DNA of 64,000 nt from Entomortierella parvispora E1425 (GCA_020891255.1 BQFW01000006.1:1550001-1614000), one strand, 5' to 3'. Positions 1 through 64,000 are shown, numbered from the stretch's first letter. Notes: generated from the sequence alone by a model not told the origin. Numbers and translations: made by a program.

Positions 1-540
1 ATGGGAAAGAATTGCAGACATGTCGCCAACTGCCAAAAAAAAAAAAAGCCGATTTGGGGTGGTCTATCAGTCCTCCATCGTTCACCCCTGCAGAACCTTG
101 ACTGTGGCCAAAAATTCGGGTCTGTGTCACTTTCGACGCCTTGCTTTTTTACCCGAGCGCCTCTCCCCATTTTTGCTAGTTTTGGCTGCCAATTCCTGGA
201 AAATGGCCTTCTATTGTCGGTAGGGGGTCAATGTTAACAGTGCCACCCCCGGATTTCCTCGGTGAATTGTTGACACCAAATTGTGGCCATGGTTTTTATT
301 TTGGTTTATTCCTGGTCCAGTTCGTGTGTCTATGAACCAAATTGAGGGCAAGAACCCCAACCCCGCATGTTGGAGAGGACGAGCAGTTTGGCGACTTGTC
401 TGTGTTCTTTCCAATGACGATCGCCTACCGTGGGGGATTACTCAATTGAGGCGAGTTCTTGCAGCAAAAGGCATCTGTTGGTCGAACTTGAAGAAGGCTC
501 CCGTCAGGAGCAGCATCGAGAAAGAACAAAATGAGCGTAG

Positions 541-580
541 AAAGGAAAAAAAAGAAAAAAAAAAAAAAAAAAAAAAAAAA
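541..580 (+). repeat. Long poly(A) tract, one of many intergenic/intronic A/T homopolymers in the window
   Basis: About 40 nt of nearly pure A; similar tracts near 5538, 9581, 27717, 40888 and 55839. Confidence 0.9.
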
Positions 581-1745
581 GAGGTAACGAGGGACATTCA
601 TGTCCAGACCATGACTGCGGTGACTGAGCACAAGCGTGCGGTTCTCTGAGCAACAAAATGAATGACATGACACAGGAGGAGCATCACGATTGCCCCTTCA
701 CCCCGGGTCGTTCGCCTCTAGTCACCGTCCAAAGCAATAGGTCGACCCTTCTAACCTCCACCTACAAATGTTCAGCTTACTTCAATGGCCAGGATCTCAA
801 AGGTGAGACGGCTGAACTCGATAGGACTTTTCGTTGCTCTGTTCCTTGTCTCTTCGAGGCCGAAGTCAGGGGGATTTTTTTTTCTTGGCCGGCACAGTTG
901 AGGGCACTCCTATTGAACCTTTCATGGGCCTGCTCCAGGGACTCTGCTCTAACATGGTCAAATACCTGCCTGCTTTTGCGGAGTCATAGTACTGGAAGGA
1001 GGAGCAGTAAGGAAGAGGGAGAGGATAGAAGGAGGGCAGAGAGAGCAAAGGAATCCTCCTTTGACTACGCAGTGACGGACGCGTTCCTTCTCGAATCTCT
1101 GTCTCTCTTTCCTGTCGACGTGACAAGCATCTGTCAAACATGCTGAATACCTACTCTGATTGTCTCTACTGCTATACGGCATGGCCTCCTGGGTACAAGG
1201 CGCGGGCGCAGGAGGGGAGCACGTCGTTCCAACCAATCAGAGAGCAGGCAACACATAGATTCGCTTTTTCTGAATTCTTCTCAGAAAAAGCGAGTCGGGA
1301 TTGCATTTCAAAGAGCTGAATCGACAGGGACAAGGAGACGCAGATCATGTTTAATGTTTTATTCGGAAAACTCTCTCACACTCTCTCTTTCATCACCAGG
1401 CAAAGACATTTGGGCTGGTGGGGCGGGGGGTTATTTTTGATATCCCAGTCATGAGCGGAAAGGGAGATAAAACGAGGTATTCGTGAATCGAACTCCCATT
1501 TGAGCAAAAAGAGAGATTCCTAGTTGTTGTCAGAGTAGCCGTGGATCGTACATCTCCACAGTGTCGTGGAAACATCCCGTCATAAGCTGATCGTATTATC
1601 CGCAAAGGGATTTGTCTCTCTTGGAGCTTGACCGTCGACGACAATAAGAGAGATGAGCTTCACCAACAGACTGCTGATGTGTTGCCGAAAACAAGATGAC
1701 GAAGGGGTAAAGAGGCTAACCCCACAAGGCCTGCTGTCAGAACTC

Positions 1746-4700
1746 TCACTCGACTCCAAGACGGTCCCGCACAAACTCTGTGACAGATGGTAGTAACCTC
1801 TCTGCTGTTCCCAGAATGATGCTCAAATCCGCAGATTCCAGGCCAAGTTGCTGGAATGTAGCCTGCGGACTAAGAGGGACACTGTGTGGATGTGTTTTTG
1901 AATCATCGTCCTCGGTCCCGATGGTTGTGTTCTCTAAAGTGCCTTTGCCGTCTGATATCCGCGCCTGTCGCTCCATTTTCTCCGCCATGCCAACCCTAAA
2001 CAAAAAGTGAAGAAAGTATATAAATTGACCGCTATGACAGACAAAGCAGAAGCGACAGGCATCCAGTCTCCAGGAAATATAAAAAGAGAACTTGAACTTA
2101 CCCTTCCTTCCTGACAAACTTCACTAAGGTGAGAGCCTTCTTCACTAGACCTCTTCGCCATTGTCGGACATATCCCTCTCGCATCTCGAATGGTAGTCCA
2201 ACCGCACATCGAACAAGGTTCTCCACCATGGGCGCAGCACTCGAAACGGATTTCACAACCTTTTGCCCCTTCCATTCGATACTGGTCCAGCTGTTTTCCC
2301 GTCTTGCCCCCCAGAATCCACCTGCATCTGATCCTGTGTACCTCTGAAAACTTTGCGGAGGTATGGATCCTTGGTACAAATACCCCGTCTGGTTCGAAGC
2401 GTTCCATGCAAAGATTCTGCTAACAGACCGATCAATGACACATCGTGTTTGCTCCCGCCTGTACTCTGATCGAAGAGCGGTATACTTTGGAAATCGCTCT
2501 GTCTGTTCCACTTTACAATTAACCGTATCCACTATGGTGGTCGGAAATGGTGATGAAAGAATATGGTATAGTCGGCCATTCCGGTCCACCTTACGGTAAG
2601 GCAATCCTGTCTCTTCGTCAATCGCCTGTCCTGCTGAGCTCTGTTGTTGCTTTCCTATGCTTGGGGTGTAGATCCCTTGCAAAAATAGATCCGGCAGATA
2701 CCGATGTTGTTTTCGTGCATGACATGATTTTGCTCTGTCCTCTGGCGACAGGAATAGCGCCAAGGTATTGATCATCTGGAAAAGAAAAAAAAGCAATCAA
2801 GAACGAGAGAAGAGCGATCTTGTGTTAATACATCTGCTTGTGAGTTTAAACGAGGTATTGCAGGATCTGCTGCCTTACCATGTTCATAATGGTGATATTA
2901 TTGCCGACCACCACAGTCGACGAATTTGTCTGCAGATGCGACGTTATCGCTCTGCAAATGAACTCCCGTCCAAAAACCTGGTCGCCTTCTCGTCCGAGAG
3001 CAATATGGCTGACTTTTGCGCCTTCTATGGCCATTGCTACCGCTTCCATTGTCATGACATCCTCAACAAAAGGCACCAAATGTTCTTCTGCAAACAATTC
3101 CAGTGCCGTGTTCAACCGCTGTTGGCAAGTACCAATGAAACAAAACATCGAGAATGATCAGAAAAGTCCAGATTGAAAAAAAGACAGCCAGGTGAAGTCC
3201 TAGAAAAACGCGCTACTCACCAGCCCAGCGCGAAGTCCGCGGAGAATCTCAATTAGCACCGGCGCGTGATCGGACATTATACTGAAAAATCCCGAAAAGT
3301 TTTGTAGGTAGACCAAGGGGACCACGAAACTGAGGACGAATTTGGTTGACATGGCTAGTGTTCCAGTGGTGATTCCCAATGTTGTGCTGCCATATGAGCA
3401 ATTGTCAGCCATGGATGGATTTGCGGTATAGAGATATGATAGGGCAAGAAGACCTATGTCATATGGTATGAGCGATATAGAGTGTGAGTTGCAAAAAGAT
3501 TTGGGAGATGAAAAGATGAGATGGACACCATCGCAAGGCATTCTGTGGCACGGAGAAAGAGGGATTGTTACCTTCTTCTTGCAGGACAACCATCTTTGTC
3601 TCCACAGCATCCGTTGTCCGCATCACCTCTCCGTTCAGGATCTGCTTAGCCAACTGACTCAATGTTGACTCGTCGGGACAGCCCACCCGAGGGGTCCAGA
3701 TCTGTTTGTACGAAATGAAAGAGTGTTTGTACCACCATAACATTAAGACTGTTAATACAAGTCCACCACTGGTCGGGTCAGGTTACATCAGCGGACACAG
3801 GTACTCCAGCCCTCTCCCTCCTCCCCTCTCGGGGTCAGGGAGTTTTAAAAAAGATGAGTATGGTCCGTTGCGCCCTTACCTGTTCAATGCGGGGCCCCAC
3901 GAGATTGGACCAATACACAGACATGACCGCCAAAAAGAACCCATTTTCAGGCAGACAGTGGGAGCGATTTTCCGTCGCGGTGGGGGTACTTGGTAGCGAG
4001 ATGGACTCGAATGGCGTGCTAAGAGGCAATCCAATGGCGACAGCCTCCAAATCTCGATCCTTGTGCGGTGAGACTGGGGCCGAGGCTATTGAAAGAGTCG
4101 ACGACAAGGGTGGTGCAAGAATGGTGAACTTTGAGGCAAGTTGCTGAGTGGATGCCTTCTTCCTAGGGGCTATTATTTTAGCGCAGAAGAACAGACGACG
4201 TGAGGATCATGGTGCACAAGAATGAAAAGGAGGTCAAAACAACGACGATGACGAATAGCCTCTGCCACAGACACACACACACACAGCCTGCCAGACACAG
4301 GGCAGGAAGAACAAAAGCATGGCAAAAAAAAAAGGTCAACAATAATAGCGCACGCATCACTGCATGCATGGCGCTTCCCGCCTTCTTCCTTACCTCCACC
4401 AGATATGGGCCCACCTTCCTCCGCGGCCACGCTCTTCAGGGCCAGAAGCGCCTTCCGTCCTGCTTCTGCGCCCATGGACGTGACCACTTTGGACGATCCC
4501 GATGTGCTGGGCGCTCCCTTGCCTGCCTTTGTGATTTTACTCGACGATTTGCTGGACGAATGTCCGTCGTCGTGCTCCCACAACCCCCAAATGGTCCCAT
4601 GGCCTTTTTCTTCCTTGGGCGTGACCAAGTAAGGCTGGACAGGCTGACCTTTGTGTTTGGAGAGCGTCGAAGGGTTGGAAGAGGAGGTGGAGGCGGGGGC

Positions 4701-5267
4701 AGCTAGATCCGAAGACGCCTTCAAAGTGGTAGAGCTAGAGGATGGTCCAGGAGTTGCAGGCACGAGGTTCAGCGTTGGAGGACTCGCGATCGAAGCTGCC
4801 CTGGTATTGACTTGAAGTTGAAGCTGGGTTGCAAGCATGGCGGGAAACTGCGCCTGTGCCTGGGAGAGTGCCCCAACAGGGAGACTCTGAGGCGGTGATG
4901 TACGGCTTGTGGTAGAACTGCTCGCGACCGTGTTGGTCGTGGTCGTGGTCGTGGTCGTGGTTGTAGTCGAGGATGCGGCCGTGGTGGCCGTGGTGGTCAA
5001 CGGGCCAGTGTTCGTGGTCGTAGAGGATGGGGCTCTGGGGCTGGCAAGGGAATGCGGTGGTCCTGCAGATGAATGAGGGTCGCCTTTGACATGACTGACT
5101 CCGTTTCCGTTTCCGTTTCCGTTGCCATGGCCATTGCTCCTGTCGTGGGGAAGGCGTTCTGGGGTATCATACACTGCTGGATTGGGGACATGGTCATGTG
5201 CGGCAGCTGTAGCAGAAGCTGCATGGGCGGGTGTTGACCCTTGGGCATCCTCTCCATGACCTGACAT
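1746..5267 (-). CDS. C9orf72: C9orf72-like DENN/longin-domain protein with long low-complexity N-terminal extension (6 exons reconstructed; a further 3' exon is possible)
   Basis: Spliced translation gives FFLAVMSVYWSNLVGPRIEQIW, QILNGEVMRTT, AITSHLQTNSSTVVVG, MINTLALFLSPEDR, YLPDLFLQG, KKALTLVKFV and DLSIILGTAERLLP. These are collinear with remembered human C9orf72 segments (YWDNILGPRVRHIW, HTLNGEILRN, AISSHLQTCGCSVVVG, LCLFLTPAER, YESGLFVQG, RKALTLIKYI, DLNIIMALAEKIKP). GT-AG junctions keep the frame; exon 1 is 5267-4394 and exon 2 is 4169-3880. Confidence 0.88.
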
Positions 5268-5767
5268 TCATGTGAATCGTCCTCGCGTCGCCCTTTGTGG
5301 TCTTGGTGAGCGCGGGTCGATGCTGATCCCTCCTGACTATAGTTTGTCGACACGAGCCTAGAGAGTGGAAGAGTAGCGGAAAGAGATGCAGAAAGAAGAA
5401 AGTCGATGATGGTGCGTGCGAGTATATGTGTGCGTGTGTGCGTATGTGTGCGGGGAGAGGAACAAATGGATGAAGGGATGAACAAAGTAAAGGGACAGAA
5501 TGGATGGATGAATGAATGAATGAATGAATGGAAGGTCAAAAAAAAAAAAAAAAAAAAAAAAAAGAGTGACCCCAGCAAACCCTTTCTTTTCCCTGGCTCA
5601 AGCGGGACAAACGCTCTATCCTTTTCTGCCTTCATTTGACCATCTCTCCCACGCGTCCCCCTTCCTTCCCCAAACAATGCCAACGACATTTTGAGTGGTT
5701 CCTCTTCCCTGGCCCGTCTTTCTTCTGTGCAATCTTGTTTTATTGGACACCTGTGGCCTCTTCGTCT

Positions 5768-7205
5768 TTAGATCAACGACACCTTAGTTCTCGCTAGCCC
5801 TCCGTGATAGTTCTTGATCGGCAGCGGTGCCCGTTGTAGCCGTCGAAATGCCTCTCGGATGTGGCGTGGCTGCAGTGGACTCTGCTCGCTCGGCGGCAGC
5901 GAGAACAGTCCTGGTATATCTTCATCCACATCCATCTCGCTCCCATCTGAGCCTTCTTCCTTGAGACCACCGTTGCCGTCGCCTGAGGCCCCGCCCTTGT
6001 CATCCTCTCCACCTCCGCCTCCTCTGTTCTTGTTCCTGGCCGCTACGACCGCTTCCCGATAGAGTCGCTGTTTCTCATCCTCTTCCTTCTTGACCTTCAG
6101 CGCCGCCTCGGTCAATGTCGTGACCATCTCAAAGGTCAAGAATCCCAAGATATCGATAATATCGTCGTTGGGCCTCATATCAATGTAGGCAGACATGTTG
6201 GCCCATTCACGAAACCTCTTTGCCTTCCTGTACGTGAAGGACGCCTGTCGACATTCACTGTAATGTTCGTATTCTTCCCTTGTCATCGCCACTGTAATCC
6301 TGTCTGCATCCTAAAGACATTCATGAATAAAAAAAGATATTAATATTAAGGCACCAAATTGCTTCCTTATGCCATGAGACACGCATCTCTTACCCTAAGA
6401 CGTTGCATCGAGTCCAAGTATGCATCCTCATCATCATCATCGTCCTCATCATCCTCTCCTGTCGTTCCCATGGCATCCGCAAAGGCATTCAGCAACTCCC
6501 AGCTCAGCTTGACTCGCATCCTCCGTGCCTTATTCACGGGCGCCACGCCCACTGCATTCTTCCCACCTGGGCCACCTCCATTGCCATCTCCAGGACCTCC
6601 CTTGCCATCATGGGCTGCTGCTGCGACGTCAATCCCAACATCATCTGCTCCTGTGCCTCCTGCTCCTTCCGACGAATCTTTGACGTTCTTGCGGACATCC
6701 TTCCAAGAGAGATAGGTTCGGAGTCGGTTAACCTTGGGTCGATCGTGGCGGATCAAAAAGATGAGATCCTCCGGTGACATGAATCGGGAGCCTCTTTTCC
6801 GCGCCTGTTGTGCTGCTAGACATATCTATGATATTGTGGAAAGTCAGAGAAAAAGACAACGACCGATTGTCAGACAGACCTTCAGCAGACGGTAAGACTC
6901 GCTCATGTCTGACAACCACTCCACAACGCGACTTGGATTTACAATTTCAATGACCTGCGACCGAACAATGTCTTCCACCAGCATTGTTGTGACTTGAATG
7001 GCATCAGAGACTTCTCCGAAAACAAACATCATTTGCTGGATTTCGCTCTGGTAGCGATACCTTGATTTGTCCTTTTCCTTGTCTTTGTCCTAATGAAATG
7101 CAGTTGCATTAGAGAGCAAGGAGTGAGTCACTTGCAGCGAATGACTATTTGTTGAAGTTGTTCCGAGTCGTGATGCGAGGAATAGATGTCAAAACATACT
7201 GCCAT
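5768..7205 (-). CDS. SPT3: SAGA complex subunit Spt3
   Basis: YQSEIQQMMFVFGEV, PEDLIFLIRHDRPKVNRLRTYLSWKDVRKN, MTREEYEHYSECRQASFTYRKAKRFREW and LQPRHIREAFRRLQ are Spt3 motifs. The first exon is 6 nt (ATG GCA, 7205-7200). Confidence 0.95.
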
Positions 7206-7596
7206 GGGAAATTGGTTCCTGGATGTGTGGTGTTAATGGATGGATGGATGTATATGAATGGCTCAAAGCTCAAAAAAGAGGAAAGTCAAGTTTGGTGGCG
7301 CTCTACACGTGATTTTCGAGGTTGGCAATCGAACTATTTTTTTTTTTTATTTTTTTTGTTGGCTATGGTACACATGTACAGGACAAAGAGTCGGGCGAAG
7401 AAGAAAAAGAGGAACGGTCGTAGACTATTGTACAAATGTGGAGGATGCGAGGAGTAGGTTTTGATATAATGAACAGGTCGACAAGTCGAGAATAAAGGCT
7501 GGATATAGTGGTCTTTCGTCACGAAAAAAGAGAAGAAATTCCATGTCGAAGGGGCGGTGTGGCGCACACAAGCGTGAAGCAGAGTTGGCTAAACAC

Positions 7597-9820
7597 TTAC
7601 TGTGAATGTCCATTGTGGCCCATCGAAATAAAGTGGTGTCGAGTGGATGTGGAGAGGCTCCGAAGGTCCGTCTCGGAAAGAAGAGTGCAGCGGTAGCGGA
7701 TCATACCATCGCGAAGGTCGTCCACAATGTCTTCCTGATCAAAGGAATCATCGTCGAAACGGAACTTGTCAAAGGTGTTGATACCATCGAACTGGCCACC
7801 AAAGATTTCTTTTTGGTAATGGTCTCTGTAGTGGCTGCGGGGGCGCGAGACATACTGACGATCGATGTGAATACGACCGCCACGGCCAACGCGCTTGCGG
7901 TAGGACATGAAGCGTCCAGTCCGTTGGAGGGGCGCGTGTGGCATGACTCTGTAGAACTGTTGAGCGTAAGGCGAGAGGAGCTGCTGGTTTGGATTCTAAA
8001 TGTCATAAAAGAAAGAGGGGGGGCAAATGTCAGAATTGTGGGATCGAAGGTAACAACCAATGATATCAAAGAGGTCGTAGAAAAACTTACGTCTGTGAGG
8101 TCTTCCCAGCCAATATCCTCTTCCTTGCGCTTGGCAAGCTCGGCCTCGATGCTGGAAAGTGCAGAGCGGTCTTTTCTGGGGTCGTCCTGAGAGGAGGCAT
8201 CGCGATCTTTGAAGTTGAGAGGAATGCGGATCGTCGCACTGGACTCTCCCGATTTTCTGATCTTCTTCTTTTGGTGATGGTCGTCCTCTTCGTCCTTGAT
8301 ACCAAGGTTTCTCTTAATCTCGCGGACCTTTCCTCTTTGATTGAAGATCATGTGCTCCAGGATTAAAGACTCCTTGCGGACCTTTTCACGACGGGACACC
8401 ATCTCCAACAGACTGCGGGCGCTTTCCATCTCCATGCGCAGCTTGCGCAACTTCTCGATAGAGGCCATATCGGCGCGACGCGTCTTGCGCATAGGCTTGC
8501 TCTCACGACGACGGAAACAAAGGTACGGATCGGACTCGTTTCTCATGACTTCCTCAAACTACAGCATACGATTGTTCCCATATTAGTAAATAAGATACAG
8601 GGGCAAACTAGTATAGATACAACTGGAGTTTGGGTTTACCTTTAGCTGAGGCGTAATGACCTTGCCTCCTCTTGTGGTCCTTCTTTCGTGCCACCAAGGA
8701 TAGACAGACGCCGCAATGTTCTTGATACTGGACAGTGATGGAGCAGTGAATGTCTGCCTCAGATCATCAAATGACGGGATCTGGCCGCTGTCCTGTAGTC
8801 GGGAGGAAAGATGTTACAAGTCAGGTCAGAAAGTGCTCGAAAGCTAGAGGACATGCAATTCAGTAGCTTGACGATATAGAGGCAACAACTTACAAGCTGG
8901 AGATATGGCACACGCTCGTTTGTAATCTTTTCAAACTGCCACATGATCATCTCAAAGTGGTCCTCGTCCAGCTTTGCGTCGGCAGACTGTTTGACATTGA
9001 ATTCCTTGAGCCACTTCTCATCATCGTCGTCCATATTGTAAGGACATCCCATACAATCCTCGACCGTAGACGAGAATCGGATCAGGGTCGATGGCTCAGT
9101 GAAGGGACGGCTGTAGAATTGTCTGTAGTTCTCAATCTTTCGACTGGCATCGGGCGTTGGAATATAGAGAGCTGTGGCCTCGCCAGTTGTTGTTGAGAGA
9201 TTAGAAGCAGAGATGGCGGCTTGCAAGTGATGTTCCTAGAAAGACGTCAAAGGGAATAGGAAGTCAGTGGGCGCGTCGAGCTTGTGTACGTAGCATTCTC
9301 GTACGTATAAGAGCAGTATCCAGGGGTCCAAGATACAACGAAGAAGAATATGGAAGGCGATGGAAGGCTTGCCGGCTCACAGCTGTAACAGCTGTGGGCA
9401 GCCGAGCTGTGTGCGATCGGTCTGATAGAAAGGGTCGAAAGAAATGCAAGTGAAGGTCTGCCAAGAGGCAAGAAAAGCAACAGACATGGACAAGGGCAAT
9501 ATCGCCGTCTGCACAGTTGACATCAAAAGCATATCTGTCACTGCGACGTGCATCCACTTTGGGACAAAAAAAATGGCGGCAAAAAAAAAAAAAAAAAAAA
9601 AAAAAAAGGGGGGAAAAAGTGAACCTGGGCCAAGCCTGACGAGGGAGGGAGAACATACCGTTTCTTCTTCCTTGTCAACACCAGTCTCTGTTTGAGGGAT
9701 GCTTCGCTGCAGGTTCAGCGACTCATCAAGATCAGGAATGTCGACTGCCTTGTAGACACGCAGCAGCTGCTTATTGTTGATCTTGCGGGTCCTGAAGCGG
9801 GCGCCCACATTGGACTTCAT
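7597..9820 (-). CDS. EPL1: Enhancer of polycomb-like NuA4 subunit
   Basis: RFRTRKI...TGVDKEEE|EHHLQAAIS, YNMDDDDEKWL, DPYLCFRRRE and RKRVGRGGRIHIDR motifs; 5 exons joined by GT-AG. The exact 3' end is uncertain because a possible donor overlaps the stop at 7597. Confidence 0.93.
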
Positions 9821-10806
9821 CTTGCTTCAGATGAAAATAAGGGTCTTTCGAGGCGTAGCGGGAGTGTGAAAGGTGGGGCAAGAAGCGCGGCAAATAAATC
9901 TTTGCGAGGCGTTAAGGGGATAAATTCCGTTATTGCCTTGCAGAATGGACCCGAGTCAACACTGAAAAAAATTTGCGCAGAGGGAAAAAGAGGGGGAACC
10001 GCTGCGGACAGATGAGGGATCGAGATTCTTTCGCTTGAGGATGCGAGTCAAAGTGATTAGGAATGAAGGGATGATGTTTAGATGGATGATGATGAGAAAG
10101 ATGTGCTGCAGAGATGTGAATTAATAATCGATGCCGAATGATGGGGTGGAAGGGTGTGTACGATCAGGCCAAAGGCGCTGGCGGCAGAAGTGGTTGCTGT
10201 TGGGAGTTCGTTTTTTGTACGGCGAAAAAATTTTCTTGGTGGGACTCTTCAAAGGAGCTCCTTTTTGGAGGTCGTCGACTTGGAAACGGGGCTGGGCGGG
10301 ACGAGAAACAGGTTTTGATCACGTGATAACTTTTAATGGCGAATCATCCATCGACGCGTGCCTTCTAAGAGCACAGCGCGACCTCGCAGCCCAAGGGTAA
10401 GCGCGAATAAGTGGAAGTATTCACTGACGATAGAGGGTAGCGCAAATCTAGAACAACAAGCTCTGTGGTAAAAGAAAAAGGAACGCCTTAAGAAATGATA
10501 AAAGGAAAAAAAAAAATGGAAAAGGTGACAGGACTTATCCTGTAAAACCAAGAGTCTGCGCTGCCACCCATGTCTGCACTTCACGCTCATACACTGCTAT
10601 TCAAGTTCACGAGTAAGGCTTAGTTGAACTCGTGGTGCGGTCGAGTTCCCAAGATTGCCGGTGTATCCCAAAACGCGTCCATAGCACGCTATAATAGTTT
10701 TATTCCTCTTCAAAGATGGCCATCGATTCCACTCAATCTCAAATAGCACCCTGTGTTCTTTCTACGTTCAAACTATTGGTAAACGCATCATTTTAGCTAC
10801 CTGGAC

Positions 10807-11289
10807 TCACAAAACAGGCACCCCTTCATCAGAACTTGAAGACAACTTTGCCCTACCTTGAAGCAAGGTGTGCGCCTTGCCATCAAGATACTGAAGACAG
10901 CTGCCAGTATAGACACCCGCGGGATCGCCAGTCTCATGGTGCTGGCAGTATTTTGTGTCTGTTTCCGAGTCAACCCACAATGGGGTAGGGCCCTGTTCTG
11001 TCAACTCGCAGTGGCTGTGTGCTCGGCCACATGGCGCGTCAATGAGATCACAGACACAATTGGCGTTGTTGTAACATCCTATTGCTCTTGCGCTACAGCA
11101 GTCAACGTCGAGGAGCGTAAGCTGTGGAACACTTGACGGGCACAAAACATTGTCACTTGGTCCGCACTTGCAGTAATCAGCGCAGGCCGCAAACTTTCCG
11201 CCGCCACAGGTCATCTTCCATTCTGGCTTTGCAACTGCATGGCTCACCAACGCGGTCGCGACCAATATCAACGGAAAGATTTTCATCAT
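10807..11289 (-). CDS. Small secreted cysteine-rich protein (160 aa, 14 Cys), unknown family
   Basis: Intronless ORF with a signal-peptide-like N-terminus (MMKIFPLILVATALVSHAVA), 14 Cys, and an upstream TATAAATA. Confidence 0.8.
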   Translation of the reverse strand: MMKIFPLILVATALVSHAVAKPEWKMTCGGGKFAACADYCKCGPSDNVLCPSSVPQLTLLDVDCCSARAIGCYNNANCVCDLIDAPCGRAHSHCELTEQGPTPLWVDSETDTKYCQHHETGDPAGVYTGSCLQYLDGKAHTLLQGRAKLSSSSDEGVPVL

Positions 11290-11458
11290 GATTGGCTGGT
11301 TGAAGACGGGAAACGTTGAACTTTGGTCAGTAGAGGAACCAAGGTCAGTAGATTACACGAGAAAGACGGCTATTACTTGAGCTTACTTTGAATGGAAGAA
11401 GAGAAGGAGAAGGTGGAACTTGAAATGAACATTTGGGGTGGAGGGATGGTTCAAGCAC

Positions 11459-11466
11459 TATTTATA
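11459..11466 (-). promoter_or_regulatory. Candidate TATA box of the secreted Cys-rich gene
   Basis: TATAAATA on the minus strand about 170 nt upstream of the ATG at 11289. Confidence 0.5.
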
Positions 11467-12101
11467 CCTAAAGAGGTGGGTCGCAAAAGTCGACGCGAGC
11501 CCTGTCCATCTGTTCCCAGGTGTTTATTGATTAGGGAACACAGCGACTTGTGACAGTTTGCCCACAAAAAGAAGACGAACCAACAGAAATAAAACTCTGC
11601 TTTTGTGAGTCTGCGAGTCGGAACACTTTCCTGCATTCAACCGCTCTCATGGCCCCATATGCCCGGATGGTCGTACCGAAGAGACTGTGCCCTCCACAAA
11701 AAAAAAAAAAAAAAAGACGAATGTCTCCGCCCCTGCTGGGCAGAACCCTCGATTCCGACGTCTGACAGGCCAAACCTTTGAAGATGGTCAAAGCTTCTCT
11801 TCGAGGACAGCCCATTAAAGGAACGCCTCCTGGGAACAGAGGCAGCCCTGGCCACTTGACCTACCACTGACCACATGGAAATCAATAGTTCACCCACAAT
11901 GGTTTTTCCTCACCAACCGCCAGATCCTTTGCATTGTAGAGCTCAGTGTAACGCGTATGCTGCGGAGTAGCAACATGCTTTATTTGTGTAGACAAAAGAC
12001 AAACAGATATTAAAATAAGAGTAAGATGGGCTTGGTAATAAATAGGATGTTAGATAGCAACGTATTCTCCCCCCTCGCGCTCAACACGTCTCCGTTCTTG
12101 T

Positions 12102-13457
12102 TCAGGCTCTTGATTCTGCAGGTACGTCGATAACGAAGGCATCTTTCACAAGTGGATCCTCTCCTTTGCCGTTGCGCCAAAGCTCCAACTTGCGCTCATT
12201 CTCCAAATGCTGCTCCCACTCGAGCGCGGTGACCCAATGGGAGATGACCAAAGTAAAGTAGACGCCCAAGATTATCCCTACGCTTGTCAAGATGATCGCG
12301 ATCAAAGAAGCCGACTTTCGGGCGTCATCGCATTCGAGGAGCGACCATTGCGGGTTGAGATTGAGGCACCCAGTATTGACCTTGGCAACATAATGGTCTT
12401 CTACGGCAATATAGACAATGGCCCAGCAGAGAAACATGAGGAGGAAACCCCACGACGCAGAGACAAATTGACGGTGATGCCAGATACTGCCGCGCGTGAC
12501 AGCCCAGAATCCGTAAGCTCCCGTGATAAAGAGAAGAATGCAGACAATGGCCCAAGGAATGGCAAGATCAGTCTCGGCATGGGGCATGATCCCTAAAGAA
12601 GAGTAGACATACGACGAAGAGTGGCAAAAAGAAGTTAGAGATCATTTTTGGTCTTTTGGATCGATGATGACGATGAAAAGGGGATCGCTTTCGCGGTTCC
12701 CCCGGTAAAAAAAAGGGGGCGCTACAATGGTCTGCTCCACTACTGCTTCCTCTTCTCTACCCTCACTCTCCCTGATCTACCTCTTCATGACCTAGAGGAA
12801 CTCTAATCTGATTATGAGATATTGAATGATCCAAGGACCCGGGAAAAAAAATTATAAGGGGGAGCCATCCCCTTCAGGACCCACAGGTGGACAGACAGAC
12901 ATTCTAGATAAAAAATCCTCGGCTGCCTGGATGGTGACCCTCTCCGTGGTGGAGATACTAAAGTCGCTCTCTCCTGTAAAAAAAAAAAAGAAAAAAGAAA
13001 AAAAAATCGCGCATGTGTTTGCTGGACCCAAAGATTCAATTCCCCGGTAACTCTATCCCTCTTTTCAGGACATCATGACCTCTTACTTCTACTGGGGATC
13101 TGACTAACGGGAGAGGGGAAGAGCCAACTGTTTGATGTTCGAGTGACGAGGTAGTGTGGTTATCATATAATAAAACCACAAATCAAAGACAAGGAGAGAG
13201 GTTCTCGAAGACCTCAGAAAAAAAAAGGATCTGGGAAGGCGTTGAGACTTCTTTTTCCTTGAGCACACAGATGGGCAGTTGCAGCTCGAGTAATCGCGTT
13301 CCAGGACTGATTTGATCGAAATGAAATTGACGCGCGACTTACAGCGACCAAAACACAACATTGTGAATACGAGTCCGATGAGGGCATAGGTCACCGCTAA
13401 AATGGGTGCTCCAGTACTGGGAGGCAATACGCCAAAGAACTTGTCCATAAATCCCAT
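12102..13457 (-). CDS. Four-TM membrane protein of unknown function (2 exons, 750-nt intron)
   Basis: Exon 1 (13457-13343, MGFMDKFFGVLPPSTGAPILAVTYALIGLVFTMLCFGR) splices in frame to exon 2 (12592-12102, WIMPHAETDLAIPWAIVCILL...). Four hydrophobic segments, with a Cys pair in the loop between TM3 and TM4. Confidence 0.75.
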
Positions 13458-13835
13458 GGTGGATTTGAGGATGGTTTGAGGGTGTCGAGATAGGTGGAAT
13501 GCAAAAAAATGTAGCTATGTGCCGAGTAGGAGGACGTGGGAGGGTGATTATTTGTTGGTTTCAGTGGAAGGAAGGAAACAAAGAATGATATTGTGTGAGT
13601 GAGAAAGAGGAGGAAGTAAAAGATGGCGAGAAGAAAGAGAGATTGAGTCAAGAAAGAGAGAGAGAGGAAGAAAACGACGACTACTTGATGGTCCCTTTTC
13701 ATGAAAGCCTCCTGCAATCTGCATGGTGGAGTGGCGCGGTAGACAAAGGTGCCTTCCCAGACATGCTGTGTGGGTCTATGCATCCTTCTTTCTGCTCAGA
13801 AGAGACACGATTTATTACGGGATCATCTTATTTAT

Positions 13836-14924
13836 TTACAGAACAATAACGGCAATGGCTTCTTGGATGTCTGCTAGCTTGTCATTGATATCCTCGATGA
13901 CCTGATTCAATCTAGAAAGAATACAAAAAAAAAAAAAGAGTTCATTGTCAGTATGATTATTCAATGTCCAAGAACAACTAGCTCGTATTTTACACGCATA
14001 TACCTGTCACGGTTCTCATCCAATTTGATTTGCCATTCCTCCACGGAATGCTTTACGGTCATTTGATCCCGACCCGTCACCGGTGCTGCAGAGTCTCCCT
14101 CTGTAGGTTCTACCTCCGCCTCCCCTACGGTTGCAGAAGCATCACCATCACCACTGGCACTAGCATCGCCCCGACTGTTGGCATCACTGCCGCTCACAGC
14201 AATGACGCGATCCGCGGCCAATTCCTCCTCTCGATCCTTTTGATCTTGTTCTTTTTGTTCCTCCATCGCCAACACCCACTTCTGACCTTGAACCGTCAAG
14301 GCCAACTTTTCCTTTTCCAACAACTGAACCGCTCGGATCAACTGTGCATGCTCCGGGGAATTCAAACTGAGCCGTTGAGAAACAGAAGATGACGCAGCAC
14401 TGTTCGAATCCGTTGTGGAAACAGCGTTTGGAGTTCCTGCAAGATGAGCTTCGAGGGCCAGGATCTCAACTGAGAGCTCTACAAAGCCTTCAGTGACGAT
14501 CCGACAGATCGTAGCATACTCTTCCTGCGTCATACGTTTGCCAATATACTCCTTGAAAGCACTGTTGTAAAGATGACATGATGAGGTAGAATTAGATCAA
14601 GTAAGCAAAAACTCCCAAGGGAAAAGCCATCATGACAAAGGTTCATACTCGTTAAACTCTTTGTACAGAGAAACACGCTCACTATCAGACAAAAGGCCAA
14701 AGGAGGAAGGAGTCGGTGGAAAGACAAGTAGACAAGTATGAGTATAGGGGATCGTCTTTGCTTCTTTCACAGGATCCTTTCGCTGGGCATGGGCGCATGC
14801 ATTACGTTTGATGCTTCAGGAATCCGCGCAGACTAGCAACAATCTCCTTTTTGCGAGTTTCATCATCAAGATGGATGGTACTGGATGCCTCAGCGAGAGA
14901 CGAGGCGGTGGTGGCGTTGACCAT
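13836..14924 (-). CDS. REX1-B domain (required for excision 1-B / C19orf60-like) protein
   Basis: The four-exon reconstruction gives LRGFLKHQTERVSLYKEFNDAFKEY...EYATICRIVTEGFVELSVEILALE...LIRAVQLLEKEKLALTVQ...LNQVIEDINDKL, matching the remembered REX1B helical pattern. Confidence 0.6.
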
Positions 14925-15322
14925 GTTGCGTAGAGTGTTGGCAAAGGGGTGCAGGTGGGAGGATGAATGAACAACGTGTCTTTGGCCAAACGTGCGTGGC
15001 GTCGCATTGTGTTCGCCACCAAATCGAAACAGGGGTGGCTTTGACATTCGTTCAGCTCTCTTCCCGACACACGACCCCTGCTTCCTCCAACGACATGGCC
15101 AGTGCTCAATCACAAACACACTTCTCGGAAGAAACACGATCTTGTTCACCTTCTACAGCGATAGGCGACATATTCAATAAAAGTCCTCCAGAGCAAAAGC
15201 CTTTTTTTTTTGTATTTTTATTTCCAACTCAAGCAGCCGGTGCAGTTTCTCTTTCAGAACTCTCTATCAAGATGAAATCCTGATTTTGAATCCTGTCCAA
15301 GAAATCGCCCGTTTTACACACT

Positions 15323-16609
15323 TTAGTAGAAGGTGGAGGGGCGCGAACCCATGAAGAGAGCGCGGTGGGACTTGTCGGCAGCGCGGATGACGCGGTGGGG
15401 CAAGGGGAACTTGATGCCGGGAACCAAGATCTGCTTGATGTAAGGGCGACGAACATCAGCGTTGGCGACCTCGGCAACACGGATGATCTGGATGGAGCGG
15501 GAGCGGGCACGGTGGCGGGAAGCCATGTCCGAGTAGCAAGCCTCGACGGCGGCGTTGCGGGTCAACTCACGGTACTCCTTGTACATGTTGTGGGTGCCGG
15601 AGCGGGAATCGTAACGGATCCAGATACCGAAGTTCTTGATCTGAAGGGGCTTCTTCTCGTGGATCTGAACATCGTAGAAGAGATCATGGTCAATCATCCA
15701 GTCTTCGTATTTCGCCCAAAATAATTGAAACAAAACAAAACACATACCTCGTTGATGCCAACGATCTCGCCGTTAACCTTCTTGACCTTCTTCAGCTTGC
15801 GCATGAAGTACCAGAAGCGGGACTTGGCAACGACCTCGTTGGGGGCAAAGAGGCGCATGCGGAAAAGCTTAGGGGTAGCATCCTTCTCGGTGGGGAGATG
15901 GCGACCGACCAATTGGTACTCGTGAAGCTATTGTAGACAATAGGTTCCAAAGCACCAGATTGAAAGGGAGAGAGAGAAACGAACCAAGTAAGATACTGGT
16001 CAAAATTTTGAGGTGTATAGGAGATGGGGAAGGGAAGTATGGGAAGGGGTCCTGATACTGTCCATGTGTCCTGCGTGCTCCCCTGTTCTAGAGTCCACTC
16101 CCTGTTAAATAAAGCCATGTTCCTATTCTCTTCCATGCCCTAGGATACACTAGATTCAACGTGGATTGAGCCAGCAGTGAATCAGCGTAACGACTAGGAT
16201 AGTGAAGATCTCTTCCTGAAGTTCTCGGCTGGCACCACAGCCATCTCATCCTTGAACCACCAGATGCCACTGTGATCGTTCACTCGAGCTGTCAAGCAGG
16301 AAGACTGGACAAATGCTACAGGTTCGCAGATCGGACGCCGAATCAGCAGATGGAACCTGTACTGAATCGCCGCTGAATCGAGTCATGAACTGAATGATGT
16401 ATGCAATTTGACACAGGGTGAGCTCATGATGAATGGCATCCAGATCTCAAAGAGTTGATGTCGAGTGCAGCCGAGAGGTGTGACCCGTGTTCAAGCTCCT
16501 TTCGTTCCAGAGATCCTGAGTCAGATGGGCGATCCTGCGTCAAGAAGAGACGGATGGATGGATGGATGGATGGTCGTCCATGAATGGATTGCTCACATAC
16601 ACGGGACAT
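15323..16609 (-). CDS. RPL20: 60S ribosomal protein eL20 (L18a/L20)
   Basis: MSR|[41 protein letters not shown] and [24 protein letters not shown]. 9-nt first exon followed by a 673-nt intron (16600-15928). Confidence 0.97.
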
Positions 16610-16879
16610 GGCTGATAAAGTCTGTGCAAAGAGGAGGAGCCAAAACCTGCGCCTGCGCTCGCTGTAATATGGCCTTTCGGAGAGTGGATTTCAGTCACGT
16701 GCCAAAACCATCGAAAGTTTCGATTTCGCCCATTGAAGGCCCGCAACGGTTCCTGAGCTGACTGCACAGAGACGGTTCACACACACGCACACACACACCC
16801 TGCTTCTCTCCCGTCAACCCCATTGCCTCAACAGCTGGTTGTTCATTACTCTCTTCTCCCTCCCCTCATTCGTCTTTAA

Positions 16880-18102
16880 ATGTTTGCACATGCTGTCGCA
16901 CCCTTCCTGAGGGTCTCCCCTCCTTCTACCTCAGTGGCTGCCCTTTCCTCCAGCCGACGCATCCTCAAAACGCTCCCTTCCTCCTCAATGTTCCATTCCG
17001 TCTGCGCACACTCTAATCGGATCAGCACCATCAGCACCCCATCTTCCATTTCTTTTCATACCCGCTCTTTTCTTTCCTCGACCGCAACGGCCCGCTCCAC
17101 CCTCACCACCACATCATTATTCAATGCCAAGCCAACGACGACAAGGACCAGCACCCTTTCATCAAGAGCCTACACTTCATCCTCTTCCTCTACTTCTTCG
17201 TCTTCTACTGCCAGTAACACAGCCAGGATCTTGACCCAAGAATCTTCAACAACAGTAGCCACCACAACTGCAAAAGCTACCATGCCCAGTGCCCCTCTGA
17301 CCTTTCATGAAGAGATGACCCGAGTTCGTTTCAGTTACAACTGGTGGAAGGAATGGACCATTATCATGGTAAAGTAACAAACAGGAACAACCTTACTGTC
17401 CTTCAACGTGTCCCTGAATCCATGGACCTTTCTTTTTCAAAATATCTTGACTGGTGGGGGAAAGAAAAAAAAAGAACGAAAAGAACTGCTCTCGATCTTT
17501 GCGCAACCTGCTGTTCTTTGGGCGTAACCCTCACTCCACCTTTGGGCGGGCGTGAATCATTCCCTGAAAGAACAAATGGCCCCTTTCTTCTTCGATCAGA
17601 TATATTTTTCAGAATCTCTGTGTGTTACACACGTCCCTGTCTTTCTGCATGTGGCAATTTTCAGGGCCAGTGACTGATCTGGGTTGGCTCTCTCTTTATC
17701 TTTCCTCGATCGAAAAAAAACTAATAGGGTGTCTTTGCCGTCACTGGAAGCTCAACGGTCATGGTGGTCAAGCCCGTTCTCAAGGAGGGTAAGACATCCT
17801 CTCTAGCTTTCATGCCTCTTCTTTTTTTTTTTTCATCCAACGCCTCATGACCTTCACCCCATGTGAAAATGCCTACTAAACACAGTCTATATTATTTGTT
17901 TATAGTCTTTCAACTGGATGGATCCATGAAGGAAGGTCCTTGGTCTTTCAGAATCGCCTATCTCTGCACAACCTTGCCCCTCTACAGCTGTGTGCTCTTG
18001 ACAGTAGCCACCATTGCCGGTCGTCGCCCATATTTCAAAAAGGTCGTCCTTCGCATGTGGGGTCGCTTCTTGCCCAAGAAGGCCCTCGCTCGATTCCAAT
18101 AG
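16880..18102 (+). CDS. Putative mitochondrial membrane protein with a DUF6787-like C-terminal domain (3 exons)
   Basis: Ser/Thr/Arg-rich, nearly acid-free N-terminus (presequence-like). Spliced C-terminus reads WKEWTIIMGVFAVTGSSTVMVVKPVLKEVF...LPLYSCVLLTVATIAGRRPYFKKVVLRM. Divergent from RPL20 across a 270-bp gap. Confidence 0.7.
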
Positions 18103-18261
18103 AAACTTGCATCTCATTTAGACATCGTTCACCACTTCATAAAACTCATGAAAATATAGAAAATGTGGTTTTATTGTATTACATGATGGATGCCAATGGC
18201 TTGCTTTGTTTCCTCGGCCATTCGCTTTTTTTCTTTCAAAATCGGCCCTCTCGTTTTCTCT

Positions 18262-21340
<3,079 letters not shown>

Positions 21341-21756
21341 GATGGAGGAATGAAGATGACGGGAAAGGAGAGAGTGAGAGAGAGATGACTAGGTGCGAAG
21401 GGGCTCTAATGACCGAGTTTTGGGCGGACTGCTTGGTCGAAGCTCTTTCTTTCTTTCTTTCTCTCAGGGCAGAGAGGACTGGGACGCGTGCTGGTCTAAA
21501 TGAAATGTTTTTGTTTTCTCGCGCCCGTGTGTGTATGAGATCGAGACAAGCCACCGAGGAGTGACCGTGTGTTGCCACCAAAATATGAATTTTGGATGCA
21601 GACACACAGACAGACAGAACAAGCGGACATGGACAGACAGGGCAACACTTGCCTGTTGTTTATTACTAGGATAGGTTGTGGGGGGCAAGCCAGAGATACT
21701 ATTTATATAGGAGATGCGAAGCTATCACAAAGTGTCGCCGACTGGGGCTGGACACA

Positions 21757-23731
21757 TTACTTGGACTTGCGATGTTCAGGTGCGTGCGAAGTCTCATAAT
21801 CGACATGAACAAACGCACGCTCAACATTTGGCAACGCCTCTAGCTTGATCTAGAAAGAACGGAGGAGAAAACAGACAGAGCGTCGATGTGTTTAGATACA
21901 CGACCCAAAAGAACAAAACGACAACGAAAACTTGATATCTCAATTCTAGAAATAATTACCTGAAGACTCTCACTGATGTCGTGGCTCTCAATCAATGGTG
22001 TTTCGGGTGCCATGACCACATCCACCTCCACAAACAAGTTGTTGCCGGCATGGTAAGCAGTGCACGTATCCACCTGCAAGATCTTGCGGTGGTGAGTCAA
22101 TGCAATGTAAGTCAGCTTCTTCAAAAACGCAGGGTCTGCAGTCTTGCCAACAATCAGTTGGATTTGCTCTAAAATAGGGAAAGAGGCGTTTCACAGAACT
22201 GATTAGGGCTCCTTGACAGATTGTGTAAAACTTGATGCACAAATATGCATCGCAACTTACCATAGGCAGTCCACACCCAAGAACGAAGAATGATCAAGGA
22301 GACTAGAATGGCTCCAGTAGGATCCAACCACCAGCAGTAACGGCTGAGCAACGAAGCCGCAAGACCGAATCCGTTGACGAACAAGTCGTTGCGATGATCG
22401 GTAGCCAAGATATCGGCAGTGTTGTATTGAGACAAGGCCTTGCAGTAAATGTAGAGGCCCAATTTACTTCCTGTGAAGAGGTTTATAAAGAAAGTGAAGA
22501 TGGCACTGAATGAGGGGACCAGCCTACAATGTAAACAGCACACGACCCCACGAACATATCAAACACTATTCACTTACCAAGTGCGATTCCTACAAAGGTG
22601 ATGGCAAGAGTGTTGGGCATAGGAGGCTTTTCATCGCCACCAATGAGGGTTCTGACTGACTCGATCTACCAGCAAGCAGTAAATGCTGTTAGGTTCCAAG
22701 GTTTCTCATCCGATCCATTGTTGAAGTCTATCGCGGACTTACAATGAGCTGAAGTGAAACCGTAGCCATAAGTGAGGCAAAAACAATAGTACCAGCAGTC
22801 TCCATACGCGACTTGCCCTAAGAGAATGAAGAGAAAGCACATGATGGCCATGAGTTTTGTTTAGGTTGCCATTGTACTACCTTCTAGTTGACGTATAATC
22901 ATGAAGAAGGTACAAGATTTCTTACAGATGGATATTTGAACCAATTGCTCTTGGTGGAAGCTCGAGCAGCGTACATAAGAATGACCCCCGACAACAGATC
23001 CATAAAGGAATCAGCCATGGTAGCAAACAGCGAGAGCGACTTTGAAGAGATAGCGGCGTACAACTGCAACAAGAAGAGGAGCACGTTGACACCCACAGAT
23101 CCGTAAATGGCAATCTTGAGCTGTTTAATTCATCCGGGGAAATAAGTCGGTTAGCTCGAGGGACGCTGCGCTGACAGTGCATGGCCCTGCGAGGTCAACG
23201 CTCAAGCAGACGAAACGGTTATCACAATGATGTACTTGCCTTGACCTGGTTACGTTCTTCTTGCTCAGCATGGCCCTCTCTACCCTCTGGTGGATCCAGA
23301 AGATCAGTAATAAGTTCGTTCTGTTCCCGGTAAAAGTCCTTGACCTGCTTGGAGGATTGAATAGCCTCGATCTGCTCCTCAGACATGCGCTTGGAGGCAA
23401 GAGACATTGGGTCTTTAGACTCGTAAAAGTCGGGCGAAGGCTCAGGCGAGGGCAGGCCCCTCTTGGTGGCTTGGAAGGTGTCGATGGAGAGGCTCACGGG
23501 AGGGACGATCTCCAGCGACGTCGAGGCGGACTGAGCTGTGTGGACGGTATGCAGCGCTGGGTACGCCGACGAAGATACAGCTGAGGCAGAACTGCTGTTG
23601 GATCGGCGGGATCCCGAGGGATATCCAACGCCGGTGCCGTGGTCGATGTCAAGGACAGTGTTTGACAGAGAGCGCTGGGACACAGCTGGTGAGGATGCCA
23701 TAGGCCGCAAGTTGGTCATTGGCAGCTCCAT
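21757..23731 (-). CDS. Cation diffusion facilitator, Mn-CDF/MTP8-11-like metal tolerance protein
   Basis: FYREQNELI, SLSLFATMADSFMDLLSG, GKSRMETAG, DHRNDL, YHAGNNLFVEVDVVM, HDISESLQ and VERAFVHVDYE motifs. The first intron is GC-AG. Confidence 0.92.
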
Positions 23732-24523
23732 TGGATGTGAATAGCAGCCTGAATGGAATGAGGTTACGAGCGAATGAATGAATGAAGGGGATGCACAGAG
23801 TTTGGGCTCTTTGAGTGCTGGAAACAAAAGGGGATCCTGCTTTGAAACTAGCAAGAAGAGGAGGAGGAGAAAGAAGAGGGTAAAAAAATAAGCGAGAAGG
23901 ACCCTTTTATCGATTTCCTTGGAGCAAGGGTATCGGCTGCCAGCCCTGCCAATCAATCATGGCAGATTGCATGTGGACCACGGGTCGCTGGTGAAAGAGC
24001 CAGTCCCCCAACTCTCCCACAGTGCACCCTTGGCCTTCCTTCCCTTTCTCGGCCAAGAACCCCGGCAGGTGGCACTTTGCGTCGTTGGCGTGTGCAACCA
24101 CGAATGCCCTGTCCATATACGCAGAGAGCAGCCGCACAACAGAGTTTGGAAGAGATGGAAGGATCTCCTTCTGTGGGCGCGCTATTTTGGTCAAGGCCCC
24201 CTCTGACTCCCAGCACAGGGGCCAAAAAGCAAGGGTGGGTCAGATTGATCATTTCTTATGCTTCCTAAAAGCCCATTTCCCTGTCCGCGACCAAGGCAGA
24301 ACCGTGCTCTGTTTTTTTTGGGGGGGGGGGGGTCCGGTTCCCAGGAAGACCCACAGAGGGCAATTTCCGCAGAGGAAACGTGTCGCAACGCAAAATGATA
24401 TCCCTATTATTCTTTTGCAGTGTTCCCCAAAGACTCCATGATTTATTACTTTCTTCCGCAGCTCCCTAGACTCTCCCTGGCACCTCCTTCACCTTGGACT
24501 CGTCATTCAGAATTTGGTATATG

Positions 24524-25949
24524 TTTAGATTGTCTGGTTAATAAGATGGCAAATAAGATGGCTGTAGAGTCCCGAAGTGTCTCCCTATCAACAATCAAAT
24601 GTGTCAGTGAAGAGATTCACAAAAACAGAAAGTATCGTCCTTGAGCACAACTTACACGAACGCGGTCAGCAAGAGTACGACCATAGTCCACATGGAACGC
24701 GGCCTTGACCTTTTCCATGAACTTGCCACGGTTTCGAATCACCAATCGCGAGAGCTGGTCTTCGTTCGTGCCCAATCCAGCCATTGACTCTTCTAAAAGC
24801 AAAGAAACATGACGCGCGGGGTCCGCGGCCTGCATTACGGCAAACAGCAAGACCTCGACGTGCTCACCCTTGTGCTTAAAAGTCTTTTGGATCGTCGTGA
24901 CCACATGGCTGGTCAAGTAGTGGGCATTGTAAGATCGTACAAGGTCGCACAATTGAGCTGTTGTCAACGAGGCAGCAAGGTTCAGCAAAGCAGGGACATC
25001 CTGTGCCTGCAAAAGTTTGTTCAGGTTCTCGATCGCGCCTTCCTTGTTCTCCAGCGCTTTGTCCTCCTTATCCTACCCAATGGAATAGGCAAGAAATGGA
25101 TCGTGTCAGTTCCTAGTTGTCTCATGGCTCAAACAAATCAGAGATTAGAAGCAGCCATTGTACCTGGATAACGGCCGAGAAAAAGGTCTTCAGAACATCA
25201 TCAGGGCAGTGGGCGAGGATGTGTTGCTTCAAATCGGACTTTTGCACTGCAGTGAAAGCCTCACTGAGCTCGCGAAGTTCCTCAGATGTCCTTCCAAGCA
25301 AGATCTTTTTTTTTTGTTTTTGTTTTTGATTTTTTTTTTTTTTTGAGAGCGCGGGACAAGGCAACGGAATGAAGCGTTAATATTTTGTGACCATGTCGAC
25401 CCTTTGTGGCTTGCTTGCACGATTCATCATGATTCTCAGGCAAAGGTAGCGAGAGAGCAAGCGAGAGGAACAGGGCAAGAGAAAAATAGCAATGTACTCA
25501 ACGAACCTCGCAAAAGACCTTGATAGGGCTATCCTTCTTTCTCAACGACTCGTAGGTGCGGTTCGTCTTGCCAGCTGTGCTGAGGTAGAAGACTTCTGCC
25601 AGAACCTTATGCTGGCAAGCATGAGCCAAGAGGGACCCCACGCTTCCAATGATACGCTTGTCAAGCTCAGAAGGAAGATCGACGCCGTAGGAGACCCTGT
25701 ACTGGCGGGCAATGACCAGCAGCTGTTGGTATTCGCGACGCCCTGTTTTCAAATTGATAGGAGAGTCATGAATACAAAAGGGGTTCAAGGGGTTCATTGG
25801 TCAAAATGTTGCACTTCCCCCGGGAAAGAGCACAAAAAATCTTTACCAATGATGTTGACAAGTGCCTGATGGTCAGGGACGGTGGACTCTAGCGCGCTGT
25901 GAATGTTTTGAACATCGTAGGCGACTTCGGGAGGGACTGCGGGTGTCAT
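24524..25949 (-). CDS. Divergent annexin
   Basis: Four annexin-like repeats (EILLGRTSEEL; MAGLGTNEDQLSRLVIRNR; C-terminal RGDTSGLY); 5 exons. Confidence 0.85.
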
Positions 25950-27913
25950 TACGATATTGAGTAAGTGGGTACAGAGGTATTCGGTGTTTGGTCGAATGTG
26001 CAAAAGCAGGAATGGAAGAGATGAATGAATGAGAAAAAAAGACAAGATTCTCGAAAACCGGGCGAGCCTGAATGCAACCAGGGAAGGAATGGGTCGAGGA
26101 AAGATCATTCCTCATTCGCCCCTTCTTCGTTTTCTGGACCCTTGAAACCCCCATTTGCTGAGCGTTATCGAAAGGCTCCCAGGTCCGGCTGGAAGAGGCG
26201 GTATATATCGGTAATGAGCCCTCCTAATATTCCTGGTCTTCCATAACCCAAGCCTCCTCAGGTTGCACTTTGTGGCCTCGGGAACAAGGGACTTTTGGAG
26301 TCTTGGAGTTTGTACTCTGCTTGGCTTAGAGTAATCCAGGACACTGTCGAGAATCACGATTGGGAGGCGCTGGGACCTCTTCCGAGTGCATGGCAGAGCA
26401 GGACAGGTATGAGGGCCGGTCAAGACAAAGGGGAAAGAGAGAGGGTGATCGAGAGTGAATACGGGTTACCAGGTAAGGAACTTTTGAGCCCCAGAATTCC
26501 CTAAGAAGCTGTATGGGGCAGGACAGGACAGATTCAGGCCAATGTTGGGGTTTCGACGAGATCAGAGTCGTGATAAACAGGTCGACAAGAAGAAGATGGG
26601 CCGCATTGCTGTCAGATACTCATCTCTACATGAAGTCAAAGTCATGTACCTTCGGTAAATTCCGTGTGAAGGAAGTGCTGTTGGTAGAGGAGCGAGTGCA
26701 AGAAAATTTGTCGCACAAATGAATGGAAGGGGGCGAAAACGTGCTGGGGCTGACAATTGGGCTCAAGGAAGATTGACCATCGCACTACACGACCACCAGA
26801 GAACATTGCTGGAGTGCCCATTTGCATCTCAAGCAAAAACAAACAGTACAAACGTTTCCATTGCGCTGAAGAAACTACTCAACAGTGGAACGCGCGACAT
26901 GTAGATACCATTCTTCGACAATGAGGTAGCCGATATGAGTGCCCGTCTCAACATGTTGCCTCTTGCGTCTGGCACTGACGACTGACAGAAAGTGAACTTG
27001 TTTGATCGAAACAGAAATCCGAGGGTATCTGTGGCTAAGAGGGTGAAGACATGAGGAATGGCGGCAGGTAGCTCCAGCTTCCCCAAGATCGACGAGAGTG
27101 GCTCCGGCAGGAAAAGTCTCACAGCCCGGGTGGGCTTCATTACCATGTTTATCCCTGCCAGGAGTTGATCCGGGCCTCAGAATCAAAATGAAGAGAGTGA
27201 GGTGGCCATATGTGATGCGGGCGAAGGCTGCTTCGACAAAGAACGAAACCACTGTGCGATGTTGTAGTCTACTGTAGTTGGCTGCGGAAGAGGCATTGTG
27301 ACGACAGCTGGCATGCGCAGGAGGGTGTGAGTCAATTGCAGTTTGGCATTCATCGATAGCAAGAAGTGGGGACGCGTGGATGTCTCCACTCCCCACCCCT
27401 CTGTTGTTTTTGATTCGTAATCGAAGGCACCCCAAGGTTTGATCTTGATACAAAATACCTGATAGTCTACAGCACACAGAGAGTGCGTGCGCCGGAGAAT
27501 CAGGCAGGGAGGGGGCTGGAGAGTGCGTGTACATGTACTGTACGCTTCAAAAAAAGAAGAGGCGCCCGATCGGACCGTGAGAGAGCAGAGAGAAAGGAGG
27601 CAGCGGCGAGTCAAAAAAAGAAGCAATTAGTAAGAAGGGTTGTTAAGGGTGCACATCGGTGCGCGTCTCTCTCTCTCCGCTCGATTCGCTGTTCGCTGTT
27701 CCAAGCAGACGGACCTTTTTTTTTTTTTTTTTTTTTTTTTCCTTCACTCTTTCTGTTCTTTTGCGATTCGATTCTTTTCATTCTCTTCATCCCCCACGCT
27801 GCTTTCTTTTTCTTCTCCCCTCCTTCTTCCCTACCCCGTCTGCTTGCCGTCGCTCCTTTGCCGCTTGCAGTCACTCCTTTGAACCCTACCAACTCTCATT
27901 CCACTCTTGCATC

Positions 27914-30388
27914 ATGGGATTGTTGTCACTCGGAACCCCCATGCCATGGGAGGAAGCCAAGAAGTACGCTGACCACGTCCGCACCCACGGTATCATCCAA
28001 TTCTTGAACCTCTGGGAGGCCACCAAGGATCTGCAGAAGGACTGCCTCCTCTGGGGCGACGAGATTGAGTATATGGTCGTTGACCTGGACGACAAGGAAA
28101 AGAAGGCCAGGCTCAGTCTGCGCGTTTGGGAGATCCTGCAGCACCTGGCCGAAGAGGAAGAGGCGGCAAGCAAGGATCCAGCCAAGAAGTAAGTGAGTCG
28201 ATCCCTGCACTTGTCTCCAGGATCTGATCTATGGGGTGCTCTTGAAAACTCTACTCACGGCGCGTGTGCTTCACGATCTAACTCCACTGAGCGTACATCT
28301 GTATTGATCCTCTTCCGTGATTGCTATTTCCAATCAGGCTCCTTGTCAACGCATCGTGGCACCCCGAGTACGGTCGCTACATGTTGGAGGGCACCCCCGG
28401 CGAGCCCTACATGGGACTTCCCCGTGATTTGCTTGCTGTCGAACGCAACATGAAACTCAGGTACGAGTTTGGTTTGGCTTTCATTCTCCGGAAAATATCC
28501 TATCGATAGCAGAAGTCCTGGTTCGATGTTGATGTTATCGGTTCTTTGATACTCATGTTTCTACCTCTTCATGGATTTGTCGCTCTAGACGTGAGCAAGC
28601 CAAACGCCTCATGAAGCCCAACGAGGTTCCTGTTACTCTGACCTCGTTTCCTCGTCTCGGGTGTGCGGGCGACGGTCTTGTGCCCCACCACGACCCACAT
28701 GGACCCGCCGCGCGCAGTTTGTTTGTCCCTGACGATATTATTAATGCTCACGTCCGTTTCCCGTATGTCGACTCTCAACTAAGCTATAAGCATACTCTCC
28801 ATACAAGTAGAACGTTGCGCTGACCTACTTTTATTGAATCTTAGAACCTTGACAGCCAACATTCGCCGTCGACGTGGATCCAAAGTCGCCATCAACATGC
28901 CTATTTTCCGCGACACAAACACTCCCAACCCATTCATTGATCCCACCATCCCAACTTTTAACGACTATCCAGAGGACAAGAATGCGATCGAGGAAGGCGC
29001 GGCTCTTCCTAACCACATCTACATGGACGCCATGGCCTTTGGTATGGGCTGCTGCTGCCTCCAAATCACATTTCAAGCAGTCAATGTGGATGAAGCTCGC
29101 AAGATCTATGATCAGATGGCGCCATTGGGACCCATCATGCTTGCACTTACCGCGGCTGCACCCATTTATCGTGGTTATCTGAGTGATGTCGATTGCAGAT
29201 GGAATGTGATTGCTCAATCTGTAGATGACAGAACGCTAGAGGAGCGCGGACTCAAGGTAACTTTGGCCACAGAGCAGCATGGCTCATTGAATTCAAAAAA
29301 GAAAGATTTTTGTGATCCGAAGGTACTGAACGTCAAATGACACCATTTTTGCAAAATCTTAGCCACTGAAGGAGAACAAGTACAGGATCGCAAAGTCGCG
29401 CTATGACTCTATCGACTCGTACATCTCGAATGATCCCAAGAATAAGCCAGAGTACAACGATATACCCCTGGTCATCAACGAGGACGTATACAAGAAATTG
29501 ACCGAGAGCGGCATTGATGACCTCTTGGCCCGTCACATCTCGCATCTCTTTATTCGCGATCCCCTGGTCATCTTCCACGAGCTGTTGGATGTCGATGATA
29601 ATGAGACCACGGACCACTTTGAGAATCTCCAAAGCACCAACTGGCAGACGATGCGCTTCAAGCCCCCACCCTCCAAGACGAGTCCCATTGGCTGGAGAGT
29701 CGAGTTCAGAAGCATGGAGATCCAATTGACCGATTTTGAGAACGCTGCGTTTGCCATCTTTATCGTTTTGGTCACACGTGCGGTTCTGAGCTTCGACACC
29801 AACTTTTATATTCCCATCTCCAAGGTGGACGAGAACATGAAGGTGGCTCATCACAGGAACGCAGTATTGAACGAAAAGTTCTACTTCCGAAAGTCCATCT
29901 TCCCTCAGTCACGCCCTGGCACGCCGGCTGCAGGCACTCCCTCTGGATCGCCCAAGCTTCCCCACGCCACCTTGCCCAAGACCGCAGCTGCACACAACCT
30001 TCACAACAGTGGTTCTGGATTCCTGTCCGCCGGACTGGATAGATCGGATGAGTACGAGTTGATGACGATTGACGAGATCATCAACGGAAGTACATCCAAG
30101 GGATTCCCTGGCTTGCTGGGATTGGTCAACAACTACCTGAACACACTCAACATTGATATCGAAACCCGATGCGAGATTAGCAAGTACTTGGAGCTGATCA
30201 AGAAGAGGGCCAATGGAACTTTGATGACGGCTGCTACCTGGATGCGTAGCTTTGTTCAGAACCACCCCGATTACAAGCACGACTCTGTGGTCTCGGACAA
30301 GATCAACTATGATTTGGTCAAGATGGTCGAGAAAATCAACAGCGGCGAGGTCTCTGTCCCAGAACTCCTCGGTAATTTTTCGGTGTAA
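27914..30388 (+). CDS. GSH1: Glutamate-cysteine ligase catalytic subunit
   Basis: [57 protein letters not shown] and [10 protein letters not shown] motifs. Confidence 0.97.
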
Positions 30389-30609
30389 AATATTAGTCAA
30401 ATAAAATCAGTTTTGTTCATGAAGAATCGCAGTTTGCACCATTGCTCGTTCAGCTGTCCGTTTCTGCATGAAAAATAGCGCCACCAATTTCGTCGTCATG
30501 TGACTGCGACAAGTGGTGGCCACTGCCCAGGGAGCATGCACTCAAAAACCGCAATATTGTCTTCCTCTGCATTCAATTACTCCTGACACGGACAATCGAC
30601 TGGACAGCC

Positions 30610-33600
30610 ATGGAGGACGAATTTGATGCCCTCGCAGACGTAAAGTTAACAGGGATCATTCCAGGAGTGCATTGAAACGTGCTGAATGCTTCGGCTTTGT
30701 TCACATGAGGACTCATTTATTTATTATTTTCCGGAATCTCTTTCTTTCCTCCATTCCATCAGGCCGTCTTTCTGATTGAACCCAAGGTCGACGACAGTGG
30801 GAAGGCCAAGGCGAAGGGAAAGGCGCGAGGTATTGTCGATTTAAATTTCAATATTGAGAAGAGACCATCGTCAGTATGACAACGGCTGACCTTCAGTTTC
30901 CTTCTTTGTAAAATCCAGGAACCGGGCAGTTACTAACGGAACAATTTCGGTTGGATGGATTTCAACGGCTCAAGGACGTCAATGAACCCTGGGAAGCAAC
31001 TGAGATCCGACATGCACTTTTTAACCGAGAGTGGGACCTTATTTCAGCAAGGATCGAGGTACTAACCAAAGCTTTTCAAGGAGACCTTCTCTCATCGTTG
31101 GAGAAATAATATGGCGTGCGCTAACATCTCAATCTACGTCCAATAGAATGTAATGCTGAACATGAATACTCGAGCTCTGACAGCACTCTACCACTTTGTC
31201 GAAAATGCATACAACACGAGGATAACAAGGTATTGCCAAAGCAGCCTTCCTGGATTTTCTGTTGGACGGAAACAAGAGAAGATAACTGATCAGGAGATGT
31301 TTTGTTTTCATTGTATCGCGCCAATAGGGCTGTGGTCCCCATTCGAGAACTTCCAACGGCACTTGTATTTGCTGGAATCAACGTACCGGATCACGACCTG
31401 CTTTTTCAACAAATTGCCAAAACTCTTTCTTCGCCTACTCCACCAACACCAACGCAAGCAAAGGCATGGTCAGCATCCACCATCGATCCAGCAGTGGCGC
31501 CCCTTCCGAGTCTTGCAGACCAAGGCGACGAATCAAGGACAGCTTCAGGAGCAAAGAACCATGTCGTTATATTGCAGTCTAAGGACTGTCTCAACCTCAA
31601 AGGCGTTCTCAAGTCCATGATCGAACAGTTTTTAAGTTTAAACGTTCCTGGCGCGTATAATCCATTGGAGGTACAAAATCAAGCAATGCGTTTATCCACT
31701 TTGGAGAAGAACATGATCCATCGCTAACTCTGACTGCTGCACCATACTTAGGGAGGGATGAAGCTGCAGCATTATGATATGATTATCTTGGAACGTTGGT
31801 ACGAGTCTGTCTACGATCTAGCTATGGAAGACGCCAAAACGTCGCCCTCAACAGCAGATACAAATAAGCAATCTCGCGGGCCAACACTTGTGGTGATCTT
31901 TCAGGATTTCGAAAGTTTTGATCAGGAAATTCTTCAGGACGTGATTACGATATGCAGCAATTACCAGGATCGGATCCCGTTTGTGTTTTTGATGGGTCTC
32001 GCAACGTCAGTAGATGCCATTCACCAAGGACTGTCCACCTCAACGCTGGGCTTACTGCAAACTCAAAAGTTCCAAATGCAGCTGTCGTCCGAATGTTTGT
32101 CTGCGATTGTCGATGACTTGTTTATTCAGTCCAGCTCGGGCTTGATGGTGGGGCCGATGCCATTGAAGCACCTCATTGATCAATTCATGCATTGGAACTT
32201 TTCGATCGGAGGGTTTGTTGCCAATTTGAAGGTGAGTTGGAGATCGAGAATAGAAATGGATTAACTCTATTTTCTTCTCATTTTTTTTCTAATACCATCG
32301 TTTCTGCTTAATAGTACATGGTGATGCATCATTTCTACGCGAATCCACTGAGTATTCTCTCGGACAGATCACTCACGGAAGAAAGCGATGCATTGGGACT
32401 TTTGGAACAAGGACATTTTGATCACATCCGCATGAAACTCTCTTTCCAAGCGTAAGTCAGCTGTCGATTGAGCGTAGAAGTCAGCCATCCAACATGCTGA
32501 TATCGTGTTTTAACCGTTTACAATCTAACCTCCAATAGACTGATAGAGAGCAAACTTGAGTCTGATCCTGAAGTTGCCGAGCTTTTGCTCGAGGACGATG
32601 AATACTTGTCTCAACAGATCCCCCAAATGATCCGAGATCTTGACCGGTACCATCGAGATTTTGCCGTTGTATTCGAGTTCTTGTGGTTTCTTCAATCGCG
32701 GTTTGATACCTCAATCTTGAAAAAGTCGAAAAGAGCACTATACTTTATGGCCCTCGAAGGTACTCTAGTCGAATCGAGTACGATTACCTTCTTGCGATCG
32801 CTTGTTGGGTAAGTAGAGTGAGCTGGAAAATGACGTTAATGTCTGGTCTCCATCTGCCGTTGTGCATCGTAATGACAACTGATGTATTTTTATGTTTTTT
32901 ATTGGCGTTTGTACAGAAAAATGAACTCGAATGACATGATGGTCTTTGTGGACGACTGGCTAGAGTTTTTTAAGGATGCACTGGATCGACAGTTCAAGGA
33001 TGAACAAGAAGGACACGGCGGCGATGAATCACAAAGCCCTTTGGCTATGGAACTACTACTGTTAGAAGGAATGCGAGACGCCATGTCGTCGATTTTGGAT
33101 ATTGTGAGTGAGGATTCCGCGACAAGCAGTAGTGAAATCGAGGATAACGAAGAGAGAGAGAATGACGAAGAAGATGGAACCGGCACCTCTGTGGCTCATA
33201 GGCCGAAGAAGAGAAAGCTGGTCAGTTTGAACGCAAACGCGATGGAGAGTCGCCAGACAAAGATTGCAGTCAAGACAAGAGAGACTGCTCGGTTACCGAA
33301 AGGAGCTCTGGGAAGTTATACCATGCTGGTCAAGGATATCGATGAGACGATTGTGCGACTTGTCAGGTAATACTGTTGTTCACAGTGCTGTCGAGTTTCG
33401 AGGAACCCTTCCCCGCCACCGATCTTGTTTACTCACAGCAGTCCTTCGCGCCCTACTAGTACATACTTGGCACCCTACAAGACCATGCCTCTTCACGAAC
33501 TGTTCTATTATACCGACGTGAAGATTCAAGAAAAGGTAATTGCATGATGTTTTTGTATCTTTTATTATATCCTTCGATTTTAACATGAGAATCATTACTT

Positions 33601-34155
33601 TCTTTTCAGGCATTCATGCCCCAACCAAGAGCATCCATCCAAACCGCGCTCGGCCAACCCGAAGTATACCTAAACTGCGAATGTTGCCCTGCTGGCACGG
33701 CTGACACCATTTTGCCTACCCAGCACGACACCTGCATTCTTTACAAGTTGTACGTTGAATGTGGACGAATGATCAACTTGTCGGATTGGTTCACAGCCTT
33801 TGGAATGATTTTGGAACGCGGATTGGATGACGAAGCAAACGAGAAGTCAGATGAAGAGGAGAAAGAAGAAGAAGAGGAGGAGGAGGTACCAGTTGTCAAT
33901 GGCAAGCGAGGTCGTAGCGCTCGAGCATCGACGGCGGTCAAGGCCAAGAAGAGCAAGTTGGCCAAGATGAAGAAGAGTGCGGCCAAGAAGAAGAAGCAGC
34001 AACAACGAAAGGGCGTCAAGAAGCCGACTTTGGACCCGAAGCAAGTGCAAGCACGGTTCATCACCGCAGTAGCAGAGCTTCAGTTCTTAGGATTTATCAA
34101 GCCGACCAACAAGAAGACGGACCATGTCATGCGATTGACCTGGGGGTCAATATAG
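30610..34155 (+). CDS. ORC3: Origin recognition complex subunit 3
   Basis: ELPTALVFAGIN, VVIFQDFESFD, RIPFVFLMGLATS, PLHELFYY, PQPRASIQTALGQPEVYLNCECC, GRMINLSDWFTAF and ARFITAVAELQFLGFIKPTNKKTDHV motifs; about 11 exons. Confidence 0.93.
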
Positions 34156-35848
34156 ACGAGAGGGCACTGACAATACAAAAACGAATAGAAAGCAATTGCA
34201 CCATGTTCAGATTTATTGATGCTGGGTATATGAGGAGATGATGGGGGTATACTATGGAGTGTTTTATCAGCACATCCTCTTTGCTGAGTGAGCAAGAGAT
34301 AGATGGACGTCATTGAGTTCCTGAATCCGGGGGACCCGACACTGCGCACAACGAGAGCAATTGCGGGGGTCCAAAGGGGCCATTGCGCAGGCAGGACATT
34401 TGTGGAGGAAGAAAAAGTTCAATGTTCTTCCGGAGAAGGGAGAGAGCATCGTCTGTGCTGTTGTTGATCATGGAGCATGCTTGTTTGTTGTTTGTCGCAG
34501 ATCGATGAGGCCTTTTTTTGTTCTTTTGCCAATGCTGAGATGAAAAGAAAAAAAAATGGCGCAAAGCACAGAGGCGATCGATGGACGTCGAGTAGGGAAT
34601 GCTTTGTTCAACGCTCAGAAGGCAAGGCCACGCCGAGCAATGAGGGATATTTCGTTTTCTTGATCCATGCAAGGGCTTTGACTGAGGGATATTTTTTCAC
34701 CCATCCTTTCATGCATCTTCAACAGCACGCAAGAAAAGGATCAGGGTTGTTTTTTTGCTTGCGCAACAAAGACGGGTAAAATGATTTCCCCCGTCTTTCA
34801 TTTGCTGGAAGAGACCGGAGTCACCGGGGCGGAGGGCGACAGGGAGATGTTTGTCTTGCTTTTTGAGCCTCTTTCCATTTCGGGCCGAAAAAAAGGGAAA
34901 GCCAAGCGCACGTTGCTGCATGCTCGATCCTCAGACGTCTTGACCCTTGCTTGCAGTCTGTCTCCAAATTGGAAAGGGGAGGGGGACAAAAGATGGAAGG
35001 GGGTTTCTTGAAAAAAAAAAAATGGACTGTCGAGACAAATCCCCGGGAATTGGGAAAATGGCACAAGGGCAGGGAGATGAGAGAGCAGCAGACCAAAAGA
35101 GCAAGGGAGGAAAGGAGATCGACCATTGTGTTTGATCTTGCAGTTTCCACATCTCTATGAGTCAACATCCGAGAAGAGAAGACAAAAGCAAAGGGGGGGT
35201 TCAGGCAGGGGGGGGGGGGGCAACATGCACGTCCTGCAATGGTCTTGTAGGGTCCATTGCTCGCTTGCATGCTCGCTTGCTTGCTTGTTTGTGGTTTCTG
35301 ATCCTCAGGGAGAGAAGCCGGTCGACAAGGATGTGGTTTCCCTTGTTGTGCAACTCTTTTACTGCCAAAGAGGAGCGGGAGGCTGTAACACCAATTGGAG
35401 GGTGTCAATGGGTCCAGGCCGTTTGCTTTGCTCCTCCCCCCCTTTCTGAAGTTTTGTTGCAGGCGCATCCAGTCCACCCACGCGAGCAATTGCATGCTGG
35501 CTTATTGTTGTTTTTCTGGTTGTTGTTTCTTTTTTTTTTTTTTTTTTTGTTGGGTCGACCTTTTGTGTGCCATACTTTTCAGATCAAGATGGGAGACGCA
35601 GCATGCTTGTGTTGTTGCTGTGGTCGTTTGTTGCCGTAGTGGATGTTATCGTCTGCGGCATAGAGGTGCATGCATGCAGTGCAAGGTGGCGAAGAAGGTT
35701 GACTTCCCAATGGTGGCAAAAAGGTAGACGCTCCATAGAAGGGCTGGCTGCGGTCGTCCCCTTGCTGTTTAGCTATAGCTGTTTTTGCTGTGTTTTGCAG
35801 CTGAAAAGACAAGATCGAGGATCAAAGGAGGAGGAAACGAAAGGTTCC

Positions 35849-36163
35849 TCAGTGCTGCGGGACGGTGGGAAAGCACAAGAATGCACCGTCGTCCTCAACC
35901 GAGCTGTCGTCCAGAGGTGTTGACAAGGTGTCGTTGGTGGAGGCAGAGGTGGGGACAGTATCGAGGGAGCTCATGGGGCCCAACTCTGGGGAGCAAGGAG
36001 GGGTAGGAAGAGGTGAGAAATCGATCTTTTTGGTGGAAGTCTGGAGAGGCTCGCTGCTGAGCTTGAGGATGGCCTTCTCGACCACAACAGAGCTGTCGTT
36101 GTTGTGGGAGTTGCAGTGGCAGTGGTGAGAGCAAGTGACGATGAAGCGACGAGTGGGAGCCAT
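35849..36163 (-). CDS. Small protein of unknown function (104 aa)
   Basis: Intronless ORF MAPTRRFIVTCSHHCHCNSH...LPTPPCSPEL...FLCFPTVPQH, preceded by a CT-rich leader and TATAAAAA at 36346-36339. Confidence 0.6.
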   Translation of the reverse strand: MAPTRRFIVTCSHHCHCNSHNNDSSVVVEKAILKLSSEPLQTSTKKIDFSPLPTPPCSPELGPMSSLDTVPTSASTNDTLSTPLDDSSVEDDGAFLCFPTVPQH

Positions 36164-36338
36164 TGCAGAGTGGTGGGTGTGTGAATAAGAGTGTGGGTGG
36201 AAGGGAGGCACGATGGTGAAGCTGGAGAAGAGGCAATTGAAAGTAGAGTTGATAGACAAGAACAAAAAGAAGAGAGAAGAACAAAAAAAAAAAAAAAAAG
36301 GAAAAAAAGAAGGTTGTGGGGAGAGGGACGCGCTGCCC

Positions 36339-36346
36339 TTTTTATA
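36339..36346 (-). promoter_or_regulatory. Candidate TATA box of the 104-aa gene
   Basis: TATAAAAA on the minus strand about 175 nt upstream of the ATG at 36163. Confidence 0.5.
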
Positions 36347-37845
36347 GCCGATCGCACTTTTAGTGCGTGGCAACGTCGATTGACCACGTCCTCGTTTGAC
36401 GGGAAGGAGAAAAGAGGGAAATTAGGTTCCTCCCTTTGCGTACACAGCGGCAGGAAAAGGAAAAAATAACTCTTACGGCGAAACTCTGCCGAGAAATGAA
36501 CGACCGGAACGCACAAACGAGCGACGGAACGAGCGGAGCCGGGAAGAGAGTGGGGGGGGGACGAGGCCCCTACGTTGTTACTTTCTCGTACTGACACCCA
36601 TTGCTTTTTTTAAAAAGCTTTTTTTGGTTTTCACGTTTCTGGTGGTATCGTCATTTGCAAACACAGGAATGCTGAGCAAAACACCCCAGTTGCGTTTGGG
36701 AACCACCATGCTGACTGAAGACCTCTTTGCTGTCGAGATACTCTCTTGTTAATCCATGTTTGGACCTGTGCTCCAGCTGGTGCTTGTCGTGATATTAGCT
36801 CCCTCTTCATTCCCGCTCTGTTATTTTTGTCTCTTCCTGTTTTTGTTGTGATGTCGGTAACCTGAACCAACCAGCAGAGGTCCCATCGTCTTTTTTCCAT
36901 GAGGGTCCCCCTGTTTCGGTGCTGAATCAGCGTTTTGTATTGAGGGCTTTGGCACTGGCTTGGAAATCAAGCAATAATTGCGCAAACCCAATCAACCGTG
37001 GTCGTAGGACACAACACAAGGGAGGTTACAAAGCCAAGGGTAGAAAAAGAAGGGGGCACCGTATCAAACATGGTCGTCCTGTCATTGCCCTGTATCTTGA
37101 CGACATCCCCCAGTCTTTTTTTTTTATTATTTGTTTCCACACGGTCATTCAATGGCATGCGACGCAGCTATGGAAACGTCAACCTCCGTTCCCGTGCTTT
37201 TGCCACGTTGCCACAAAAATAAAAAAAAATAAATGACTCAACAGGAAAAACTGAGCGATTTCTTTCTCTGCCTTGGCGGCTCACCATGGATGCTTTGGAC
37301 ATTGTCAAAAAAAAACCACCCATCGGTGGCAAGTTCTGCTTGACTTTGCCAATTAAGCGAGCGCTGTGGACATGCATGCATATGAAAGAAAAGTGGGCAG
37401 GAGGGCTTTGTGGATGACACATTCTTTTTGTGCCACCTGTCCTGAGCGCGAGAGAGAATCAAAAAAAAAAAATCTAGGCACAAGCCCAACAACTTGGCAA
37501 ACAAAACATCAAAACACACAGACTGTAACCACTTTGAGCTCCCTGCACAACCCTGCATGTCAATCGAGTTGTCGCAGCATGGCTGCGGCCTGCTTGAACT
37601 CTTTGCCGCGTCACCTACCATGTGCCTCTTGCAACTTTCACGTCAACAACTCGATATCTTGATCTTGAAAAACACGAAAGCGGTTTATTACAAGAGACAT
37701 GCACTCACAGAGAGATGGGAGGTTGCAAGCGAATGAAGAGGGATTCTCAAAAGGCGACAAGAGGAAGGATTGGCGGTGGGGAAAGGAGGAGGTGAGGACG
37801 ACAAAACTCTAAAACTGCAAATACAAACGAACCCTGTCCGTTCGC

Positions 37846-38598
37846 TTACTCAATCTTAACGGACATAGGGACCATGTAGGTGTTTGTGCGTGAATCGGGC
37901 CCCTTGTTCTTCTCCAACTGCTTGCCCTTACAATCGGCATCTTTGAAGAAAGTGTAGGTCCAATCCTCATGACCCTGGAAACTCATCACTGCTGTGTTCT
38001 CCTTCAGATTGTGACACTGCTTGCCCACGAACGTCGAACTCTTGCCCTTGTATCGCGGTTGAGGGTAGGTGGCGAGATCCGTGCCCGCGGGGGGAACACC
38101 GGTGCCGTTGTAGTTTGATGGGTACTGGACCCGGATCGAGCAAGGCTTGAAAGGCTGAGAGATCGACTCGCGCTTTTCATCCGTGGTACGCAAAATGACG
38201 GCGCCATAGCAATCATCACCATCGTAAAAGATGTATTCCTTGTCGGGCAAACCTTTGTAGGAGCGCACCTCGATGCAGCGAAAGTTGACACAGCCATCGC
38301 CATTGAACCGTTGACGATCACCATAGTAGTTGGCCTGAGAGTAGGTCTCGAAATCCCAAACGTAAGGGTTCTTGTCATCCTTAGTAGCCTGGGAAGCGTG
38401 TCGGTTGTGCCCATCCTCGGTTTTGCTGTGGTCGACCATCAAGGCCGAGGCAGCATCCACAGTTGGGGGGACAGCCTGAGAGTAAGAATCCTCACGAATG
38501 TGGGTGTGAATGAAGTAGGGTTTGCCAAAGGTCTCGATAGGGTTAGCGCTCACAAAGCCAACGACCATGGCCAAAGTGACCCAGGATGTGATCTTCAT
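37846..38598 (-). CDS. Secreted protein with two tandem beta/gamma-crystallin-like (MiAMP1-like) domains (250 aa)
   Basis: Signal peptide MKITSWVTLAMVVGFVSA, a pro-like region, then an internal duplication: FETYSQANYYG...GDGC...YIFYDGDDCYG...PCSIRV and LATYPQPRYKG...GKQC...YTFFKDADCKG...PMSVKI. Confidence 0.8.
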   Translation of the reverse strand: MKITSWVTLAMVVGFVSANPIETFGKPYFIHTHIREDSYSQAVPPTVDAASALMVDHSKTEDGHNRHASQATKDDKNPYVWDFETYSQANYYGDRQRFNGDGCVNFRCIEVRSYKGLPDKEYIFYDGDDCYGAVILRTTDEKRESISQPFKPCSIRVQYPSNYNGTGVPPAGTDLATYPQPRYKGKSSTFVGKQCHNLKENTAVMSFQGHEDWTYTFFKDADCKGKQLEKNKGPDSRTNTYMVPMSVKIE

Positions 38599-39317
38599 GG
38601 TGATAACAAGAAATCAAGTTATTAAAGTCGATAGGTGGGTTGGTAGGAGGTGAGGTTAGGGAAACAAGCTGTGGGGAATGAGCCTTGGAGTATATCGAAC
38701 AACGGCCTCGAGAAAAAAAAAATGTCGCGTCTGTCTCGTGAGAGAGGATTGAGACAAACCATTAAAACTTTTCCCTTCTTTTATTTTCTCTCTTTCTCTT
38801 GACGATTGGTTTTCCATTCAGTAAACAGCTCGTGTTTGAGTCGCCTCATTTTCTCGCGTTCAGAACAATCCTGCACACCTACGGCTCCTCTTGGCTTTTT
38901 GCATGGACCACTTCCAGCAACAGCAACGAGCCACTTGAAGATCAAGCAGACTCGCTCGGGTGCACAAACTATCCTTGTGAAACTTTGACAAGAAAACACC
39001 ACCAACAAATCATCCATGGCCTCTCCAAAATTCAAAGTAATAAAGAAAAACTGGCACATACTTCTCGTATCTGCCCACTCGATGAATTTGCCTTAACTAT
39101 TCCTGTTCCTGTCGCTCGCTGGAGGGTGCATCCGATCAGATGTGCATCGCCTGCCGCCAGAGAGAAGAAACATTTGACGAGAGCAGGCCAAGATCCGAAT
39201 TTTTTTTTTTGCAAAGGTCAAGATAAAGAGCTCCAGAACATCCATTGGAAGCGAGAGCTTCTGACCAAGACTTTTACAATACAAAATAATTGCGCATGGT
39301 ATAATGGAGTTTTTACT

Positions 39318-40759
39318 TTAGCAGCAACCTTCCTTGGCTCGAGGCTGGTTCAATTGGATCCTTTCTGGATCATGCCCCGTCTCATGAGAAAGCTCAGCTT
39401 CACGATTCATAATCTCTTCCAGCAAAAAGCGAGCTGCATCCTCGATATTACTGTTTTCCTTTGCAGAAGTTCCGAACCTGAAGATGAAACAAATAAGGAA
39501 GCAAAGTTGGAAAAAGGTTGTTAACTATCAGGTTCCCTGTGCGCAGTCTCCCTTCATTTTCTCCAAGCATGACTTCCTACCATCGGAGGAATCCATGTTC
39601 CTGGCAAAATTTCTCCATTTCTTCCGCATCCAAGCTAGTCGCTGTTTCCTCTTTCAAGTCAATCTAGAAGAAAAAGACAGAAATATCATAGCATCAAGCG
39701 AGAAGAATCAGGCCATCGGTGTTACACAGACGCTGTCATGGAAAAAGCGTTAAACTCGCCTCCTGATGATTGGACTGTACCTTGTTTGCAAGAAGTACAA
39801 CCGGGATCGGTTGTCCCCCAGGCAGTCTCACCTTCGAGTCCAAGTCAGCCTTCCACTTGACAACGGCCTCAAAGGTCTTTGGTCGCGTAACATCATAAAC
39901 CACAAAAGCCGCTACCGCCTCTTTATAATAGACCTAAAATCGGAAAGAAGGATTTGTGAAAGTATAAGTCTTTACAGGGTCGATAGAAAGTATTGAAGCG
40001 TTTTGCCATCCAGGCTGTCGTTGTCCATGATTCTCCTAAACATCTCGTGATTCTCAGCTGGTTTTTGAGACGGCAATTGCGTTTAGGACTGACAAAACAC
40101 AAACACGCGTGTGTCGGTGCTCCATCTCTTTACTGCCTCCCGGTCCGGAGATCGGAAAGATAAGAAGTCGAACAATGTTGAGCCTGTCCTTGATGATGGC
40201 ATGGCCCCTTTCCCCTGCAATCTAGTGCGATTTTTTGCTCGCGTGATCTTTACCCGTGTCATATTTCCGAAGCGCTCTTGACCTGCAATGTCCCAAAGTT
40301 GCAGTCGGACCACTGTGTCGGGGGACCACTGAATGACCTTGAGTGCAAAGTCTACTCCAATCTATTGTACAAAAGAAGGGAGAAGGGGCGAGTGGGTCGA
40401 ATGTCAGTAGGCGAGCGATCCAATGAAAAGCAACGCGCAGGAAGTGCCTCTTCAGCTAGGAGAAGCAAAAAAAAAAGTCGTCTTCTTACGGTGGACTTGT
40501 AGTTTAAAGAAAAGATGTTGTGGACATAGCGCTTGATGATTGACGTTTTTCTATAGTTGTCCACAAGGAGCGTGTAGTTTGAGGTCAGTCCTGGGAGAAC
40601 AGACATGAGAGGCTCATGGCTCATGGAGTAACATTGAACTAAGGTGTTGGGCTGTCAATGGATGTACCCGCATCCGAGCTCACCGACGATGAGCAGCTTG
40701 TAGAGGTACTCGCGAATCTCTGTTGGGTAGGGACTGTTGCCGTCGTACGTTGCAGCCAT
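39318..40759 (-). CDS. RAB32: Rab32/Rab38-family small GTPase (6 exons)
   Basis: GELGCGKTSIIKRYVH, TIGVDFALKV, the Rab32-type WDIAGQERFGNMTRVYYKEA, KWKADLDSKV...PIPVVLLANK, and a C-terminal CC prenylation motif. Confidence 0.93.
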
Positions 40760-41029
40760 GGCGAGTTCAAGTGAAAGAGTGGAGAGGAGAGAGAGAGAGG
40801 AGAGAGAGGAGAGGAGAGTGGATTCAGATGCAGGGAAGGAGAGGCGAGGAATGAGTAAGGTAATGAGGGAACAAAGAACGAGAAGTGGAAAAAAAAAAAA
40901 AAAAAAAAAAAGGGTGTCTTGCGCATGGTGTCACGCGTCTGGGTGCTGTGTGTCCACCTGCCTTTTCTGGGCAGCTGTGTGATGTCGATGTCGTATACAA
41001 GAGACGCCATGTGGGATGCAACCCTGTCC

Positions 41030-41060
<31 letters not shown>

Positions 41061-41285
41061 CCTCTCCCCACCCCGCACGCGCCCTGCTGTGCTGCAGTAA
41101 GAAGGTGCAGGAATGAATGGAGTCTGGGTGCTTGCTGCCCACATGAATCGGATCCAGGCATCAGAGGGACACAGGTATATACCTCCACCGTGGAAAAAGT
41201 ACATGTACCGGTACATGGCAGACGGGAGAGGAGAGGAAAAGAGAACGGACCAGACCCTTTCAGCCGAGCCTATGCCTCCACGCGC

Positions 41286-41296
41286 GAGAGAGAGAG

Positions 41297-41352
<56 letters not shown>
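41286..41352 (+). repeat. (GA)n microsatellite in the RAB32/aminopeptidase divergent intergenic region
   Basis: About 32 GA units with one TC interruption; a shorter (CT)n tract lies near 41032-41055. Confidence 0.95.
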
Positions 41353-41355
<3 letters not shown>

Positions 41356-41584
41356 GACCAAAGAAAGAAGGCGTCCCTTCCAAATGCGGGGTGGATCTCC
41401 TTCCACAGCCGTGAGAAAGCAGGTCCGCGCAGACAGGGCTCTGATTCGGCGCTTCGCTCTCGTTCTCTCTTGTTCTCTTTCCGTCCTTTCCCATAAAGGG
41501 CTTCCTTCGTACTTCTATTTCACTCTTTTCTTTTCTTTCTCCCTCATCCATCTCCATCTCCATCCCCTCCTCCCCCCCATCACA

Positions 41585-43993
41585 ATGACCGCCACCAACA
41601 CCACTACCCGCGTGCAAAAGCTGCGCGAGCTCATGAAGAGCCCCGAGTACAATGTCACCGCCTTGTAGGTGCCATCCTCCAACTTTGTTCTTCTCCCTGC
41701 ATGCGATGCTCTACTCTTTTCTGTGCAGCCATTTTCTCACGCTGATTGTTCGCCTCTTCATCTGTCATTGCTTAACCTGTCGCTGCTTTCGACCCACAGC
41801 GTCGTTCCCTCCGAGGATGCCCACCAGGCAAGTCTTTTCTCTTGGTCTCTTGTCTCGACCAGCGTAACCGCCTCCCTTCTGATTTTAGACGTCCATTCCA
41901 ATATTCTAATCCTTGTCTTCGCCACCTATAGAGCGAGTACGTTGCCGAGTGCGATGAGCGTCGCCACTACATCTCTGGATTCACCGGATCTGCTGGATTG
42001 GCCGTTGTCTCCTTGGAGTCTGCTGCTCTCTTCACGGATGGACGCTACTTCTTGCAGGCTTCTCAGCAGTTGGATTTAAACTGGACCCTCATGAAGTCCG
42101 GTCTCCCCGAGGTCCCTACCTGGCAGGAGTACCTTGTCAAGGTATGGCATAGTCGCGTCGAATGCAACGAGCAAGTCATGGGAAACGAAGCTGATCTGTC
42201 AAAACACGCTCTTTATCCTTCTAGAACCTCCCCGCTGGTTCCCGAATTGGTATCGATCCCCTCGTCTTCACTGCCAGTAAGTTCTCCGCTCGGCGTCATT
42301 TTACCCAAATCTGTGACTAGATCGATGGCGGACATTGCTGATACCAAAGTTGGTCTTCTGGTGATGGCACCATTTGCCAAAAAGATGTCAACGTTGCTAA
42401 CTGTGAGCCTTCCATCACATAGCTGATGCCAACAAGCTTGAGACCGATTTGGCCAAGGTCGGATCTTCCTTGGTGCCCATTTCCAACCTTATCGACCTTG
42501 TCTGGGATAACCGCCCTGCTCGCCCTGCCAGCAAGCTCATGATCCTCTCCACAAAGACCACCGGTCGCACCCACACCGAGAAGATTCAGCAGTTGCGCAA
42601 GGACCTTGTCAAGAAGGGCGTCGCTGGATTTGTTGTCTCTGGCCTTGATGAGATTGCCTGGTTGTTCAACATGCGTGGATCCGATGTCCACTGCAACCCC
42701 GTCTTCTTCTCCTATGCCATTGTCACTGCCGACTACGTCAACCTCTACCTCCAGGAAAAGTCCATCTCTGCCGAGGTTCGCGAGCACCTTGGATCCGAGG
42801 TGACCATCAAGCCCTACGAGACCGTCTTTGACGATTTGCGTGCCATGTCATCGTCCCTCCAGGCCAACAAGCAAAAGATTCTTCTTGGAACTCGCACCAA
42901 CCTCGCCATGGCTGTCGCTCTTGGCAAGGACAACACTGTCGAGGCCCGCTCCCCTGTGACCGACGCCAAGGCCATCAAGAACGAGACTGAGATGGAGGGT
43001 ATTCGCCAGTGCCATCTTCGCGACTCTGCCGCCCTTATCAACTACTTTGCTTGGCTCGAGGAGCAGCTCGCCAATGGAGTCGAGCTGGACGAGGCTGACG
43101 GTGCTGAGCGTTTGGAGCAGTTCAGAGCGTAAGTTTGAAGCTTGTCTGTACTCACTAGCTTATCCCTAACTTATTTATTACCGTACCGTTAGTTCTTTAA
43201 GCTATACCTAACTAACTTTTCACGCTTTTTTTTTTCTCTTGATATTAGTGAGCAGGCTGGCTTCGTTGGTCTTTCTTTCGACACCATTTCATCCACTGGA
43301 CCTAATGGTGCCATCATTCACTACAAGCCCGAGAAGCCCACTGCTGCTCGTATCAACGCCGACTTGGTTTACCTGTGCGACTCTGGTGGACAGTACATTG
43401 ACGGAACCACCGATGTGACCCGTACCTTGCACTTCAAGAACCCCACTGCCCACGAGAAGCGCTGCTTCACTCGCGTTCTCCAGGGTCACATCTCCATTGA
43501 CTCGGCTGTTTTCCCCGATGGAACCTCTGGATACCTTCTGGATGTCCTCGCCCGCCGTGCTCTCTGGGCTGACGGCCTCGATTTCCGCCACGGAACTGGC
43601 CACGGTGTTGGTGCTTTCTTGAACGTGCACGAGGGACCCCATGGATGCGGTACCCGCATTGCCTACAACGACATCCCTCTTGTCCCCGGTATGACCTTGA
43701 CTAACGAGCCTGGTTACTACGAGGACGGCAAATTTGGAATCCGCATTGAGAACGTCATGTTGGTCCGCAAGGTCGAGACCCCCAACAATTTTGGTGGCCG
43801 TGGCTACTATGGATTCGAGCACGTTACCTTGGTTCCCGTCCAGATCAAGTTGATCGACCGCTCCTTGTTGACTCATTTGGAAATCGAGTGGATCAACGCT
43901 TACCATGCCGAGTGCTTGGAGAAGGTTTCTCCTTTCCTCGCCAAGGACAGCCCTGGCCTTAAGTGGCTCCAGCGCGAGGCTGTGTCTATCTAA
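41585..43993 (+). CDS. Xaa-Pro aminopeptidase P (M24B; XPNPEP1/Fra1-like)
   Basis: [75 protein letters not shown] and [16 protein letters not shown] motifs. Intron 2 is GC-AG. Confidence 0.95.
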
Positions 43994-44182
43994 GACTTTG
44001 GCACCGTTTTCTTTCCCCATTTTGTAAATAAAAAAATACACTATACTTTTTTTTCCCGTAGTTCGATCAGTTCGAAATACCAGCCTTTTTATTCACATTG
44101 CGACAGCTGCTTTCTTGTCTTTCCCTTTGTCCCCTTCACCCCATTGCTTCGCTCTTCTCGGCTGTATCAGCCTCTTTGCACA

Positions 44183-45871
44183 ATGAAGGTCCACGACTCG
44201 GCGCCTCTGTTCTGTGAATATCCTCCAAGTGACTCTTATTTTAGACATAATCGATCCCCACGTTTTCTGTCCACCACCATTCACACTGAACCTGAGTTTC
44301 GAGAGCCAGATCCAAGAAGCCCGCAGACCTCCGTCAACCCTCATTACGATCGGATCCACTCTCTTGTCTGGGGATGCTCTGTCGACTTGACAAACTTGGA
44401 GGCAATAAGTCCAGGCTCTGACGGCAATAACAAGGGCACTTTAACCGACTACTCCATTGATCTACAGTCGATTACTGTCCACACTGACGAATGCTCTTTA
44501 ACCTCTGAAACCGGCTGTGCAAAGGCGGAGCCCGACATCAACAATATCAGCCACCAAGGCTTGACACAAACAAGCGTCGCCCATGATAACCTCATTTCTA
44601 GGCCGGCTCTTCACTTGAGCTCAAGTTCCACTGCTGACCCGATAGCCAGCCATCATATCCACGAAAGCGCCATTGATCGCTCCTTGCCTCGGCATCAAAC
44701 CGTGCCAACTGATGCGGAGGAAAATTTTTCAACCACAGCGGCTCTGACACCAGACTTGAACAGCCACTCCCACCAGAGCGATATTGAAATTGAAAGGTGC
44801 ACTCCCACAACCGGAAGCGGAACATCGTCTACGCCAACGGAGCCAGACATCATACACCCTCGCCATGCTAACAAACAGATTACCCCAAAGCCCGTGCTCC
44901 ACCAGTACGTATCCAACACCTCGACAGATATGCTGAACATATCCACCTCAACTTTGGCGCGTTCTAAGAATGGCAATTTTTCAGAAGATCTGCAACGCCC
45001 TAGCCGCTCTCACCAGCGCGTCGTTTACGAGACAGCTTTTTACGGATTCGAGAATGTCGACATCTCTCTATTCCTCGACACAGAACAGAATAAGGTGCCT
45101 TCGACTCCAGGAAATGACTCAATTGAAATGGAGAGATTGTCGTCATATCCGTACCAGAACCATCGGAAGCACATCTCATCAGTCGCACACGAAGGCGAGC
45201 ATAATGGAGGATGGGTGGCAGAGAGAGAGAAGGATCATCTCCGACAGACCAGACACAAACGTGTTCAACGGTGGACACCACCCAGCTCACACACAGCTTC
45301 CCATTCTGGACGCTCCGGCGGATACAGGTCAGGAGACCATGGCTCATTGGATCGTATGAATATCTCCTCTTCCTGGATAAGCACCTATCGCCGGTCAATT
45401 GACGTCCAACCCATGTTTAGAGTGATCCAGGTGCCACTGGTACCGCCTCCATTGCCGTGTGTGAGCGAAGCAGTTTTTGGTCCAGATTCTTATGACGAGG
45501 CGGTGGCGAACGGAACAGACAAGAAGAGGCCACCGTTGACGAATTTACAGAAAACAGAGAGGGTTGTGCGGCGACAGTGGAAGAACTGGCTTTGTGTGAT
45601 CCTTCTACTCGCTCTAGTGATCACCATTCCAGTTGTGCTGAAGAAGAGCCACAGTCAAGGCTTGCCTTCCTCCGTTGGTGATGGAAACAGGGCAGATAAC
45701 GGAGCCTATACGGATACTAGATCATCGACCGCGGCCGGCCTTCCCAGATCCAAATCAGGTCCGAAGAGCTCCGCGACCGCAATGCCTCACAGTACCGCAA
45801 CAAGCAGGAGTGCAGCTGCGAAAACTAGTGCCTCGAACGCAGCGGCCACCAAGAGTGCCCCAAAGCCATGA
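44183..45871 (+). CDS. Low-complexity single-pass membrane protein of unknown function (562 aa)
   Basis: Long intronless ORF with one hydrophobic segment near the C-terminus (WLCVILLLALVITIPVVL) followed by a Ser/Thr/Ala-rich tail. Confidence 0.7.
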   Translation: MKVHDSAPLFCEYPPSDSYFRHNRSPRFLSTTIHTEPEFREPDPRSPQTSVNPHYDRIHSLVWGCSVDLTNLEAISPGSDGNNKGTLTDYSIDLQSITVHTDECSLTSETGCAKAEPDINNISHQGLTQTSVAHDNLISRPALHLSSSSTADPIASHHIHESAIDRSLPRHQTVPTDAEENFSTTAALTPDLNSHSHQSDIEIERCTPTTGSGTSSTPTEPDIIHPRHANKQITPKPVLHQYVSNTSTDMLNISTSTLARSKNGNFSEDLQRPSRSHQRVVYETAFYGFENVDISLFLDTEQNKVPSTPGNDSIEMERLSSYPYQNHRKHISSVAHEGEHNGGWVAEREKDHLRQTRHKRVQRWTPPSSHTASHSGRSGGYRSGDHGSLDRMNISSSWISTYRRSIDVQPMFRVIQVPLVPPPLPCVSEAVFGPDSYDEAVANGTDKKRPPLTNLQKTERVVRRQWKNWLCVILLLALVITIPVVLKKSHSQGLPSSVGDGNRADNGAYTDTRSSTAAGLPRSKSGPKSSATAMPHSTATSRSAAAKTSASNAAATKSAPKP

Positions 45872-46060
45872 AATGAAGAGAAGCGGGAATGTAGCAAGCC
45901 GAAATGACACGACGGGACGGGTGGAAAGAGAAAAAAGTAGAGCGAAAAAAAAAAAAAAAAACAAGTGCGCGTCCTACACGCGTGTTAAAATTCTTTTTCT
46001 GTGCGCACACGCAGACGTGTCACTCCTCCTCTCTTTGCTCCGCACCATTTCTGCCCCTCA

Positions 46061-48200
46061 ATGAACCAACTGACAGAGACAACGAAATCAACCATCAACT
46101 CCATCAAGACGCATGCCCTGCTTTCCAAGGCGCTTTCGAATGATGCTAAACCAACCCCAGGATACCTCTTTCCCGAGATTGCGAGTATGCATTCAACCTT
46201 CAATGCGGCAGAGTTACATTCATTGCCAGCTCCATGCATGCATGGTAACCGTTTGTCTTTTATTTCTTTCGATTTCTCTGTACAGAACTGACGCAGACGC
46301 CAGGAACCTCCTCAGCTGTTCTCGCACAGCTACTCAAAGTTCTCACACCCAGTGGACATAACAATAGCGGAACTGGTGGTGCTTCGAGTACAGGCTTTGG
46401 CGGGAATGCCTCCAACTATGCCTCCCCGCCTAATGTGCTTTTGAAAGCCCTCAAGATTCTTCGGCAGCTTGCTCAAAGTGGATCGGTAGAATTTCGATCC
46501 TCTCTGGCAAGACGTGGAAAGAGTGTATTGGCGGAGACGGTGACGTATCGTGGACAATGGGACGAAATTCATGGTGACCGTCTGAATGAAAACATTCGAA
46601 CGGCTGCAGAGGTATCGTAGAGCGTAGACCACTGAGGTGCTCGAGACTGTAGTAGTGAGTCAGTACTGATGTGTCCTTCCGTATGTTTACTTTGACCATA
46701 GGATTTGATAGAGTACATGCATACGAATCCTGTGCCAGAGCAAGAGGAAGACAGCGAGTCTGATACTTTTACACCGCAGGAGTCCGCAGTTTTGAAGAAT
46801 GCGTCTCAGGGCCTGAAGGGATTTGGAAATCCAGGTATGGTCTGTTTGTGTATAAGCCTGAGCTTTCATTTGTCACCACTCTAATATTTTGCATATTATG
46901 ATAGAGTACGATGATTCCGAGAGCGAAGACAGCGATTCAAATACTTCCAGAACTGGGCGACGAAAAAAGCAAACCACCCGAGCTACTCCTCCCTTACCAG
47001 GCTTTGGCAACCCTGCTTTCGAGGATGAAAGTGCTCTTTCTGGTATGTACTTGGAGGTTCGGATGCACAGCCTTCAAAGAAAAAAGACAGCGCCGATTTA
47101 ACACTTCGCTCCTCGTTTTAGAACCAACGCTGATGACAAGGCTAGTGGACAGACTACAGGAGATGGCGGCCCCGCCACCTCCGATGGCTATGCAGGCAGC
47201 TTATCGGCAACAGGAACAGAGGCGCCAGAAATTATTTGTTGGGGAATACAGCATGCGGGACGAATCACTAGAAGGTCTACAAAAGCCAAGGGAAGGATCC
47301 ATCACTTTGATGGGCACAAATCCATTCCGACGCACCTCTCGGACAGTTGGGGTCACTGCGGGAGGTTGGTCTGAAAAGACCCCTGATGCATCCCGACGCG
47401 ATGAGAGTGTGAGTCGGATGTTTCCCCTTTATCGATCAGGAGTTGGGCTTGTGCGCTTCAGGAACGCGACCTCTGAATCTGTGTATCACCTAGCACAGCA
47501 CCTTCAAACAAATGTAGTGCGGTCTAAACTAGCCAAAGAGGACCCCACCACGAAAACTGGATCCGTCGCTAGTCTATGGGACGCCCCAAATGCTACAGCG
47601 ACAGTGAACGACGGTGACCAAACCTTCGTGATCTGGGGCAACGCGAATGATCTATGTCAAACTGTTCTCGAAGGACTCGAGAATGAGAAGTCGGCCATTG
47701 AGGGAGACTCGACGCCCAGCACGCCTGCAGTGACAGTGATGACGGGGCTGCTACGAGATATGACAGATTGGATTGAGCACGAGGACTGGGAGAGGCGGCT
47801 GGTAGGTCTTCTCATTTACAGATTTTGCGAGATATGGACTATATCAGTTCATAACGTACTCATTGACCATTGTTTTCTCCTTAGCACTATTTATTTGCTA
47901 TAGACAGCATGCTTGCTCACCCCAGAATCAAAGATGCCTTCTTTGGATGTCCCACTCTGGCCCTTTTGCAAAAGTCATTGACAGGACCTCGTTGCCAGGG
48001 AGCGTCGCAGCTCTCGCTCAAGAGGCTCTCAACCCACGTAGGTCCATGTTTCTCGGGTCAGCTTCTTTCAATGTCTAAACAGCATTCTAATATTTCCTCC
48101 TTTAAATATTGATGTCAGCTCTCCAAGGTCATCCGGCAAGATTTCAGCAAGATTTCTGGAATACGTCCCTCCTCGGAGGCACATGGAGGAGCGGATCTAA
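46061..48200 (+). CDS. TEPSIN: Tepsin-like protein (AP-4 accessory; ENTH plus VHS/ENTH-like domain)
   Basis: ALSNDAKPTPGYLFPEIAKLT, LKALKILRQL, DEIHGDRLNENIRTAAEDL and GLKGFGN match the remembered human tepsin ENTH domain (DDDVPCPGYLFEEIAKIS; KVLKILLYL; DPLHGNSLYQKVRAAAQDL; GFG). The last exons (HYLFAIDSML...GADL*) are less certain. Confidence 0.82.
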
Positions 48201-48424
48201 ACGACTCGGTATCCAAGATGGCGCTTGTAGATCTAAGCTGAAAATATATGTAGGGATAGCTGAGAACTGAGAAGGGCGGTTCAGTGCACAGAGGTGTGTG
48301 GGCAGTGCCTGCCCATCTGGCACATGGAGGCAAAGAAGAAGAAGATACGACGGACAGCATTGCGACGTGTGCGTGCGTGTCTGTGCCAGCACAAAACGAC
48401 AAAAATCGATCGAATTGCACGTGA

Positions 48425-51390
<2,966 letters not shown>

Positions 51391-51487
51391 ATGATATGAG
51401 AGAGAAGAGAAAGGATCCATCATGGATTTTTGGGATAAAAGATACAATGAATATTATACAAATTATTATTTTGAAGATGAACCTCCA

Positions 51488-52924
51488 TCAAACTCCATTG
51501 TTCACTACTTTGACTATGGATTGCCATCTCGGATCTACCGTGAAGATTGTCGAGTTTGAAAAGACTGGGTCTTCAAATTCTAGTTGGACCTTTTCCAGAT
51601 TTGGACATGCCTCCAGGATCCTGTAAAGCTGTAACTGATCACGCTTAATGTCATATCGACTTCGCACAATCCCTCTATCGTCTTCGTCGTCGTCAGTGTC
51701 GATGTCGGTCTCATCATGCTGCATGCGATGGATGGTCAAATGCAAGGACTGAAGGGAAGGGCCGGCCTCGATCAAGGCCTGAGTGAACAATGGTTCCAGG
51801 CCATGAACATCTGCTCGGAAACTCTTCAATCCTCCCCTCTTTGCGCTCTTGCCATTACCACTGCCACTGCTGCTTCCTCTCTCTTCTATATCCACATTTT
51901 CTCCAAACGGCGACAATGACCTCGACAGAGACTGTGGGACTCGATTACAGCAACGGATCAAAGACGCAAACTTTGAGTCCCTCAAGATCCGGTAGGTATC
52001 AAACAGTCCAAAATAGATACCATCCACCTGAATCCTCGACAAGTTTGGACAATGCTCCAGATTCTGGACCAATCGATTCAGGTCTGCATCGCAAGCCGCG
52101 ATCAAGGTCAGATCTTCCAAGAGGGGACAAAATGCCACAAGGTCAATCAATTGATGACTGAGCGTGAACTGAAGGTCCATGGTGAGTTCCTTGATCCGCA
52201 ACCATGGAGAAGGACTGCCATCGCTGATCCCATGATCTGGTGCAAGAAAAGGCGAATTTTCGGCCGTGGCAGGTAAAGGATCAGGCAGAACACCTTCGCC
52301 ACCGCAGAATGAATCCAATCTCAAAACGGTCAGCGTGTTCTGGACAGCCTGTAACATTGGCAACAAGGCCCCTTCTCGTCCTAGATCCCATTCACAGAGA
52401 CGCAACCATCGAAGATCCGTCAAGCCCTTCAAGAGATTGGGCTCCACCACTGGGATGGAATCGTCCGAATATTCCGTCGTCCCAGCCCAGAGAATCTTTT
52501 GAAGCTGAGGGTTGACATGAAGGAGGTCGCGGCAAGAGGGTTCGTTGCCATAGATTCTCAGATCGATCAGCCATGTACACGATAAAGATCTGAGTGGGGT
52601 GGTGGTTGTCGTTGCGGTGGATGTGGACGTGGTTGGAAGAGTGACGCTGACGGGGTAGTTGAGACCGAGGATCCGAAAGTGAGGACTGTATTTAAACATG
52701 ATGGACTCTGGGAGATTGCGCATGAAACTGTGATCAAACATGTACCACAGGGTCGGGAGCATGGCCTGACGAAATGACTTTGAGACGAGGGTGCATGCCA
52801 AGAGGGTCTGGGGCTCAAAGATGTAGCTACCACGATCGCCCGCCGACCAGAGAGGCAGGAACTGACTGATCCTGAGGAGGATCTCGGGTAATTCTAGGGC
52901 GTGGGTAGGTGCTGGTCCTGACAT
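51488..52924 (-). CDS. F-box-like/LRR (RNI-like) protein of a lineage-expanded family
   Basis: N-terminal HALELPEILLRISQFL...LLACTLVSKSF...LW F-box-like motif followed by LRR-like repeats (CPLLEDLTL, CPNLSRIQV, CPNLEKVQL); intronless. Confidence 0.8.
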   Translation of the reverse strand: MSGPAPTHALELPEILLRISQFLPLWSAGDRGSYIFEPQTLLACTLVSKSFRQAMLPTLWYMFDHSFMRNLPESIMFKYSPHFRILGLNYPVSVTLPTTSTSTATTTTTPLRSLSCTWLIDLRIYGNEPSCRDLLHVNPQLQKILWAGTTEYSDDSIPVVEPNLLKGLTDLRWLRLCEWDLGREGALLPMLQAVQNTLTVLRLDSFCGGEGVLPDPLPATAENSPFLAPDHGISDGSPSPWLRIKELTMDLQFTLSHQLIDLVAFCPLLEDLTLIAACDADLNRLVQNLEHCPNLSRIQVDGIYFGLFDTYRILRDSKFASLIRCCNRVPQSLSRSLSPFGENVDIEERGSSSGSGNGKSAKRGGLKSFRADVHGLEPLFTQALIEAGPSLQSLHLTIHRMQHDETDIDTDDDEDDRGIVRSRYDIKRDQLQLYRILEACPNLEKVQLEFEDPVFSNSTIFTVDPRWQSIVKVVNNGV

Positions 52925-53839
52925 GGTGGCATGCAAGGGAGATGCATTTGGAAAGGAGAGAAGAAGGGCATGTCAAGTGCCATTTTCGAAAAGGGGAATT
53001 CAAAAATTGGAAAGGGTCCAAAAGTCCGCTGCGGCTGAGTCCTGTTGCAGTGAATGGGCTGAATCACGCGTGGGGATACATGCCGCTGAACGAAAGGGGA
53101 TGGGTTCACAACAGCAACAACGGCGACAACAATGCACAACAGTGCACAACAGTGCACAGAGGGTCGAGAACAACAACAAGCAAAGGCGCCGAGGACAGGC
53201 ACGATGGCAAAGATAAAGAAGACAAGGGTCTTGGCATGGCGCCAGAATTTGACCATCGAACAATCAGTCGGGTTTTTCAAACTGTGAACACAAGTCAGGA
53301 CCAGGGTCTGTCAGATACGACAGTGCGAGAATTGAAGACTCATGGTGAAGTCCTTGACCCATAACCGCGGCGATCCATCGCTGCCAGACGCCTTCTCTGC
53401 CCAATTGAAAAAGGCGGTCGTCCTTCTTGGTTGATAAAGTGACATTCAACTATTTTTTGCTACTGGTTTATGCCGGGATTCAGGAACGTCGATTTCTGGA
53501 CAGGTGGCAGAGGGTCCTCGCAACTCCGCGAATCAGATTATCAAACAGAGCCATCGCAGGCGGATTGGATGCTGTGCTTGCTCGGTCTTCGAACTGCTGC
53601 CTACGTGTCTTCACTTGTTCTCGAGCTTCAGAGCCTGCTCTTACACACAGCGCTCCAATTGCACTTCCACCCGTGCCCTGGGCCGCTCTTGCAGCCATCC
53701 AGCAATGCAAAAGTCGAAGGTGTAGTGAAAAAAATTCAAGAGGAAAATGCCAAGCAAAAATGACTGGCCAATGACAATCCGAATTGAGAGCAAAAGTGTC
53801 CTGCTGGTCATGAGCAAAGAGCAAAGCAAACGGATGAAG

Positions 53840-53847
53840 TATAAAAG
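53840..53847 (+). promoter_or_regulatory. Candidate TATA box of the 70-aa gene
   Basis: TATAAAAG upstream of a 5'-UTR intron (53926-54026) and the ATG at 54028. Confidence 0.55.
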
Positions 53848-54027
53848 GGGAGGTGCACAGGTGCAAAACTGACCATATTCGCCACCCAACCAACCTTGCC
53901 TTTCCATACCCGTCCCTCTTGCACAGTATGTTCAACTCTCGCTGCTGGAACGTCTGCCATTTGGTAGACTAACAACTGTCGCTGATATCCACTCTACGGT
54001 TCTTTTTTTTTTGTTCTCTTTGTTAGA

Positions 54028-54240
54028 ATGCCTAACAAGACTCAAGACAAACCCGAGAGCCATTGCTATGGTATCAGCATTGGAGATAACTTTTGCATTG
54101 GTATTTCTGTTACGCCTAGTAAGCGTGCAGTGACCCCCGAGGCGTCAGCTGCACCCCCACCTCCCGAGTACTCGCTGATTGATACAGATGAGAATACCTC
54201 CGTAGCTTCAAGATTGGAGTCTGGAACATACAAAGATTAA
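54028..54240 (+). CDS. 70-aa microprotein with a PPxY motif
   Basis: TATA box, then a GTATGT...ACTAAC...TTAG intron ending 1 nt before the ATG. The ORF contains APPPPEY. Confidence 0.65.
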   Translation: MPNKTQDKPESHCYGISIGDNFCIGISVTPSKRAVTPEASAAPPPPEYSLIDTDENTSVASRLESGTYKD

Positions 54241-54443
54241 ATACCGCTCGAGTCCCTCCATGGGGCATAATACCCAGTCAACATTCTCCTGTGATTGAAA
54301 TACTCCAATACAGACTGAACCGAGATTCAAAACCGGTCGCTGCAACAGAGACTTCATTGCTGGAACTGGCGCCTAGAAAAATGTTTTATTTTCTTTGATT
54401 TTCTTTTCTCAGATTCTTCTGGTTCAAAAAAATACAAACAAGA

Positions 54444-55662
54444 CTACTCCTCTTTCCTGGCCAAGGTAGTGAAGAAGTCAGCCATCTGCTGCATGACCTC
54501 GTCCGCTGCATCCTTCTGTTCCGGCACGGTCCAGTCGCCGCGCCCTTTGGGTGCATGGTTATGAAGCAAGAACAGGATAAACAGAAAGCGTGTTAGACGT
54601 GCGAAGAGGAAGGATACGTGATTTTTCAAATCCTTCATATGTACCTCCACAGAATCCATGGTCCATGTTGTCAAATCGAACATGTAGACTCGGGGTTGAG
54701 AATCCTTTTGCCTGAACCGCTTCAATCACAGGCAGCTTTTTTTTTTTTTGCATTTTGCATTTTGCATTTTGCATTTTGCATTTTTCAAGGGAAAAGAAAA
54801 AAAAAAAAGAGTCAGTTAGTGAACTGCGGATGCCGACCAAATCAAGCACACAAATTCTCCAAGGTCCCGAGAACGAGAGAGCTAATCTCCTCTTCATTCA
54901 ACAATCACTCCGCCTTCTGTTCCCTCGGTGTTACCATGTCAGGCTCATCCTTGGACGGGAAGATAGCCAGGGGACACTTCAGTCCCTGGACCAACTCTGC
55001 AGTGACGGCCGTCGGGTGAGGACCAGCGACGCCCAGGAAAACCTGATCTGGTTCTGAGGCTGCACAGATCGCCAAATGGGCCCCCCAACAATGACCAATG
55101 TTAAAGAGGGCGTCGCACCCATCGGTCTGAAGATCATGAGCCGCTACCTTGACCAATTTGTCGATGTGGTTGCCCTCATACGATGCATTGGTTCGAATCC
55201 AGCCAACGAGTTTGGGCATCTCTCCCATATATTCGTCAGGCAATGGACCATTCAAGAACAGGTCAATGGCCGAGACCTGGAACCCTTTGCTCGCCAATGT
55301 CTATGTAGCCATGGAAGAAGGGGGAAAGATAGGGAAAGCGGGAAAGAGAGACAGATCAATACCTCGTCGTTGACGGTTGGTGCGCGCCTCGATTTTCTTT
55401 TTGTAGATCGCCACGGTTATGGTACACGCCACAACTTTAAACAAAATCACCTTACGTCCAAGAATTGGATGGTCGTGGGATGAAATGAATGGATATCAAT
55501 CAAGGCTACAATCCCCTTCTTGGAATCGCGAGGCCCCACGCGGTATGTTCGACGTTCGATTCCTTCGATAGGCTTGGACAGGGATTTGAATGATCCTTGT
55601 TGGACCCAAGTGGTCTTTGTCGCAGGAGTGTTGCAACAGGCGTCGGTGACTTGAATATCCAT
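54444..55662 (-). CDS. Dienelactone hydrolase family alpha/beta-hydrolase (Aim2-like)
   Basis: ACCNTP N-terminus, nucleophile motif GHCWG, SKDEPD and catalytic HGF; 4 exons. Confidence 0.88.
54737..54785 (-). repeat. (CAAAATG)n heptamer tandem repeat plus poly(A), inside intron 2 of the hydrolase gene
   Basis: The plus strand shows about 5 TGCATTT units next to a T run. Confidence 0.85.
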
Positions 55663-56252
55663 TTTTTGAAGATGTGAAAGCAGCGTATTTGTAAGAGAAA
55701 GAGAGGTTGAGAGGCAAGAGAAGCAAATGGAACTCTTTTCCTTGCTTTTATTGATGCAAACGTGCCCAACAGCTCCTCAACGAATGCTGGATCCTTTGGT
55801 CTATTTTCTTCCTCACCATCGCCGCACTTGCATCAATGCAAAAAAAAAAAAAAAAAAAAAAAAAGGGATGCACCGTCCTCTCGGAGGGTCCGTCCGCAAT
55901 CACGACCTTCTGCCAGTTTAGGAAAAGCACGCGGACAAAATTGGAGACAGATCTACGCCTGCCGAGAGGGTGAAAGGTGTTGTTGGTGTCCTCCTGCTGA
56001 AGCGAACGACTTTTTGTTTCCGAAATACCAACTGAGCATCTGCCACTTCATTACGCCCAGAGTCGCCAGGTAATGGAAACAGGGGTATCGCGCAGCTTCT
56101 TTGATGTCATTCACCGGATAAATAAGGTGCGTGATCAATAAGTAGTAGGACAAGATCGTGTCTCCAGCAAAAACTATGCAGTCCTCGGGAGATCTGTAGC
56201 GATATGCGTCTCTCTTCCTCGATTTGGCGAGTTGTGAGGATTTCCTAGCGCT

Positions 56253-57166
56253 CTATGCTCCTTTCAGCTTTCGCTCTAGCTCCAAAAAAGCCTTCATGCC
56301 GGGGTCCATGTCACGGTCCTCATCATCCTTGGAATTCGTGCCTGACCCTTTAGAGTTGGCGGAAGGTGTCAAATTGGGTGGTGGGGCAAGTCCGGTCTTT
56401 TCAATTTCTGTAAGGACAACGGCTAGCTTCCTCTTGTATTCCTGCCGATCATCCTCGTAAATATCATAGATGCAATGTGCACAACCACTAGAAATACATG
56501 CAGAGGTGAAGTCCGAGGTAGTTAGTATTACGTCATGATAACTGCAGTGAAGATGTTTCTAGCCATTTTGCGGACATGTCCCCTCAATTACCTCATACAA
56601 CAATCCTCAGCCCCTGGAGGAGTCGGCTTGATGGGAATTGCAAATCCGTGGTAGTTGGTAGAATCTGCTGAGGATCTTGACAGGGACGATACTGTCCCTG
56701 TGGCAAAGGTTGTTGATCCGCGAGAAACGGCAGTAGGTAAGGTATTCGAGGGTGACGCCGATGACGCTGACGGGAGAGCGTTTGCGTATCCTTTCTTGAC
56801 TTCCATCGCTGTAGGTGCATTGGAAGGAGAAATGGCTGTAGAACGCCCTTGAAACACATGGTCCTTTGAGAGGAGAAGCGTCGGGTCAGGCAATGTTTGA
56901 GGTTCTCGGTGATGGTTCAGGATCTCGGTCCACCATCCTGCATAACTGGGCTGCCTTTCCCGAATAGCATTCCGTCGTGTTATGATCCAGTCCTGATCCT
57001 CTGTTTCGAGCAACGGATCACTGGATGCTCTACTATCGGATGCTTTGTGATCTTGGTCTCTTGGGCTCCGAGTGGCATGCAGGCACCGTGCGCTGACTGC
57101 GTAGTTGCGAAATAAGCTGACAAGCGCAGCAGGACGCGCTCGACTGGAGGAGCAAACGAGTGGCAT
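56253..57166 (-). CDS. Oxidoreductase-like domain-containing protein (OXLD1-like), probably mitochondrial
   Basis: Presequence-like start (...LFRNYAVSARCLHAT), spliced PTPPGAEDCCM|SGCAHCIYDIYEDD motif, and C-terminal MDPGMKAFLELERKL. Confidence 0.85.
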
Positions 57167-57709
57167 TAGGAATGTAAATGTAGTCTAGGTGGGGTGAATG
57201 TATTAATGCTGGGGGTATAAATGGGCGCAAGGAAAGAGAGGCCCGGTCTTTTAAATAGAGAAGCGGATCCTGGAGCGCAGTTGTCGACATTCATCCATGG
57301 TCGGTTTTGTTCGATGGTGACCGATCCTTCTTCTCGCCATCCGAGAAGAGCCATCACGTGATGAATGGAACAACGCGCTTTTTTTTTTTTTTCCTTTTTC
57401 CTTTTTCCTTGGAAGGTGTCCCATGCTCCAACATAATCTCCCGTCTCTCTTTGTCTCTTTTTTGCTCATTCTCTTTGCCATCCTCCCCTTTGTTGCTGAT
57501 TGGCTGATTTCACACGCATCATTCTTTCCTTTCTCTCTCCTTTGCTTTCTCTTTCCTTCTCCTTGCATCTGCCCCTGCTCTCCCCCCACATCCCCTGGCG
57601 CGATGCTATACCACGCCATACGACTCGCCTGGTAACAAACCACCTACCCCGGACACCCGTCTGCAATCCGAGACGCGTTCTTGGTTTTGAGTGTGTGTCG
57701 TACAGCACA

Positions 57710-60696
57710 ATGACTGACCGAGGCATGGTGCCCCTGCCCCTGTTGAATTCTCATATTAGCATCACCTACTCCTCCTACAAGACATGGGCCGCCGTCGTTG
57801 ATCCCAAGGACAAGGGCCAATCTCGGCGACATCTCTTTCTGTGGCTCGTCTACCTGGCTGGACTTGCCCTGGAACCGATTGTGGACTCGGTTGCAGCCCA
57901 CAGGTATGCCGATGTTCTTTTTCTTTTTCCTTTGCTGTGGCTTCTTTCTAGGTAACTTGACGGTCGTTGACTTACTGCCACCTCTTTGCGTCTAGACTTG
58001 CGGCGTACGAGGGCATAAAAATCATTATCACGGGCTGGCTCCTGCTCGCGCACTACTATCTCTCCAAGACACCCAATGTTCGTGCATGGAGTACAAATAG
58101 ACAGGCGTCCACAAATCAACACAACACTCATGCACACCTGGAACAAAGTTCCAGCTTCAACAATGCGACAACAGCGGGTCTCCATCGGGAACAATCTTCA
58201 CTTCGACTCAGGCCTGAGTCAAGGAGTAGTCAGGGCCCCAAGGAGAGTCTTTCCTTCAGGCCAGCACCTCCAGGATCTGCGTCTGCTTCTTCGCTGGACT
58301 TTGGAAGGTTCAAAAGAGATCTGGAACTGAGACGTACAGGAAGCATCAGCAGCTCGGTTGCGCCTGTTCCCATCTCTAGGAATCCTACGCTCCTGCGGGA
58401 GGACTCGCGGGAACAAATGAATCGTGACGTCCAGGATCGCCCTATTTTCTCCTTAGAACGTCTCTCGAGACCCCTGGCGACTGCAAAATCCGCATCCGTA
58501 CCGCCAACCTGGGCAAGATCTGACACACATCGCAGCACAGACAACCAACCTCCCAGGACACATTCTTCACTGGAGCGTACAAGATCAAGATCTTCTTTCG
58601 CATCTCAAACACCTGGAGAACCACTGGAGCCTGCTGAGCATACCGTTTCGACACCAAAGCCATCGCAGCGGCGCATAGACAGGGTGGAGGTCACCAATCC
58701 TGGACGGAAGCGCAATTATTCCGAGACTTTGCCAGAACCGGGAGACACACGGCAACGTGCGGGAAGTGCGCCTCAAACGTCTCGCCTAACTATTCAGCAA
58801 ATGCTCCGTCAGCGCAACAGAGTCAATATTCGCCGTCGACCTACTGCAGTACGAGAAAACGCGGATCAAGACTTGGCAGAGCCGATGAGGGGAAGCAAGC
58901 GAACAAAATTAGCGCTGTTGGATGAGCGACAAGCAGCAGCAATAGGTCGTGTGCAGCAAGAGGAAGCGGGAAAGAGAGTAACAGAATCACGACAATCCAC
59001 CCAGCAGGATTCCCTGGATCCACCGCATTCCACACAACTACAACCCAAGCTTGCCTTCGCTCGACCCAAACCTCCTGGAAGACATCGAGCTAGTCTTCTT
59101 ACACATCATACTGCACCAGCGGCGATATCATCCTCAGAAACTCCTCTTGCGGTCTCCACAGAAGCTACGCTACTGCGCCAACGGACCCATCCGCCGAACC
59201 CACCTATGCACTCTGCTAGCTTTGAGTCACGGATGAACAACGTACGGGAATGGGTTAAAACCCGAAACCCCCCACCTTTGGCCTCGCCTCCACTAACGGC
59301 TACCTCGCATGACCAACACAAGGGCAGGACACCATCGCCTCCAGACCTTGCTCAATCATCTGGAGACAAATCTGACCCACAAGGCGCTAAACGGAAGGCT
59401 TCGCGCCAATTGGCCCCCAGCAAGGATACTAAACGACTGGCTCTAATGCAGCAGGAACGAGGTCGGCAGAGATCAATAACACCGCCTACAGACGATTTGG
59501 AAAGATCCGGACCAAAAGCCAGTAGAAGCCATGATCCTCGAAGGGATCATCCTCCTCCAGTACAAGACCGCCCTTCCTTGGATTGGAGCAAATTCGAACG
59601 CCAAAATCGACTTTTGTCAAAAAGGCCCTTGCCCTCTACTTCAAAATCAGCGCCTACACCAGCGGTTCCACTTTGGAAGACCCCTGTAAAGCCTAGCCCG
59701 CATCCTAATCCGTTTTTGCCAGAGGAGAGAGAGGATGCAGTGGGTCTGGAACCAGAGGATAATCCCTCACTAGCGCCTTTAGTCCGCCTTCGACAATCGC
59801 AGCTCCGACAACGTCAGCAGGAAGACCTACTTGGAATCCCTCACAAGGAAGACCCAGAGGACTCGCTACGGTTCAATCAGGCATTGGAACTTTGGCAACA
59901 AGAGGATGATGAGACTCTGGCGCGGAATGCTGCCAGGGAAGCAGAAGTGGCAGAGACAAGGAGGAGACACCATATTCTGGACAGTGGCGATGATTTGAAA
60001 CAAGGACCAGCCCGCGAAAGAAGCGTGGCAGGCGATAGGTTACTGACTCGTACAGTCCCCCGACTTGTCGAGTCCCCAGCGAGAAAGATTGCTACTCCAA
60101 GGAGAATAGCGTCGACACCGAGCCTTCTGCGAACCATTCCCTTCAATGGTGATAGTGCACAGAGACCTCTCCCAGACCTGCAGTCGAGACGCTCACGCCT
60201 GGAGGATGAACTGGAAGAAGACGACGGAAAGGAGCCAGCCTTCCAGCTCCATCGTCGGCCCCCTATTTTCGGAAGGAGCCTCACCGGCAATAGCGGCGGA
60301 AACGTTGCTAGTCCCAACACCCGAAAGCTGATTAGCACCACAGCAGCCGCGGCAGCATCTCTTGCTCGGTCCAAATCCAAATCACCCTACAACACCTATG
60401 CCAGGAGCCCTAGCAACAAATTGCTGCGAACCAAGGATGTGCTATCGACGACAGGGGTATCTGCGTCATCTTCTACACCTCGAAGGGAACAGCAACATCC
60501 AGGACTTTATACCCCTAGTAAAACCAGGACTGATCCCACCATGGCTGCCGCCGCTGCAGTCCCTTCCACGCCTACAAGAAATAACAAGGACGCTCGTCGG
60601 CCTTCGTTACCGCCTCAGTCGCCTTACAAGTCAACCCCAACAGTAATGAGCCGCTATGTTCAGCTGTCATATTCGGACGAGGAAGAGGACTCATGA
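57710..60696 (+). CDS. TB2/DP1/HVA22 (REEP/Yop1)-like membrane domain fused to a long disordered tail (about 964 aa)
   Basis: Exon 1 (57710-57903) plus exon 2 (57996-60696) give ITYSSYKT...RRHLFLWLVY...YEGIKIIITGWLL, matching the REEP pattern YxSYKA...WLxYWxV...YYExKxxFxxWL. The remainder is S/R/P/T-rich. Confidence 0.65.
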
Positions 60697-60957
60697 AAGG
60701 GTCCACCTCCAGCCGCCATGCAAAGAGTCGAATACCGACATTGTTGTTTTTGTATAATATATACCCGAGCTTCTTTTTTTTTTTTTTGGCTCGCTCTCAT
60801 CTTTTTCTCCTGTTTTTTTTCACCATTATCATCTTGTTGTTTGTGATTTGTCTACAATGTCGACTTTATGAATGTTTTTTTTTAAGAATGGAGGGGTGAG
60901 GTGCGAGGGAAAGGAGAAAAAAAAAAGATAAATGACAGAAAAGGATGGGGGGGATAT

Positions 60958-62777
60958 TTACTTGGTGCGCTTGTAGATGCGCTTCATGAAGGAGGTGAAG
61001 ACATCCTGGCTCAAGAGAGGGTGGTCAACCTTGGCGATCAAGGCGTTAAGACGGTTGTAGGACTCCTCCTCGTAGGCCTTGAAGAGACCCTCAACGTTGA
61101 TCTCGGCAAAGACCTCCTTGACAGCAATCACGTTGACCTCCTCACGGCGACCGTAGTTCTCCTATTGGATCAACAGAGTGACAAAAAAAAATCCAGTAAC
61201 AGTTAGGATAGGATGCAATTGGAAATAGAAAAGAGGAAAAGGAAGAAAAAGGAAACCACTTACGTCGAGGATCTTGCGCTGCTCAGGGGTGGCCTTGGCA
61301 AGGGCCTGGTTGATCAACCAAGAGCACTTGTTGTCCTCGATATCAGTTCCAATCTTGCCAATGGTGGCGGGGTTACCGTAGCAGTCCAAGTAATCATCCT
61401 GGACCTGGAAGTACTCGCCCAAAGGCAAGAGAATGCTCTCAGCCTGCTTGAAAGCAGCCTCATCTTTGACGCCAGCCTATTGAAAAAAACAAGGACAGAA
61501 CAAAAGGGTTAGATCATCACATCAATGAACTCCCATAAATGCACTGTAAATGAACGCTATTCAAATTGAACCATACCATGTGCATGGCAAGAGCGACGGG
61601 GAGGTAGAACGAGTAGTAAGCAGTCTTGTAGACGACAATGAACGAGTGCTTCTCAATGGAGAACTTTGAGAGATCGACATCATCCTCGGGGGCGGTGATC
61701 AAGTCCAAAAGCTGGCCCAACTCGGTCTGGTAGGTGGTCTCGTGGAAGAGCTCGATCAAGTCGACATAGTAAGCGTCCTTCTTGAAGTGCTTCTTCAAGA
61801 AAAAGTAGATGGCAGACTCGAGAATGAAGGCATCGTTGATGGCAATGTTGCCGACAGCCTCCTATCAACATTGGCAAAAAGAAAACAATGAACAAAAAAA
61901 ATGGTTCATGGAAAGTTAGTGGTTTTTGGTCCTATTGTGCTCTTGTGCAACCCTGCATCTTTTTGTTTTTCTTTTCTTTTGTTTTTTTTTTGTTCATTCT
62001 GTCGATCATTTGTTTGTTCCCCCCAACTTACAACGCGGTACCAGCAGGGCTGGCCACGGCGAGTCTTGCTGTTGTCCATGATATCGTCAGAGACCAAGAA
62101 GAAAGCTTGGAGCTATACAGAGTCGCAAAAACAAAAGAAAAAAGTCATCGTGTCAGAAAGAGATCAAAGACAGAAAGCGAGATAAAAAGCTGAAAAAAAA
62201 CAACGAAGCAGGCAACTTACCCACTCAATGCACCAGCCCAAAAGGTTGGCCTTGAAGATCTCCTCCTTGGACAAAGGCTCGCCGCGCTTGAGGATGCGGA
62301 GAGTCTCGGCAACGGTCAAACCACGGTTCATCTTGCCTATAAACAATTGACATGTGTAACGATTTAGTATTCTGCTATTTCCTCGCATTTGTTCAATATG
62401 GAAATCCCTCTAGAGTTCAACTGACATCGTTTTGGATGATGTCTCTCTGATGATCCAAGTCAAGCTCCTGCTACGGCAACTCACCTCCAAGAACGTTGTG
62501 GCGCATGGACTAGAAAGGCAAAGAGAAAGAATAACATGTTAGAATGGTATCTCAGAGATCATTGAAGTGGTGTAGAAGCAAGTTTATGAGGTTTTGAAGT
62601 GTGTGAGTGCAGATTGTATGAGTGAGAGTAAGATGTAAATGAGGATGAGGATGAACTTCTTACACGCTCGAACCACTCGATGGCATTCTCGGGGATGCGG
62701 AGGGATCGCAAGTGGCTGAGGAGCTCCTCGGCGAGGACGGGGAAGACGTCGTTGAATTCCTTGACAGCGTCAGTCAT
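60958..62777 (-). CDS. ERG20: Farnesyl diphosphate synthase
   Basis: [20 protein letters not shown] (FARM), [24 protein letters not shown] and FQVQDDYLD (SARM) motifs; 7 exons. Confidence 0.97.
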
Positions 62778-63526
62778 TGTGAGGTATTTTTGAGGATGAG
62801 AGGGAAGAGTGGGAAAGAGATGATGAATGGAAAGAGATTGAATGAGCGAAAAGACCGACGCTTTTTTATTTTGGCACAGAATGCGAGCGGAGGTATGATA
62901 GGGACGAGACAAGGGAAGGATTCTTGGTCGTGGGAAGAGAACGTCGCCCGTCCCTTTGCCCTCAGGCACAGATCAACAGTCACCCTCCCGCGCAGTGATT
63001 GGCCCGTGCCATTGTCATGCAACTCACAACGGTTCTTTTCCGTCTGCTCTGTCTGCATGCATGCTACTCTCTCTCTCTTTCCCAATTGCTTTTCTCTGAA
63101 CGTGTCGGGCTTGAGCTCATCACCCGATAGTAATGCCGCGACTTCTAGGCAATCATTCTCTCTAGATATTCCCTTTTGTTCCTTTCTTTCTTGTCTCTCT
63201 CCATGACGTGGTTCAATTAATAGTTCATTCTGAAAAATGTGATCAGGAGACCACGGGTGCCAGAGGTGGGGTGATGGACGACTATGGATAGTCGCGGATG
63301 GGAGAACGCGTGGTGCAATGTAGGTCAAAGTAGATTCTACGTGTAACAAGGAGAGTAGAGGCTTGGACATCTCGAATAGCGCTGGGTCCAAACTAGATAG
63401 TCTACTTCGATCAAACACCACTGCGGACGCCATGACAATACACAAAGGACAAAGATCCAGCTGGTCCTTTCGGCTATCACTTTTTTTTTTTTTTTTTTTT
63501 TTTTGCTTGTTCTTTCATGCTCTAAT

Positions 63527-64000
63527 CTAGTAGCCTCCTTGGTAGTATCCTCCTTGGTTAGGCGGTGGCATGTTATATTGTGGTGCTGGATAGTCTCCAT
63601 AGGCACCTCCGGGGGTGTATCCATTGACCTGTCCCTGATTGTGCCAGCCCTGGGGTGGGATAGAGCTCATTCGCTTGTTGATCGCACTCGTGAATCCAGG
63701 ATTCGGTGGATAGTATCCCAATTCTTCCCCTCCTCCTCCGCCACCACCTCCGTATTGCGAAGAATTGTCAAACTGTCCCTCTAAACAATGACGGGGGAAG
63801 ACGCCCTTGATGCCGCCTCTCGTGTTATTAACGCCCATACACCAACCATCGTCATACTCCTGCAAGATCGTGACCGAGTCTCCGAGGTTGATCTCAATCT
63901 CATCTGCCAACGCGGGCGTGTAGGTCGATCTCACACTAAACGTCCCCAGGGGCTTGGTCGGTGTCATCGGAAGGCTCTCCTTGGCCTTGGACGCCTCGGA
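63527..64000 (-). CDS. C-terminal part of an SH3-domain protein (5' end lies outside the window)
   Basis: STYTPALADEIEINLGDSVTILQEYDDGWCMG...GVFPRHCL SH3 signature followed by a G/Y/P-rich tail. Confidence 0.88.
   Translation of the reverse strand, partial: SEASKAKESLPMTPTKPLGTFSVRSTYTPALADEIEINLGDSVTILQEYDDGWCMGVNNTRGGIKGVFPRHCLEGQFDNSSQYGGGGGGGGEELGYYPPNPGFTSAINKRMSSIPPQGWHNQGQVNGYTPGGAYGDYPAPQYNMPPPNQGGYYQGGY

Follow-up and report, generated by a model that had tools for sequence, protein, structure and literature searches.

Human C9orf72 is the non-catalytic longin-DENN subunit of the C9orf72-SMCR8-WDR41 complex, which serves as a GAP for ARF and RAB GTPases. The nearest other longin-DENN family, which shares the same overall fold, consists of FNIP1/2 and yeast Lst4, the partners of folliculin and Lst7, respectively. 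The yeasts have kept this family, whose members serve as the non-catalytic subunits of longin-DENN GAP heterodimers located at lysosomes or vacuoles. To our knowledge, the standard yeasts are devoid of C9orf72, for which reason a filamentous fungus keeping this gene could be a cheap model. Levine et al. (2013, PMC3570213) place C9orf72 together with FNIP/Lst4 and describe most fungi as lacking it. ARF GAP activity of the human complex involves an arginine finger provided by SMCR8 as well as a contact formed by W33/D34 of C9orf72, and the W33G/D34K double mutation almost abolishes the activity towards ARF1 (PMC8213707). According to Novak Vanclova et al. (2025, PMC12290439), this WD motif is almost universally conserved, a GP motif is defined ahead of the second longin strand, FNIP2 is devoid of the latter, and the three-subunit complex has been mapped across eukaryotes, fungi included. 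The gene was reported from Rhizopus as early as 2012 (PMC3521125), and the C9orf72-like Pfam family PF15019 was found to be present in Mucoromycotina and Mortierellomycotina by Wang et al. (2023, PMC10079182). In view of the reports from 2012, 2023 and 2025 the presence of C9orf72 in Mortierellaceae is not new, and the identification of a fungal C9orf72 described below is correct but already known. The original prediction, made from the DNA sequence of the present locus, had anticipated that such genes may already be found in databases, which applies to the Rhizopus and Mortierellomycotina reports as well as to Mucorales proteins named accordingly at NCBI.

The window analysed here, i.e. the whole stretch of 64,000 nucleotides from Entomortierella parvispora E1425 (GCA_020891255.1, BQFW01000006.1:1550001-1614000), contains a real and intact fungal version of C9orf72, the human ALS/FTD gene. 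The gene is spliced, lies on the minus strand between 5267 and 1746 and comprises seven exons, whose junctions were located by script and followed in a three-frame translation:

Exon 1 (E1), 5267-4394, minus strand: ATG at 5267, 291 codons plus one base, GTAAGG donor behind 4394
Intron 1, 4393-4170, minus strand: 224 nt, GTAAGG..TAATAG, phase 1, with a (CA)n run inside
Exon 2 (E2), 4169-3880, minus strand: conserved linker predicted to be disordered, then the first longin strand with W-S-N-L-V-G-P
W-S-N-L-V-G-P codons, 3912-3892, minus strand: read from the translation, counterpart of human W33-D34...G38-P39
Exon 3 (E3), 3701-3572, minus strand: longin domain
Exon 4 (E4), 3453-3221, minus strand: remainder of the longin domain
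Exon 5 (E5), 3118-2879, minus strand: start of the central DENN domain, carrying the 'ITSHLQT..VVVG' block
Exon 6 (E6), 2775-2102, minus strand: remaining central DENN domain and first dDENN helices
Exon 7 (E7), 1995-1746, minus strand: C-terminal dDENN helices, stop codon TGA at 1748-1746

Concatenation of the exons by script leads to a coding sequence of 2691 nt, which corresponds to 896 codons followed by the TGA stop and contains zero internal stops. All six introns are of the GT..AG type with fitting phases. In the order from intron 1 to intron 6 they are 224, 178, 118, 102, 103 and 106 nt long and start with GTAAGG, GTAAGG, GTAACA, GTGAGT, GTAAGG and GTAAGT, while each of them ends with AG. 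Their GC content ranges from 37% to 49% compared with 53% in the coding sequence. E1 encodes a low-complexity, S/T-rich N-terminal extension which ends in a conserved block and is joined to E2 in phase through the phase-1 intron. It harbours the only usable ATG of the gene; within the span from E2 to E7, the longin domain is preceded by no start codon. The original prediction had assigned the gene to 1746-4169. Both its 3' end at 1746 and its upper limit, which is the first base of E2 behind the TAATAG acceptor, turned out to be exact, and this span covers exons 2 to 7 precisely; it misses, however, E1 and thus the start codon. Upstream of the ATG of E1, at a distance of about 500 bp, lies the stop codon of a neighbouring SPT3-like gene.

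The six junctions of this model are predicted on the basis of comparison between species. When the exons of the window were compared by tblastn with contigs of two relatives, Gamsiella (L001) and Podila (L002), all seven exons proved to be collinear in both, with AG and GT present at homologous positions and with an identical position of intron 1. Identity to these two relatives amounts to 52-67% for E1, where the similarity begins at the annotated gene start, to 77-85% over all 96 codons of E2, to 88-90% for E3, whose flanking AG and GT are kept, and to 82-84% for E4. E5, which is unsplit in the window, is interrupted in Gamsiella and Podila by an extra intron containing stop codons. E7 shows 43-66% identity to its counterparts in relatives and possesses a conserved 'DLSI.LG.AER.LPS.TEF' tail. 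Three related genomes or annotations show a conserved E1 that is connected to E2.

A word search with E6 returned nine Mortierellaceae proteins, to which this exon is 74-97% identical and all of which contain PF15019. Four of the nine have named sources, namely Podila humilis, Gamsiella multidivaricata, Entomortierella lignicola and Modicella reniformis, while the best match (97% identity) stems from metagenome and run assemblies. The closest relatives are found within the Mortierellaceae. As this search sees only proteins of 123-392 aa, it returned fragment models and full-length relatives were invisible to it. Since, moreover, E1 to E4 and E7 were left without support by the family scans and the word search, we performed an exhaustive search in which a profile built from E6+E7 orthologues was run against 1.84 billion protein representatives. 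It yielded 74 matches with E-values up to 0.001. The top match is KAG0203246.1 (P0010) from Mortierella sp. GBA30, a full-length model of 878 aa annotated as 'hypothetical protein' and referred to as the GBA30 protein in the following. Exons E1 to E7 map to its residues 1-275, 281-375, 376-418, 420-496, 497-576, 577-801 and 803-878, the two single-residue gaps within this map being split codons. Identity between the two proteins is 84-95% over E2 to E6 (93% for E3, 86% for E4 and 95% for E5) and 51-57% over E1 and E7. The GBA30 protein is a direct orthologue matching the seven exons end to end; it is 18 residues shorter than the product of the window, and the differences mainly concern the low-complexity E1 and an acidic loop of E7. 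Its annotation is independent of ours and, as judged from the alignment, agrees with every proposed junction.

In other relatives the gene is annotated differently. For Gamsiella, Podila and E. lignicola, NCBI holds merely a C-terminal fragment model of 296-304 aa, in line with the earlier expectation that the gene would be easily missed by annotation. These models begin at the conserved Met-Ile-Asn-Thr opening E6 and, hence, cover E6 and E7 only. The upstream annotated genes of Gamsiella and Podila open exactly at the ATG of E1 and unite E1 with E2 in the former and E1 with both E2 and E3 in the latter before entering an intron, which leaves E4 and E5 unannotated in both species. From the fact that the upstream models end within introns and that E4 and E5 are skipped, we conclude that the annotations of these relatives divide one gene into two. 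Conversely, one might take them at face value and assume two genes, the first one encoding low-complexity sequence plus a partial longin domain and the second one, starting from the E6 methionine, the C-terminal half of a DENN domain only. Such an arrangement would account for the fragment models starting exactly at Met-Ile-Asn-Thr and for the upstream models of 312 and 442 aa which are annotated separately. Yet, we consider it very improbable as the upstream models end differently, the last exon included being E2 in Gamsiella and E3 in Podila, which looks like read-through into introns, and as the best conserved exons, E4 and E5, remain unannotated although they are intact and flanked by AG and GT. 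Furthermore, the Mortierella sp. GBA30 model unites all parts in 878 aa, this single chain is predicted to fold into one longin-DENN module resembling human C9orf72 (see below), and a DENN domain cut in half would hardly be expected to fold by itself. With a single gene spanning all seven exons, the present work adds a predicted model of the complete gene, corrected with respect to its start. It also adds the observation that several public annotations of Mortierellaceae halve the gene, due to which surveys relying on those proteomes will undercount or truncate C9orf72.

Very probably, this gene is a single-copy orthologue of C9orf72 extending from 5267 to 1746 and encoding about 896 residues, with the role of a GAP subunit presumably included. 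An HMM search against the C9orf72-like family, by which the original prediction was to be checked, was done exon by exon and gave positive results for two exons. E5 matches PF15019 with 34.8 bits (profile positions 97-157) and E6 with 39.2 bits (profile positions 159-227), the cut-off being 27 bits in both cases, and the two matches are collinear and adjoin each other on the profile. No other Pfam family is found on E5 or E6 up to an E-value of 1. E1 matches no Pfam family, and E2, E3, E4 and E7, each searched alone, give no significant match in Pfam. The GBA30 protein matches PF15019 with 102 bits, and no second Pfam family is present on it up to an E-value of 0.01. At the level of sequence, the C9orf72-like signal by far exceeds chance expectation. 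PF15019 also lies above the Pfam cut-off in all ten full-length matches of the profile search which were scanned. Besides unnamed Rhizopus proteins, the matches of this search include named ones from Mucorales, a choanoflagellate, several Amoebozoa, Diphylleia, Anaeramoeba and Acrasis; those from the Mucorales Halteromyces and Fennellomyces are labelled 'C9orf72-like protein family-domain-containing protein' by NCBI.

Searches of the PDB with single exons were of limited informative value. E6 alone matches exclusively human C9orf72, albeit weakly (E-value 0.023), E2, E3 and E4 match nothing, and E7 leads to one chance match (E-value 1.9). These nulls are explained by the short exons being too weak, in a single-sequence search, against a human protein of 20% identity. 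E5 alone picked up designed pentatricopeptide repeats via one short helix, which we rejected as an artefact. A search of the ESM Atlas with E6, i.e. with a protein fragment as query, returned unrelated clusters with a best score of 0.79. The PDB and fold analyses described in the following were done with the natural orthologue from Mortierella sp. GBA30, which is 84-95% identical to the window over E2 to E6, rather than with the window's own joined product. By phmmer, the GBA30 protein matches human C9orf72 as the only entry of the PDB (E-value 5e-21). The match spans human residues 13-290 and, therefore, includes the longin domain. Via this protein, E2 is aligned to 'YWDNILGPRVRHIW' of human C9orf72.

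An AlphaFold2 model of residues 281-878 of the GBA30 protein, built on an alignment of 27 sequences, reached a mean pLDDT of 76 and a pTM of 0.75. When it was compared with the PDB by Foldseek, human C9orf72 chains occupied the first three ranks (6lt0_C, 7o2w_A and 7mge_C) with TM-scores of 0.71-0.79, chain 6lt0_C being matched with an E-value of 3.8e-18 and a TM-score by target of 0.79. On the model the longin domain is formed by the end of E2 together with E3 and E4, the central DENN domain by E5 and most of E6, and the dDENN helices by the end of E6 together with E7. The superposition envisaged for checking the prediction ranks human C9orf72 first, with the longin, DENN and dDENN modules united in a single chain of this orthologue.

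The same data bear on the question of whether the gene might belong to another longin-DENN family (FNIP/Lst4, folliculin/Lst7, SMCR8, Avl9 or DENND) which resembles C9orf72 in short motifs only. The longin-DENN fold is common to all of these, and they are indeed found among the structural matches of lower significance: chains of the FNIP2/FLCN complex with E-values from 4e-7 to 6e-5, the Lst4 longin domain with 2e-4, DENND1 with 4e-4 and an SMCR8 chain with 5.7e-4. The C9orf72 chains, however, outrank FNIP2/FLCN by 11 orders of magnitude, with SMCR8, DENND1 and Lst4 still further behind, and FNIP/Lst4 shows no match to the fungal protein at the sequence level. In addition, no Folliculin, Avl9 or DENN Pfam family is detected on E5, E6 or the GBA30 protein, the PDB sequence search hits C9orf72 only although FLCN, FNIP2, SMCR8, NPRL2/3 and DENND1 are present in the library, and all ten scanned full-length relatives carry PF15019. 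Taken together, this makes membership in another family highly improbable. In none of the Pfam, PDB and Foldseek searches is the best match another DENN family; PF15019 is the only Pfam family found, and human C9orf72 is the best match with respect to both PDB sequence and fold. The Pfam match, the exon model, and the PDB and fold rankings thus identify the gene as a C9orf72 orthologue, as had originally been proposed.

Compared with human C9orf72 (6LT0 chain C, 7O2W chain A, 7MGE chain C), the fungal protein contains the same PF15019 family and the same longin-DENN-dDENN order, and common blocks comprise the Trp, Gly-Pro, 'TSHLQT..VVVG' and 'LxLFLxPxxR'. Overall identity, however, is about 20% only. 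The fungal protein is further distinguished by about 345 additional N-terminal residues encoded by E1 and the first two thirds of E2, by a Ser replacing Asp34, and by extra loops which are predicted, with low confidence, within its DENN domain. The N-terminal extension is mostly of low complexity and predicted to be disordered, but includes blocks conserved across Mortierellaceae. Mucorales proteins (Halteromyces radiatus XP_051397265.1, Fennellomyces, Rhizopus stolonifer/delemar) belong to the same family, show the same W-S-N variant, are 507-736 aa long and exhibit about 34-36% identity to the Mortierellaceae protein.

Over E2 to E5, dN values of 0.07-0.10 are observed while dS is saturated, and the introns align at only about 50% identity. 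This argues for strong purifying selection which acts on the proposed exons only, and the locus is a conserved, selected gene for a protein with the C9orf72 fold. In the motif contacting the GTPase, which reads W-S-N-L-V-G-P, the Trp, the Gly and the Pro are kept, whereas the Asp of human W33-D34 is changed to Ser. Accordingly, the WD motif is incomplete in the window, its Trp being present and its Asp being Ser. The G-P corresponding to human G38-P39, encoded at 3897-3892, is kept in almost all aligned rows; in this respect the fungal protein differs from FNIP2, which lacks the motif according to PMC12290439. W-S occurs in all eight Mucoromycota sequences (the window, Gamsiella, Podila, Mortierella sp. 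GBA30 and four Mucorales), so that Ser at the position of human Asp34 in every Mucoromycota copy examined is a further addition of this work. Among the 20 non-fungal rows covering the motif, 19 show W-D and the remaining one L-D. Although the exchange of this functionally tested Asp might be taken to indicate a decaying relic heading for the loss seen in most fungi, this is next to excluded by the intact frame of 896 codons, by 77-98% protein identity over E2 to E6 across genera in the face of saturated synonymous sites and introns of about 50% identity, and by the occurrence of W-S in both Mortierellaceae and Mucorales, which marks it as an old and stable state rather than decay. In the intact C9orf72 orthologue, W-S represents a small lineage-wide variant which has no bearing on homology but may bear on substrate contact.

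By analogy to the human complex, fungal C9orf72 would possess no catalytic residue of its own. Its longin domain would pair with that of a longin-DENN partner of the SMCR8/folliculin type supplying the arginine finger. The resulting pair would constitute a GTPase-activating complex for small GTPases of the Arf/Rab type at the vacuole or lysosome, and this complex would feed into nutrient and autophagy signalling. In the literature searched we found no paper pairing SMCR8 with Mucorales. As Ser takes the place of a near-universal Asp, the contact to the substrate GTPase may differ in Mucoromycota. The Asp-to-Ser exchange common to Mortierellaceae and Mucorales, together with the conserved extension of about 345 residues, would point to a modified C9orf72 module, kept by Mucoromycota, whose small GTPase substrate or set of partners might differ from that of the animal complex, e.g. 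by lacking WDR41 or by including a longin protein of the folliculin type. We regard this assumption as rather unlikely. If true, such a module would offer a genetically tractable, repeat-free system for studying ancestral C9orf72 function. The C9orf72-like proteins of Mucorales carry N-terminal extensions, too.

The public annotations of Gamsiella multidivaricata, Podila humilis and Entomortierella lignicola split the C9orf72 orthologue, whose loci on the respective contigs (L001 to L003) are as follows:

L001:4796-7991, Gamsiella multidivaricata, annotation split
L002:4565-7982, Podila humilis, annotation split
L003:134-1217, Entomortierella lignicola, annotation split

An upstream gene model reads through the end of exon 2 or exon 3 and stops there, the downstream model (296-304 amino acids) begins at the methionine of exon 6, and exons 4 and 5 are left without annotation. 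Surveys built on proteomes will therefore encounter only a fragment of C9orf72 in these genomes.

Within the exon 5 counterpart of Gamsiella and Podila an additional intron, which contains in-frame stops, is observed between "...EGAKV" and "SHIALG...":

L001:6668-6763, extra intron, Gamsiella
L002:6695-6778, extra intron, Podila

This intron is not present in the C9orf72 gene of the window (equivalent point about 3011-3010); the difference is either a loss in the window lineage or a gain in Gamsiella/Podila. Intron 1 of the window gene harbours a short microsatellite:

4270-4287, (CA)n/(TG)n

Three Balamuthia mandrillaris proteins (P0034, P0094 and P0095; KAL6056995-7) match the profile of the exon 6-7 orthologues with an E-value of 2.6e-10 and carry the W-D-N..G-P motif. 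Their NCBI label, "Spindle pole body component", is probably a wrong name.

The upstream neighbour of the C9orf72 orthologue is an SPT3-like gene:

5768-6780, minus strand, SPT3-like gene, histone-fold pieces

Its TFIID-18kDa (PF02269, 41.9 bits) and TAFII28-like histone-fold pieces are spread over two ORFs with an intron in between. A candidate Rab32/38-type GTPase and a candidate tepsin homologue are located at 39318-40759 and 46061-48200 of the window. To our knowledge, C9orf72, Rab32/38-type GTPases and tepsin are endolysosomal trafficking genes absent from most Dikarya.
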